DNA from: Zootoca vivipara
Lineage: Eukaryota
Direction of reading: 5' to 3'
DNA: 64,000 nucleotides
Assembly: GCF_963506605.1 (NCBI RefSeq)
Contig: NC_083277.1
Coordinates: forward strand, 95,294,001 to 95,358,000
The translations under genes were made by a program, and so were the position numbers. Positions 1-64,000 of this stretch are shown here, piece by piece (position 1 is the stretch's first letter; each line of letters begins with the position of its first letter). The notes beneath the pieces are model-generated. The model had not been told where the DNA came from. It saw only the letters and a list, made by a program, of their open reading frames with translations, and did no database searches.

Positions 1-298
1 AGAAAAAAGGCGCTGTCAGAAGCCCCACCTCCGTGAGATCCACAGGAAGTATAGCTCCCACCTCGAAGAAAGCCAGAGCAGACTCCTCAGCGTGGGCCAA
101 AGGCATCATGCCATCTTCCCTTCCTTCCCACCCCAATGCTAAAAAGTGGAAAGGATGCCACAATACCCATTTTGGTTCAACGCAAGGAAGTCAATTAACC
201 GCCTATGATTTAACGGGGAGAGAGGCGATCCCAACCGTGCTACAAGCTCCTCCCGCAGCTCTCTGCCCACATTAAGGGCCGGGGCCCTGGGAGCTTAC

Positions 299-784
299 GG
301 CGGCGCTCATCCAACTGGTTCAGCAGCTCCAGGAGCTGAGGGTGCATGCTGTTGATGGACTGGAAGAGCGAGAGCACAGCAGAGTCATTGGTGATGCTCC
401 GGCCCCGCAGGTGGTTGCTCTTCATGCGGTTGACGAAGGTGGTGACGGCGTTCTGCAGAGCCTTCAGGAACTGGTCGTGGCTCTCGTCTGTCTCACCGTT
501 TTGGTATTGCTGCTGGGGAGACCATCAGAGAGAGATGGGGAGACCATTAATTGGAAGCCGCAATTCCAACTAAGTTAAAGCTCAACCAAGTTCATTTTTC
601 AATGTGGCTTCAGCTGCCTTGGGTTACCCCTGCCCTCTTTCCCTGCAAGGCGATGCATCTCCTCTGAAGGCAGCCCTGTTTAGGGAAGCTTTTAATGTTT
701 AATAGATTATTGTATTTTAATGTTCTGTTGGAAGCCGCCCAGAGTGGTTGGGAAAACCCAGCCAGATGGGCGGGGTATAAATAA

Positions 785-843
<59 letters not shown>

Positions 844-3800
844 CATCATCATCATCTCCTGTAAAAACCTTAAACCTCCAGACTGTTCAAATGCAGCACA
901 GCAAGCTTGCCGCACTCCGTGCCTGGCCTCCTTTAATTCCGCTGCTCACATTGGAGAAAGAATCAGCAGTTGCTCACCAGCTGGCAACCATTTCAGGAAA
1001 AAACCAAACAAACCCAGCAGCTGAGCCTAATTCTGCTTTACTGAGACGCACCCTAAGAGCACACAGGAAAGGAAGGTTGCTCTTACCTCCACCACACTGA
1101 GTGGGGCAGGCTGGACTTCGGTGTTTTGGGTTGCTGGCTCCCCCATGGATAGCGGGGCTGAAGGGGTGGGGCTCTTGCGCACCTCCTCCTGCTTCTTCTC
1201 CCAGTAGTTGCGGTTCAGGTACCGAGCCAACTGCAAGGAGATGTTGGGAAACAGGAAGCAAGCTGGTTGTCACTAGCCAGGGTGTCGCTGATACTAGCAA
1301 ACTACAAAATGGCTTATGGGGACAGGGGGGTCTTACCTCAGGGTCAATGTCCTCAGCCAGAGGTGCAGAGGAGTTCTGAAATAAGACACATATTACATGA
1401 TTAACCACCCATACAAAGATGGGTACCTTGAGAGTACCCCCACTGGCTCCCATTCTCTTAGGAGATCAACGCTGCCTGTTTCAAGCTTCAAGGCATGAGG
1501 GGACTCGTGAGCAGAAGGAGCTGCTAAAGCAAGGTGAGAGGAAAAGCCAACACACCTTCTCTTCCTCTCCCATGGACTTCCTTGGACTTACCACAGAATG
1601 TTCATGACACGGGAGAAGTGTATAAATGGCAATAGGGGAAATCTCTCCAGGCGGGTGGGCACTTACCACAGGCGAGGAATAAAGGGTGTTGACTGGTGGA
1701 GCCGATGAAGTGACTGGTGTCGGCTCAGCCTTGGGGTATGTGGAATACGTGCTTTTCTGTCTCTGCAGAGGAAAAGCAAGAGGGAGAACGATATAGGAAT
1801 GCTTCACTGATTCCTGAACTTGCACAGCAAGCCAGGAACCACTTTTGCCGTCTGCCAGCAAGCCAGAAGCTGATCGGGAATGAAGCCTGAAGCATGTCTC
1901 CTGACAGTTACCCGCCACGTCTGGGCATCTCAGAATGGCACAAATAAGTGTGCAGTTAGTGATGAAATTAGATTCACCCAGAATCAGCATGGTCTTTATC
2001 TGCTCTTAATTGGACAACAAAATGGGAAAGTTAGTGCAGCATTTTAATTAACTGAACACGACATAACGTGTTTGTTTTTCGGAACACCCGATTGGCAAAG
2101 TACCCAACAATTAAAATGCCTCCTTTTGGTGGGGGGAGACTTGACATCAGCACAAGTTTCCCATATTTGAGGACTAGGCTGTTGCAGGTAAAGAGGGAGC
2201 TTATGCAGAACATTGAGCTACCTAAGCTCTACAAGGCAGTCAACCCTGCAGGGTACCTCCGAGTATTAATGTCACAGGAATCCCCCCCTAATTCTCAAGA
2301 CACAAACCATCCTTTCCTTCTCCTCTGCCTCTGACTGGGAGAGTGCAATGGCCAGCTGCAGCTCCTCCTCCTCCTGCAGGGCAGTTTCATCACGCTTGGG
2401 AGGCAGCTGAGGGCAGAAGAAACAGCAGTCACTGTAACCCGGGTGAAGAGGTGACGGGTGAAGCCGGAGCCCCATCCCTTGCCATCACAGCCAAGTGCTC
2501 ACCTGGGACTGCTGGGAAAGAGGGCTGGTCAGGTACTCAGGAGGAAGCTCCGTGGTTGCAGTTCCTTTCCCTTCTGCTTTCCTGTGTATACAGAGAAGCC
2601 AGGATCATGACCACAGCTGAACTGCAATCTGGTGGTCAGCCAGGGGTTTGGGGGTGGGGGAAGAGAGGACCACTCAACACCTGCTCTATTGTAGCATCTG
2701 TTGATCTGCAATAAGCCAATTAGCTTTTTCTCTTTAAGCTGCAACTTGCCAGACTACAGTGGAACCTTGGTTCTCTTAACTTAATCCGTTCGACTCCCGA
2801 AACAGTTTGAAAACCAATGTGCAGCTTCCTATTTGCTGCAGGAGCTTCCTGCACTCAAGCAGAAGCCGTGTTGGACATTCGGCTTCTGAAAAACGTTCAA
2901 AAACCGGAACACTTACTTCCGAGTTTTTGGTGTTCAGGAGCCAAAACATATGAGTATCAAGGCATTCAAGAACCAAGGTAGAACTGTATTCAGTTTACTG
3001 TTAGAGGAATAACAACTTTCTCCCTCCAGAGTCTGCACATGTAGAAAGAAAGGCTGCCACAAAAACCCCCATCTCATCCTTCCCCAACCTTTCCGTGCCA
3101 ACGACCCTCTTCATTAACTAAGCTCTGATACTTACTTGTTGAGATGCTCGTAGCAGGGCTCACACACCCGCACCTCCTTCTCTATGCCAAACTTGGGAAT
3201 GGTGGAATACTTGGAGGAGCACTTCCCACAGAAAATCTGCCCGCATGCCCGGCAGTGGTGCTGTGAATACAGGGAGAGGTCGAGAATAGAAGCCCACTAG
3301 AATTTAAATCTCCCGGCCACCACCTCCTCTTGTTGCCATTATAACATGGCTCTGTGTCATGTCAGCTGTCACAGGAAAGGAGCTCCAGGTTGGGACAGGG
3401 AACTGCACCACTCACCTTACGAGTCACCACCCCAAACTGGACTCTGCACCGGTGACACTCCTCCGCGTCCACCCAGTCTGGGGCCTGCCACACAGAAACA
3501 AAGCAAGTATTGGGGTAACAAAAAGGCTGTCATAAAGCCTTGAAGTGATCCTAAGAGCCCGAAAAAAGCACCCCCAAGAGCAGCAGTATTTGAAGAGGGA
3601 TCCCAGATAGAGAAAAAGCATGTGCAACATAAAGAGGCAGTAAAAACTAAATAGGTGGTTCTCTTCCTGATCTGGAATGCTGGTCATTCTTGGGATACCC
3701 TTGTCAGTGATCCATGCTGACAGCCCTCACAGTTAGACTACTGCAATGCATTCTATGTGCAGCTGCCCTTGAAGATGGTTAGGAGGCCGCAGATAGTGTA

Positions 3801-4904
3801 GAATGCCGCTGCTTGTTTACTGAATGAGATGCAGAGTCGCATTACATCAATTTTCTGTGATCTGCACCAGCTAGCTATTTGATTCCAAGTCTACTTCAAG
3901 GTATTAATATTGGCTTATTATTACACTAAATGACTTGGGACCCAAGTATGTTTGAGTTCTTCTCTCATGGTGTGCCACTTGCAAGCTAATAATCTGTGGA
4001 CCCTTCTTGTGGGCCCACCCCTGAGTAGTGCTCAGTATGTAGGGTGTGGTTGTGTGAGAGAGAGACCCGTGTGAGGGCCTTCTCAGTTGTGGCACCCTCC
4101 ATGTGGAATTCCCCTGCCTCTGGAGATCTACCTGGTGTCCTTCCTACTTCAGTTACATAGATTGCTTAAAATGCACTAAGGCAAGCATGTCCAAAGTCCG
4201 TTTCAGGGGCCTAATCCGGCCCCTATGGCAGAATATGCCCTGGGGCAAAACCCTAAAAAAAGCTCAGCAACTTCAATCCCCAAAAAAGCTCAACAGCTTT
4301 GGGGTTAAATTCTTTAAAAAGCTCAACAACTTCAATTCTAAGAGAAGCTCTACCTGGGGTATGAGCAGTCTGATTCCGTAACAACCTATTAGAAGTATTT
4401 ACTTTCTGCTGTTGCTTTTAATGTTGGCTTTACTTCTGCGCATTTTTTACCTTTTGTGAACCACTCTGGGATGCTGTTCTGAAGAACATTATGAAAACGA
4501 GATAAGCAAGTGAGTAATACAATTAGCTTCTCTTACTTCCCACAGCCCACAATGTACAAATCGAATGGGATACTTTTTATTTTTGCTATCACCCACCCCC
4601 AGGCAGCTGGATTTTTCACTGGAGACTGATTCAGCCCAAACTCAGCAACAGAAGAATCAAGACAGATTATAATTACCACAAAAAAGTCCAAATCATTTCC
4701 ATATGTGAGGCGTGCCCCTTTCCCAACTGGGACACTCACCCTTTCCGCTGCAAACATGGCATCACTCTCCTTGAATTCTGGGAAAACATGACCTGCAGGA
4801 AAGATAAACAATGTCACGCTGTTGGGCTCTTCAACCACAGGCACCTGCTGGTACTTGGGATGGGGGCACCAAGTAGCAGACCTGAGAAGCCGTGTACAAA
4901 TGCA

Positions 4905-4958
<54 letters not shown>

Positions 4959-7900
4959 TTATTTATACCCCGCCCATCTGGCTGGGCGGCTTCCAACAGA
5001 AAAATAAAATACAATAATCTATTAAACATTAAAAGCCTCCCTAAACATTCAGATGTCTTCTAAAAATCTGGACATTCACCTGCTCACCACGTTCCCTTTT
5101 CCAACCAAAGAAAACATGACATCTCCACAAATGTACTGAAGGGATGAGGCTAGAGGGATTGGCATAGATTTGGCCTTCCAGAATTCAGACCACCTGACCC
5201 ATAGTCCAACATACCATATTATCACAAGTGACAAAGATCACAGAAATTCTTCTCGGCTCTGGAAGCTACTGTGTTCCATTAGGGCTTATACCTAAGACAC
5301 TGACATGCTACTGTCATTGCTGTTTCTTAAAACATATGCACCAGTGTGTTTTCTCCAGATCCCCAACTGAACATACTCCGTCTTCCCACCCGCCCCCGCC
5401 CCCCTCTTCACAGCACAGGTCACTCATCCTTACCTTCAACCTTCATTATCTGGTAAGTGTCCTGCACCACCTTGTACTTGGGTTCATTGCGGAAGGCATG
5501 AGCCCATGCCTGGATCAAGTACAGGATCTTGTTGCGAACATTGGCTTCCACTTGTCTCTGTAGAAATGAGCAGAGCCAGGATCAGGCAATATGCCCAATG
5601 GAAACGAACCCACAATATTCCAAGGGAACAGCGTAAGTGCAATCTAATTGGGAAATGGCACTCAGAGCAATCCCCCTTGCCACCTAGCATCAGAAATCCA
5701 ACCTCAGTTATTCTCTTTGCTGTATATTCATCTTCTACTAGGGGTGGGAAGGACAGAAAGAGTGATTTTCCTTGAAAATTTCCTCCTGCTGGAAAGGAAC
5801 TCCATGTTTGGCCTAGGAGGGTGGCTTCACTGTTTATAAATTTGGATTTCTTTTGCTTTTACGGAGAGGAGAAACAGCCAAAAAAGCTCCTACCTTCAGC
5901 AATTCCTTCAACTCCTCCATGGTCAGTTTGTTAGCCACTTCATCGTGAACTGTTTGACCACAGTTCTTTACCACAGATTCCAAGACCTACGCGGAAAATA
6001 TATTCATGAGCATGCACTGTCCCTGACCAAATATCCAAAGAGGTGCCCTGCTGGATTAGGCCAAAGGCCTATCTAGTCAAGTATCCTGTTTCCCCCAGTA
6101 GCCAACTAGACATCCATGGAAATACCACCAGCAACAAATACAAATGCAACAGCCCTTTGCCACTGTTTCCCCCCAGAGGACTGATATTGAGAGACACTGA
6201 TAGCTTTATCCTCCAGGAATCTGTCTAATCCGCTTTTAATGTTGCCCTAGTTACAAGTAATTGGCAGCAGAAGTTCTGGTCCTCCTTTGAACAAAAAGTG
6301 GGCTGGCTGCACATCTCCCTCGCAAGGTTAGGGAAAGAAAGCTTCGCTCATTGACCTGGGAGAGTGAATACACCCTGAGGAAGTGGTTTCACTTTAGCTT
6401 ACCTCTAGCGCGTAGAGAGCCACATGTGGATTCTTGTCATTGACTTTCTTCTTTATTGCACCAACAGCATATTTAGCCCTGGACAACAAAATGCAAAGAA
6501 TAACAGCTCAGTCTAACGGCAGCGTAGGAAGGACCAGTTGTCATTCTGAAGCCATCCCAAAATCCCTGCTCTCCTGAAATATAATAGCAGTGCTTATAAT
6601 GGAAGAGGGAAATGTGTCAACATGTGTCAAGATTTGAAGCTAAATTATTTGACTAATCTACGATAGGCCTGTTGTCTTTGTCCATGGAGTTTTCTTGGCA
6701 GGGATACTGGAGCGGCTTGCCAGTTCCTTCCCCCGAGTGCTCCCTGGAAGGACAGATCCTGAAGCTGAGGCTCCAATACTTTGGCCACCTCATGAGAAGA
6801 GAAGACTCCCTGGAAAAGACCCTGATGTTGGGAAAGATTGAGGGCACTAGGAGAAGGGGACAACAGAGGATGAGATGGTTGGACAGTGTTCTCGAAGCTA
6901 CCAACATGAGTCTGACCAAACTGCGGGAGGCAGTGGAAGACAGGAGTGCCTGGCGTGCTCTGGTCCATGGGGTCACAAAGAGTCGGACACGGCTAAACGA
7001 CTAAACAACAACAACAACAAATCTACGATAACTGTTCCATTTACCAATCAAAATCATTTATGTGTGAGGCAGTGAATACCATGTTTCTCATATTATAAGA
7101 CACGTCATATATTTATTTTTTCCTCAAAAAAACACACTATGGCTTATTTTCAAGGGTTGTCTTATTTTTTTCCTCCTCCTCCTCCTCCTGCCGCGGCCGG
7201 CATTGCTGCTGCGCTTATCACTATGTCTTATTTTCGGGGTATGGCTTATATTCCTTGAATGCTTAAAAATCCTGCTATGGCTTATTTTATGGGTATGTCT
7301 TAAAATATGAGAAACAGGGTATCTTGCACGTCTGTGAATTTACTATGTAATGCGGAAACTGCTGTATGATGAAAGAATATGCTTCATTTTCTTAAGTATC
7401 AGTACGGTAGTTGTAGAAAACTCTTGGAAATACATGCAGTGCCTTCTCTTCCTATTCTTTTCTACAGATACCTTCCTTGTCAAATAATTTCAGACAATTT
7501 CGTTATTAAAGCAGAACACAGAGAACCAACCCAATATAAGCAAACATAATTGTCACATAATTATTATTATTTTCCTTTTGCACAAGGGCTGGAACTTCTT
7601 TGTTCACAGCATGTCTCTAGTTTCACAGGAAAAGAAACCCACAAAACAATTTTCTCATCTCTTTCAGCAGAGGCCGTATATCTAGAAGAGCAGATCTCGT
7701 ATGTAGTTTTAAGAGTTGTTCTGTTAATATATACACTAATAAATACACTGGGATGAGATGGAATGTTAAGACCCAAAAAGACTGACATTAATAGATGACT
7801 TATTTGACTGTCCTGGCAATCCATTTTTTCTGAAGAAAATCTGCAGCGACACTCATCAACTGCTCATTTCATTAGCCTCTCACTTAGTTAAACTTTTTTG

Positions 7901-10274
7901 GTCCAAGGACCATATTAACCATAAAGTAACACTCCAAGGACTGGATGCCAAGGCCATTTTCCACCCACTATTGCAGCTGCAGATCAGCAATGGGGATGGA
8001 AGAGCAAATGCTGTTCCTTGATCTTCAGGGAGTGACGGGGCTCAACAACATCACTCCCCCTGCTCATCAGATCAATCTGATGAATAAGGGGAAATCCCCA
8101 TCACTGCACTGGTCTGGGTGGTGGAGCTGAAACCTCTCTGCTCACACCAGTACAACACGACAGTGCTCAGCAACACCGAGTCCTTCTCAGTAAACAATGA
8201 CAGCAGCCAAATTGTTGGGGGCCACCAGAAATCATTGGGGGGGGGGTCCCACACATGGCCCACATGTTATCTACCTCTGTACAGTCATACCTCGGGTTAC
8301 AGATGCTCCAGGTTGCGTCTTTTCAGCTTGTGTCCTGAGCTGAACCCGGAAGTACCTGAACACGTTACTTCTGGGTTTCAGCACTCACGCATGCGCAGAA
8401 GCACTAAATCGCTCTTTGCACATGTGCAGAAGCACCAAATCGCAACCCGCGCATGTAGAGACGCAGGTTGTGAATGCTGCGGGTTGCGAACATGCCTCCT
8501 GCATGGATCACATTCGCTACCCGAACGTCCACTGTATTTGTTTCATAGACAAAGAGCATGCCATAGTAGCAACAATGCTGGCTTTGGATGTGGAAACCCC
8601 CAGGTTCAAATTTCTGCTCGCCCTTGAGGCTCAAAGGATGAACCTGGGCAACCACAAATACTCAACTTACTCTACTGCAAAGGGCAGCTGCGAGGTTAAA
8701 ATGTGGGACAGCTCAGTGTCCTAAACATATCAATAAACCATGATGCATATAGAGTGAAGAAAGATTGGTGCAGTCATCAGCACTTACTGGGTGTCACCCT
8801 GACGAATCATATCGCAAATCTGGAGGATGGACTCCCAGTCTGTCTCCAGCAGAAGCTGACTGGTAGCTTTATCTGAAATACATTGAAATAACCATTAACC
8901 ATTCAGGTCAAATGCTAATATAGTTATTTGCTCTGGGAGTCTGTTGGAGAAATAAGCCATACTTTGTCTTTGTTGGTAGAGTACACCAGAAATTTGAGAA
9001 CCTAGAGCAGGCATCCCCAACCTTTGGCTCTCCAGATGTTTTGGACTACAATTCCCATCATCCCTGACCACTGGTCTTGTTAGCTAGGGATCATGGGAGT
9101 TGTAGGCCAAAACATCTGGAGGGCTGCAGGTTGGGGGTGCCTGACCTAGAGCATTTTGTTTTGTGACCTACTGTTCACCTAACAGTGTCCTGCAAAATAT
9201 CTTACATGCCTATGCTTGGCATCAATCCTTTGTATGTGGATTATAATTTTATTGAGTAATTATAATGAGTAATTTTGTTGGTTGACAGAGATAATGTTGA
9301 GGTAGTGAACAATTGTAGCAGTTGTATGGAATGGATGGTGAGTGGGATTGGGTGAGTGGTTGTATGATGTGCATTATTTTGGTCGAAATTTTATGTTGTA
9401 CTGTATGGCCTTGTAACATTCTCTGACTTTATAATTGATATTATGTTTATGCTGTACATAGAAATGGATATTGTTTATGAATTTGTTTTGTTTATATATA
9501 AATCATTTGATATGGTTTTTATTTTAATTATTGTGTTTCTAAATTTATTTTTATCTATTGTAAACTGTTGAGATTTTCATATAGTTTGCAATTTGTAAAT
9601 GGAAACAACTGTTATGTTGCTGCTAAATGGTGGCCCCTTACAAAGAGCATTTCTAACTCACAATAGCAGAGTCAATATTACTTGCAGAACTGCCCATGTT
9701 TGCTACTCCAATCTGCCATCCACAAAGACTTAATTTTTTGCAGCTGCTTCTGTGCATTTTCATCTTCTTACTTACATTGTCAAAAAAAATTACTGTAAGC
9801 TTATTTGACGTTTTTCTTTTTCTTTTGCTTATGTTACTCTAAAGTTCAATCTCTGTGGACAGCACTATATAAAAATTAGCAAAGGAGCTCATAATCTTAT
9901 GACAATTGTGTGCCCATCCCCCACCCCCCTTTTCTTGTTTTCTGGTAACCAACGCTTTTGCCACCCCCACAGCAGATGACACATTTCAAACTCCTTCCTC
10001 ATGTGACACCTGCCCTACTGCACCACTTCTTGACTCAGTCAACTGAGATTTCTGTTCTTGCTCTGTCACTTCCTGGATTGTTAGTCACCTTGCAGAGCCT
10101 GATTTTAGTAATAGTGGTGAGATCAGCAGTGTTGTACTGTAAAAGCATAATGCTTTTCATTTCTCAAAAGACTGTTAACTTCCCCCCATAATTCAAAAAG
10201 GGCCAGATTAGTCAGTTAAACAAACACCACAGCTCTGATCCAGTGATTACCCCTTCATTCGTCACTGAACAATA

Positions 10275-10305
<31 letters not shown>

Positions 10306-10969
10306 ATAGGCGTGTGTGACTTGTTTATTTTTGTTTATTTTTGTAAGGGTTGTATCCAATGCTATTTGTGTTCAGAGTAGATCCACTGAGCTTTATGAAT
10401 GTGGCTTAGATCCAATGCACCCACACTGAGTAGGGCGAACACTGGTTAAAACCCCAAATGCCCATTTTCGAGATCAAAGGGCAGCAAAAGGAATGTTGTC
10501 ATCCTGTCTGTGTCTGGCAGATGAAGTCGGTTACAGCTGCTAGGCCCAAACACGGTTTTTGTTTTTGTTTTTAACGTTGGGAGCTTCAATCTGGGCATAT
10601 GTGGGGTGACCATAGTGCATAACCATAGGGGAATTAATAGGGGGCGGGTGGGGGGATGGGCAGCGAACAGAGAAGCAGCTTTCGGGGGGGGGAACCTATT
10701 TGGCTTCCAGCTTAATGGGAGCTGATGGAAAAGGGAGGTCCTACGCGCAGGAGCTCTGGGCTTTGACGTTCCCCAAAGGAGCTCAGCCCGAAGAAGCGCA
10801 GCATCGGGCGAAGGTGCGAGGAGGGCGAAGATGAGGAGAGGAAGGAGAAGGGTCAGAACACCCCACCCAGGTATTTGGGGTCACAGGTTAACGGGGCAGG
10901 TCGCTGCCGGGACTCCCTCCCTCGCCCAGTACCTAGAAGCCGCTCGAAGGTGCCGCCGCCTCGCCCCAT
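299..10969 (-). CDS. HGS: Hepatocyte growth factor-regulated tyrosine kinase substrate (HRS, ESCRT-0), coding exons 1-14; continues past the window start
   Basis: Exons: 10933-10969 (MGRGGGTFERLL), 8788-8872, 6403-6478, 5894-5986, 5434-5557, 4740-4792 (VHS domain); 3416-3484, 3136-3260 (FYVE: DWVDAEECHRC..RKHHCRACGQIFC..RVCEPC); 2503-2581; 2308-2406 (UIM: QEEEELQLAIALSQSEAEE); 1667-1762, 1337-1375, 1087-1230, 299-512 (NRMKSNHLRGRSITNDSAV). All GT-AG, phases consistent, close match to recalled human HGS. Confidence 0.97.
664..852 (+). mobile_element. L2 LINE 3' tail with expanded (TTA)n
   Basis: Near-identical to 42495-42637; flanked by direct repeat CATCTCCT. Confidence 0.85.
2757..2986. mobile_element. 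Tc1/mariner (Tigger-like) MITE
   Basis: TA|CAGTGGAACCTTGGTT...AACCAAGGTAGAACTG|TA. Confidence 0.8.
3690..4160 (+). mobile_element. Old degenerate L2 fragment
   Basis: Contains TTAGACTACTGCAATGCATTCTATG (LDYCNA) similar to the 41.7-42.6 kb copy; many stops. Confidence 0.7.
4905..5070 (-). mobile_element. L2 LINE 3' tail with (AAT)n
   Basis: Reverse complement of the same L2 3' UTR. Confidence 0.8.
6666..7019 (+). mobile_element. Bov-B (RTE) LINE, truncated with a 5' inversion
   Basis: 3' ORF end LKLRLQYFGHLMRREDSLEKTLMLGKIEG..GVTKSRTRLND, (CAA)n tail, 11-bp TSD AATCTACGATA at 6655-6665 and 7020-7030. Confidence 0.92.
7079..7319. mobile_element. Tc1/mariner (pogo-like) MITE
   Basis: TA-flanked TIR CC(A/C)TGTTTCTCATATT.TAAGAC; relative at 12921-13102. 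Confidence 0.8.
8282..8534. mobile_element. Tc1/mariner MITE
   Basis: TA|CAGTCATACCTC...CACTG|TA; inverted relative at 35834-36084. Confidence 0.75.
9008..9143. mobile_element. hAT-type MITE (about 136 bp)
   Basis: TIR CAGGCATCCCCAA, 8-bp TSD ACCTAGAG. Confidence 0.9.
10275..10301. repeat. (TG)n microsatellite
   Basis: Read directly. Confidence 0.95.
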
Positions 10970-11191
10970 GGCGATCCCCGTTCAAGAGCAGGTAGCACCG
11001 ACCGCTGGATCTGGCTCGCCTCGGAAACCCGCTTCCGCAGCCTAGGCCCCGCTTCCGGCTTCCGCTAAGCGCCGAGGCGGGACTTCCGGCGGCAGGCATT
11101 AGGCGATTGGCGGACCTAGTGACCGGAGCGGCCTGTCGGTCCTGGAACGGATGGGTTCGTGGCCGGGAGGAAGCGGTCGCCTCTGGTTGTT
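10970..11191. promoter_or_regulatory. Bidirectional CpG-island promoter shared by HGS and ARL16
   Basis: Only 222 bp separate the two ATGs; CpG-rich; ETS/GABP-type CTTCCGG at about 11052 and 11083; ATTGG (CCAAT) at about 11106. Confidence 0.85.
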
Positions 11192-14100
11192 ATGGTGATG
11201 GGCGGCGGCGGCGGCGGCGGCGGCTCCACTTACTTGCTTCTGGGGGGTTCGGGCGCCGGCAAGACCCTGCTGGTGAAGCGGCTGCAGAATATCCCCTCGC
11301 GGCTGGGGAGGGGGGGCATAGCTGTCAAGTTTTCCCTTTTCTCGCGAGGAAGCCTATTCAGCATAAGGGGAAATCCCTTTAAAAAAGGGATAACTTGGCA
11401 GCTATTGGGGGGGGCAGGTGGTCGGTGTAGCCGGGTAGAGAAGGCGGAGGAGGAAGCGAGGAGGCTGCCCAGGGTGGAAAGGGGTTGTGGGTGAGCTGCA
11501 TCTCTGGCCTGCCTGGGAGGGGTGCGGGCTTCGTGCCCCTCTTGCTGGTCATCCATGCCTGCCTGGCAGTGCGACTGGGCACGAGTTGGGGCAAAAGCCG
11601 TGGAGGGAGAGGGGGTGGAGACAGTTCCTGGTGACAGAAAGCTAGGTGTGGTGGGAGGATGGCTTCATGACAATAGACCCTTCACGTGAGGGTTGACATA
11701 TTTTGAAAAGCAAAACTTTCGTGGCTTCCACTTTTAACTATGGATCACTACGACGACTCTACCCATGAAAAAAAAGAGTACGTGCCCTGGGGAAAGAGAG
11801 GACATATGGCAACCCTACTCCCATCCTCTCTCCTGTGGGTTGAAGGGAACCCCTTGCACCTATTTGGGCTGTATCTGTGCTGTGTTGTACCGAACCTTTC
11901 TCCATTCCGTTCCCACCGCTTTCCTTAACAGTCTCTCTGCACAGCTGAGCTCCAAAGATGGTGCCAAAGACCTTGGGGAGCCGCCAGCTACTCTGCCTAC
12001 GGTATGGCCTTTCTCATCTTTGGTTTGGTTCTTGTGGCTCAGCAGATGTGGCTCAGCAGTAGAGCATGTGCTCTGCAGGCAGAAGGTGCCAGCAGGTTTG
12101 CTCCTGAACATCTTGTTCAAAGGATCTTGAGTAGCATCAGCAGGAAAGAACCACTGTCAGCCCGAGTAAATATTGCCCAGCTAGCCCACCAACAGTATGA
12201 CTTGGCATAAAGCAGCTTCTTGTGTTCCGATTGGTACAGGATGCTGTGGTACCCAGATTAGAGATGATTTACTGCTCCTGACAGGAAGATGTGGCAAAAT
12301 ATTTGACAGAAACAAATTGTGGTAAAGATAAGGGCAATGCTGTGGTCACACTAGCTAATGTTTTACAATTCTGTCATCAATGAAATCAAACTTCATTGAG
12401 CAAATTTCATCAATGAAATTGAACATTGTATATACAGTTACAGGTAGGTAGCCGTGTTGGTCTGAGTCAAAACAAAATTTAAAAATTCCTTCAGTAGCAC
12501 CTTAAAGACCAACTAAGTTTTTATTTTGGTATGAGCTTTCGTGTGCATGCACACAGATTGGTTTATTTCAGAGTGGTTTTTGCTTTGTGTGATAATGGCC
12601 AGTAGGTGGCTCTCAAGGAGCAGTTCTAAGACAGGCCTCAACCTCTTCCTATAGTTTCTGCTGTGATTACCTTTGTTGCATTTTGTCACTCTTCTTGGTA
12701 CAAAGGATACACTTCAGTTAGTACATGTGACTGTATAGCTTACACATGGCTGTGTTGTAATTGGCTTACAGTTCGTTGCACACTGCAAAACTATTATCAC
12801 GTTACCCTGTCCCCAGCCTCCTGCAAGTATTAATATTGCTCCAAATATTTTCAAAATAAGCAACTTTGAGAAAAGAAGCAATTGTACACAAGGAGAGGAC
12901 ATGGTTCAGTGGCAGGCATACCGTGTTTCTCCAAAAATAAGACACCGTCTTATATTTATTTTTCCTTAAAAAACACACACAGTGGCTTATTTTCAAGGGA
13001 TGTCTTATTTTTTATTAAGTATGGTACAGTTTAACCCACAAGGTTAAACTGCCTATCACTATGGCTTATTTTCGGGGTATGGCTTATTTTCGGAGAAACA
13101 CGAAAGACTACATTCAGCATTTTGAGGTTTCTGGGCAACACACCATCAATAAAAACAACCAAGAAACTTGTAGTGCTCTCAAGACACTGGTTGAAACTAT
13201 TGAGTTATCCTTAAGCACCGTGGTTTTGATTGCACAAACATTCCTAGAGCCCTCTGCCCAGATGAGTCATGTAAATAAACTAAACCTCAAACCAAATTAT
13301 TTTGTTTTAAAACAACACTTTGACCAACTCTTCTCTATACCAGTACTCCCTGGTAACACTTATTTCACACCTCACAGCTCTTAGGTTACCTACACAAAAT
13401 GCCACACTTACAGTCTGCATTAGTCCATGAGATATGTACAGTGTAATCCCATACATGTCTACTGAGAAGCAAATCCCATTGAACTCAGTGGGACTTGCTG
13501 CCAGTAGAAGACTTCAAACCTATGCACTTATTTGGGAGTAAGACACATTGAGTTCTTTAACTTCCAACCAAGTATGCACAGGATTGCACTGTCATTATAA
13601 GGCAGCAATAGCTTGTTTTGAGAATTGTAACTGTATCTCCAGCTTATCAGGCTTTGTAAGTGCATGGAAGAGCTCCAATCAGATTCTTCCAGTGTCAAGA
13701 GTTGAGTCATGCTTGACAGAAGTACCTAGATCAATCCCTTTGCCTGTGTTGTGAATAACAGCTCAGTTACCCGCCAGCATACAAGTCTAATTGGTGGTTG
13801 TCCCCTTGCAGGTTGGCACAAACCTTACTGACCTTCAAATAGGAAAGAAAATCACAATTCGTGAACTGGGAGGATGCATGGGCCCCATCTGGTCTAGTTA
13901 TTACAGTGACTGTTGCTGCGTCCTGGTAAGGGAAATCTGTCCGCTCCTGTGGCTGTTTGCTGTTCTTATTTACTTATTTCATTAAAAATGAAAGCTTAGG
14001 GTCTGAGGGGCCTGTACAATACTTCCACTTAGAAAAAAATAACTCTGATTTCTAGAAAATCTTGCTCTGATCAGAGAACAACTAGGCAGTATGTATGCTG

Positions 14101-14796
14101 CAGCACCTCAGTAGTTCATGCATATTTCCAAATTCTTCTGGCTATGCTCAGTGTTGGAAAACTCTGGAACTTGAGAAACAAGCAGTTTTTCACTTTGGGA
14201 CTGCCTTTGAATCATTCTCTTTTTCTTTCTGTCTCTCCTGCAGTACATGATTGATGCTGCTAAGCCTACGCAAATCTCCTCATCCTGTATTCAGCTTCTG
14301 TCACTTCTTTCTGCTGAGCAGCTAGCATCAGTCCCCGTACTCATCATTTTCAACAAGATGTAAGAGATATTTAACTTTAAACCCTGTGCAGGGGGCTCTG
14401 GAAGAGGGGGAGCAGAATTTGATGGGCTTCAGTGACTATTGGTAGCCAATGGCAAGGCAGTGGGGCGATGACGACTACCTGCAGTTAGCAGAATGGGGAT
14501 ATTTTTTTATTTTCAGTTGATTTGCAACCTGCTCACAATGTTCCACTGCAGGGCTTCTTATTGGAAAGAGTTTAGCAGGCAGTAAAAAGTATGTGACTGC
14601 TGTTTTCTCTCTCTACTCTGACTTTAGTGACCTACCCTGCTATATGTCCCTTGTGGAGATGAAGTCATTGTTCCGAATCCAGGATATCATTGCCTGTGCC
14701 AAGCAGCCCATCACTGTTGTAGAGACCAGTGCACGTGATGGCAATGGCTTATCCAACGTGATGCAGTGGTTTCATTCTACAACCCGATGTGATTGA
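11192..14796 (+). CDS. ARL16: ADP-ribosylation factor-like GTPase 16
   Basis: Exons 11192-11288 (P-loop LLLGGSGAGKT), 11943-12001 (LGEPPATLPT), 13812-13925 (VGTNL..TIRELGGCMGPIWSSYY), 14244-14359 (..IFNKI), 14628-14796 (DLPCYMS..ETSARDG, TGA). Matches recalled human ARL16 including its atypical RELGG G3. Start at 11192 or 11198 is inferred. Confidence 0.95.
11289..11942 (+). other. U12-type (minor spliceosome) AT-AC intron, ARL16 intron 1
   Basis: 5' end ATATCCCCT (consensus ATATCCTT), branch site TTCCTTAAC at 11921-11929, 3' end CAC. Splicing gives in-frame RLQ-K-LSSKDG. Confidence 0.9.
11317..11406. mobile_element. 90-bp MITE in ARL16 intron 1
   Basis: TIR CATAGCTG(T/C)CAAGTT; inverted sister copy at 59031-59120. 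Confidence 0.85.
12440..12555. mobile_element. Penelope-like element fragment
   Basis: GTAGCCGTGTTGGTCTG..AGTAGCACCTTAAAGACCAAC..AGCTTTCGTG, recalled as typical of reptile Penelope-like repeats. Confidence 0.6.
12921..13102. mobile_element. Tc1/mariner (pogo-like) MITE
   Basis: CCGTGTTTCTCC.AAAATAAG TIR and internal GGCTTATTTTC repeats shared with 7079-7319. Confidence 0.75.
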
Positions 14797-16176
14797 AGCT
14801 GGAGATTGCTCTTATCTCAGGTACCTCGGTTGGACATGGAGCAGCAGAAAGAGAGCTAGGCAACAGTCCTAGTCTTATCACTCAGGGTGTGAATTAGGAA
14901 GCGGCAGCTAGCAAAATTTATAGCCAGCAAAACTTAATAGTTCTCTGCAGGCAGTGGAAACAACATTGCTGCTATGGACTTTGGGTGTCATTTGAACCCG
15001 AAAGTAAATATTTTCATATTTAAATCATTAAGTATATTGCCTCTTCTGTCTTGCACGTGCTACTACCGGTAGGATGCTGGAAGATAATGCTTCTATGGAA
15101 GGGGAGGACAAACTACATGTCTGTCTCATCCATTTTTTTCAATTAAGGTCTTCATTTCTCTCAGTCCAAGTTCCCATGGCATCTGTGCCAGTTCTCAAAT
15201 TCCTTCTGTGGCTTAGAGCCTCTTTGCAGGATTCTTTGTTCATGCAATGAATGCAGAGTTGTTAACACAGGATCCAAAAGGTAGCCCTTGGTTTCAGGGA
15301 TATTGTAACTTTTATACATTCTAAGTAGAATATAATATAGAATAAATTTATTTCTCCCTTCAGGTAATCACACAACAGCAGTTGCAACTGACCTGTGGAA
15401 TGTGGTTGTGTGTCGAGGGTACCTATTTGATTATATGTGGCATGAAACTTACCTTCTGCCATATCCTTTTGTGACATTATTAGCTGCATGCCATTCTCAC
15501 TAACCATTGTCCTATACACCAAACCCCATGTAGCTTCATCTGCTACAGTGGCAAGATCTTTGATTAACAGAATGGTGAAAAGGCAAAGGATCCATTTGTC
15601 CATCCATCCTGTTGCCACAAGTGGAGGAAGCGACTTGCTTGGACTCATTTCTGTGCCGAGCCCTGCCTCCTTTTACCCGGAATCAATCACAGACTTTGGG
15701 CCATGTGAAGGAGGTGACACTTTGAAAGTTTAAAAATAGCCACCCCTCTCATCCTTTAAATACCTGATGGAATAAAAACGGTGTGACTAATTGTTAGACT
15801 GTTAGGACAGAACCAATCTGGGGAGTTTCCTTGAGAAGGTATTTTGAGCTAAACAGTGTAACACTGCTGAGGAAAAGCTTTAAATGTTCCGGAAATGTTC
15901 CAGAAGCAATTGGGGATGGGGGAAATCAAACTAAGATACATTTAAGCATAAAAGGACATTTAAACTAAGGAATCCTGAAAAAGATGACGGTGATCTGTTA
16001 TATTATCATCAGCTATAATCTATGCTGTTTTTCTGACAATTGTCTCTCAAAGCTGCTCAGATCAATAATAATAAAAAGATGTACTGCCACCAGGCTCACA
16101 AACAAAGGGAACAAAAAAAGAGGAAAGGATGGGACAGGAAAGAAGGTGGTGGAGCAAAACCAAATCTTCACAAGTA

Positions 16177-16341
16177 GAATCACAGAATTGTAGTGTTAGA
16201 AGGGACCCTGAGGTTCATTTAGTCCAACCCCTGCAATGCAGGAATATACAATGCAGGAATATGCCGCTGTCCCATACAGGGATCGAACCTGCCACCTTGG
16301 GGTTATCAGCACCAAACTCTAACCAACTGTGCTATCCAGGC
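16177..16341 (-). mobile_element. tRNA-Ile-derived SINE with CR1-type 3' tail
   Basis: Minus strand GCCTGGATAGCACAGTTGGTTAGAG..TGGTGCTGATAAC..GGTTCGATCCC (tRNA-Ile-like, mutated) fused to GGTCCCTTCTAAC..ATTCTGTGATTCT. Confidence 0.75.
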
Positions 16342-16587
16342 TTCATGAACAGCTGTAATTGGGTAGTTTTTCAAAATAGAATGTTTTTAATAGCATCAAA
16401 TCAAGATGTCCTGGTAAAAATGGCATCCTGCCAACTAATGTCTTACAATCTTCTTGTTGTGCTTCCATGACCCTACAAATCCACTGTGCAAAGCCCCAAA
16501 GGAAGGGCCATTACAATTCTTAAAAAGTCAGTGTTTGGTTCTTCTCCTTTAAATATCATTAGTTTCTGTATCATTCAAGTACTTGGG

Positions 16588-16857
16588 TCCAGCTCAAGGA
16601 ACATTTCAATTTGCCTGTTTATGGAAGCTGGAACTGCCAACAAATATTAAGAATTGATGTTATTGGGCTGAAGGTGGATGAGATTCTCACAATCTTCTGA
16701 ACACAGAGAAGCTTGAAGGCAGACAAGAGGAGACCGACATTTCCAGCAGCACGGGCTATTCCTCAGAGCATTCCTAGAGGGGCCGACATCAATTCTCCAT
16801 CTCACAAGGAGCATTTCAGGCAAAAGTTCATCTTGCCCATCCACTGATATATTGCTG
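16588..16857 (-). repeat. Diverged local duplication, copy 1 (paralog at 18461-18739)
   Basis: Colinear shared blocks TCCAGCTCAAGGA, ATGGAAGCTGG, CTGAAGGTGGA, GAAGCTTGAAGG, CATTTCCAGCAGC, AGCATTTCAGGCA, TGCCCAT. Confidence 0.85.
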
Positions 16858-17744
16858 GATTGAAAGGGAAATTTCAGGTGCCATTGTTATTAGAGAACTG
16901 GTTTTATTTTTACAATCAGAATAATGGTCCTAAATATGCACCACTCAACAACAACACCAATATTTTTCAGTTCTTCCTTTTAGTGCTCTTTTACATTCCT
17001 CACTTACCAGAATGGCTGTTAGTAACACACCCTCTGCCTCTAATCTTGCTTGTAAATTATTGCCTTGGGATTGTGCTGGGAAGTGAACAGAAGAATTAAG
17101 ATATTGCCAGCATCCAAGGACAAACAAGATGCAACAGTGGAACAATCCTGTGTTAGCGGATCATGCCAAATTCCTATTAAGCACGGTATTGGTAATTTAA
17201 AAGACCTAGGCGAGACAGCAGTACTAAGCCCTTCTCCCAACTGCTCTCCCTCCAATTTATTTTTGGCAGGCACTGTTTCTGATGGAAGAAAAAAAACAGC
17301 TTGGGGAAAAGTACAGGCAGAGCAAGAGTTCAGCACCCCTCCCACTTTCCCGTGCTGCACTTTAAATTGCTCCCCTGCCCTGTTTCACGATTTCCTCCAA
17401 TCTGCTACCATAATATCTTGTTTGCCCCCAAGGTCCTGCAATTTATTTCCATCAATTTGATTTCCTAGTGAAATACATTTTCAAAAATGGACTGCATTTC
17501 CTTTCTTTCTGTGTGTACATATGCATACACTAAGCAGTAACAGGAGAGAGCACTGCAACACAGCCAAGCTTGTCTCATTACCAGTCTCTGCAGATGTTTT
17601 ACTTACATAAAATCCACACATAAGCAGGGCGGGGGGGGGGAGTGTATGCAAAGCTCTCGCCATCCTCATCACCTCCCAGAAACTGCAGGGCCAGCCTCCT
17701 GTATTCATGGAGGCTCCCTGCACAATTCAGGACAAGGGTAGTTC

Positions 17745-17799
17745 AAGAGTGGCTGGGGAAACCCAGCCAGATGGGCGGGGTATAAATAATAAATTATTA

Positions 17800-17841
<42 letters not shown>
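17745..17841 (+). mobile_element. L2 3' tail with (TTA)n
   Basis: AGAGTGGCTGGGGAAACCCAGCCAGATGGGCGGGGTATAAAT followed by (TTA)n. Confidence 0.8.
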
Positions 17842-17842
<1 letters not shown>

Positions 17843-18287
17843 GGTGCCTTGGTGCATCATTCAAAAGCACCCTGCCTGCCAGGCACAAACTGCACAGGCA
17901 AGAAGCCACAGGCTATGTGGGCTTAGGGGTAAGCAGGAAGCAAAGAGAGAGGAGAAAAAGCTTCCCAATATCCAGCATGTTTTGGACCTTTCGGGTCCTT
18001 CATCAGGAAGTTACAAACTTCTGCTGTACTTTCTCCACTTTCCTTCAACAGTACCCTTTTCTCCTACCTTTTTGCTTCCTCTGCCCTGCCCCATTAGCCT
18101 CCGCTGCACCTGCGTGGGCAGTGTAAGGTGTACACTAGCTTTGGTTAAGGCACTAGTCCATTATGTATGTGCTACCCAGCCAAGCAGCTTGGCAGCAGCA
18201 TCTTATCAGTTCCATGGAGCTCCTCAATAGTCTTACCTCACCTTCAGCTGCCCCCAAAGCCTTACCTCATCTTCAATTGCTGCATTC

Positions 18288-21200
18288 TCATTTCCCATAT
18301 ATAGTATGAAGCTTCTGAATGAGAAACATCTTGTCTTCCCCTTCCTGGAACATTAGAGACATTAAGGTGAGTTGCAGGAAAGTGGCTTTCTTGAACAAAT
18401 GCTAGCGATGTTAGGAATCTATATAAAAGGTTGAAACAAATGTGATCTGTGCTCGCTTCATCCAGCTCAAGGAAACATTTCCATTTGCCTTTCCATGGAA
18501 GCTGGGGTTGCTTGCAATTCGTATGAATGGACGTTCTGGGACTGAAGGTGGACGAGATTACTGTGAAATTTCCTGAACAGGAAGAAGCTTGAAGGGAGGC
18601 AACAGGAGAATGGCATTTCCAGCAGCCTGGGCCTGTTTGCCATTCCTGGAGGGCTTAAAATCTATTCTGCCATCTCCCAAGAAGCATTTCAGGCAGATAA
18701 TAAAAGTTTGTAATGCCCATTGCTTTTCCCTAACTGCTGTAGGGGTCTACTGCAAGTTTAATCTATTTATTATTAGTGAAGTGTCCTGCCTTTATGACTA
18801 GCACGATTCATGCAGACAAAGGGATTGTTCACAGCAGGGACCTAATGTGGAAGATGCATTGCATCTGTATAATTTTGTATACAAGCACTTTGCGTGAGCA
18901 CACACACACACAGCTGTCTTCAGAAATATCTTTCAATGGAAGCTGAGGAACCAAGTATACTTCTATTGCATTGCTTTTCACCACAGGGGAAATAATCCAT
19001 TCATTCATTCATTCATTCATTCAGGGAAAGAAACAGACTGCAGCCCATTTGCTTTGGTTCCAATAAATTCCAAGAACTAAGGGCCCAGTTCTTAAGGCCC
19101 CACTCAGAATGGTACTCATATTCTCTGACAAAGCAGGAATTAGCAGCATTTTCAGGTCTCGGAACTACACAGGAGAAAGCAGACTCCACTCACATTGGCA
19201 ATCTGCTCCTTCAGCAGGGTAATGATTTTCCGCTGACCTTTCACTACTTGGAAGTTGAGGTAGATCACAGCTCTGCAAAATCACAAAGGCGTGGGACAGA
19301 ATGAGCACACAGAGATGTTAAGCGAGAAACGCGCAGTAGAGTAATATGCACACCAGGGATGTGGGACAGATTGGTGACAGAACTGATGCATCATGGTCTG
19401 CCCTCATACTGAGAAGAGGGGGGGGAACTAAACCCCCCGATCCATTGGGCAGTCAGAAATCCTGGGTGTTGGTGCATCTAAGACACTCCTTCCCACAAGT
19501 ATATTGGTGCCTCAGCCTCTGACAGTTTTGAGGTGTACATTCCATTAGGTATGGTTAGCCGGACAGAGAAACACACCAAAATTTCCTTCTCTGGATTGCA
19601 TCATAATTGGATTACGTAACACAGGGGTAACTAATGTGGTACCCTTCCAAATGTTGTGCAACTTCCATCAGCCCCAGCCAGGTGGCCAGTTGCCACAGAT
19701 GTTGGAAATGGGAATCCAGCAACAAATGAAGGCCACCAAATAGGAAATTGTGGTGGCGTTGGAACAGCATATGGCATCAACAGTGCTAAAGAAAAGCTTG
19801 AAATGTGCAGATTATATTTATAGGTTTAGTAAGTTGCATTAGTGCTAGCTTATGATAAGGGGAGGTGTCCCACAGTGGAAACCATCAACCTTTTACAGAA
19901 GAGAACAGCTCTGAGCAGTGGCTGATGCTACTGAAGCTGAACTAGGCTGAGAACAGGGCACACAATCAGCCTTCCTTCCAATTATATGACAGGTTGAGGT
20001 ATATGCCATTCCTGTACGGTATTCACCAAACCACTTTGATTTTTTGGAGGTTAGGAAGGGACAAACCACCTATGGCTTTCTAAGCTTAGATAAATAATGG
20101 AGTCTTTCCAACTTACAGCAAAATTCCAGCAATCAAAAACAGGAAGAAGCTATTCTGGATCAGGTGCTGGTGGATCCAGGTAAACCAGGTGAGGTTTGGG
20201 TTGGATTTCTCCAGCTTTAGAACCCAGGTCTTCCCAGACTCATAGATGGTCTCGTGGTCTCGGAAGGGTCCACATATCTTTGATGGTTTTACTCTGGATG
20301 GACAAAGAGCAGCTCGGCATCAAAGAGCTATTCAAAAGACACTTGCTCTACTTGGCATACAAAAGCTACACACTTAATCATTTTGTTTTTGCAACATTTA
20401 TGCACCATTTTTCGATAATTTACAAAGCCATTTGTAGCATAAAAATGTAAGTTTAAAGGTGAGCGTCACTGATTAATAGGCCAAAATGACACCACAAGAG
20501 GGAGAGATACCAGCAGGCTTGAAAAAACCTAAAGTTTGCAGGAATGCAAAAAACGAAACAACCTTTAGACAGAAACCAAAACAAAGGGCAGCCGAATAAG
20601 AACCGAGTGTGCTCAGCAGCCATGGAATGCTGACTGACTGTTTGAGTTAAAGAAAACAATAGAAAAATGGGTGGGAATGGAATGGAATGGGATATCATGC
20701 AGAAGACCATGGCTGACTGAACAGGAGTACTCACCTCTGCAACCTTTTACTGCAGGCCCACATGGGTTTAACTAATAACTGATTGTGTAAATGTCTGAAT
20801 ATTCAGTTGTCTGCAGTAACAGAGCCCCCTTTTTAACTACAGGCAACTCCCCATTTATGCATATTCAAGGCACCTGCCACAGCACATGCACGCATTACAG
20901 CAAACCCAGAAGTGGCCTGAAAACAGCAAAAATGGCGCATCTAGCACGAGCCTTGGCAATTGCGATCCCAGAAACACTTGCACTGACCTCCGTGGCCTAA
21001 GGAGAGTTTGAGCATGGAGGTTTGGAGGCTCTTTGGAGACTTTTCAATAGTGTTCCCAATATTCACTATTTCACTTAAGCGTGCAGCGCCTCAGAACGTA
21101 ACCCCCGCATAAATGGGGAGTTGCCTGCATTTCTCTTATATGCCAATTCACAAAGACAAGTTTTTAATATGTTACCTATTATGTAAAGGTAAAGGTAAAG

Positions 21201-24200
21201 GGACCCCTGACCATTAGGTCCAGTCGTGACCGACTCTGGGGTTGCGCGCTCATCTCGCATTATTGGCCGAGGGAGCCGGCGTATAGCTTCCAGGTCATGT
21301 GGCCAGCATGACAAAGCCGCTTCTGGCAAACCAGAGCAGCACATGGAAACGCCGTTTACCTTCCCGCTGTAGCGGTTCCTATTTATCTACTTGCATTTTG
21401 ACGTGCTTTCGAACTGCTAGGTTGGCAGGAGCTGGGACCGAGCAACGGGAGCTCACCCCGTCACAGGGATTCGAACCGCCAACCTTCTGATCAGCAAGCC
21501 CTAGGTTCAGTGGTTTAACCACAGCGCCACCTGGGTCCCTTACCTATTATGTACCATACCATAATTTATTTAGCAGTATCAAAACAGGTGTGCATGTCTG
21601 CCAGAACGAAGCAAAAATCCTTAATTATGTTTGACCCCCGACCCCATATGGAAAGAGTGGTTTACAGTATGTCCTGCGAGCAGGATGCCACATGTAAGGC
21701 TTCTGACACATCCGTCAAAGGAACAGCAAGAAATGGTATGTTTAAAAAGAGCAGCACATCAGAGGCCGCGATGACAGCATGCTCACTAGCATCAGAGAAG
21801 TTGTTCAGACTTTAGTGCCTTGAAGGTAGGCTAGTGTGGCTGCACTAGCGCTAGGTGGAAGATGAGCGAGGGAGCAATGTAGACTACTAACAAGGTGCCT
21901 TTCAGGTGGGCATGGGGACAAGCTTTGCAGTAGAATGGGACGGAGAAGCTCAAATGGGCAGGATGAGAGAACTGGAAATAACAGAAGTGTGACAAAAGAC
22001 CCAGCAGTCGTAGCATTCCTCTAACACCTGGAATGTAACTGCAGCCAGTTACAATTGAACAGAAAATCTACTCACGCCCAGATGGTGTAGGAGAGGAATA
22101 TGGAGGCACCCAGGAAAGAAGGGAAGCACAGCAAGGTGATGAAAATGGTGCTCATGTGAGATGCACGCCAGGGTTTACTGGGAGACTGGCAATTTCTCAT
22201 CAAGCTGGTCTAGGAGGGTGGAAAAAATACACAGTTTAAGCTAGCTTACTCACTCTCAGCCATATACTGGAGAAGATTGACCACAGCAAGCACTTTAAAG
22301 GGCAATGTGCTTCTAGAATCTTGCAGAAAGAAAAGCAACCCAGTGGGGCAATGGCCAATGGAAAAAGCAATAAGCACCCCTTCTCTCCCACTGCTTTTCT
22401 GCTCAGAATTGCACCTCCCAAGGCTGTTTTTCATTTAAAAGGGGAGGGATTATAATACAATACATTTATATACACATGTATTTGACTCTCAGCTTCTCAT
22501 GACTGATAAAAGTAAAAGCTAGGTTGCTTCCTGCTGGTCAAGGACCTCTATCAGGTTTCCATTTCCTTTAATTGTCTTTGGGACAGAGCGAGCTACAGAT
22601 CTGGGAGGCAGTCCTCCATCCACTCGGCGTGATTTGCTAGCTTGTCACCATCCCCATTTCTCTGTCCACAAAACTTCCATAAGCCAACCCTCTGCTAATG
22701 CATGTTGCCTCAGTGCAGTGGAAAGTGCATTAGTGCCCGTTGGAGATGGGCAGATAAATTACCTTCTTAATATAGAACAGGAGCAGCAACTTGAAGATTT
22801 GGACAACAGGGAGGAGTGGAGCAAAGAAGACTCCCAGCCTGGGCAGGAGGACAAAAAGGAGACCAGTAGTTTACTTAAGCTGAGCTTGTGAACCCCTGCA
22901 CATTTTTGCACCAGAATCTCAAATTATGCAACCAGAATCCTGTGAAGTATTTTACTTTGTTCAATCTAGTTCCTGGTTTTTAAAGGAGGTGGAATTCTTT
23001 AGCAGAGTCTGAAAGAAATGAATGCACAGAAAGATTGAAGGTGAAGATCGATGGGCTGCAAGGGGTCCATGATAAGGAGCTGTGCTTGACCTAGAGGCTC
23101 CATCCCATTGCATGTTGTTTTTGTGGTGTGACGATCCTATTTTAAAAGTTTGAATGATACAAAATAGGGTAAAAATACTGTAACTACACAACCAACAACA
23201 AGGTGCAGGTGTGCAGCAGTACCTGAAAGACTGTGGCAGCGGAGATTTAAAGGAAATTTAAAGCCTTCCAGCTTCAAAGTGGTTAATTAGGATTGTTTAA
23301 TTTACTGCTGGTCTTGATATTTGTTTAAATAATAGGATTGCTATTTGCGGAAGCTGCAGCTCAAGGGTAGAACAATATGCTTTGTATGCATAAGTCCCAG
23401 GCTTTTTCAGGTAAGGCTGCCAGTCAGTGTAGACAATATCAAGTAGGTGGTCCAGTGGCCTAATTCAGTACAAGGCAGCTTCCTCTGTTAACATATGTCA
23501 GACACCCCCAAACTGCGGCCCTCCAGATGTTTTGGCCTACAACTCCCATGATCCCTAGCTAACAGGACCAGTGGTCAGGGAAGATGGGAATTGTAGTCCA
23601 AAACATCTGGAGGGCTGAAGTTTGGGGATGCCTGACATATGTTATTGCACTAAAAGCCACCCTGAGCACCTCACATGAGACAGGGTGTAGATGTTTTAAA
23701 TAAAATGCATGTGATCTAAAGATCCTCTGCCTTCTTCAAAAACAGTTTGGTGCTTTTATCTGCAGGGTGAACAGAACGTAAGACTATAACATGAATATGG
23801 AAAGGGAAAAGGAGTGACCCAGCAAAAAATGGAAACGGGCATCTCTCACCAGGTCAAGGTTTGTCCATAGATGAGCTCCAGAACATTTCGAGCAATGTCA
23901 AACTCAGGCCTCCGTTTACTCTGTAGCTTCTTCTCCNNNNNNNNNNNNNNNNNNNNNNNNNNNNNNNNNNNNNNNNNNNNNNNNNNNNNNNNNNNNNNNN
24001 NNNNNNNNNNNNNNNNNNNNNNNNNNNNNNNNNNNNNNNNNNNNNNNNNNNNNNNNNNNNNNNNNNNNNNGGGGACAACTTCTGCTCACATCTGCTCTGA
24101 GGATTTCCCAGCCCTCTGGAGCAGATTCATTGGGGTATAGGGGAAGGAGATGTTCCATTGTGCCCATTGAAGTAGTTCTGCTTATGCAATGACTTCACTA

Positions 24201-27200
24201 GATTCAACCCAGGACACAGCTATACAGCTGCAGATATAATGTTTTAAGTGCATTACACAAATGTGACACCAGATGGTGACGGTGAGCTTATGGCAAATTC
24301 AATATATTTTTCAAAACGCTTTTTTAAAAAGCATTTTTATATGTGTCTAGATTCCACCCCAGTCAGTCTAAATTGCAAAGCAGAGCTTTGCCAGAGTAAG
24401 TTTTGGCATTTGGGAAAGGGATTGGCCTGATAATTACCTCCACATCAGCTCTCCGAAGAAGGTGTCCAAGAGACAGAAAATGAAATCCATCACCACCAAG
24501 CGGTAGAGCTCTTGTCCCACAAAGTTCTCCCAGCACTGTGGAAAAATGGACAAAACGGAGAGGTGTTTCTCTTTCTGGAGCTCTTGGCCAGCCAGTTTAT
24601 TCTGTCTGCTGTTGCTTCAGACATCCCTAGTAATAGAAGTTGAGTCCATCCCTGCTATGTGCAACGTGCCAGCAAAAAGATGACATTCTGAATCTTGCTT
24701 TTGAAGGGGCAGGGCTCTATTTGGTGCAGGTTAAAACAAGGGAAAGCAACGCCAGCCTGCCTTTGCTGCAGCCGGTCAACTCTACTCCCGTTTCACAAGA
24801 TACTTTCCATTGTTCCAGTTTTAGCATGTCCAATGAACAGATATAAGAAACTAATATTCGGGATAAATAAGGTTTTAAAGGTTATTCAAAGCACCAGAAA
24901 ATGTTTCCTGTTGCAAAGACCTTTCCCCTTTCTCATGAGCTATTTGCTAGAAATTATGAACCAACCGGGGGGGGGGGGGTCACTTGCTTCCAAGTACACA
25001 AAGCCACTTTTTTGTGCCTAGCTTGGTTCAGTATGATAAAACCACAGAAGACCAGCAGTTGCTGGAAATGTCCCAGCAGCAGTTTCACTTGCCACAAATT
25101 CACACTGACCTCCATTTCCGAAGTCGTCTCTTTCCTACTCAGCCAGTGATAACACAGCAACCCTAAGATGACCATCTTCAGAATTAAGTTCCTGAAGACA
25201 AAAACAAACAAAAAAGAAAAAGAGGAAAGGAATTTCTTAAGAAACAATATTCTGAGGAAGAAAATTGTTTCCAAGTTAGATCGACTAAACCCACCCACTC
25301 CACCTCAAATTGCCAGAATTGCTGGAATGTTACCTGGAGAATCTGGTCACATCCACAGCATGCATTTAAAGCACATGGCTTCCTCCCAAAGATTCCTGGG
25401 AGATGAATTTGTTTAAATGGGAGCTGGGAATTGTAGCTCTGTAAGGGGTACGCTGTGGGTTAAACCACAGAGCCTAGGGCTTGCCGATCAGAAGGTCGGC
25501 GGTTCGAATCCCTGCGACGGATGCGACGGTGAGCTCCCGTTGCTCGGTCCCAGCTCCTGCCAACCTAGCAGTTTGAAAGCACATCAAAGTGCAAGTAGAT
25601 AAATAGGGACTGCTACAGCGGGAAGGTAAACGGCATTTCCGTGTGCTGCTCTGGTTCTCCAGAAGCAGCTTTGTCATGCTGGCCACATGACCTGGAAGCT
25701 GTATGCCGGCTCCCTCGGCCAATAATGCGAGATGAGCGCGCAACCCCAGAGTTGGTCACGACTGGACCTAATGGTCATGGGTCCCTTTACCTTTACCTTT
25801 AAGGGGTACACTACAGTTCCCAGGATTCTTTGGCGGAATCCATGTGCTTTAAGTGTGATCTACTTAGTCTTCTTGTTCTTCTACTGGCAGGAGTAAAGAG
25901 GGAGGGGAAAAGCTATCACCAGCACATTCAGGCAAGGAGGACCAACGCCAATACCTGGACACAAAATGCAGAGGAAGCAACATGCTCTTCCGTTTCAGCT
26001 CTGTGTTACCTGCAGATGGCGACATACACCTCTAGGACGGGAGATTCCTGCTTCTCCCAGGCAGCCAGGAGGGTGTACATGTAGGGGATGAGCAAGTTAA
26101 TCAGAGACACCAACAGAGGCAGGGCCAGGAGCAGGGCTTCTCTGCCCATGTAGTTGCTTGTCAAGAGCTTCTCATGATGAACCTGCGGAAGTGGTGGACC
26201 ATGGGTTACCTGTTCAACTCTTATCAACTCCCCACATTTAATGCAAACAGCTCTAGATTCTAGGAATGGGATATAAGCATCGCAGGGCCTCCTTTATGAC
26301 TATCACTGAAATCACAACTTTCAGGCTGGGAAATTGCAAGAGATCATCTACATCTGCCTGTTTATTACAGTGAAAAGTGGCCACCTTTCATGGAAGAAAC
26401 AAGGCCAGCAGGGGATGTTGGGGATTGTAGTCCAATAACATCTGGGGACCCAAAGCTGGGGAAGGCAGGCCTCATGTGAGCCCAGTGAATGGCCTCTTTC
26501 CCCAAAGAGGCCAAGGATGTTGGAGATTCATTCCCCGTGTCTGCAGTCATGGGATTGTTGTCTATCACATGACGGTGTATGTTTTGACTCCACAGAGTGG
26601 GAAGTGACTGAGACAGGATGTTTGTGATACTGTGTTCCATGAAGTTCTTTCTCTTTGCTGTCTGATGCTAGAGAGAGAGAGGGAGCCATGTTGCAGTGCT
26701 CTGAGTGTATTATATGTAAATAAACGTAGATTAGCCAAAATGCTGAGTTGCTGAGGTCTGTTACGCAAACTGCAAAGACTCTGCGGATCCCTAAGCATGC
26801 CAAAGCTTTTCGGCATCAGTCAGTGTGATGTTTGGGTTGGAGAAAGCTTTTGAAGCTCCCAAACGATCGACCAGGATGGAGAGAACATGCCAGTCGGGCA
26901 TGTGTCTTTACCAAGGTCCTACTCATGTGTAGGACGATTCCTAACAAAGGAGTCCCTGCTACAGACCTAGAAAATCAGAGATAATGCTTGCTGCCAAGAA
27001 CACAGCAGGCCCTTGGATGGCAATGTAGCAGCCATCTCACCTGGTAAATGTATATAGAAAAGTAGTGAACTCCTAGGACACATCCCAGAACAATGCCCAG
27101 AGACAGAGTCCAGGCCGTCAGTAGGATTGCCAGCCTCTGCAGTCTCTTGCACAGGTTTAATGGGCGAGACCTGGATCGCCGCTCAGCCAGACATTCCTGA

Positions 27201-27875
27201 TAAAGGAAAAGAGGAAGAAAAAACCACCTGAGTGATACATGAGAACAGGGGCTGCAACATGACTTCCTAGTTACGTGGCCAATCTGCATTTCTTAGGGGT
27301 AGGCAACATACCCAATGCAAAAGGTGCCAGCACTAAATCTGTGGGAGAGGCACCTGGGAGTTCAAAAGAATCAAAGATTGTGACTATCATCTGCTCTGTA
27401 ATATGGGGAGGTTATCTGTACAAAAGAGCTGTTGTTGTCATTATAGAATTGTAGAGTTGGAAGGGACCCCCAAGGGTCATTTAGTCCAACGCCCTGCAAC
27501 GCAGGAATCACAGCCAAATAATCCCTGACAAATGGCCATCCAAACTCTGCAGAAAAACCTCCAATGGAGTCCACCACCTCCTGAGGGAGTCCATTCTACT
27601 GTTGGAACAGCTCTTACTGTCAGAAGGTTCTTCCTAACGTTTAATTGGAAGCTCCTTTCTTGTAACTTGAAGCCATTGGTTTGGTCCTACCCTCTGAGCA
27701 CCAGAAAGCAAGCAAACTCCATCTTCCATGTGGCACCATCTCTCAGCAAAAGTTTATACAGTTTGGAGAGGTACAAGCATCATGGCACAGATATTGCTGC
27801 CAAACAAAATGCCTTGTTACCTTCTCATTTCTAGCTACCCAGACCAGAGTGGGGTACAAATAAATAAATAAATAA

Positions 27876-27915
<40 letters not shown>

Positions 27916-29707
27916 CTCCTGCTGCACAGGATCTCAAGTGCCCCATCACTCAGCCTTCCCAGGCAGACCGGTTTACCCACCAAGCTTGTTGCATTTTCAC
28001 AGCCTGAATTGGCACATTCAGTACTTGCCTTCAGGTGAGTGCAGATGTTTTCACTCTGAAGTCGGACGGAGCGTTTCTGGATCACCTTGTAGTCCCAGGC
28101 ACAGAAGACTTTGATTGCCAGGTCCCCTGATGCACTGTCCACGCGGTAGCTCTCCCCAAAGGAGTGGGACATGCTGCAAAGAAGGGAGAAGATACCGTCA
28201 ATCAGCTTGTGTTAGAAATACTTTCTTTAAATCAAAAACCCCATCAAGGGTCCCCCCCCCCATTTCTTAAAGTTATTTCACTCTTTCTGATACCAGATTG
28301 TTGACCATCTGGCGAAAAATAGACACTCTGACACTGCCTGAGTTAAGTAAGTCTCATCATGTTCCATGGCGTTTACTCCCAGATAAATACGCATTGGATT
28401 GCAGACCTTAAAACAGATATTATTAGTGTTCACATGTCATAATAAACCATAAGGGCTTGGGACCAGTTTACTTGCAGTCTTACTTTATATGCCCACTCAA
28501 CTACTCTGATACTGTTGTAGCTGCCACATAATAATCAATCAATCAATCAATCAATCAATATTTTTATTACGGTCGACGACCAGCACACACATATAAAACA
28601 TAATACTCTTTTTGCAGTTCTGAGAAATCCATCTTATAACATGGTAGCAACAATGCTTTGAAACTCCCTGCCTAGTGACACCAGACAGGCACCTTTGCTG
28701 TACTCTTTTTGGTGCTTGCTTAAATCATTTTTGTAAAATGGTGACATGTTTTTAACTGTTTTTTTAAATTATCTTTAAAAATATGTTTTAACTGTTCTAT
28801 TGATAATTTTAATATTTCTTGTAAACTGCTTACAAGACTGCAAATTTTAACAAAATATGTTACTATTTAGACTTGCAATATATGCTATCACATTTGAATG
28901 GCAATTATGAACCCTTCTTGATTGCTTTGTTGTTGTTGCTGCAATCCTTCCCATCCTGGAGGCCTCAAAATGCTGCTGGATTACAGTTTCCACAATCCCT
29001 GACCATCAGCTCTGCCTTCTGGGAATGATGGGGAGCTGAATTTAAAATTATATGGGAGGATACCAGGTTGGAGAAGGTTGGGTGTACCAGACTGCAGCAA
29101 AAAAAGCAGTAAGAAATACTGATGGGAATGAGGAAGTGTTATTTGGAGCCAAACACCTCTGTTTTCCCCAGAGTGGCTGGGGAAACCCAGCCAGATGGGT
29201 GACATATAAATAATAAGAAATTATTATTATTTTCAGGGAATTGTAAAAAATCAGAAAGGATGCAGAATATGGAAGGTACCTAAACATTTTCTAAATGCAA
29301 CCAAGAAGGAAAGACAAAATGAAAATGTTGAGGACAGGTGCTGTGCAAGAGAAAAAGCAAAGAAAATTCCTGAAACCCGTATCATCTCACCTGTACACCA
29401 GCAGAAGGCAGGTCACAAAGAAGGAGACCCCGGTGGCTAACACGTAAGCCAGTGGCATATTGTATGGGAGATGGACAGGTCTGCCCTGCCTGCAAGTTGT
29501 GCTGTTGTTAAGGCTGAATGTGCAAGGGTCATTCAGTGTGAAGTTACTGTAGTAGCCATAATACATCAATGTGTGATTGAAGTAGCCCTGCAAGAAGAGA
29601 GAAATGGTTTCCAGTCCTTCAGGTGCCTTACCCTTTGCCCAAAGAACTTGGGCACAGCAACATGGGGATGGCTCACGCATGCATGCTTGACACAACCACT
29701 GATGACA

Positions 29708-29756
<49 letters not shown>

Positions 29757-32700
29757 CCAGGACAGGGCTCAGGACAGCTAACACCAAATATAAAACTAGA
29801 ATAATATAACCAAATATAAAAATATAAAATTAAAATACAGCTTAAAAACAAGATTAAATACAACATTTAAAATGCAGCCTCATCAGAAAAGGGGGGGGAG
29901 GGGATCAAGTTGATTCCAGGCCAAAGGCCAGGTGGAACAACTCTGTCTTACAGGCCCTGCGGAAAGAAATCAAATCCCGCAGGGCCCTGGTCTCATGAGA
30001 CAGAGCGTTCCACCAGGCCAATGTTGAAAAGGCCCTGGGCTCTGGTTGAGGCTAATCTGACTTCCTTACGGCCTGCAATCTCTAAGGTGTTGCTATTTAC
30101 GGACCTTAAGGTCCTCCGTGGGGCATACCGGGAGAGGCGGTCCCGTAGGTACGAGGGTTCTAGGCCGTGAAGGGCTTTAAATGTCCTTACAATTCCCCCA
30201 CTTCTTCTCAGAGTATAGGAGTATGGGTTTTTTAAAACCCTCATGGGCTAAGCAAACACTTCTGCTGTGCAATTGTTTCCAGAAGTAGTGTTGGAATAAG
30301 GAGAAAGGCATATTTTACGTTGTGATGGGGGATTTGTGGCCCTCCCAATCTTGCTGGACTACAGCTCCTATCGTGCGTGACCACTGCCTGTGCTGCATGT
30401 TTCTGCACCCCCGCTTTAAATATCACTCCACGCATGCCACTATTAGCAGTACCCTGTTTTATCCCAGTGGCAGCAAAGGGACATCAGTTGTATTCGACAA
30501 ATGCTTACCGCTCCAGTGAGGGGCTCAAGCCCCGTGAAGGCTTTGGTGTTGGGTGTGGTAGGAGGGTAAGCAGCCTGCACGGCAACCACGAAGACCAGCA
30601 GGAGCAGAAACAAGAAGAGATTGAACATGAGCAAAGTCTTGAGGAACAGGAAGTAGGAGAGGATGCTGGACCCAAAGCGGCCGCCGATCTGCTTGAGGGA
30701 ATAATGCCAGGGCTGGAGGGTGTGCCGGAGGGACAGAAGGCTGTACCAGAGATTCCGGAACCCCTGCAGGGAAAGCAGACTTTGATCAGAGAAGCCCTTC
30801 AGCTGAAGAGATGGTAGCTTTCAGCAAGCCATTGGTTGGGGTCCTACAGGTGTGTTTCAGCAACACACAGTTAAGCAGATCATTCCATGTCTTGGTGAGG
30901 GTGCAGGTCATGTGCAAGAGGAGAAGGAGAGGGAGGAAATCCCATTGCATTAGTACAACTATTTAGTTGACCCCCCCAAGCATTTGAGCTACACTGGACT
31001 AAGCACCCAACCAACCCTGCTGGACTCCTTCCTGTTGTCCTTGGCAGGATAAGAAAAACCACTGCAATCCACTGTGTCAGGGGTTGCCAAACTGTTGTCT
31101 GCTAGTTTCATTCAGGGGGTCTGCTGAGCATCTGTGAATTTGTGGTTGAAGATGGGAGATGCCACATCAATCATACGGGATATTCGTATTAATTTTTATT
31201 CGTATTTTCATTGCTTATTTCTTATATTGTGTTTTATCGTATCACCCTTTGAATTCTATGGAACTACTTCTGCCACAACAGGCAGAAAATCCATTAAGTG
31301 GTCCCACCAAGGCCCTCAGCCATTTTCAAGTGGTCTGTGGGGAGGAAAGAATTTTGGGAGCCGCTACAGTATGTGAAACATTCAGTCACAGCCTGTTTTG
31401 AGCAAACCACCAGGCCGCAATCTCTGAAGTGTGAATTACAATGTTCTAGCTCACTGGGGTGCGGCACAAAATGAGTAAATATTTGCTTTGCATGTGGCAC
31501 AGTAAGAATGGCATAAGAATATTAATTGCCTCCTCTCCAAGCCCAGCTTGGAGCCTAACATTGTGCCTTCTCAAAATGCGAGCAGAGCCAAAAATGAACT
31601 TGTGTTGAAGAGAAAGCTGACATAAGTTTTCCATTATCTATTTACTACATTTCTATCCCACCTTTCATTGAAGGAGGTCAAGGTAATGTACATGATTCTC
31701 ACCCCGCCCCCCAAAAATCTCATCCCCACAACAATCCTGTGAGGTAGGTCAAGCTACTGGCCCAAAGTCACCCAGAGAGCTTCATGTCTGAGTGGGAATT
31801 TGAAGCCAGGTCTTGAGTACAACACTCTAACGGCACTAGAAGAAACTTAGAAAGAGGCTCCTAAAACATTTTAATGCCTTGATGGCATTAACATAAACTC
31901 CGTAGCTGGTAAAAGTTGGCTGAAGCCTTCCACAGTTATTGTCTCAAATCCTTAGAAGGATTCTGATGGATATTTCCACAGCTATGTAAGGAAGATTCTG
32001 GAGGCCACACTTCTTCTCAGAGAGGCCCCTGAGTCTGTTTTTCTCCTCACAATATAGATATACTAATGGAGTGCTTGGGAAGCTGTTGTATAGACAAATG
32101 AGGGATTTCATTAGTTGTATGAAAGGAATTGGCCTCGATTAGGCAACCTTGCTGATAAAGGGGAAAGGAGCCTATCTAGAAAGGGTGTTGGTAAAGTTAT
32201 GCCCTCATTTAGCAGCACCTTCAATGGGCATAAGCAGATATTCTTCTCTCTTTCTAGGGGGAGCTGGTGGTGCCAAAGCAGGCTGACCTTCCCAGGGCTA
32301 CTTTTACAGCATACATTTAAATCAGTAGTATACCACTTCACTAGTCACAGCTTCCTCCAAACAAATCCTGGGAACTGTAGTTTGTTATGGGTGCTGCGGG
32401 TTGCTAGGAGACCCCTATATGCTTCGCAGAGCTGCAGTTCCCCGAGTTCACCAAGAAAAGGGATTGATTGTTAAACCACTCTGGGTACTGTGGCTCGGTG
32501 AGGGGAACTGAGGTGTCCTAATACCACTCAGCACCCTTAACAAACTACAGTTCCCAGGATTCTTTGGGGGAAGCCATGAACAGTTGTTTGGGTTCCGAGA
32601 TATTCAGGGGAGGCACTTCTCTCAGTCCCGCCATCCTCACAGGCACGCTTGGAAGGGACGCGGGAAAGCGCCTTCTCAGTGGCTTCTCCCAGACTTTGGC

Positions 32701-35700
32701 ACTCTCTCCCTAGAGAAGCTAGACCTGCTCCCTCCTTGTTGTCCTTCTGCCTGCAGGTGAAGCCTTTCTTATTGCAACAGGCTTTTGGGAACTGACTGTG
32801 TTTAAGGAAAGGGCTGGTGCTATGCTGTTTTATTGTAATAAATAAATAATAATAATAATGTATAAAAGTGTTTTGAAGGTATGGCACAGATGCGGCCCAG
32901 GACAGGTGAAGTTCATGACTTACTATGATGATGTGGTATTTAAGCCGGCTGCAATGTGACAAAGGAGCTCTTGTCTTGGGCTTCATCAAGGTGCCTGAGT
33001 GCCCACTTGATTCCTGCCTACAAAGGGACAGACAGAAGGATTTTTTATAGAATCATTGCAAAAAGCTGCTCTTTAGATGAGAAGTATGAGTTCCTCGTCG
33101 TTCAGCACACTCACCAACTGCTCCCTTGATTGCATTAATAAATAAAATAAAATAAAATTTTGCCCACTCTGGGCAGCTTCCAACAGAATATTAAAAACAC
33201 AATAAAAGATCAAACATTAAAAATTTCCATAAACAGGGCTGCCTTCAGATGTCTTCTAAAAGTCAGGTAGTTGTTTATTTCCTTGACATCTGGTGGGAGG
33301 GCATTCCACAGGGCGGGCGTCACTGAATATCATTCCTGCCCATTTTAATACAGTAGTGCTGAAATGGCTTAAAGGCACTGACCTCAGCTTGCACTTCTCG
33401 CCCAGGCTTAGAGGCATTGTTCTCAGCATGCTGATGCGCTGGCTGGCTGGCAGGCTCCGGAGTTCTTTCACCAGTAGGCTGCGTTTGGCTAGGGAAGGAA
33501 GTATACAGGCTAAGCTATTCAGTCTTTTATGCTTAAGCCAAGAAATGGTCTCTTCAACTATATTTAGCACTAGTAGACGCATTAATGGCTCGAGACTACT
33601 GAAGAAGCCCAGAAAACTGTGCTTAGGGAGTGTGCTATCCGCCAACCCCAACAAATCAGCCCCACCGGGGGCGAAACAGCAGCCTCTCAACTGTATGGAC
33701 TGCTAGGGCGAAACGGGGTTAGAACGCTGGCACCCTGTCTTCTTTATAACTTCATACACGGGTTCATCTACACCTCACAACTACTGGGAACATTGCTGAA
33801 CTTACCTTCTTCTTGAATCTTCTTGAACTTATTTAAAAAACAAGAAAAAACGAGTCAAGAATTTGTAAGAACCTAGTAAAATCTGATATTGCAAGTTCAC
33901 TTTATTTTAGGTGGTACCTCGACATCTGAACGACTCGACTTCCGAAGGTTTCGACTTCCGAAGTCAACAAACCCAGAAGTCTTTTCACCCCGTGCGCGTT
34001 CTGCGGCTGCACAGAAGCGCGCTTCGCGCAGGCACAAAACGGGCGCTTCAACAACCGAAGACTTTGACTTACAAAGAGCACCGCGGAACGGATCGTCTTC
34101 GTAAGTCGAGGTACCACTTTAGTTGTAAGTTTTCATGGCACTTTGTAAGTAATTGTCTCTTTCTCACAAATTTGATAAATGGTGTAAAATTATTTTTGAA
34201 CAACTGTGTGAATATTTGTCGGCAACGTGCTGTACAGGTTGCACTATCTTTATCAACGGCATAGGTTGCATTTTTCCAGCATTTCGAATGGCAGGCATTT
34301 TGGCAAAAGAGAGAAAATGTCAATAATAATAATAATAATAATAATTGTGGCTTCTTGGCTCCCCTTTCTTACACATTTTGAACTGGGTATTAAAACAAAC
34401 AAGTCATATAGAAAACAAGAAATAAACCACACACTGGATCCTACATCTCTGGAAAAGTATTTGTTCCATGGCCCTTCCTGGAAAGGCTGACCCTGTGCAT
34501 TTTCTTGAGACAGGGCCATAACATGATGATAGTGCTACCTTGAAGGGCTATGGTTGTTGGTCTTCTGAGCCGTCATTGGCCTGGAAAGGTATTCTGCCCC
34601 ACCTGCTCTGGTGAAAAAGTCCAATTGTTCCAACCATATGCACAGAACAGTGACCATTATTTCCCTAAAATGCTCATCACTCATAGACAGCTGGACAATG
34701 GGTACACGGCCCCTTCCAATTTCTTGCCAGTGTGTGCATCTCCCCAAGCTTTCCCCAGCGGACTTACTATCCTCTTCCTCGTGGCCGGAATCCAGGTCTA
34801 GATGAAGCTGCCGGATGCTGGGCCGTGCGGAGCGGGACACTTCTTGAAGAGGGGCCCGGCTGCTCTTCCGGCGCAGCCTGGCAGTGCGGTTACAATACTG
34901 GGAGATGACAGCTCCTCTGCTGCGGCCTGCAAGTGGATGAGAAAGAAGATGAGAGGAAGGCTCCTGGTCTGATACCAGGGAGAACGTTCAGCCCCTATTG
35001 TTTGTGCCCCGTGCTAAAAAGCCTTAACTCTGAGACCCTGACTCTTGCAAAGGCACTTCCTTGCATGCTTGCTCCAACTCACCAATAGTTCGGCTGGGCA
35101 TGCTGGCCAGGATGCGCAGAGTGGCTGAGGAGAAGTCAGGATGTTCTGCCATCTGTCCTGGTGCCTCCCAAGCCTCAGTCCGGCGGGGAGGAGAAATCGT
35201 GTAGGCCAGATTCTCTGGCGGGAAGGGAGGAACAAAATGATTTACTGCATAGTCTTGGGTAAGGAGGTGGAAGGGGAGTTGCCAACCTCCTGAGAACTGC
35301 CCTATTGGAGCAGGGATCCTCCTTACCTACTTTTCATTTCCAGTTCCGTGCATGCTCCCTCGTTTTAAATAAAAGCAGTGCTTCTCGGACTTTTAAATAC
35401 TTTGCTACCACTTTTGAACATACTGTGCCTTCTCTCCCCAACCTCAACTCAGGACCAACCTTTCGTTCCTCAGCAGACTTAAGAACAAAAGAAGAACGCT
35501 GTTGAATCAGGCATATGACCTCTCTGGTCCAGCGTTAAATATGAAATCTTTAATGAACCATAACATAAAACATACATTTTCTGTGAGGATTGCAACACTC
35601 CAGTTCTGCTAGGTGCGACAGACTTCCATTTGCAAAATGGAACTTCCTTCTTCTCTCCCCTGAAGGCCCCAACCACATGCCAGAGATGGCCAAAATTAGG

Positions 35701-38700
35701 TGTGCTAATAGAATGTACTTATTCACACATATGTGAAACTTGTATGCATGGTACAGCAATTATGCTGCCTTCCTGATGGTCTGAGACATTGCATTGTTGT
35801 GGAAACCCATCCTTGCATTGAGATAGATAGATAGAGTGGTACCTCTGATTGCGAACGGGATCCATTCTGGAGGCCCATTCACAACATGAAAAGCTCACAA
35901 CCTGAAGTGCCGTATCTGCGCAGGTGCGCGGCGCGATCTGCGCATGCACAAAGCGCAATTTAGTGCTACTGTGCATGTGCGGGTGGCGAAACCCGGAAGT
36001 AACCCTTTCCGGTACTTCCAGGTCACCGCGGGACGCAACCTGAAAAAATGTAACATGAAGCGGACGTAACATGAGGTATGACTGTATATGTCTAGGATCT
36101 TGGGTTTCTACACCTTTTGAGTTCTCCACAGCTTCAATGCTGTTAGCAAAGGAAGCTTCAAGGAGCCCTTGGGAGATTATTATAATTAAATTAAATTAAA
36201 TTAAATGGCACATTCTGTCATCTAGACTGAGTCATCTAAACCCCGAGAAATCTCCCCCAGTGTTTCTTGCCAGAGGCTTCCGAAAACACATGCAGAGTGA
36301 AATTAATATTCAGCACAACAAAAAAGCAAAACAACAACAACAACAACCCAAAAACATCTCAACTTTCATCACATCTAAGAATCTCACAAGTTCACTGCCA
36401 AATCTGTCTCTTAGTCTGCAAGTTCATGAATTCACAGTTTTGTTATTTGTATTTCATTCTTCAGTATCCAGTAATTTGGTTCACTCATCTAGCACATCAG
36501 GTTGCTTAAAATACAAAAATTAATGTCACAATTACAACTGGTATTTTATATAAATAATTTTTCAAATAAACAAGAAAACAAAACAACCTAAATACAGTCG
36601 TACCTCGGTTTACGAACCGCTCGGGTTGCGAACAGTTCGGGTTACGAACTCCGCAAACCCGGAAGTGTTTTCGGCGCGCGGAACGGATCGCGTTCGTAAC
36701 CCAAGGTACTACTGTATGTGGAAGTTCTTGAAGCACACAATTTCAAAAATCTCTTATCACTATGTCTTGGGGACATCTAAAGTTTCTGAGTAAACAGAAC
36801 AAAACCAAGAGTATATAACCACAGGGGCACTTTCTATATACACATCTCAGACCACTTGAAGGTCTTTGTCATGGTAGCAATGCTCTCGTCTTTGAATGCT
36901 GTAGCAGTGTTAGCTGCACAGTCTCCCTTGGAAAGAATATTATACAGTATTCACCAAGGAACAGACAGAGCTGTTTCTATTGTATTTGCCAAAGTAACTG
37001 AATTTTGCGAGCCAGTGTGGTGCAGTTGTTAAGAGGGCCAGGCTAGGGCTATGGACACCAAGGTTCAAATACCCACTCAGTCATTAAGGTCAATGAGTGC
37101 ACTGTCACCATGTCTTAGCCTAACCTACCTCACAGGGTTGTTGTAGAAGAAGGAACTGGCTGAAAATGGAATAAATAAATAGACGTGAAAATTTAACAGT
37201 CTGTTCTCATTCTACTTTCACTACATACAGATCGGATTGCAAAATCAGCTTCTCAGAAATAAAACAATTCTGATTAGCTGTAGCACTCCTGCATTTAAGT
37301 GGAGGCTAAAATGTTCTGAAATTAGGATGCTGTACATTTAGCAATACCTGTCAACCCTGACTTTCTAAGTGAGAACTTGGAAACTACATCAAAACACTAC
37401 ATCAAAACAGGTCTTTCGCCTGCTCTACAACCACATTGGCCTCTGAGGAAAAGCAGAATCAAGAAAAATTACTTTCACCACACAAATCACACTCCATCAC
37501 AGCTATTTCCCTGCAGCAATCAGAGGGATGATATCCAACCAGCAATTCTCAACACTGAGTCACATTGTCTCACCTCTGCCCCTGGGAGCTAGATTCTGCA
37601 TCTCCACCTCCTCCTGTTCAGCCAGCCAGCTCTGCTCCTCGATTAGCTGGTGGAAGGAATCGTGCACAGCACCTTCATCGTAAGGACTTATGTCCTGGCT
37701 GTGGGGGAACAGAGAACCAGGATACAGAATTATTCATAGAATCATAGAATGGTAGAGTTGGAAGGGGTCCCGAGAGTCATCTAGTCCAACCCCTTGCAAT
37801 GCAGGAATTTCAACTAAAGCATTAAGTTGATGTGCATTGCCTAAGAAAACAGCATCCTAACTCCCAACTAGATCCATGTATAGGATAATGCTAGGGGTCA
37901 GGTGTATACAGTATAGAGCCTAAGAATAGAGATATCCCACAAGGCAGTGTTTATTATCCGTCATCAAAGCAGTAACTGTGGACCACCAGTTTTCGAATGC
38001 AGCACACATTTCCTCCACCACACCTAAGGCAACAGACCTAAGAGAGGGCCTACAACAACAGTGAGGAATGGCTAGGGGAGCAGAAGTCGAAGAGGAGCAG
38101 GGGGCTGCTGCTGCCCCCAGCACCTGTCACCTGAGGGGGCTGCCTCACTCTACCTAATGAAAAGGATTTTGAGAAGTGCCTTTGTTCGGAGGAAAGACTA
38201 ATGAATTCTATGTGTGACATTTCCCTCTTCTTGCAGAGCCCATAGGTGCATAAATCCTGTACCTCTAGTTTCCCAGTTCAAAGCTTTGCCATTTGTACTG
38301 CAAGGAACTGTGGAACTCATTGCCACATGGTTCAACCATGGGAAGTAGAATATCTTTCATCAAAAGATCAGACAATTCTTATGAAAGGAAAGGAACATTT
38401 AAAAAGTTTAGGTAGGGTGATCAGCATCCTCCCGTTGTTTTGAGACATGCTGGGGATGAATGCAAATTACATATGTGGTGGAGTAATCTATTACTCTATT
38501 ATTGCTCTGTGCAGTTGGTTGTAGGCTTCTCCCAACTTGTGCACAGCTGAATAAAATTTGGAGCCAAGGACTAAAATAGACCACCTGCCTGTCCCAGTAA
38601 GTTTTTTCTAGTGCCATTAAAGAAAGCTTGCATTCTGCAAACATAGATGCTACTGGAGGTGCTTCCCCATATATACAGAGAGAGAGACAGACAGAGAGAC

Positions 38701-39684
38701 AGAGAGACAGAGAGACAGAGATGAATCTGAAGAACTTCCCAATATTCCATCACATGTGTGGTCTGCTTCACTCTGTGCTGGAATCTATCCTCTACGATGA
38801 AGCAAATCCCTCAGGCCCCATCTTTTGGAAATTTCTAATAGTTGGTATGTCCAGAACTTTGTGCATGCCAAAGTTTAGCTTTCTGGGGGGCTTGGAAGTA
38901 TCCCCGTGGTACATTTATTTGCCTCCTGCTTCTAGGGAGAGCCTTGGAAGCCCCCCCCCCTTTCCGGACTTCTGTAGTTATCAGGGGACCACATTTCAAC
39001 TTCCTAGTTACCAAGGAAGTGGTGTAACCAGCTGGGTTCTGTTTTGCGCACAAGAGAGAACAATCATGTCCTCTTTCAGACTTTTCCCATTGCCAGGTTA
39101 GTGCATCTAGGTTTCTGGAAATATCTTTTGAGCCTTCCATTTGAAGGGAAATAAGGCATGAGTGATTAGGATGCCTTGGAACAGGAACACAGGAAGTTGC
39201 CTGATACTGACTAAAGTCACCAGACCACCTGTCCATCTAGATCAGTTTTGTCTGGGACCCTCCCAGACCTTCTGCATGCAAAGCAGATCCTCTACCTATT
39301 GAGTTACGTAATCCCTTCTCTAAAGCATTACACCAGGCATCCCCAAACTCAGCCCTCCATCTGATTTGGGACTACAACTCCCATCATCCCTGACCACTGG
39401 GTCCTGTTAGCTAGGGGTGATGGGAGTTGTAGTCCCAAAACAGCTGGAGGGCCGAGCTTGGGGATGTCTGCATTACACAGATACCAAATTTCAGGATGAA
39501 GACAGTTTATGGCAAAAAAAAACCACCCAAAAACCGTATTGGCAATTTCAATACCCCCAACACCATGGAGTTAATGAGGCCCGAGTGTATTTTCATTAAT
39601 TTACATCATTTAAAATACTGTCACTCACCTGGCAGCCTCCCTGCTCTCAGCGGCAGGAAAGGTGAAGGCCACCGTGTGAGACAT
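18288..39684 (-). CDS. TMC6: Transmembrane channel-like protein 6 (EVER1), 19 coding exons, about 798 aa as assembled
   Basis: Exons: 39629-39684 (MSHTVAF), 37574-37698 (PYDEGAVHDSFHQLI), 35083-35214 (ATLRILASMPSRTIG), 34768-34926, 33383-33488, 32924-33017, 30509-30763 (IGGRFGSSILSYFLFLK), 29391-29587, 28029-28173, 27041-27196, 26010-26182, 25110-25191, 24438-24535 (TMC signature CWENFVGQELYR), 23850 to about 23945 (5' edge in N-gap), 22763-22838, 22076-22209, 20117-20293, 19194-19272, 18288-18344 (EGEDKMFLIQKLH). C-terminus uncertain, see findings. Confidence 0.95.
18461..18739 (-). repeat. Diverged local duplication, copy 2
   Basis: See copy 1; same orientation. Confidence 0.85.
20840..21127. 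mobile_element. Tc1/mariner MITE
   Basis: TIR CAGGCAACTCCCCATTTATGC at both ends. Confidence 0.8.
21186..21539 (-). mobile_element. Sauria SINE, full length
   Basis: tRNA-like head with GGTTCGAATCC B-box, (ACCTTT)n tail, 14-bp TSD TTACCTATTATGTA. Confidence 0.92.
23499..23634. mobile_element. hAT-type MITE, same family
   Basis: TIRs and 8-bp TSD ACATATGT. Confidence 0.9.
23937..24070. other. Assembly gap (134 N)
   Basis: Run of N removing the acceptor and first codons of a TMC6 exon. Confidence 1.
25452..25799 (+). mobile_element. Sauria SINE, slightly 5'-truncated
   Basis: Same family as 21186-21539; (ACCTTT)n tail; TSD TAAGGGGTAC; nested in an older palindromic repeat. Confidence 0.92.
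26518..26946 (+). mobile_element. Solo LTR
   Basis: TGT...ACA termini, 5-bp TSD AAGGA, internal AATAAA, homologous along its length to 60583-61024. Confidence 0.88.
27439..27735 (-). mobile_element. CR1 LINE 3' fragment
   Basis: ATAGAATTGTAGAGTTGGAAGGGACCCC..AGTCCAAC followed by CR1-like ORF-end sequence. Confidence 0.8.
27859..27914. repeat. (AAAT)n/(AAT)n microsatellite
   Basis: Read directly. Confidence 0.9.
29711..30183 (-). mobile_element. L2-type LINE 3' fragment with (AAT)n tail
   Basis: TFKALHGLEPSYLRDRLSRYAPRRTLRS, homologous to the L2 RT C-terminus. Confidence 0.8.
32590..32860 (-). mobile_element. L2-type 3' fragment
   Basis: Reverse-oriented copy of the L2 end (RAFSV.AP.LW-type motif) with an AT-rich tail, inserted in a palindromic repeat. 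Confidence 0.6.
33135..33320 (-). mobile_element. L2 3' fragment
   Basis: Reverse complement of 42425-42570. Confidence 0.75.
33909..34119. mobile_element. Tc1/mariner MITE
   Basis: GTGGTACCTCGAC...GTCGAGGTACCAC TIR, CpG-rich interior. Confidence 0.8.
35834..36084. mobile_element. Tc1/mariner MITE
   Basis: AGTGGTACCTC...GAGGTATGACTG|TA. Confidence 0.8.
36595..36714. mobile_element. Tc1/mariner MITE
   Basis: TA|CAGTCGTACCTCGGTTTACGAAC...GTTCGTAACCCAAGGTACTACTG|TA. Confidence 0.8.
37009..37180 (+). mobile_element. Old tRNA-derived SINE (Squam3/MIR-like)
   Basis: GAGCCAGTGTGGTG..GGTTCAAAT..CCTAACCTACCTCACAGGGTTGTTGT; related reverse copy at about 31640-31835. Confidence 0.6.
37734..37810 (-). 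mobile_element. CR1-type 3' tail
   Basis: TCATAGAATCATAGAATGGTAGAGTTGGAAGGG octamer tail. Confidence 0.75.
39334..39470. mobile_element. hAT-type MITE, same family
   Basis: TIRs and 8-bp TSD CATTACAC. Confidence 0.9.
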
Positions 39685-40406
39685 CTTGTCCTCCCTCAAC
39701 AGCACCAATCGCTTGTCTACTGGTTTGCTTGTCTCTTCATGGCTCAGTCCGACAGAGTTTCTAAATGCAAGTTACAGAGAGATCCCGTCACGGATGAGCT
39801 TCTTCTGCTGAGGTGGCCCCACTTTGGGGCTCAGCGCTTCTGCACTTGAGATCACAAGACTTTTGAGGTTAGGACGACTGATCTGGCTTAATCCTGTTGA
39901 CTCCCACAGACAGCAAAGCTAGGTCTGGAGTTATGAGCTGCCCCTATGCTACAAGGAGGACCACAAGACCAGGAACGCAAAGCTACTTCAACTCCCGCTG
40001 CAAGACTCTTTTAAACAGAAGGCAAATGCCTACCGCCACAGCAGCCCAGTCAGCTAGGAGCAAAACACTGCGAAGAGGAAGGAAACGGAGGTCGAGACAA
40101 AGGCTGCAATTCAGCATGGTGCAGTGACCTTGCTCTGCGTTTCACCACTGAGATAACACACACACAGAGCAGCAGATTCCAGGACGGTCAGAACTCCACC
40201 CGCTCAGGGGAGAAAAAGAGTGGCTTTCTCCATTCTCTTGACTGAAAGAGCAGGGGAGCACTTCTCATGAACCCACCCACATGCAGGTGCTTCTCATACA
40301 TCTGCCCGGGCTGCTCTGGGAGCAGACAAACTCACTAAAGTTTATTTTGACTGCCTCGGCCTTCATCAGACAACACCAGCTGTCACCACATGTTGCCAGG
40401 GAGATA

Positions 40407-40408
<2 letters not shown>

Positions 40409-40442
<34 letters not shown>
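40409..40442. repeat. (GT)n microsatellite
   Basis: Read directly. Confidence 0.95.
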
Positions 40443-40446
<4 letters not shown>

Positions 40447-40552
40447 AGTTCAGTGCACAAGGACTGCTTGGATTCCAAGGGGTAAGGAGAGCCTGACCCT
40501 GGCATTCTTAAGGGTGGAGAGGAATAAAAGTTCCTCATCATCACTCAGAATT

Positions 40553-40790
40553 TAGGGGTCAGCAAACTTTTTCAGCTGTGGGCCGGTCCACTGTTCCTCA
40601 GAACTTGTGGGGGGCCAGACTATATTTTGGAAAAAAAATGAACAAATCCCTATGCCCCACAAATAACCCAGAGATGCATTTTAAATAAAAGGACACATTC
40701 TACTCATGTAAAAACACGCTAATTCCCGGACCGGATTTAGAAGGCAATTGGGCTGGATCCGGCCCCCGGGCCTTAGTTTGCCTACCCATG
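40553..40790. mobile_element. hAT-type non-autonomous element
   Basis: GGGGTCAGCAAAC...GTTTGCCTACCC termini; inverted partial copy at about 54330-54521. Confidence 0.7.
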
Positions 40791-41752
40791 GATTAAATAG
40801 TTCCCTCACAAAACGCCTCACTTGCTTCAATGAAAACGACAGCAACAGTACAAGCAAACAAAGCAGCTGGTGCTTCCTGCCTGACAGGAAACACCAGGAA
40901 CTCCTGCTTCAGGTTCCAGGAAAAGTCTGAAGCTTTTACGGCACATGGGAAATAAATGATTGGATGCCTGAAGTGTGTTTTACACACAGGATAAAAGTTG
41001 AGCATGGTTGCCCATAGTTCTGACGTCCATAGCCTGGAAATCAGTTCTTTCATTCTGTGTCACTCGGTTCAGGAGGAGTTGCAACATATTTTTTGCTTTG
41101 AAGGAGGTCTCATTTCAGAGCCTGGTGCAAGGGACACCCGTTATTTCACAAGCCTACATCAATACTGCAGAAGAAAAACAGTAACTGTGTAGTGACCTTA
41201 CTTCTTGAAACCGTAACCTCATTGTTTTAAGTAAGGGCGAGGGAACTTGTGGCCCTCCAGACGTTGTTGAACGTTTATCTTTCATCAGCCTCAACCAGCA
41301 TGAAATATGGTCAGGGACGATGGGAGCTGGAGTTCAGTAACATCTGGAGAACCAGAGGTGCCTCATTGCTAGAGCACAACTACTATTATCCCCAACCACT
41401 TATCCCCAACCACAGACCATGGTGGCAGGTGCCAGCTGCAGGTTATTCAACCTTGTTTGGAGATGCTAGGGATTGAACCTGGGACTTTCTGCATGCAAGG
41501 CAGACATTCTACCACTGGGCTATGGCCCCTCCTCAGACCTTCTGTGGGAGATATTTATTATGGCAATGCAGCACTCCCATGGGAACTTTTGTTAGTGACT
41601 CATCTCACAGTTAGGAAGCCTTGCTTAAAAGAGCCCAAAATGTCAACAGAGTGAGGGGAAGTAAGTGAGGTTGGCATATAATAAGGAATGCTCTAGAATA
41701 AATTCATTCTTTTAGGTTCTTTTAGGCTTTTTCTATGTGGCAAAAGTTGTTC

Positions 41753-42637
41753 TGTCTTGGAGGCGCTTGGAGGATGGATGGCAGCTAACAGATTGAGGTT
41801 GAATCCCGACAAGACAGAAGTACTGTTTGTGGGGGACAGGAGGCGGGCAGGTGTGGAGGACTCCCTGGTCCTGAATGGGGTAACTGTGCCCCTGAAGGAC
41901 CAGGTGCGCAGCCTGGGAGTCATTTTGGACTCACAGCTGTCCATGGAGGCACAGGTCAATTCTGTGTCCAGGGCAGCTGTCTACCAGCTCCATCTGGCAC
42001 GCAGGCTGAGACCCTACCTGCCTGCGGACTGCCTTGCCAGAGTGGTGCATGCTCTAGTTATCTCCCGCTTGGACTACTGCAATGCGCTCTACATGGGGCT
42101 ACCTTTGAAGGTGACCTGGAAATTACAACTAACCCAGAATGCAGCAGCTAGACTGGTGACTGGGAGCGGCCGCCGAGACCACATAACACCGGTCCTGAAA
42201 GACCTACATTGGCTCCCAGTACGTTTCTGAACACAATTCAAAGTGTTGGTGCTGACCTTTAAAGCCCTAAATGGCCTCGGTCCAGTATATCTGAAGGAGC
42301 GTCGCCACCCCCATCATTCTGCCCGGACACTGAGGTCCAGCGCCGAGGGCCTTCTGCCGGTTCCCTCGCTACGAGAAGCCAAGTTACAGGGAACCAGGCA
42401 GAGGGCCTTCTCGGTAGTGGCACCCACCCTGTGGAATGCCCTCCCACCAGAGGTCAAAGAGAATAACAATTACCAGACCTTTAGAAAGCATCTCAAGGCA
42501 GCCCTATTTAGGGAAGCTTTTAATGTTTGATGGATTTCTGTATTTCAATATTTTGTTGGAAGCCGCCCAGAGTGGCTGGGGGAACCCGGCCAGATGGGTG
42601 GGGTATAAATAATAAATTATTATTATATTATTATTAT
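41753..42637 (+). mobile_element. L2-clade LINE 3' fragment (RT C-terminus + 3' UTR)
   Basis: WMAANRLRLNPDKTE..SRLDYCNALY.GLP..QNAAARL..HWLPV; in-frame TGA at 42228-42230; (TTA)n tail. Confidence 0.9.
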
Positions 42638-44879
42638 TTCATTTCAGCCTAGGCCGGAACCGTCTTACCATGCCTCCACCCAGAGCTTTGACACTTCCCT
42701 CAGTTACAGCTCCCTGAATTGGCCTTTCTTTTGACCTTGCTTAACATTATTCATCAACTTCTCTCTTTTGTCTAAAGTGGGAATTGTATTAGAAGTACTG
42801 ATGGAGGCAGGTCTTGCAGCAAAACGCTCTGCTCCTCTCTTTCAAGTAGCCCTGAAAGAGATTTCAGCTAAAATGTCTGCGTTTTAATTATTAAGTCTGC
42901 AGAAAGGAAGTCGACTGGCTGACCTGAAACCTATTGTGAAGTTAACGTGAAAGTTAACAACGTCCCATACTACTGCCCTGGCTGCCTCCAAGAACAAGCC
43001 TGAGGAAATGTTGGCTCCAAGTTCATGCTTGCTAGTAACAACCACTGAACTTCAGAATACCTTATCAGAGCAAGCAGAAAGGTTTAGCCCTTGGAATTGT
43101 TGGAACACTTACAATTCTGCCTCTAAACACACTATTTATTTAAAGCACACCCCGCCCCTGCCAAGAATTCTGGGAACTGCAGTTCATCCCTCACAGAGCT
43201 ACAATTCCCAGCCCCCTTAACAAACTACAGTTCCCAGGATTCTTGGGGAGCTTTAAATGTGTGGTGTGTAAGCTGCCTGTATGTAAACCCCAAGCTTTAC
43301 ACTCTCTCGCTTCTCACCAGAATGCAGGGGGCCAGGCAGCTGGCACAGCAACGATGCAACAAAAGGCGTTTGTTTGCCCAGTCGTGGCTGCCAGCCCTTC
43401 TCCAGCCCCCATATAAATTAGCATGCTTTGTCCTGCTTTAGCATCAGCCTAATAGAATGTCAGAATGCCAGGCCTTTGCTACAGCCTTTGTCCAAGCAAA
43501 GAGTCACACCTGTCTCCTGCAGTTTGGTCTTGAGAGCGTCTATATATCCCAAACATTCACGCACCTCCCCAGCCACACTTTATGCATTCCCCCATTTTTA
43601 ATGGGACTATTCTCTTTGGGCTGAAGTAGACTTGCACCCTGGCCAGTTTTCATTTAACATCTGCAAAACTAGGCCGCAGGCACCGGTCAAATTTATGCAT
43701 GTGTAAATGAACTCTTAACTATGCAACTGGCGGAGGCAGTATTCTTTCCCCCTTCTTGGAATAAATGCCAGATCACAGAGAAGCAGTGATTTTGCACGGT
43801 ATGGGGGCAAACACAGACTCTCATTAATACAGCATGCACAGGGTTATGTTGGGGAGCAGCTGCATCCACTTCTACCTCAACACAAATCTCAGTAGCGGCT
43901 TAATTATTGCTTATTGGCAGCCACACAGGAGAAGAATCATTACAACAGGCATGGCCACCACTGGACATGGAAGAGTTAATTGCAGTACATTCAAGCCTCT
44001 CCTCCCAGCCCCCAGCAGCAGGAATTTCTGAGTGTTTTGCTCACCCAGCCTGTGGGCATGTTTGGACAGATAATGGGTTGGGCTGCACACCCATTCCTAT
44101 ACATTCACCGGAACAGGAACAGTTTTGTGTAGGGAAAAGGATGAAACTCATGTGCAGATTGCTACATGTGATGTCTGCATGCATCTGTTTCACTAGGTAT
44201 ATATTAGGATGAAACAGAGACGTGTAAAATTGTCACATGATGCTTCCGTGCTTTCTTCCATATGGAAGTAAGCTTTCCTGTAAGAATTCTTAAGAACCAA
44301 GAAGCCCATATTCAACACCAGAACTGCTAAAGCCATTGTTGCTCAGTTAAGAGTGAAACCTGCTACACTAGCTCACATGCAGGGGAGGATGGGCAGGTCA
44401 GGACCATCATGTGGGAACCCTAGATGTTGCTAGACTACAATTCTCATCATCCCTGACCATTGGCCATGCTGGGGCTGCTAGGAGTCCAACATCTGGAGGG
44501 AAATAGATTCACCGCCTCCTGTCCTAAATGAAAAATCAAAGCAGTCTCAGAATGGTCACCCATGAGAACCAGGATTGGCTAAGCAGTTAGAAGCACTGCT
44601 CTGGTGCCTTCATGCTGCTGCATTCCAGATGTAGTGGGGTTTTTGGACTGAACTGATCACCTGCCAGTTAACAAGGGCAGGGCAGGGCTCACATCTGGCT
44701 TCCTGCAGTCAGTAGGGTGGTGCCCCCAGAGAAACAGTGCCTCTTTCAAAAACACTTTTTGCACTACCAGTTCGCCACCCTGCAGCACCCAAATAGGAAT
44801 GCAGAAAGAAAGCTGGCATGGTTTGTCCTTAGTGCAATTGGTAATTCTCATCCCCAAACCAGATATGTAGCTTACTTAC

Positions 44880-44971
44880 CAGTGTAAGGACACCCAGAAG
44901 ACCTCTGAACTCCATGAAATTTCTCACGCTTCCAGGGCTAGACAGAGCGTAGACCAGAGCATCCTACTTCC
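44880..44971 (-). other. Candidate non-coding 5' UTR exon of TMC6
   Basis: Pyrimidine tract + CAG acceptor and strong CTG|GTAAGT donor on the TMC6 strand upstream of the ATG exon. No transcript evidence available. Confidence 0.45.
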
Positions 44972-46369
44972 CTGGCAGAAGGCAAAGGCATGCTTCCATC
45001 CTGAAATACCTTTGCATTCTTACTTTCTCTTCACAGCAGCTTCTGAAACAAGGGAAACAATAGAAATGTTGCATGCCCAAGGCTTGCCTGCAGGGCCAAG
45101 AAAGTGTTCCAAAGATCTCTGCTTCTGCTGTGCCAAGAAGCACAGGCTGCAGCCTCATCCTCCACCCTCCCCCTATTCCTTTTCTGCAGACAGCTCTTTT
45201 GTATTATCTGGTCTGATACAGCAGGACAGCCCAGGAGGAGTCAGAGAAGCACAGTGGTAAATTCTGAAGTGCAGGAGTTAATCAAAACAGCCTTCACAGC
45301 CTCACTTTAAGGAGAGTACAACACACCCACACACACAGCAAGCAGCACCACTTAGCAGAATATCCAATTTATTAGGATCATCCCAAATGCAATCATATAC
45401 AGTACATGATTACCTAGGAGTATAGGTTCAATTTGTAAAGCACACTGACATTTAATAAAATATCTCTAGTCAGCTGAAAAACAACCTTTAACTTTTAATG
45501 AATAGTTTCCATTTAAACTGCCACTATGAAGCAAGGACCACATCAAAGAAAAGGAAAGCAGTACCCAGCCTTCTCATTTTCCTCAACCCCAAACTTCCCC
45601 TAGGCTAATCTGTCACAAACATTATCACCTCATTTACTTGACAGAACAAGGAGACTGTCAATCACACTGGCACTACCTTTTTTGGGGGGGGGGAGTCTAG
45701 GCACCACTACGCTACTGGAAAAGCATTTCAGTTTACCACAACCCACTACCCAATTCCCCTTTCTTACAATGGCGCTTAACATCACGGGCTACTTGGAAGC
45801 AAGTCAACCAAGGTCACTGGCACTTTCTTGAAAGTAAAATTGCTTGTGACCCTAGCATTACTTTTCATTGTTTGAAAGTGCTCCAGTAGGGTAAATGGAA
45901 TATGAAAGGTGGGGCCCAGCTAACCCTACTAACTAGAAAAATTCCACACACACCAAGTCACAGGGGCTGACTTTAAAATCATGTTACTGTATAGTGAAAA
46001 TAAAAGGTTTCAGAACTTTCTTGCATCCAAAATTTCCATGTAATTACTGCAGCTATGTTATATTTCTCATCATGAACTATATTTAGCAATGTCTTGGGCA
46101 TTTTGCTACAATAAAACAATACTTCGGTTGAGGCAAGGGAATCTTTACTGTGTGCAGGAGTGACTTAGAACTTCTAGAAGGAATAACTGCACATCTACGG
46201 TAATAACTTCACACCACCTTGTTCCACTGGATAACCTTTTGCCCATCACACCAAGAGTACCCCATTTCTGCTTTTACCCCAGTCCCCAGCCCCTCTTTGA
46301 AGGCTTTCAATAGAGAGAAAGGCAGTTTTATTCATTTTTACTAAAAAAATCAAATCAAATCAAAACATA

Positions 46370-47120
46370 CCTGATTCCAGCCCACGACTCCTGGCGAGGC
46401 ACTAGTTTTAGGACCCTGCAGCAAACTAAGCTGCTCCTATTGCCTTTCTCTTTTTATCTCCCCTTGCTGCTTGGAGGGAGAGAATGAGGAAGGGAGCAAA
46501 GGCAGCTGCTCGTTGTGTACATGCACGCCACGGGGATCTTATTCCCTTTCTCTCTTGAACCATAAAGGATGGGCCAGCCAGAAAGCGTTTTGGCCAAACA
46601 CGATAGAGTATCTAAGAGGCCGTACTTCTACAATACATATACAACGGAGTGGGTGTGAGAAGCAGGGACGGTCACGGGTCTTCCAGAGCGGTTTTGTTAC
46701 CTTCCCACGCTGAGACTATTGAAAATCAGAACGATTATGCATCGAGGACACGAGAAAAGTCCTCTGTTTGTATCCCATCCCCACTCAGAACACAGCGGCA
46801 GATCATCAGAGGCCATAACAATGTAAGAAAATGTTTCATTACTTACAAAACAAGGGGAACTGAGTTATTTCTCAGTCCAGCAAGTCACAAGCAGCCTTTC
46901 TGTGGCATCTTACTCACTAACCTGGTGGGATCCTGTGGTTTTGATCAGTAGAATCTTAGCCACAAGATTCAGAAAACTTTTTTCCCCTCCAAGGTCTCCT
47001 TTGTCCCGTCTCGGCAGTCTCAGACCACACCCTGCGCCTCACCTGTTCTACAAAGGACGCTGGGAGATGTAGTCCTCCCCCCCCCCCAGCATCTACCTGG
47101 AGCAAACTCCTAGGTTAGGT
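46370..47120. promoter_or_regulatory. Candidate TMC6/TMC8 divergent promoter region
   Basis: Local CpG enrichment, minus-strand donor-like sites at 46371 and 47043, and a GGACTACATCTCCCAGC (ZNF143/THAP11-type) motif at 47059-47075 outside any recognisable MITE. Confidence 0.4.
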
Positions 47121-47375
47121 TTGTATTGAACGGTGGCTTGCAAAGAAGTCAACAACTTCATTTATTCAAAGGGGCCACGTTCGGACCAAATAAGCACAAG
47201 TCTCCCGAGTTATCAGAGAGGACTATTATGGTATGGCTTACTATGTCTGCATATTTCCACTTGCACTGTTACATGTCAGCTCTCAGAAAGGAGAGCCTTG
47301 TATAATGGAAAGAATGTACTGATGACTCTTTTTGCCATCATCATCCTCCTCACTAACGCCACATTTGCTCTATAC

Positions 47376-47511
47376 CAGGCATCCCCAAACTTCGGCCCTC
47401 CAGATGTTTTGGACTACAATTCCCATCTTCCCCAACCATTGGTCCTGTTAGCTAGGGATCATGGGAGTTGTAGGCCAAAACATCTGGAGGGCCGCAGTTT
47501 GGGGATGCCTG
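47376..47511. mobile_element. hAT-type MITE, same family
   Basis: Perfect TIRs and 8-bp TSD CTCTATAC. Confidence 0.9.
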
Positions 47512-50151
47512 CTCTATACATTGAAAGCACTATGATACCAGTTTAAACAGTCATGTCTTCTTCCCCCAAAGCATTCTGGGAACTGTGGCTTCTTAATGGT
47601 GTTGAGAGTTGTTGGGAAACCCCTATTCCCCTCAAAGAGTTACAATTGCCAGAATTCACTGGGTAAAGGGAGTGATTGTTAAACCCCTCTAGGAATTGTA
47701 GCTTTGTGAGGGAAATAAGGTTCTCCTATCAACTTAGCACCCTTAACTTCCCAGGATACCTTGGGGAAAGCCATGACTGTTTAAAGCAGCATGATACCAT
47801 ACCCTCCAACATTTCTCCGATGAAAATAGGGATGTCCCATTCCACAGTGATAATTTTACTATTTATATCCACACATCTTACTGGGTTGCCCCAGCCACTC
47901 TGGGTAGCTTCCAAAATACATAAAAACATAATAAAACATTAAACTTTTTTTTTAAAAAAACTTCCCTATACAGGATTGCCTTTAGATGGCTCGGGGGTTG
48001 GATAACTCCATACCCTCCAATATTTCTCCAATGAAAATAGGGACATCCTAAGGAAAAATAGGACATTCCAGGATCAAATCAGTAACCAGGATGGCTTCTC
48101 TAAACCAGGGTCGTCCCTGGAAAATAGGGACACTTGGAAGGTATGTCATACTGTACTGCTTTAGATGTAAAGTTCAGATGGGGTCTGAGTTGCCTAAAAG
48201 GAAGGTTTCTGCATAGCTACACGTCACAGGAAACTTCACTCTACATATGCTTGCCTCACTAACAAGATATATTACACTGCAACCTATATCAGATTTATAC
48301 TAAAGTAGCAAGCTTCTATTTCCCCAAAGAATCTTGGGAACTGTAGTTTGGTGAGACAGCACTAACAACTCTGTCAAATAACCTATTCTCCCTCAGGACT
48401 ATTCCCAGGATTGCCTGGAAGAGGAAATGTCTGCTGAACCAATTTAAAGCTGAAACCTTACATTTGCTAACCTAGGAGTAAACCCCATTGAACTCAGTGG
48501 GATCTCCTTCCAAGTAAACATATTTATGACTGCATTGTGCACCTGCAAGCTTAGACCTGCTACATCAGCCCTCCCCAACCTGTGGCTCTGCAGCGTGTTG
48601 CTGGACTCCAACTCCCATCAGCCCCAGCCAGCATGACTAATGGTCAGGAGTGATGGGAGTAGTAGTCCAATAACATCTGGTGGGCCCCAGGTTCCCTATC
48701 CCTGACGTAAAAAAAATGCTGATTCCTAGGGAAACTTCAGTGGATGGAGAACGGTAGAAAGGGGGAAGAAAGTAGAATTATACTTCTATAATGGAAAACA
48801 AGCAGTTCTAACATAGCACTGGTCTGGCAGTTTATAAGAACTAGCAAAAGAAGCGCAAAAAAATGTATTCATCTCCACCATCTCCAACAAGTGTAATCTA
48901 CCAACTGCAATGTATGAACCCAACACGATGACTTGGCGCGATACAGGAAATTGCATCTTCCTGTCACATGGGCGTGCCACTAGCATCTCCACAGATAAGC
49001 AAACAAAAACCCACAGCTAGGATGAAGACGCTGTACTTCTGTTTGGTTCTCTAATCCACAGGAGAGCTGTATCGCCAGAACTGTGCTTCAGGTGGACAGG
49101 ATTTGGTGGGGTGCTGTAGTGGTGATAAGAAGCTAAAAGGACAAGGGGTGAGTTGCTTCCTTTTTCAGAGGCTGCATGCAACACCATACATTTAAATCAC
49201 ATTTAAAGCACATGACTTGCCCCAAAGCACCCTGGGAACGGTATGGAGGAAACTGTAGCTTGCCAAGGGGTGCTGAGAATTGCAGCTCTATGAAGGGTGA
49301 ACTATAGTTCCCATGATTCTTTGGGGGGAAGCCATGTGCTTGTGTATGGTGTGTATACATGCAAGAGTACAAAGTGAACATGTAGCCTTTATTTCAGCAG
49401 GAATAGTACAGACCGGGGTGAACAGTTGTTCTTCTGTGCCCAACTGACCCACGTAGATGTGTGAAGATCCTGTGAGAGGGAACAGCCACCTAAGGGAAAA
49501 ACAGAAAGTAAAATTAAGTACCAGTGATACTGTTTTCTCTCTCTTCCATTTCCTCTCAGTGGTGGTGACTCAGCAGACAGCTGACCTGAGGACTGGGGCT
49601 GTCTGTGTAAACTGGAATGTGAATAGAACTGCACCCAATAGCTGCAAATTGGCTCTAACTGGTGCGCATTGTTTATCACAACACAGCATTAGGATAACAG
49701 TAAACTGAAGGCCTGTTGATGCTTCCTTTCTAGAGTTGCACTCTAGGAAAGAGGCATCAATATCTCTTAAATACAGTATTATCTTAGCATGGTGTAGCCC
49801 CCCCCTCCCCTCACAGTAAAATTTGCCCCATCCTTTTTTTAAAAAAAAGGGCTGTGATATGCTTTTAGGAGGCTGTTCAAGATTCTGGGGTTGTTGTTTA
49901 TTTAAATGCTTCACCACAATATGCACCTGTAAATGTGAAAGAGTCATTTCGTCATTTTACTGGCAGATGTTGAAATCCTAATTTACTTTGGGTATCTTCC
50001 CAATTTCCTGTCAAACATGAAGAGGAACAAATTAGAATTTAGGCTGTAATTGCGGCCTAAAAGGGAGTCATGGGACATTAGGAGTGTTGTGTGGTATTTT
50101 TGTGGTCTGCAGCTAACAAATAAATTCAAATGATAATGGAGGTATCAGGTA

Positions 50152-50392
50152 CAGTGGTACCTTGGGTTACATACGCTTCAGGTTACATACGCTTCAGGTT
50201 ACAGACTCCGCTAACCCAGAAATAGTACCTTGGGTTAAGAACTTTGGTTCAGGATGAGAACAGAAATCGTGCTGTGGCGGCACGGTGGCAGCGGGAGGCC
50301 CCATTAGTTAAAGTGTACCTCAGGTTAAGAACAGTTTCATGTTAAGAACGGACCTCCAGAACAAATTAAGTTCTAAACCCGAGGTACCACTG
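50152..50392. mobile_element. Tc1/mariner MITE
   Basis: TA|CAGTGGTACCTTGGGTT...AACCCGAGGTACCACTG|TA. Confidence 0.85.
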
Positions 50393-50750
50393 TATTCAGG
50401 TTGAGGGATCATTTTTAAGTTCAGACCCGGGGGCTAAATTCAGCCTTCCAGGCCTCTCTTTATGGCCCCTGGAATTCTTCCTAGGCCATATTCTTCACCA
50501 ACCCTGCTCTGCACCCCCCTAGTGTTTTTGCGTGGCTTGGAAAGTGTCCTTGAATAGAGAAAATATTATTTGTTTGCCTGGATAGAGAGGTGTGCATCTG
50601 TATGTAGAAGCCTTTGAGTTTTGTGTGGCCGGAATGCAGCCTACTGTATAAAGGCAAAGCTATATGTACACATTACCATTTACTCTGGCACCAGTGTGCT
50701 TCCACCATTGGTGGAATGTACAGATGTTGGCCACAATCTATCCTGTAGTT

Positions 50751-50885
50751 CAGGCATAGGCAAACTCAGCCCTCCAGATGTTTTGAGACTACAATTCCCA
50801 TCAACCCTGACCACTGGTCCTGTTAGCTAGGGATCATGGGAGTTGTAGGCCAGAACATCTGGAGGGCCGAGTTTGCCTATGCCTA
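50751..50885. mobile_element. hAT-type MITE, related subfamily
   Basis: TIR CAGGCATAGGCAAACTC, 8-bp TSD CTGTAGTT. Confidence 0.9.
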
Positions 50886-51463
50886 CTGTAGTTTCTTGAG
50901 AAATATTGCTGTTTGATGCATTTCCCCTCAAACCAGCTTCTATCTGATTTGAAAACATAAGCCACATTCTCAAAAAATTGTATTAATTTTGGTTATGATT
51001 TGTTTAAAAATTATGGAAAATCAATAAAATAATTTGGCAAAAAGAGAGAAAACGTAAGCCACATTCACTTCACAGTTAAGCTGAGGTGAGTGCGTTTGAG
51101 AGATCCACTGCACATGCACAGATGATAGCTTCATAAAGAGGAGTTTGGGCTGGTGGTAGCCGCGGTCACATAGGAAACAAATAAAGTAATGTCCCGTGGT
51201 TGAAGACATCCCCGTTCCCTCTCTGGTGTGCAAATGTGACTTAAAATGCAGCAAGGGGGAAATGACCTCACTGCTTTATAAGCCACTGGCTTGTACATAG
51301 CCCAAGAGTCACATCTACTTTTGCCTCTGGCCCTGCTCACCTTCTGTCCTCCAGAGGGTTATCTGACCTAAGGCTGAAAAAGGTTCCCCACATCTGGTTT
51401 ACTCTGTGCCCAGGTCCCCACACCTTAACACGAGCACACTTGTTGTTTCAGGGATCTCAAGTG

Positions 51464-54400
51464 ATGGATGGCACCCAGGTCCTGAGGCACAGACTTGCCC
51501 AGCACGATGTTCTCTCTGATTCCAGCACAGAAGACTCCTTGGAGGAACTGGGTAGCCAGGAGTTGCTGCTCAGGGACTTGCCCTGCTCCATGAAGGAGAA
51601 GCGCCTCCTCAGGTCTGGGGCAAGGTCACATGGGAAAACATCCTTAGTATGTACTGTAATTGATTGTAATTGTGCAGGCTGGTTGCTAAAACCATGCAGT
51701 ACTTCGCAAGAAAAGGCACACAAGTTTTGTTCCTCCTTCCCTTCCTTCCCAAAACAGAGCTGGTTTGTTTCTTTTATAGATACATAGCTTTAACTCAACC
51801 AGGTGGTGTAAAAGCCTGTGGATTTTTGGTGGCCAACTATACAAAGGGAAGAGTCACAGTCATTGTTCCACTCACAGTTGCCCTTGGCTCCGCCTATCAG
51901 CCCTGGGATGCCTCTGCACAGAGGATTGCGCATGCAGGAATGTAGCCCCCCCCCCTCGAACTGAAAAAGCTCCCCCAGCCCGCTGTAGCAGGTTCTGATA
52001 TGGCACAGAAGCATCAAAGAAGTACAGATAATAAAATAAAGGATTAGTGGGGCTTGGCAGGGCAGAGGAACCTACTGACTAAAAATAGAAGAGTATCAAA
52101 AGGGAGACAGGTAAGTGCAGATATTCAACGAGAAAATGGGGTGGGATGTGTGGTCCTCTCCTAACCTCATCTCCCAAAGCTTCACTGATTCAGAAGGCCC
52201 CTTCTAAACTCAACCCACTCTCCCTTGCACAGGCAGCTGAGAGCATCCACAGGGAGAGATGTGTCCGGCTGGGTGGGCTGGAGACAAAGACAATCCAGGG
52301 CCCAGAAGCAGTTTCAAGAAGGAATCTGGAACCTTGTCAGGATCTTCCAGCTCTGGAAACCTCCCCTGGATGAGATTGGAGGTAACAGTAGGGAATGGTT
52401 TTTCACCTTTAAAAGTTCATCTACCCAAGGAATGTCACTGGGGTATCAGTTCGGTCCAGTGGCAGCAAACAAGGTGGTGGGGCTACTTCTAAAGGGAAGA
52501 TGGGTGGGATCAGAGGCAGATTTAGGCGAGCACAACTGGTTCAGTCACACTGGGTGCAGAACCTCAGGGGCAACGGAGGGGACACTGCAATTATGCTTTA
52601 GAATGGAGTGCAAGAGGCTGGGGGTGCCACATTTTGGCACTCCACAGGGTCATTTCACATTGAAACCCAGGGTCCACCACTTGTAGGACCACTGGCAGAG
52701 GAAGAGGAGTGCAGGGGGAGTGCACCGTCCCTGGCAGCGTGATCCCGGCGGGATGCCATTGCGGCTGCCCCCCCCCAACACGCTGGGTGCCACGACCCTG
52801 CAGGCGGCACACCACACCCCCGGACACACGCCAGCCCTGCCCCTGCCTGCTCCACCACCACCACCCCGCGCCGGAGCATGAAGCTCCGCCACTGTAGGAC
52901 GTCAAATCAACAGCTACACTTGAAGAAAATATCAAGTTCTCTCTGTGTTGAGAAGGGACTTGGTTTTATAAATGGCAGGGGATGCTGGTTATATACTGTA
53001 TACATTACTAAATACAGCAACTGGACTACTGATAACCTATCTCTAATTGGTGTGAGGCAAGGGAGACCTCTGCAGGCTGGCTGACCACATGGTTTGTGGA
53101 GAAGAAAAATAAATAAATCTTGCTTTCCTCTAGCAGAGGGTAACCATGGGGTTGTGGATTTGTTGTGTACATTAGGAAGGGGAGGCAGTTTGTAAGGCTG
53201 ACACTTCTCCTACCCACTTTGGTTATTATGCTCATTGATATGTGTGAACAGTTTCAAAATGCAAGGTAACTTCTGCTTGACTGGCACTGAAGTAGACACA
53301 GCAGGCAGAATCCCCCGTCAGACCAGGTAGGAACTAGCCACGTAGCAATACTACATGTGAATGAATAAAGGGCTGTGGATCTGGGACAGAATTTATCCTG
53401 TGTGACACTTTCATCCTCCCCATCCCCTCTGATGCCTGTCTGCTTGCCTTTCTGTGTTGCCCACTTTTGCTATCCTCTTCAACATACTGTACAGGGAACT
53501 TTGGTCCTGGCATCCAGTCCTACTTTACCTTCCTGAGGTTCCTGCTCTTCATCAACTTCCTGGCTGTGCTGCTGGCCACAGGCTTCATACTGTTGCCTGT
53601 TACCATTTCTCAAAATACAACGATATTTCCTACAGGTCTAAGTGCAGGTGAGTCTCTGCTGGTGCTTCCAAGAGCATTTGTGCTTTCCCCAACATCCCAT
53701 CTGGATTAGATCCTATACTGACATCTAAGTGTCAGAGTGTCTAGTCAGTGCTATAAATCTACCCAGTCTTTCCCCCCAGATCCTGAATGCATGAAGTACA
53801 GCAGTAACGTCAGTTATCGTTCTGCCTGGCAACGATTCCAAGATATCTTCACTGGGGAGGTGAGTCTGCTGGAAATAGAGTCTGGAGTTTACTGTGCTGG
53901 AGAGGGGAGGCTGATGGAGGTGCAAATGCTGCCTAAGCAAGGGGTTATAGTTGGGGGGGGGGGAGAGAGGTGAAGAAGAAGAATGGACCAAAATGGAGCA
54001 GTTGGGAAGACAAATATAGCTTGGAGTTGAGCAGGAAGGATAATGTTGGATTAATGGGTGGTGGTTCTTATCCAAACTTTGTACTCACTGCATTCTATGA
54101 TTCAAACTTAGAAAGTCATTAGAAAAGTATTATGGCAGTGGACAGGAAGCAGTGGCCCTCCAAGTGCTGTTGGACAGCGACTCCAAGGGGCCCAGCCAGC
54201 ATGGTCAATCAGTGGTTAGAAGTGAGAGGAGTTGGAGTCCTGCAAGCATCTGAAGGACCCACAGGTTCCATACTCCTCTGTTATGAGTTGGGTTAACCTG
54301 CAAGCATCAGGATGTGGCCCAATCACCTTCTAAATTGGCGGACGGTCTGGGAATCAGCATGTTTTTATATGAGTAGAATGTGTCCTTTTATTTAAAATGC

Positions 54401-57400
54401 ATCTCTGGGTGATTTGTGGGGCATAGGAATTTGTTCTCCCCCCCCCAAAAAATAGTCCAGGCCCCACAAGGTCTGAGGGACAGTGGACCGGCCCCCTGCT
54501 GAAAAAGTTTGCTGACCCCTGGTTGTAATTTCCTCTTATCTTCCATCCTTAGGGCTTTCTGGAGTATTCGTACCTATTTTATGGTGCTTACCATGTGACA
54601 CAGGATAGCAAGAACCGCTACAATGTACACTTAGCATACCTGCTTAGCATCCTGGGATACTTCTTTGCCTGCCTCATTTGGATCCTCCAGAGGTAAGGGC
54701 CCTGATGATGGCTGAGACCCAGGCCTTTCTAGCAGGGGTTTGGAAAAGGGAACAGGAGAGAAGCAAGGAATTGCAGGGCAAGGGAGTGGATTCATGAATA
54801 GGGATTTACATACACAATGGCTTATGATGACACACTTAAAATGCTGACTCTTTCCTTGTAGTAATTCAGTAGGTTGTATACTCCACATATCTCACATACG
54901 GTCAGAATAACATTTCTCTAACCCAAGGAGAACATATCTCTAACCCAAGGTCCTCCAGGTGTTACTAAACTTCAGCTCCCATTGGCCCCATTGGCAGCTG
55001 TAATTCAGCAACATCTGGAGGGTTGCAAGTTCCCCAACTTCTGCTCTAGCCTATTCCTGGCATGTTCAAATTCCCCGGGAATGGAAATTATACACCTTCT
55101 GTTGGGAGCATATCCCAGTGCCCAGTCATTCTCTCAGAGTGTTCGATCTAATCAGACATTGATGGGCAAAAATCTTTTCTTCTTCCTTCTTCACTCCCTA
55201 CCTTTTCTCCAGTAAGTCTAGCATTTATTCATGTTACAACTACATTCTGTGTGTTGAGATACTGCCATAGGGATCAGCTCAGTCTTCTTGAGACTCTGCA
55301 TCCCTAACTCATTCCCATCAAATTTTCCTACTATTCCCAGAAAACATTCCGACTCTGAAGCATCACTAGGTAATCCTCCTCCAGCGGACCAAGCTAATAT
55401 TCCTAAACTGTTGCATCTTTTCTGCCTTCATCACCCCCTGCAACTGATTTGCACACTTTCACATCATACCATACATCCCTGTGCAGACTTGCGGTCTCCT
55501 GCTTTCTGGAAACTGGGTGTTACTCCAATGTTGATTCACATATATTGGGCTGCACCCGCCGCAGTGACATAGTGGAACTTATTTTGCAACACATTGAATT
55601 CTATATACTGCTCGGGGCAAAGGAATTAATTTTCTAGGAGAAAAGTCTTGTTTGCCTATGACAATCTTCACTCCTGTCCCAATATTCAGGATTGTAGCCA
55701 GCATGGCCCGGTGGCAGATGCTGCGGTGGAAATTCAAACCACGTGTCAGTGCCAGGATCTTCACAGAGTGGGATTTCTGCATCCAAAGCCCAGAGGCAGC
55801 CACCCTCAAACAGAAGAATATTTACAATCACCTAAAGGTACATGAAAATTGCCTATGGGGTTTCATGATAATTTGCTCATGTCCTCAAAAGTCCCACCTC
55901 TTTCACTGTGTCATTCTTTCAAGTATGTATACACATCCAGTCATTAAAAAATATTTTTGGACAAAACCTCAGCCTTTGCCTAAATTTGGCGGAACTGGCG
56001 GAAACAAACCAGGGTTGAATCCAGTGTTGTACAAGTGGCGTTCTGCTTGCATAATGAGGCTTCCTTTTCTTGTGTTAACCCCCCCCCCAATCTGCTCTGA
56101 AAAGCTCTCCCAACCCCCTGGAGCTGATTTTGAGGGGAGAGGTAGAGGAAGTTCTGTTGCAGGGCCGGCTCTAGGTAGACCCCCGGTGGCGCGGTGCGCC
56201 AGGGTGCTGGGCCAGTAGGCAAAGCCGCGCGGAACCCATGCTGCGCCCTGCGAAGGCGGGGGCGCCGGAGCGATCTCCGCCCCTCAGCACCAGGGCGCGC
56301 GACCTGCTCGAGACTGCCCTGTTCTGTTGCATGCATAGAAGTCTATTGCACAAGTGGAACTGCAAAATTTGACAAAGGCACCATTATTTTCTTTTCTTCA
56401 GGCCCTGTCATTTCCTTGCTTATTTTACTTGTAAGTCAGGCAGCAACAATTAACAATACCTGTCTTGGGCGAAAGCAAAGAGAACAAGCATTGTAGGGGC
56501 AACAAGCAAAGGGAAACAGGAATCATACCCTTTAATTCCTGTTCCCTCCTCAAAGAACATTTCCCAAGGTGACAAGGGATTGTTTCAGTCATTCTTTCTA
56601 GCCTCAGATTATTATGTCCCTTCTGTGCTCAAGGTGTTATGGCTCTCTTGGGCCGTGCATGCCTACTGGATTGGCTGGGTATTCCCTCTCCTTTGCATGC
56701 TGAAGCACTGGAAGCAAACCTCTCCTCTGCATGCTCAGCTGCACAAATAGCAAGTGAGCAACTCGGTTTCTCTTCGCAGATAGACCTAGCGGAGCAGATC
56801 CGACATTTGCAGAACCAACAGCGCACACGGAAGCAGCTTGCTAAGCTCTACCTGCTACGCCTGCTGATCAATGGTGTCATCTTGCTACTGACGGGGGCTG
56901 CTTTCTACTGTATCCACGCAGCCACAGAGTTTTCCCAGGGGCACAGTCAAGTAGGCCAACCCTTCATCCCTTGCCAGGGTCAGAGTGGGGTTGTGGGTGG
57001 CTGTACCTCAATCCAGAACTCAGCTGTGTGCTCTTGGAAAACAGCTGCTGCAGCTGGACCAGGAATCTGGTCTAGGGTGAGGGATTAAGCCTGACACGCA
57101 GTAAGAAGAAGGTATTGCTCTGAAAATGCAGTAAGTTTGGTGGTCCTGGCTTTTTGCACTGTGTTTTGGTACTGAGTGGCCAGGAAATATTCCTCTGTGT
57201 TTTGATTCTAGGCAGAAATGTGCCTCCTCATAACAAATCCCTCTCTGTACTCCCAGAAAAATGCTGCCAGCCTTGATGTACTGAGCCAGTACCTGCCACC
57301 AATGGTCATCTCCATAGTGAATGCCATCCTGCCTTTACTTTTTCATGTATTGACCCAGTTGGAAGGCTACTCTCCTAATACTGAAGTCAACCTCACCCTA

Positions 57401-60400
57401 ATCAGGTAGGTGTTTTCATCTTGGTGGGGAACCTGGGGCAGATATATTTCTTGTGGTATAAGGGATTTGCAGGGTAGGCCTTAAATTACTTTGAGCAGCA
57501 AGCAGAGTTTTTCATGCTTTGTTTTAGTTTCGCTATTCTCTCTTTCTAAGTTGGGAAGCACTAGGTGGCCCAGTCGGTCATCAAGCCCAATATCATTTAT
57601 TGTAAATATGGCAGTGAAAGTATAAGGGAAGAAGCAAAACAATCAAGAAGGGATTGATACCCCTTACAATGGCACAACGATTCAAGCGGGCAAACGGGAA
57701 CGCAGTAAAATCAATACTTCCCGAGACAGGCGGATGCAGACAGCAACAATATATATTTTTAAAATTTGTATTATATTGATTCCCGTTGACAAATAGTAAA
57801 CAAAAAGAAAACTTGAGTGCAGTTCAAAAAAGATTATTATATTTTCATGGGAAATGCAGTCATGTAATGTATGTGTTTATGAACATCAGCAATGGATTTT
57901 TAATATACCTTAGTTCTTTTACTGTCATAATTCCCCCATTCCTTTGTCTTCCTAAACTAATAGGATAGTGGTCGACTAAATTGTGCTCAAAGTAAACCCT
58001 TCAAAATAAATGACTCATTGATTTAAATCGATCTACTCTGAGTAAAATTTAGTTGAATGCCACTCATAATAATTACAATTATAATCCCATAACGCAAAGA
58101 ACAACCAAATATATACAGATTTAAGATATGCAATGCAACAGCTGTTGTACAAAAATATATTGTGGAACGTGAAAAAGATCCAGATCTTTCAGAAGTTTTG
58201 AAGTGCAAAGTGCATCAGGACCAAACAGCACCCCAATTTAGGGACAGATGTGTGGGGAAATGTGTGGTAAAATGGCTATTTGGATCCATTCATGGTCAGG
58301 TGGTAATCCCAAAAACTGGCTTATATGGTAGGATTAGTGGGGTGGAAACCAAGTGTAAGGTGCAAGCCCAATCTCTCTTGTGGTCTCCCACAGGTGTGTA
58401 ATTCTGAAACTGTCCAGCCTGGGAATGTTCATGTTCTTCTTGGGACGCAGAGTGCTATGCATAGGGAGCGGCAGTGCTGCTCAGTGCCACCAATGCGGTT
58501 ACAACAAACTCTATCAGGTGACATGGGAGTGGATGGGATATTTCAGCAGAACTTTTCCTGTTTAGAGCAAATGTGGCCCAGGCATAATGTGTTCGGATAT
58601 GAAGTATTCTAAAGCAAGGTATCATTAGTCTGCATGGCAAAGAGCTAGTTAGCCTTGACTTGATGCAGTGACAAAAGTATACTTCACCTTTAAGCACCCA
58701 GCTGCATAACTTGGTTTTCAATCTCTAGAATGGCTCTTCGGCTGTCTAGACATCTTTGAGTATTCCTTTTCCTGGTTTTTTTTGTCTGCGTGTCAATGTA
58801 TCATTTTTCACTTATTTCATAGATTCCAACTCCATCCCCCTCCCCGCCAACACACACCTTGTTGGGTCCCAATTCCAGCAATGAGGAAAGCCTGGTTGAT
58901 CATTAGCAATTAAAGTCTGCCTGATTTGGGGTTATTAATGTGTTACAAATTTGCAACTTATACAACAATTCTCCATAGATTCTATTACCCATATAACGTT
59001 GTATTGTGCATGCTTAATGTGAACTTAGGGCATATCTGCCAAGTTATCCCTTTTTTTAAGGGAAATTCCCTTATGCTGAATAGGCTTCCTCGTGAGAAAA
59101 GGGAAAACTTGGCAGCTATGACTTAGGTTTTTTGCGTTTTTTTGCATTTAACACCATATACTGTGCTATGCTTATAATAATGTGTCTGACATGTCTAGGA
59201 TTCCTTTTCCCTCTTCTCTTTCTTTTTTCCTTCCATATACACATCATTAGACATTATCTCTCCCCTGATTGTGCATGCAGTGCTGGGAAACCCACATTGG
59301 ACAAGAGATGTACAAGATGACCCTCTTCAGTTTCTTGACCACCTTGGCATCTGCTTTCCTTATCAGCCTGCCCCGGAGGTGAGGCAAGAGATGAGTGCCC
59401 CATCTCTCCTGGTTTCCTTCATTCTTGGCCTAACCCAGGGCTTTTCCATACTTACCTTTTGCCCGCTCTTTCCAGGCACAGGTCTGCACTCTAAAGCTCT
59501 GTGTCTGAACACACCTTTTTGTTCCAGAGCTTTCCTTGTGAAATCTTTAAAGCTGTATCGGAGCAAATGGCTAATCGGGTTTTCCATGGATTGCCGTGTA
59601 CTCCAACTGAGCTTTAAAGAGTGGGTTTTCCTGGGAAAGCTTGAGAGAGAGAGAAAAAAGGGGGTGCTTGGATGCAGAGCTTTAAAGTCTGGCAATCCCT
59701 GGAAAGCACGAAGGGGATTCAAGTGTGGTTAAGCCCTCATTCACCTTTTTCTTTCCACAAATGGGCAGACCATTCCTTCCTTAGGAAAGTATTATGTATG
59801 GCAGGGATAGCGAACATGATCCACACCATACATTGTTAGACTATAATTCTCATTGTCACTGGCCACTGGCTGGATTGGCTGGAGGTGATAGGAACTGGAG
59901 CCAAAAAACAACAACACCCAAAAGGCACCACATTGACTACCCCTTATCCACAGGTATTTATCTCATCTTCCTGCCTCCCAGTAGTGATGCCAGGTGGTCC
60001 AGTTGCAGGGTAGCTGTCATTGGGCAGATGCATGCTCTGCATTCAAAGCATATTCAACACACATGACCTCCCCCCAAAGAATCCTGGGATCTGTATTTTA
60101 TTAAGGATGCTGGAAATGGTAGCTTTGTGAGGGGGAAACTTGACTTCTTTGGGCCAAGTCATATGCTTTAAATGTAGAGTGCGGGTCTGCCCATTGTATC
60201 ATTGTTGACTGCAGGGTGCTTTTAGTAAAGGAGGATAGGCATATGTGCTCCCTATGCAAAAGAGGCAGAATTCAGTGGCATTGATACCCAGCTGCAGTTA
60301 TTGGAAGAGGTTATGCCTGCCTCTGAATTCATTTTCTCTCTCTCTTTCTCTCTTTCAGACTGATTGCTAAGCATTCCTCCTGTGGACTGGCTCAGTGGCT

Positions 60401-63400
60401 TGGCAAAGAAGAGTTCCTGGTGCCTCACAATGTACTGGATATTGTAGCAGCTCAAACAGTCATATGGATCGGGATTTACTTCTGCCCACTTCTGCCTTTG
60501 CTTGCCTGTGTCTTCATCTTCTTTACATTCTATATAAAAAAGGTCAGTGGCATGCTGTCACTGGACTAGGGGGACAAGGCTATGTTAGAGATTCATTCCC
60601 CGTGTTTGCATTCATGGAATTGTTGTCTATCAACATGACAGTGTATGTTTACATTCCACAGAGTGGGAAGTGACAAAGACAGGATGTTTGTGTTACTGTG
60701 TTTCCTGAAGTGGGACTATTGTCCTTTGTCCTTTCTCTTTGCTGCCTGATGCTAGAGAGAGAGGGAGCCATGTTGCAGTGCTCCATGTGTGTTTATATGT
60801 AAACAAAATAGATTAGCCAAATGCTGAGTTGCTGAGGTCTGTTACTCAACTGCGCAAACTCTGCAGATCCGTAAGTATGCTGGTGTCAGTTGGCATCAGT
60901 CGCTGTGATGTTCGGGCTGGAGAAAGCTTTCGAAGCTCCCGAACAATCGACCAGGAGGGAGGGAACATGCCAGCCGGGCATGTGTCTCTGTCAGGGTCCT
61001 ACTGGAAAGTAAGAGATCCTAACAGGCTAGTCCCCTAAATGTTCCCCTGGCACCTCCTTCCCAAAGCCCAGGAAGCTTCTGTCCAGCTTAGGAAAGGAGG
61101 CACGATGCTCATGGGCACGACATCAGGCCCCCCACCTTATCGCCCTTGCAAGCTGGTGTTTCTCGCCCTAACTGCTCCCCTATGAAAATTTCACTGTACG
61201 CTACTGAAAAAGGTAAAGGTTGTGTATACATGTGTGCATGTGTGGGTGTTTGAGAGTACACACAGAGAGTACCTATCATGCCCATCATGATGCGGGTTGT
61301 GGATCCGGCCCTATTTTGAGTCCCTCATCCTCTTGACTTGTACCGTGCCAGGGAAGATGGCCATGATCCTGGCTAAGGGACTGTAGAGGAGTCTGGGAGT
61401 TACAAACTCTCAAAGCAGAGAAATTGCTGGTAGTAGCAAGCAACCCACACAGGAAGACCAGAGGTGGAGGGAAAGGTACTTGCTTCTCTGAACTCACCTC
61501 TCTTATCTTGGAGGCAGTCCCACCCAGACTCAGATCTTCACTTTGGTGGTTACTGACCCCATCCTGCCCACAGCTGTTGCTAGCATGTATGCATTTGAAG
61601 CCATTGAACCTGGCTGCAGCAGGTTGGATGCAACCTGGCCCTAGGTACTGTGAACACCTGGGCTGTATATAAATCATAATTTAAAGCACCCCCACAAAAA
61701 AAGTAATCATGGGAACTGTCATTCCTTAAGTCTGCTGTGAATTGTAGTTGTGTGAGGGGTAAACTGCAGTTCCCAATGATTCTTCATGGGGTGTTTCAAT
61801 ATATGTTTTCAGCTGTGATGTGAAGGCTTTAGCAATATATTTGAAAGTGGTATTGAGCTGTTCGCCTTTGGGGTCAATATATCTCTAGGAATGTGCAGGA
61901 GGCATGCTCACTCTCTTTTTCTCACCCACAGTACACCTTGTTCCAGAACTGCCAGCCTTCAACTCAGCTGTTTCGAGCATCCCGTTCTAAATTCCTCTTC
62001 CAGATCATGCTACTCTTAGGCCTTTTCCAGGCCTACGTCCCTCTGGGCTATGTCATCAGTAGGTGAGCTGAGGGGTGGGGAGCTAGAGGGTTGATCATCT
62101 TAAAGAGCACAGGGGTTGATGAAGCCTATATTCTGACAGTCATTCTTTTTTTTCTCCCAGGGTCTCTCCATCCCAAGCTTGTGGGCTCTTTACTAATTAT
62201 TCAACTCCATGGGAGGCAGTACCTAAGGCTCTGTCCCATTTACCCATGTCAACACAACGTGCCTTGAGCTATGTGACATCCAATGTCTTTTGTTTCTTAC
62301 TTCTGATGGTGCTCAGGTGGGTACTTTGGGAGGGACATGGATGGAGGAATACCAAAGGAGGGAGGGCTGGCCATATGTTATTGAATTATTTGCAAGGCAA
62401 GCAACCTCCTGGTTCTTGGCCTGGACCCTGTTGGAAAAGTGGTGTGTTACCGTCACTGGCCTTACCAGCCACAGAACAGCCTCCACAGCTCCTTTCAAGC
62501 TAAATCTGACCATCTGCCTGACCACTCAGGGCCACTTGAGCAAGAGACCTTGAGCAAGAGACCTCCCCTCTATAAACACTACTTATTATCTTCTACTGCT
62601 TCACCCCAAAAGGAAGGTGGCTCAAGCACACCTTGTGCTCAGAGTGTGTGATTCCAATGGTAACTTTGCCACTAATAAAAAAGGAGTGTAGCTTCCCCGC
62701 CCCCCTTTTAGTTAATGAAAGTCCCATAGTTCTGGCAAATGAATAGTCACATTTGAAAAAATTACTGTACCAATATTTTAGGAACTACACATGACAGCGT
62801 AGCTGTGGATCCATTGAGTGGTTCGGAAGCAGATGCTGCAGCTGAACTAAGCAGGTGTGGAGCTGGTCAATCCCTTGTATGGGAGATCAATCCATCAAGT
62901 GATAAGGATGGAATTTTTCAATAGCATCAGCATCAGACACTTGCTAGCACACCTGATCATCACTTTGATGCTTTGATGTTACTAGCAGGAAAAAGAGGCT
63001 CCTGGTGAGCGACCCAACTACAAATGCTCTAAAACAGATTGCTATTTCTGTTTAACCTTGATTAAATTTAACCTAGCAGATGGTTTTGTACTCACCCAGC
63101 CTATGGCAGGTGGCATCCCATTTCCCAGTCTGGCCTGGTGTATAAGTGGGAACCAAGATTCCACAAACTATTGGTGTGATGGCCTATTTTTCTCTCATAG
63201 CCTCATCCTTACAGCGTACGTTTCTCAGGTGCAAGCAAACAGACACATCATTGAAAGGCTGAAGAGGCAACGTGTGCAGGTAAAGTGTTCCTGCCATGTT
63301 ACAGAAGGATGCCAGATGGCGTGTAATAATCATGCACCTCTGGTAACCCTCTGACTGTGTGATGATCTGTTCTCTGGCTCATGTAATGTTAGGTTATGTA

Positions 63401-63492
63401 ATCTTTTCTCCTTTTGCTCCTCTGTCTAGTGTGTCAAGGAGAAATGGTGTTTGGTGAGGAAGCTGGCTCAGCAGCTGGTGAAACAACTGTGA
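51464..63492 (+). CDS. TMC8: Transmembrane channel-like protein 8 (EVER2), 15 coding exons, about 657 aa
   Basis: Exons: 51464-51612, 52233-52381, 53495-53647 (FGPGIQSYFTFLRFLL), 53780-53859, 54553-54692, 55690-55837 (WDFCI), 56780-56950, 57257-57405 (PNTEVNLTLI), 58394-58517, 59281-59378 (CWETHIGQEMYK), 60359-60542 (EEFLVPHNVLDIV), 61932-62062, 62161-62316 (CGLFTNYS), 63201-63279, 63430-63492. All GT-AG and in phase; head-to-head with TMC6 as in mammals. Confidence 0.95.
52690..52894. mobile_element. GC-rich DNA-transposon MITE
   Basis: CACTGGCAGAG...CTCCGCCACTG termini flanked by direct repeat TAGGAC. Confidence 0.7.
56160..56321. mobile_element. GC-rich hAT-type MITE
   Basis: CAGGGC...GCCCTG termini, 8-bp TSD TTCTGTTG. 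Confidence 0.85.
59031..59120. mobile_element. 90-bp MITE (hAT-like)
   Basis: TIRs, 8-bp TSD ACTTAGGG/ACTTAGGT. Confidence 0.85.
60583..61024 (+). mobile_element. Solo LTR, same family as 26518-26946
   Basis: TGT...ACA termini, 5-bp TSD GGCTA. Confidence 0.88.
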
Positions 63493-64000
63493 GTTGGGTT
63501 GCGGTGGGGAAAGGCCTCCCAGAGGATGAAAACTTCTGGTGGCAGGGCAAAGGCAGGAAAAAATGGCCTTGCTCCTGAGGAAAGCAAAGACCACAGAATG
63601 GTCAAAACATATCTGGATTAAAGAAGCAAGAGAAGCCCCCCGAGTGTGATTTGAAGATTATATGCTGGAAGACCTCAATTTCCTGTGAACACAAGTTGGC
63701 TCATAGAGCTACCCTATCATACCCTTTATCTTTTAAATAGGTACAATACATACATCTTCACTGTGTGTTCAGGTCCCTGGGATGTACATTTGGTACCTAA
63801 TATCATATCTTCCCTGTGAGTTGCTGTACCTTATTTGGCCAACTTCATGTTAGAACAAGTTCCTGCAAGCCTGAAAATGATGTTTTGGGGAAAGAACAAG
63901 GTGTATGGCAAGAATATATACAGCTTTATTACGCCAAAGTAATTCCAATTCAACAAAAATCTGAAACTGAGTATGTCACCAGTCCTCACTGAGGTGGATT

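What the first reader, a model, noticed from the sequence alone, without database searches (positions are those of the whole stretch)
11289..11942. Minor-spliceosome AT-AC intron in ARL16
Seen: exon 1 homology ends at CAGA|ATATCCCCT with no GT donor there. A perfect TTCCTTAAC branch site lies 13 nt before CAC|AG, and AT-AC splicing restores the frame and the match to human ARL16. The donor has C at +7/+8 where the consensus has TT. Known: U12 introns are rare, often rate-limiting, and linked to ciliary phenotypes. GT-AG-only predictors would mis-annotate this junction, especially with an AG 2 nt downstream. I cannot confirm whether it is already catalogued in other species.
Basis: partly seen in the sequence, partly recalled or inferred. 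Interest (0 to 1): 0.7.

Follow-up and report, generated by a model that had tools for sequence, protein, structure and literature searches.

The report
Known minor AT-AC intron, lizard ARL16
RNA reads show that the first intron of this lizard's ARL16 cilia gene is cut at rare AT-AC ends, and it is the counterpart of an intron already catalogued in humans as minor-spliceosome type, so it is likely spliced the same way and is an ordinary finding apart from a weaker-than-usual start signal.

Summary
Window 11289-11942 is a 654-nt intron, ATATCCCCT...TTCCTTAAC-13 nt-AC. Same-species RNA reads join 11288 to 11943 (10 reads, 8 starts, in 1 of 3 raw-read runs), as do contigs of a second study and of a related species; two DNA runs show no such joint. 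The spliced product equals a RefSeq lacertid ARL16 model. The human intron with the same exon flanks is catalogued as U12 AT-AC and is retained on CENATAC depletion or ZRSR2 mutation. The genome holds canonical U11, U12 and U6atac. What remains is small: the donor has C at +7/+8, absent from the human AT-type list searched, though other +7 variants occur there; and mis-modelled homologues suggest +7 has drifted in many birds and some lizards (19 of 25 read-through models). Many database models get this junction wrong. U12 dependence in the lizard is inferred, not tested. The scan noted the shark ARL16 minor donor before (e1-8633511).

The parts
11192..11288 (+). ARL16 exon 1, coding part (start codon to phase-1 junction; carries the P-loop motif)
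   Evidence: identical to the N-terminus of P0001
11289..11942 (+). Intron 1, 654 nt, AT-AC termini, phase 1
   Evidence: joint 11288-11943 in RNA reads and contigs
11289..11297 (+). U12-type donor ATATCCCCT; +1..+6 consensus, C at +7 and +8
   Evidence: letters confirmed by DNA contigs
11317..11405 (.). High-copy 89-nt inverted-repeat element (MITE-like) 28 nt behind the donor; 23-nt arms, 91% complementary
11921..11929 (+). U12-type branch site TTCCTTAAC (branch A predicted at 11927 or 11928)
   Evidence: predicted pairing with this genome's U12
11941..11942 (+). AC acceptor; decoy AG at 11930-11931 and 11943-11944
11943..12001 (+). ARL16 exon 2 (59 nt); intron 2 is GT-AG
13812..13925 (+). 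ARL16 exon 3; intron 3 is GT-AG
14244..14359 (+). ARL16 exon 4; intron 4 is GT-AG
14628..14796 (+). ARL16 exon 5, coding part with stop codon

Best explanation
Window 11289-11942 is intron 1 of lizard ARL16, removed at AT-AC ends, and it is the orthologue of the catalogued human U12 AT-AC intron, so it is likely excised by the minor spliceosome. Shown: the junction, the frame, the motifs and the presence of U11, U12 and U6atac genes. Inferred: U11/U12 binds donor and branch site together; U11 and then U6atac pair with C+5/C+6 (the pairs tested genetically in P120), while C+7/C+8 lose two pairs; the perfect branch site likely makes up for the weaker donor. Retention would give a frame that stops at 11492 after 100 codons, so slow minor splicing would lower ARL16 output.
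For: Junction in RNA of 2 studies of this species and in a second species; not in 2 DNA runs and no second ARL16 copy among 12 genome matches. Human intron chr17:81683595-81683692 has the same exon flanks and phase, is listed as U12 AT_AC, and retention rises 0.06 to 0.40 on CENATAC depletion (padj 2e-11) and 0.09 to 0.42 with ZRSR2 mutation (padj 2e-7). None of 85 major AT-AC-type introns responded to CENATAC depletion (PMC8280824 passage). U11 (4 matches), U6atac (8) and U12 (1) are in G000, the best copies with canonical pairing boxes. Branch site pairs with this U12 at -8.5 kcal/mol. Donor +3..+6 is ATCC, not RAGT. Human U12 donors with a non-T at +7 exist, and one (SUDS3, +7 A) is retained in CENATAC-mutant cells, padj 4e-6.
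Against: No perturbation data in any reptile. The donor misses consensus at +7 and +8; predicted U6atac pairing drops from -8.2 (consensus motif) and -5.1 (human ARL16 motif) to -3.9 kcal/mol, and ATATCCCC was not found in the human file searched. The 30 nt before the acceptor are 22/30 pyrimidines, whereas U12 introns are described as lacking a distinct tract. Raw-read support is 10 reads in 1 of 3 runs. In patient cells the human ARL16 retention was borderline (padj 0.052). U4atac was not searched.
Confidence: 0.93

Rival explanations
1. The intron keeps AT-AC ends but, with its decayed donor, is now spliced wholly or partly by the major spliceosome (U2-type AT-AC or hybrid intron).
For: C at +7/+8 weakens U6atac pairing; pyrimidine-rich 3' end; major AT-AC introns exist; no retained reads in X19, rough upper bound about 6% by depth, 26% by junction count.
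Against: Donor has none of the U1-type +3..+6 letters RAGT; +1..+6 and the full U12 branch site are intact and the branch motif is unchanged in listed differences of two related species; the human orthologue depends on minor-spliceosome factors.
Confidence: 0.05
2. The real junction lies elsewhere (GT-AG or GC-AG, or AT-AG shifted by two bases), or the main transcript starts inside intron 1 as in RefSeq isoform X1.
For: In-frame alternatives exist on paper; RefSeq X1 (P0130) starts at the ATG at 11765; organism E has a contig that keeps the 3' part of intron 1 but is spliced at intron 2.
Against: The only joint listed out of exon 1 is 11288-11943, with 1 nt of ambiguity, which excludes the +2/+2 shift (21 weaker joints were not shown). 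No GT-AG pair keeps the conserved spacing; 42 of 120 homologues have the clean junction. Intron-start models lack the P-loop.
Confidence: 0.02

Closest known systems
Human ARL16 intron 1, chr17:81683595-81683692, U12 A-type AT_AC (de Wolf et al. 2021, PMC8280824; rows seen in supplementary files 1, 2, 4, 5)
   Same: Same gene, same exon flanks and phase, AT-AC termini, ATATCC donor core, CCTT(A/G)AC branch site, AG directly behind the AC
   Different: 654 nt against 98 nt; donor +7/+8 is CC against TT; branch site is the full TTCCTTAAC against GTCCTTGAC; holds a MITE-like repeat
U12-type AT-AC (A-type) introns in general (Turunen et al. 2013, PMC3584512, sections 4 and 8 read)
   Same: Conserved donor and branch site, short branch-to-acceptor distance, cognate snRNAs in the genome
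   Different: Donor departs from consensus at +7 and +8; 3' end is fairly pyrimidine-rich
Human A-type minor introns with a non-T at +7: MATN1 (C), SUDS3 (A), CIAO2B and MYO7A (G) (PMC8280824 file 1)
   Same: Listed as U12 in spite of a +7 change; MATN1 and MYO7A pair it with a strong branch site
   Different: None of these AT donors has C at both +7 and +8
RefSeq XP_034960124.1, ARL16 isoform X2 labelled Zootoca vivipara (P0001)
   Same: 184 of 184 residues equal the AT-AC spliced product
   Different: The same source also lists an isoform X1 that starts inside intron 1 and lacks the P-loop

Membership tests
U12-type (minor) intron, AT-AC subtype | Excised at AT...AC termini | tested here: met
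   joint 11288-11943, AT..AC
U12-type (minor) intron, AT-AC subtype | Conserved donor core +1..+6 (ATATCC), including C+5/C+6 read by U11 G6/G7 and U6atac G14/G15 | tested here: met
   pairing positions from PMC4980772 passages
U12-type (minor) intron, AT-AC subtype | T at +7/+8 of the full consensus donor | tested here: inconclusive
   C at both; but T+7 is not absolute: four human A-type genes in the U12 list lack it
U12-type (minor) intron, AT-AC subtype | Branch site TTCCTTAAC close to the 3' end | tested here: met
   11921-11929, 13 nt before the end; optimum given as 11-13 nt
U12-type (minor) intron, AT-AC subtype | No distinct polypyrimidine tract | tested here: inconclusive
   22 of the last 30 nt are pyrimidines, branch site included
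U12-type (minor) intron, AT-AC subtype | Minor snRNAs encoded in the genome | tested here: met
   U11, U6atac, U12 over the Rfam cut-off; U4atac not searched
U12-type (minor) intron, AT-AC subtype | Position and subtype conserved in orthologues | tested here: met
   human row; homologue alignment
U12-type (minor) intron, AT-AC subtype | Splicing depends on U11/U12/U6atac | not testable with these tools
   shown for the human orthologue only
U12-type (minor) intron, AT-AC subtype | intronIC or MIDB score above the minor threshold | not testable with these tools
   program and databases not on hand; supplements held for PMC7367187 and PMC11347168 hold no ARL16 row
U2-type (major) AT-AC intron | U1-type donor letters at +3..+6 (RAGT; motif recalled) | tested here: not met
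   ATCC
ARL16 (Arf family GTPase) | Arf domain and best matches annotated ARL16 | tested here: met
   PF00025 E 2e-25; homologues 64-100% identical in exon 5, nearly all named ARL16

The most novel reading that the evidence does not exclude
In lacertid lizards, a skink and most birds the ARL16 minor donor has lost T at +7 (C, G or A instead) while the branch site stays perfect, and the intron is still spliced efficiently at AT-AC. This is a lineage-wide natural experiment showing that ATATCC plus a strong branch site is enough for the minor spliceosome, and score-based catalogues may drop this intron in those species.
Probability: 0.4. Interest if true: 0.35.

Novelty: already known. Interest (0 to 1): 0.15.

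Why it matters
Little that is new: it confirms in a lizard an intron known in human, and it settles which lacertid ARL16 model is right (isoform X2, not the intron-start X1). It is a practical warning, since many sauropsid ARL16 models are wrong at this junction and lose or disrupt the region behind the P-loop. The +7/+8 donor drift, if confirmed in DNA, gives natural variants for testing how much U11/U6atac pairing a minor intron needs.

Tried and rejected
GT-AG, GC-AG and AT-AG alternatives were enumerated (donors 11230-11499, acceptors 11860-11994): many keep a frame on paper, no GT-AG pair gives the conserved length, and none was listed in reads. Processed pseudogene as source of the junction: no joint in DNA runs X15, X17, no second ARL16 copy. 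Assembly error at +7/+8: not supported. Compensatory U11 or U6atac: the best copies carry the canonical boxes; the fourth U11 match and five weaker U6atac matches were not fetched. Runs X20 and X21: gene barely covered, no evidence either way. Preferential retention: X1 contig depths for intron 1 (13.9) are like those of introns 2-4 (9.8-15.6), and contig depth is a poor measure, so no claim. RNA duplex energies with U11 favour slipped registers for C-rich donors; rejected as evidence because the register is set by protein contacts to +1..+3. Searches for a report of the sauropsid donor drift: 'ARL16'+'minor intron', 'ARL16'+'U12', 'ARL16'+'AT-AC' and 'U12-type degenerate chicken non-canonical orthologous introns' listed none on it; the three papers were seen as listings only. 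The first enumeration missed the stop codon and was redone.

Full report
Observation. Exon 1 ends at 11288, the intron opens ATATCCCCT at 11289, the branch motif TTCCTTAAC lies at 11921-11929, and the intron ends ..GCAC at 11942 with AG directly behind. The nearest GT dinucleotides are at 11273 and 11324. The branch 9-mer occurs once in the window against 0.64 expected, so only its position is informative: about 7e-5 for a 13-position window before a fixed acceptor.

Gene. Five exons (11192-11288, 11943-12001, 13812-13925, 14244-14359, 14628-14796) give 184 residues and one stop. The protein is letter for letter P0001, RefSeq XP_034960124.1, named ARL16 isoform X2 of Zootoca vivipara, with an Arf domain at E 2e-25. 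The window is therefore most likely from a lacertid lizard. ARL16 is single-copy: 4 of 12 genome matches are its own exons, the other 8 are 25-35% identical paralogues.

Reads. Of 21 runs listed I laid 8. In X19 (raw RNA reads, about 6% of the run read) 10 reads from 8 starts skip 11289-11942, all in the orientation of a + strand transcript; intron 2 has 11 reads. X1 (contigs, RNA by guess, another study) holds the same joint at depth 60 and joints for the three GT-AG introns. X20 and X21 show no joint at intron 1 and have depth 0 over exon 2. The joint is ambiguous by 1 nt only, which excludes the in-frame AT-AG variant shifted by two bases. Organism B (X5) has the same AT..AC joint; organism E (X11) lists none but has a contig that keeps the 3' part of intron 1 and is spliced at intron 2. 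DNA-like runs X15 and X17 show no such joint and match 11234-11339 without a difference (they may be the assembly's source). In X19 the unique part of the intron has depth 0; a rough bound on retention is 6% by depth or 26% by junction count.

Machinery. G000 holds U11 (4 matches), U6atac (8) and U12 (1) over the Rfam cut-offs. In the fixed register the donor pairs at +4..+6 and +9 with both U11 and U6atac and fails at +7 and +8. Predicted U6atac pairing is -3.9 kcal/mol against -8.2 for a consensus motif and -5.1 for the human ARL16 motif; the branch site pairs with this U12 at -8.5. The C+5/C+6 pairs with U11 G6/G7 and U6atac G14/G15 are the ones tested by suppressor assays (PMC4980772, passages). 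U11 does not pair with +1..+3, and donor and branch site are recognised cooperatively (PMC3584512, sections 4 and 8). A U11 snRNP structure leaves only four nucleotides free for pairing (bioRxiv 10.1101/2023.12.22.573053, passages). Compensation by the branch site is my inference from these. Retention would stop translation at 11492.

What is known. Supplementary files 1, 2, 4 and 5 of PMC8280824 list human ARL16 chr17:81683595-81683692 as a U12 A-type AT_AC intron with the same exon flanks. Retention goes from 0.06 to 0.40 after 48 h of CENATAC depletion (padj 2e-11), from 0.09 to 0.42 with ZRSR2 mutation (padj 2e-7), and from 0.04 to 0.13 in patient cells (padj 0.052) (file 13 was not searched; the main text, seen as passages, does not name ARL16). 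PMC13216214 (section 7 and passages) names ARL16 among ciliary minor-intron genes with retention in ZCRB1-heterozygous cells; its Tables S1/S2 gave no ARL16 row among the three files held. PMC9250359 (passages) covers ARL16 and cilia and does not use the word intron. Supplements held for PMC7367187 and PMC11347168 have no ARL16 entry; their online databases could not be seen, so whether the lizard intron itself is catalogued is open.

The donor. In file 1 of PMC8280824, ATATCCT occurs 196 times in all columns; ATATCCC occurs once as a donor (MATN1, followed by T), ATATCCA once (SUDS3) and ATATCCG for two genes (CIAO2B, MYO7A). The A-type set has about 179 introns (figure legend). So a +7 change is rare but precedented, SUDS3 is still retained in CENATAC-mutant cells, and CC at +7/+8 on an AT donor was not found in that file.

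Homologues. Of 130 hits the tool listed 120. By a pattern match 42 have the clean junction, 25 read through the donor into the intron (N-I or H-I behind the conserved exon-1 end), 49 lack the exon-1 P-loop (many are partial or short isoforms) and 4 are otherwise altered. In read-through models the next codon is intron +6..+8. It is Leu, compatible with T+7, in 6 (two snakes, a turtle, two sparrows, a frog), and Arg, Pro, His or Gln in 19 (18 birds, one skink). This suggests drift at +7, but it rests on amino acids of faulty models: Arg may also be AGR, and some models may splice right there. Two galliform models read through the whole intron of about 90 nt, branch site included, and 14 models show the branch-to-acceptor stretch read as protein or start just there. 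Among lacertids, RefSeq X1 starts at the ATG at 11765 inside the intron, and two other models use the AG just behind the branch site.

Verdict. A real, conserved, already catalogued minor AT-AC intron. U12 dependence in the lizard is inferred from orthology and motifs (0.93). The only residue of novelty is the weakened donor and its possible drift across sauropsids. Interest 0.15.

Noticed in passing
window 11317-11405: 89-nt element with 23-nt inverted arms (91% complementary; folds at -40 kcal/mol) 28 nt behind the minor donor; very high copy number in DNA runs, ends flanked by TA. MITE-like; could affect donor access.
   Followed up: partly
window 11725-11817: A second dispersed repeat in the same intron (summed contig depth in the hundreds to thousands in X15/X17).
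   Followed up: no
window 10969 downwards, minus strand; VHS-domain exons at 5432-5548 and 5897-5998: Head-to-head neighbour whose start codon lies about 220 bp from that of ARL16, in a CpG-rich stretch (GC 0.69); VHS matches fit HGS (name recalled from human synteny).
   Followed up: partly
window 11765-12001: In-frame ATG inside intron 1 gives the RefSeq isoform X1 (211 aa, no P-loop); probably a model built on retained-intron RNA.
   Followed up: partly
window 15461-15469: A perfect ATATCCTTT motif in the 3' UTR region; my pattern found no U12 branch site behind it before 21618 and no joint was listed there; likely chance.
   Followed up: partly
window 11533-12003 in run X11 (organism E): Contig keeps the 3' part of intron 1 but is spliced at intron 2, as expected if the minor intron is removed later.
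   Followed up: no
PMC8280824 file 1, human ARL16 row: Human exon 2 begins AGGTGA, a good major donor three bases behind the AC acceptor; the lizard has AGCTGA there.
   Followed up: no
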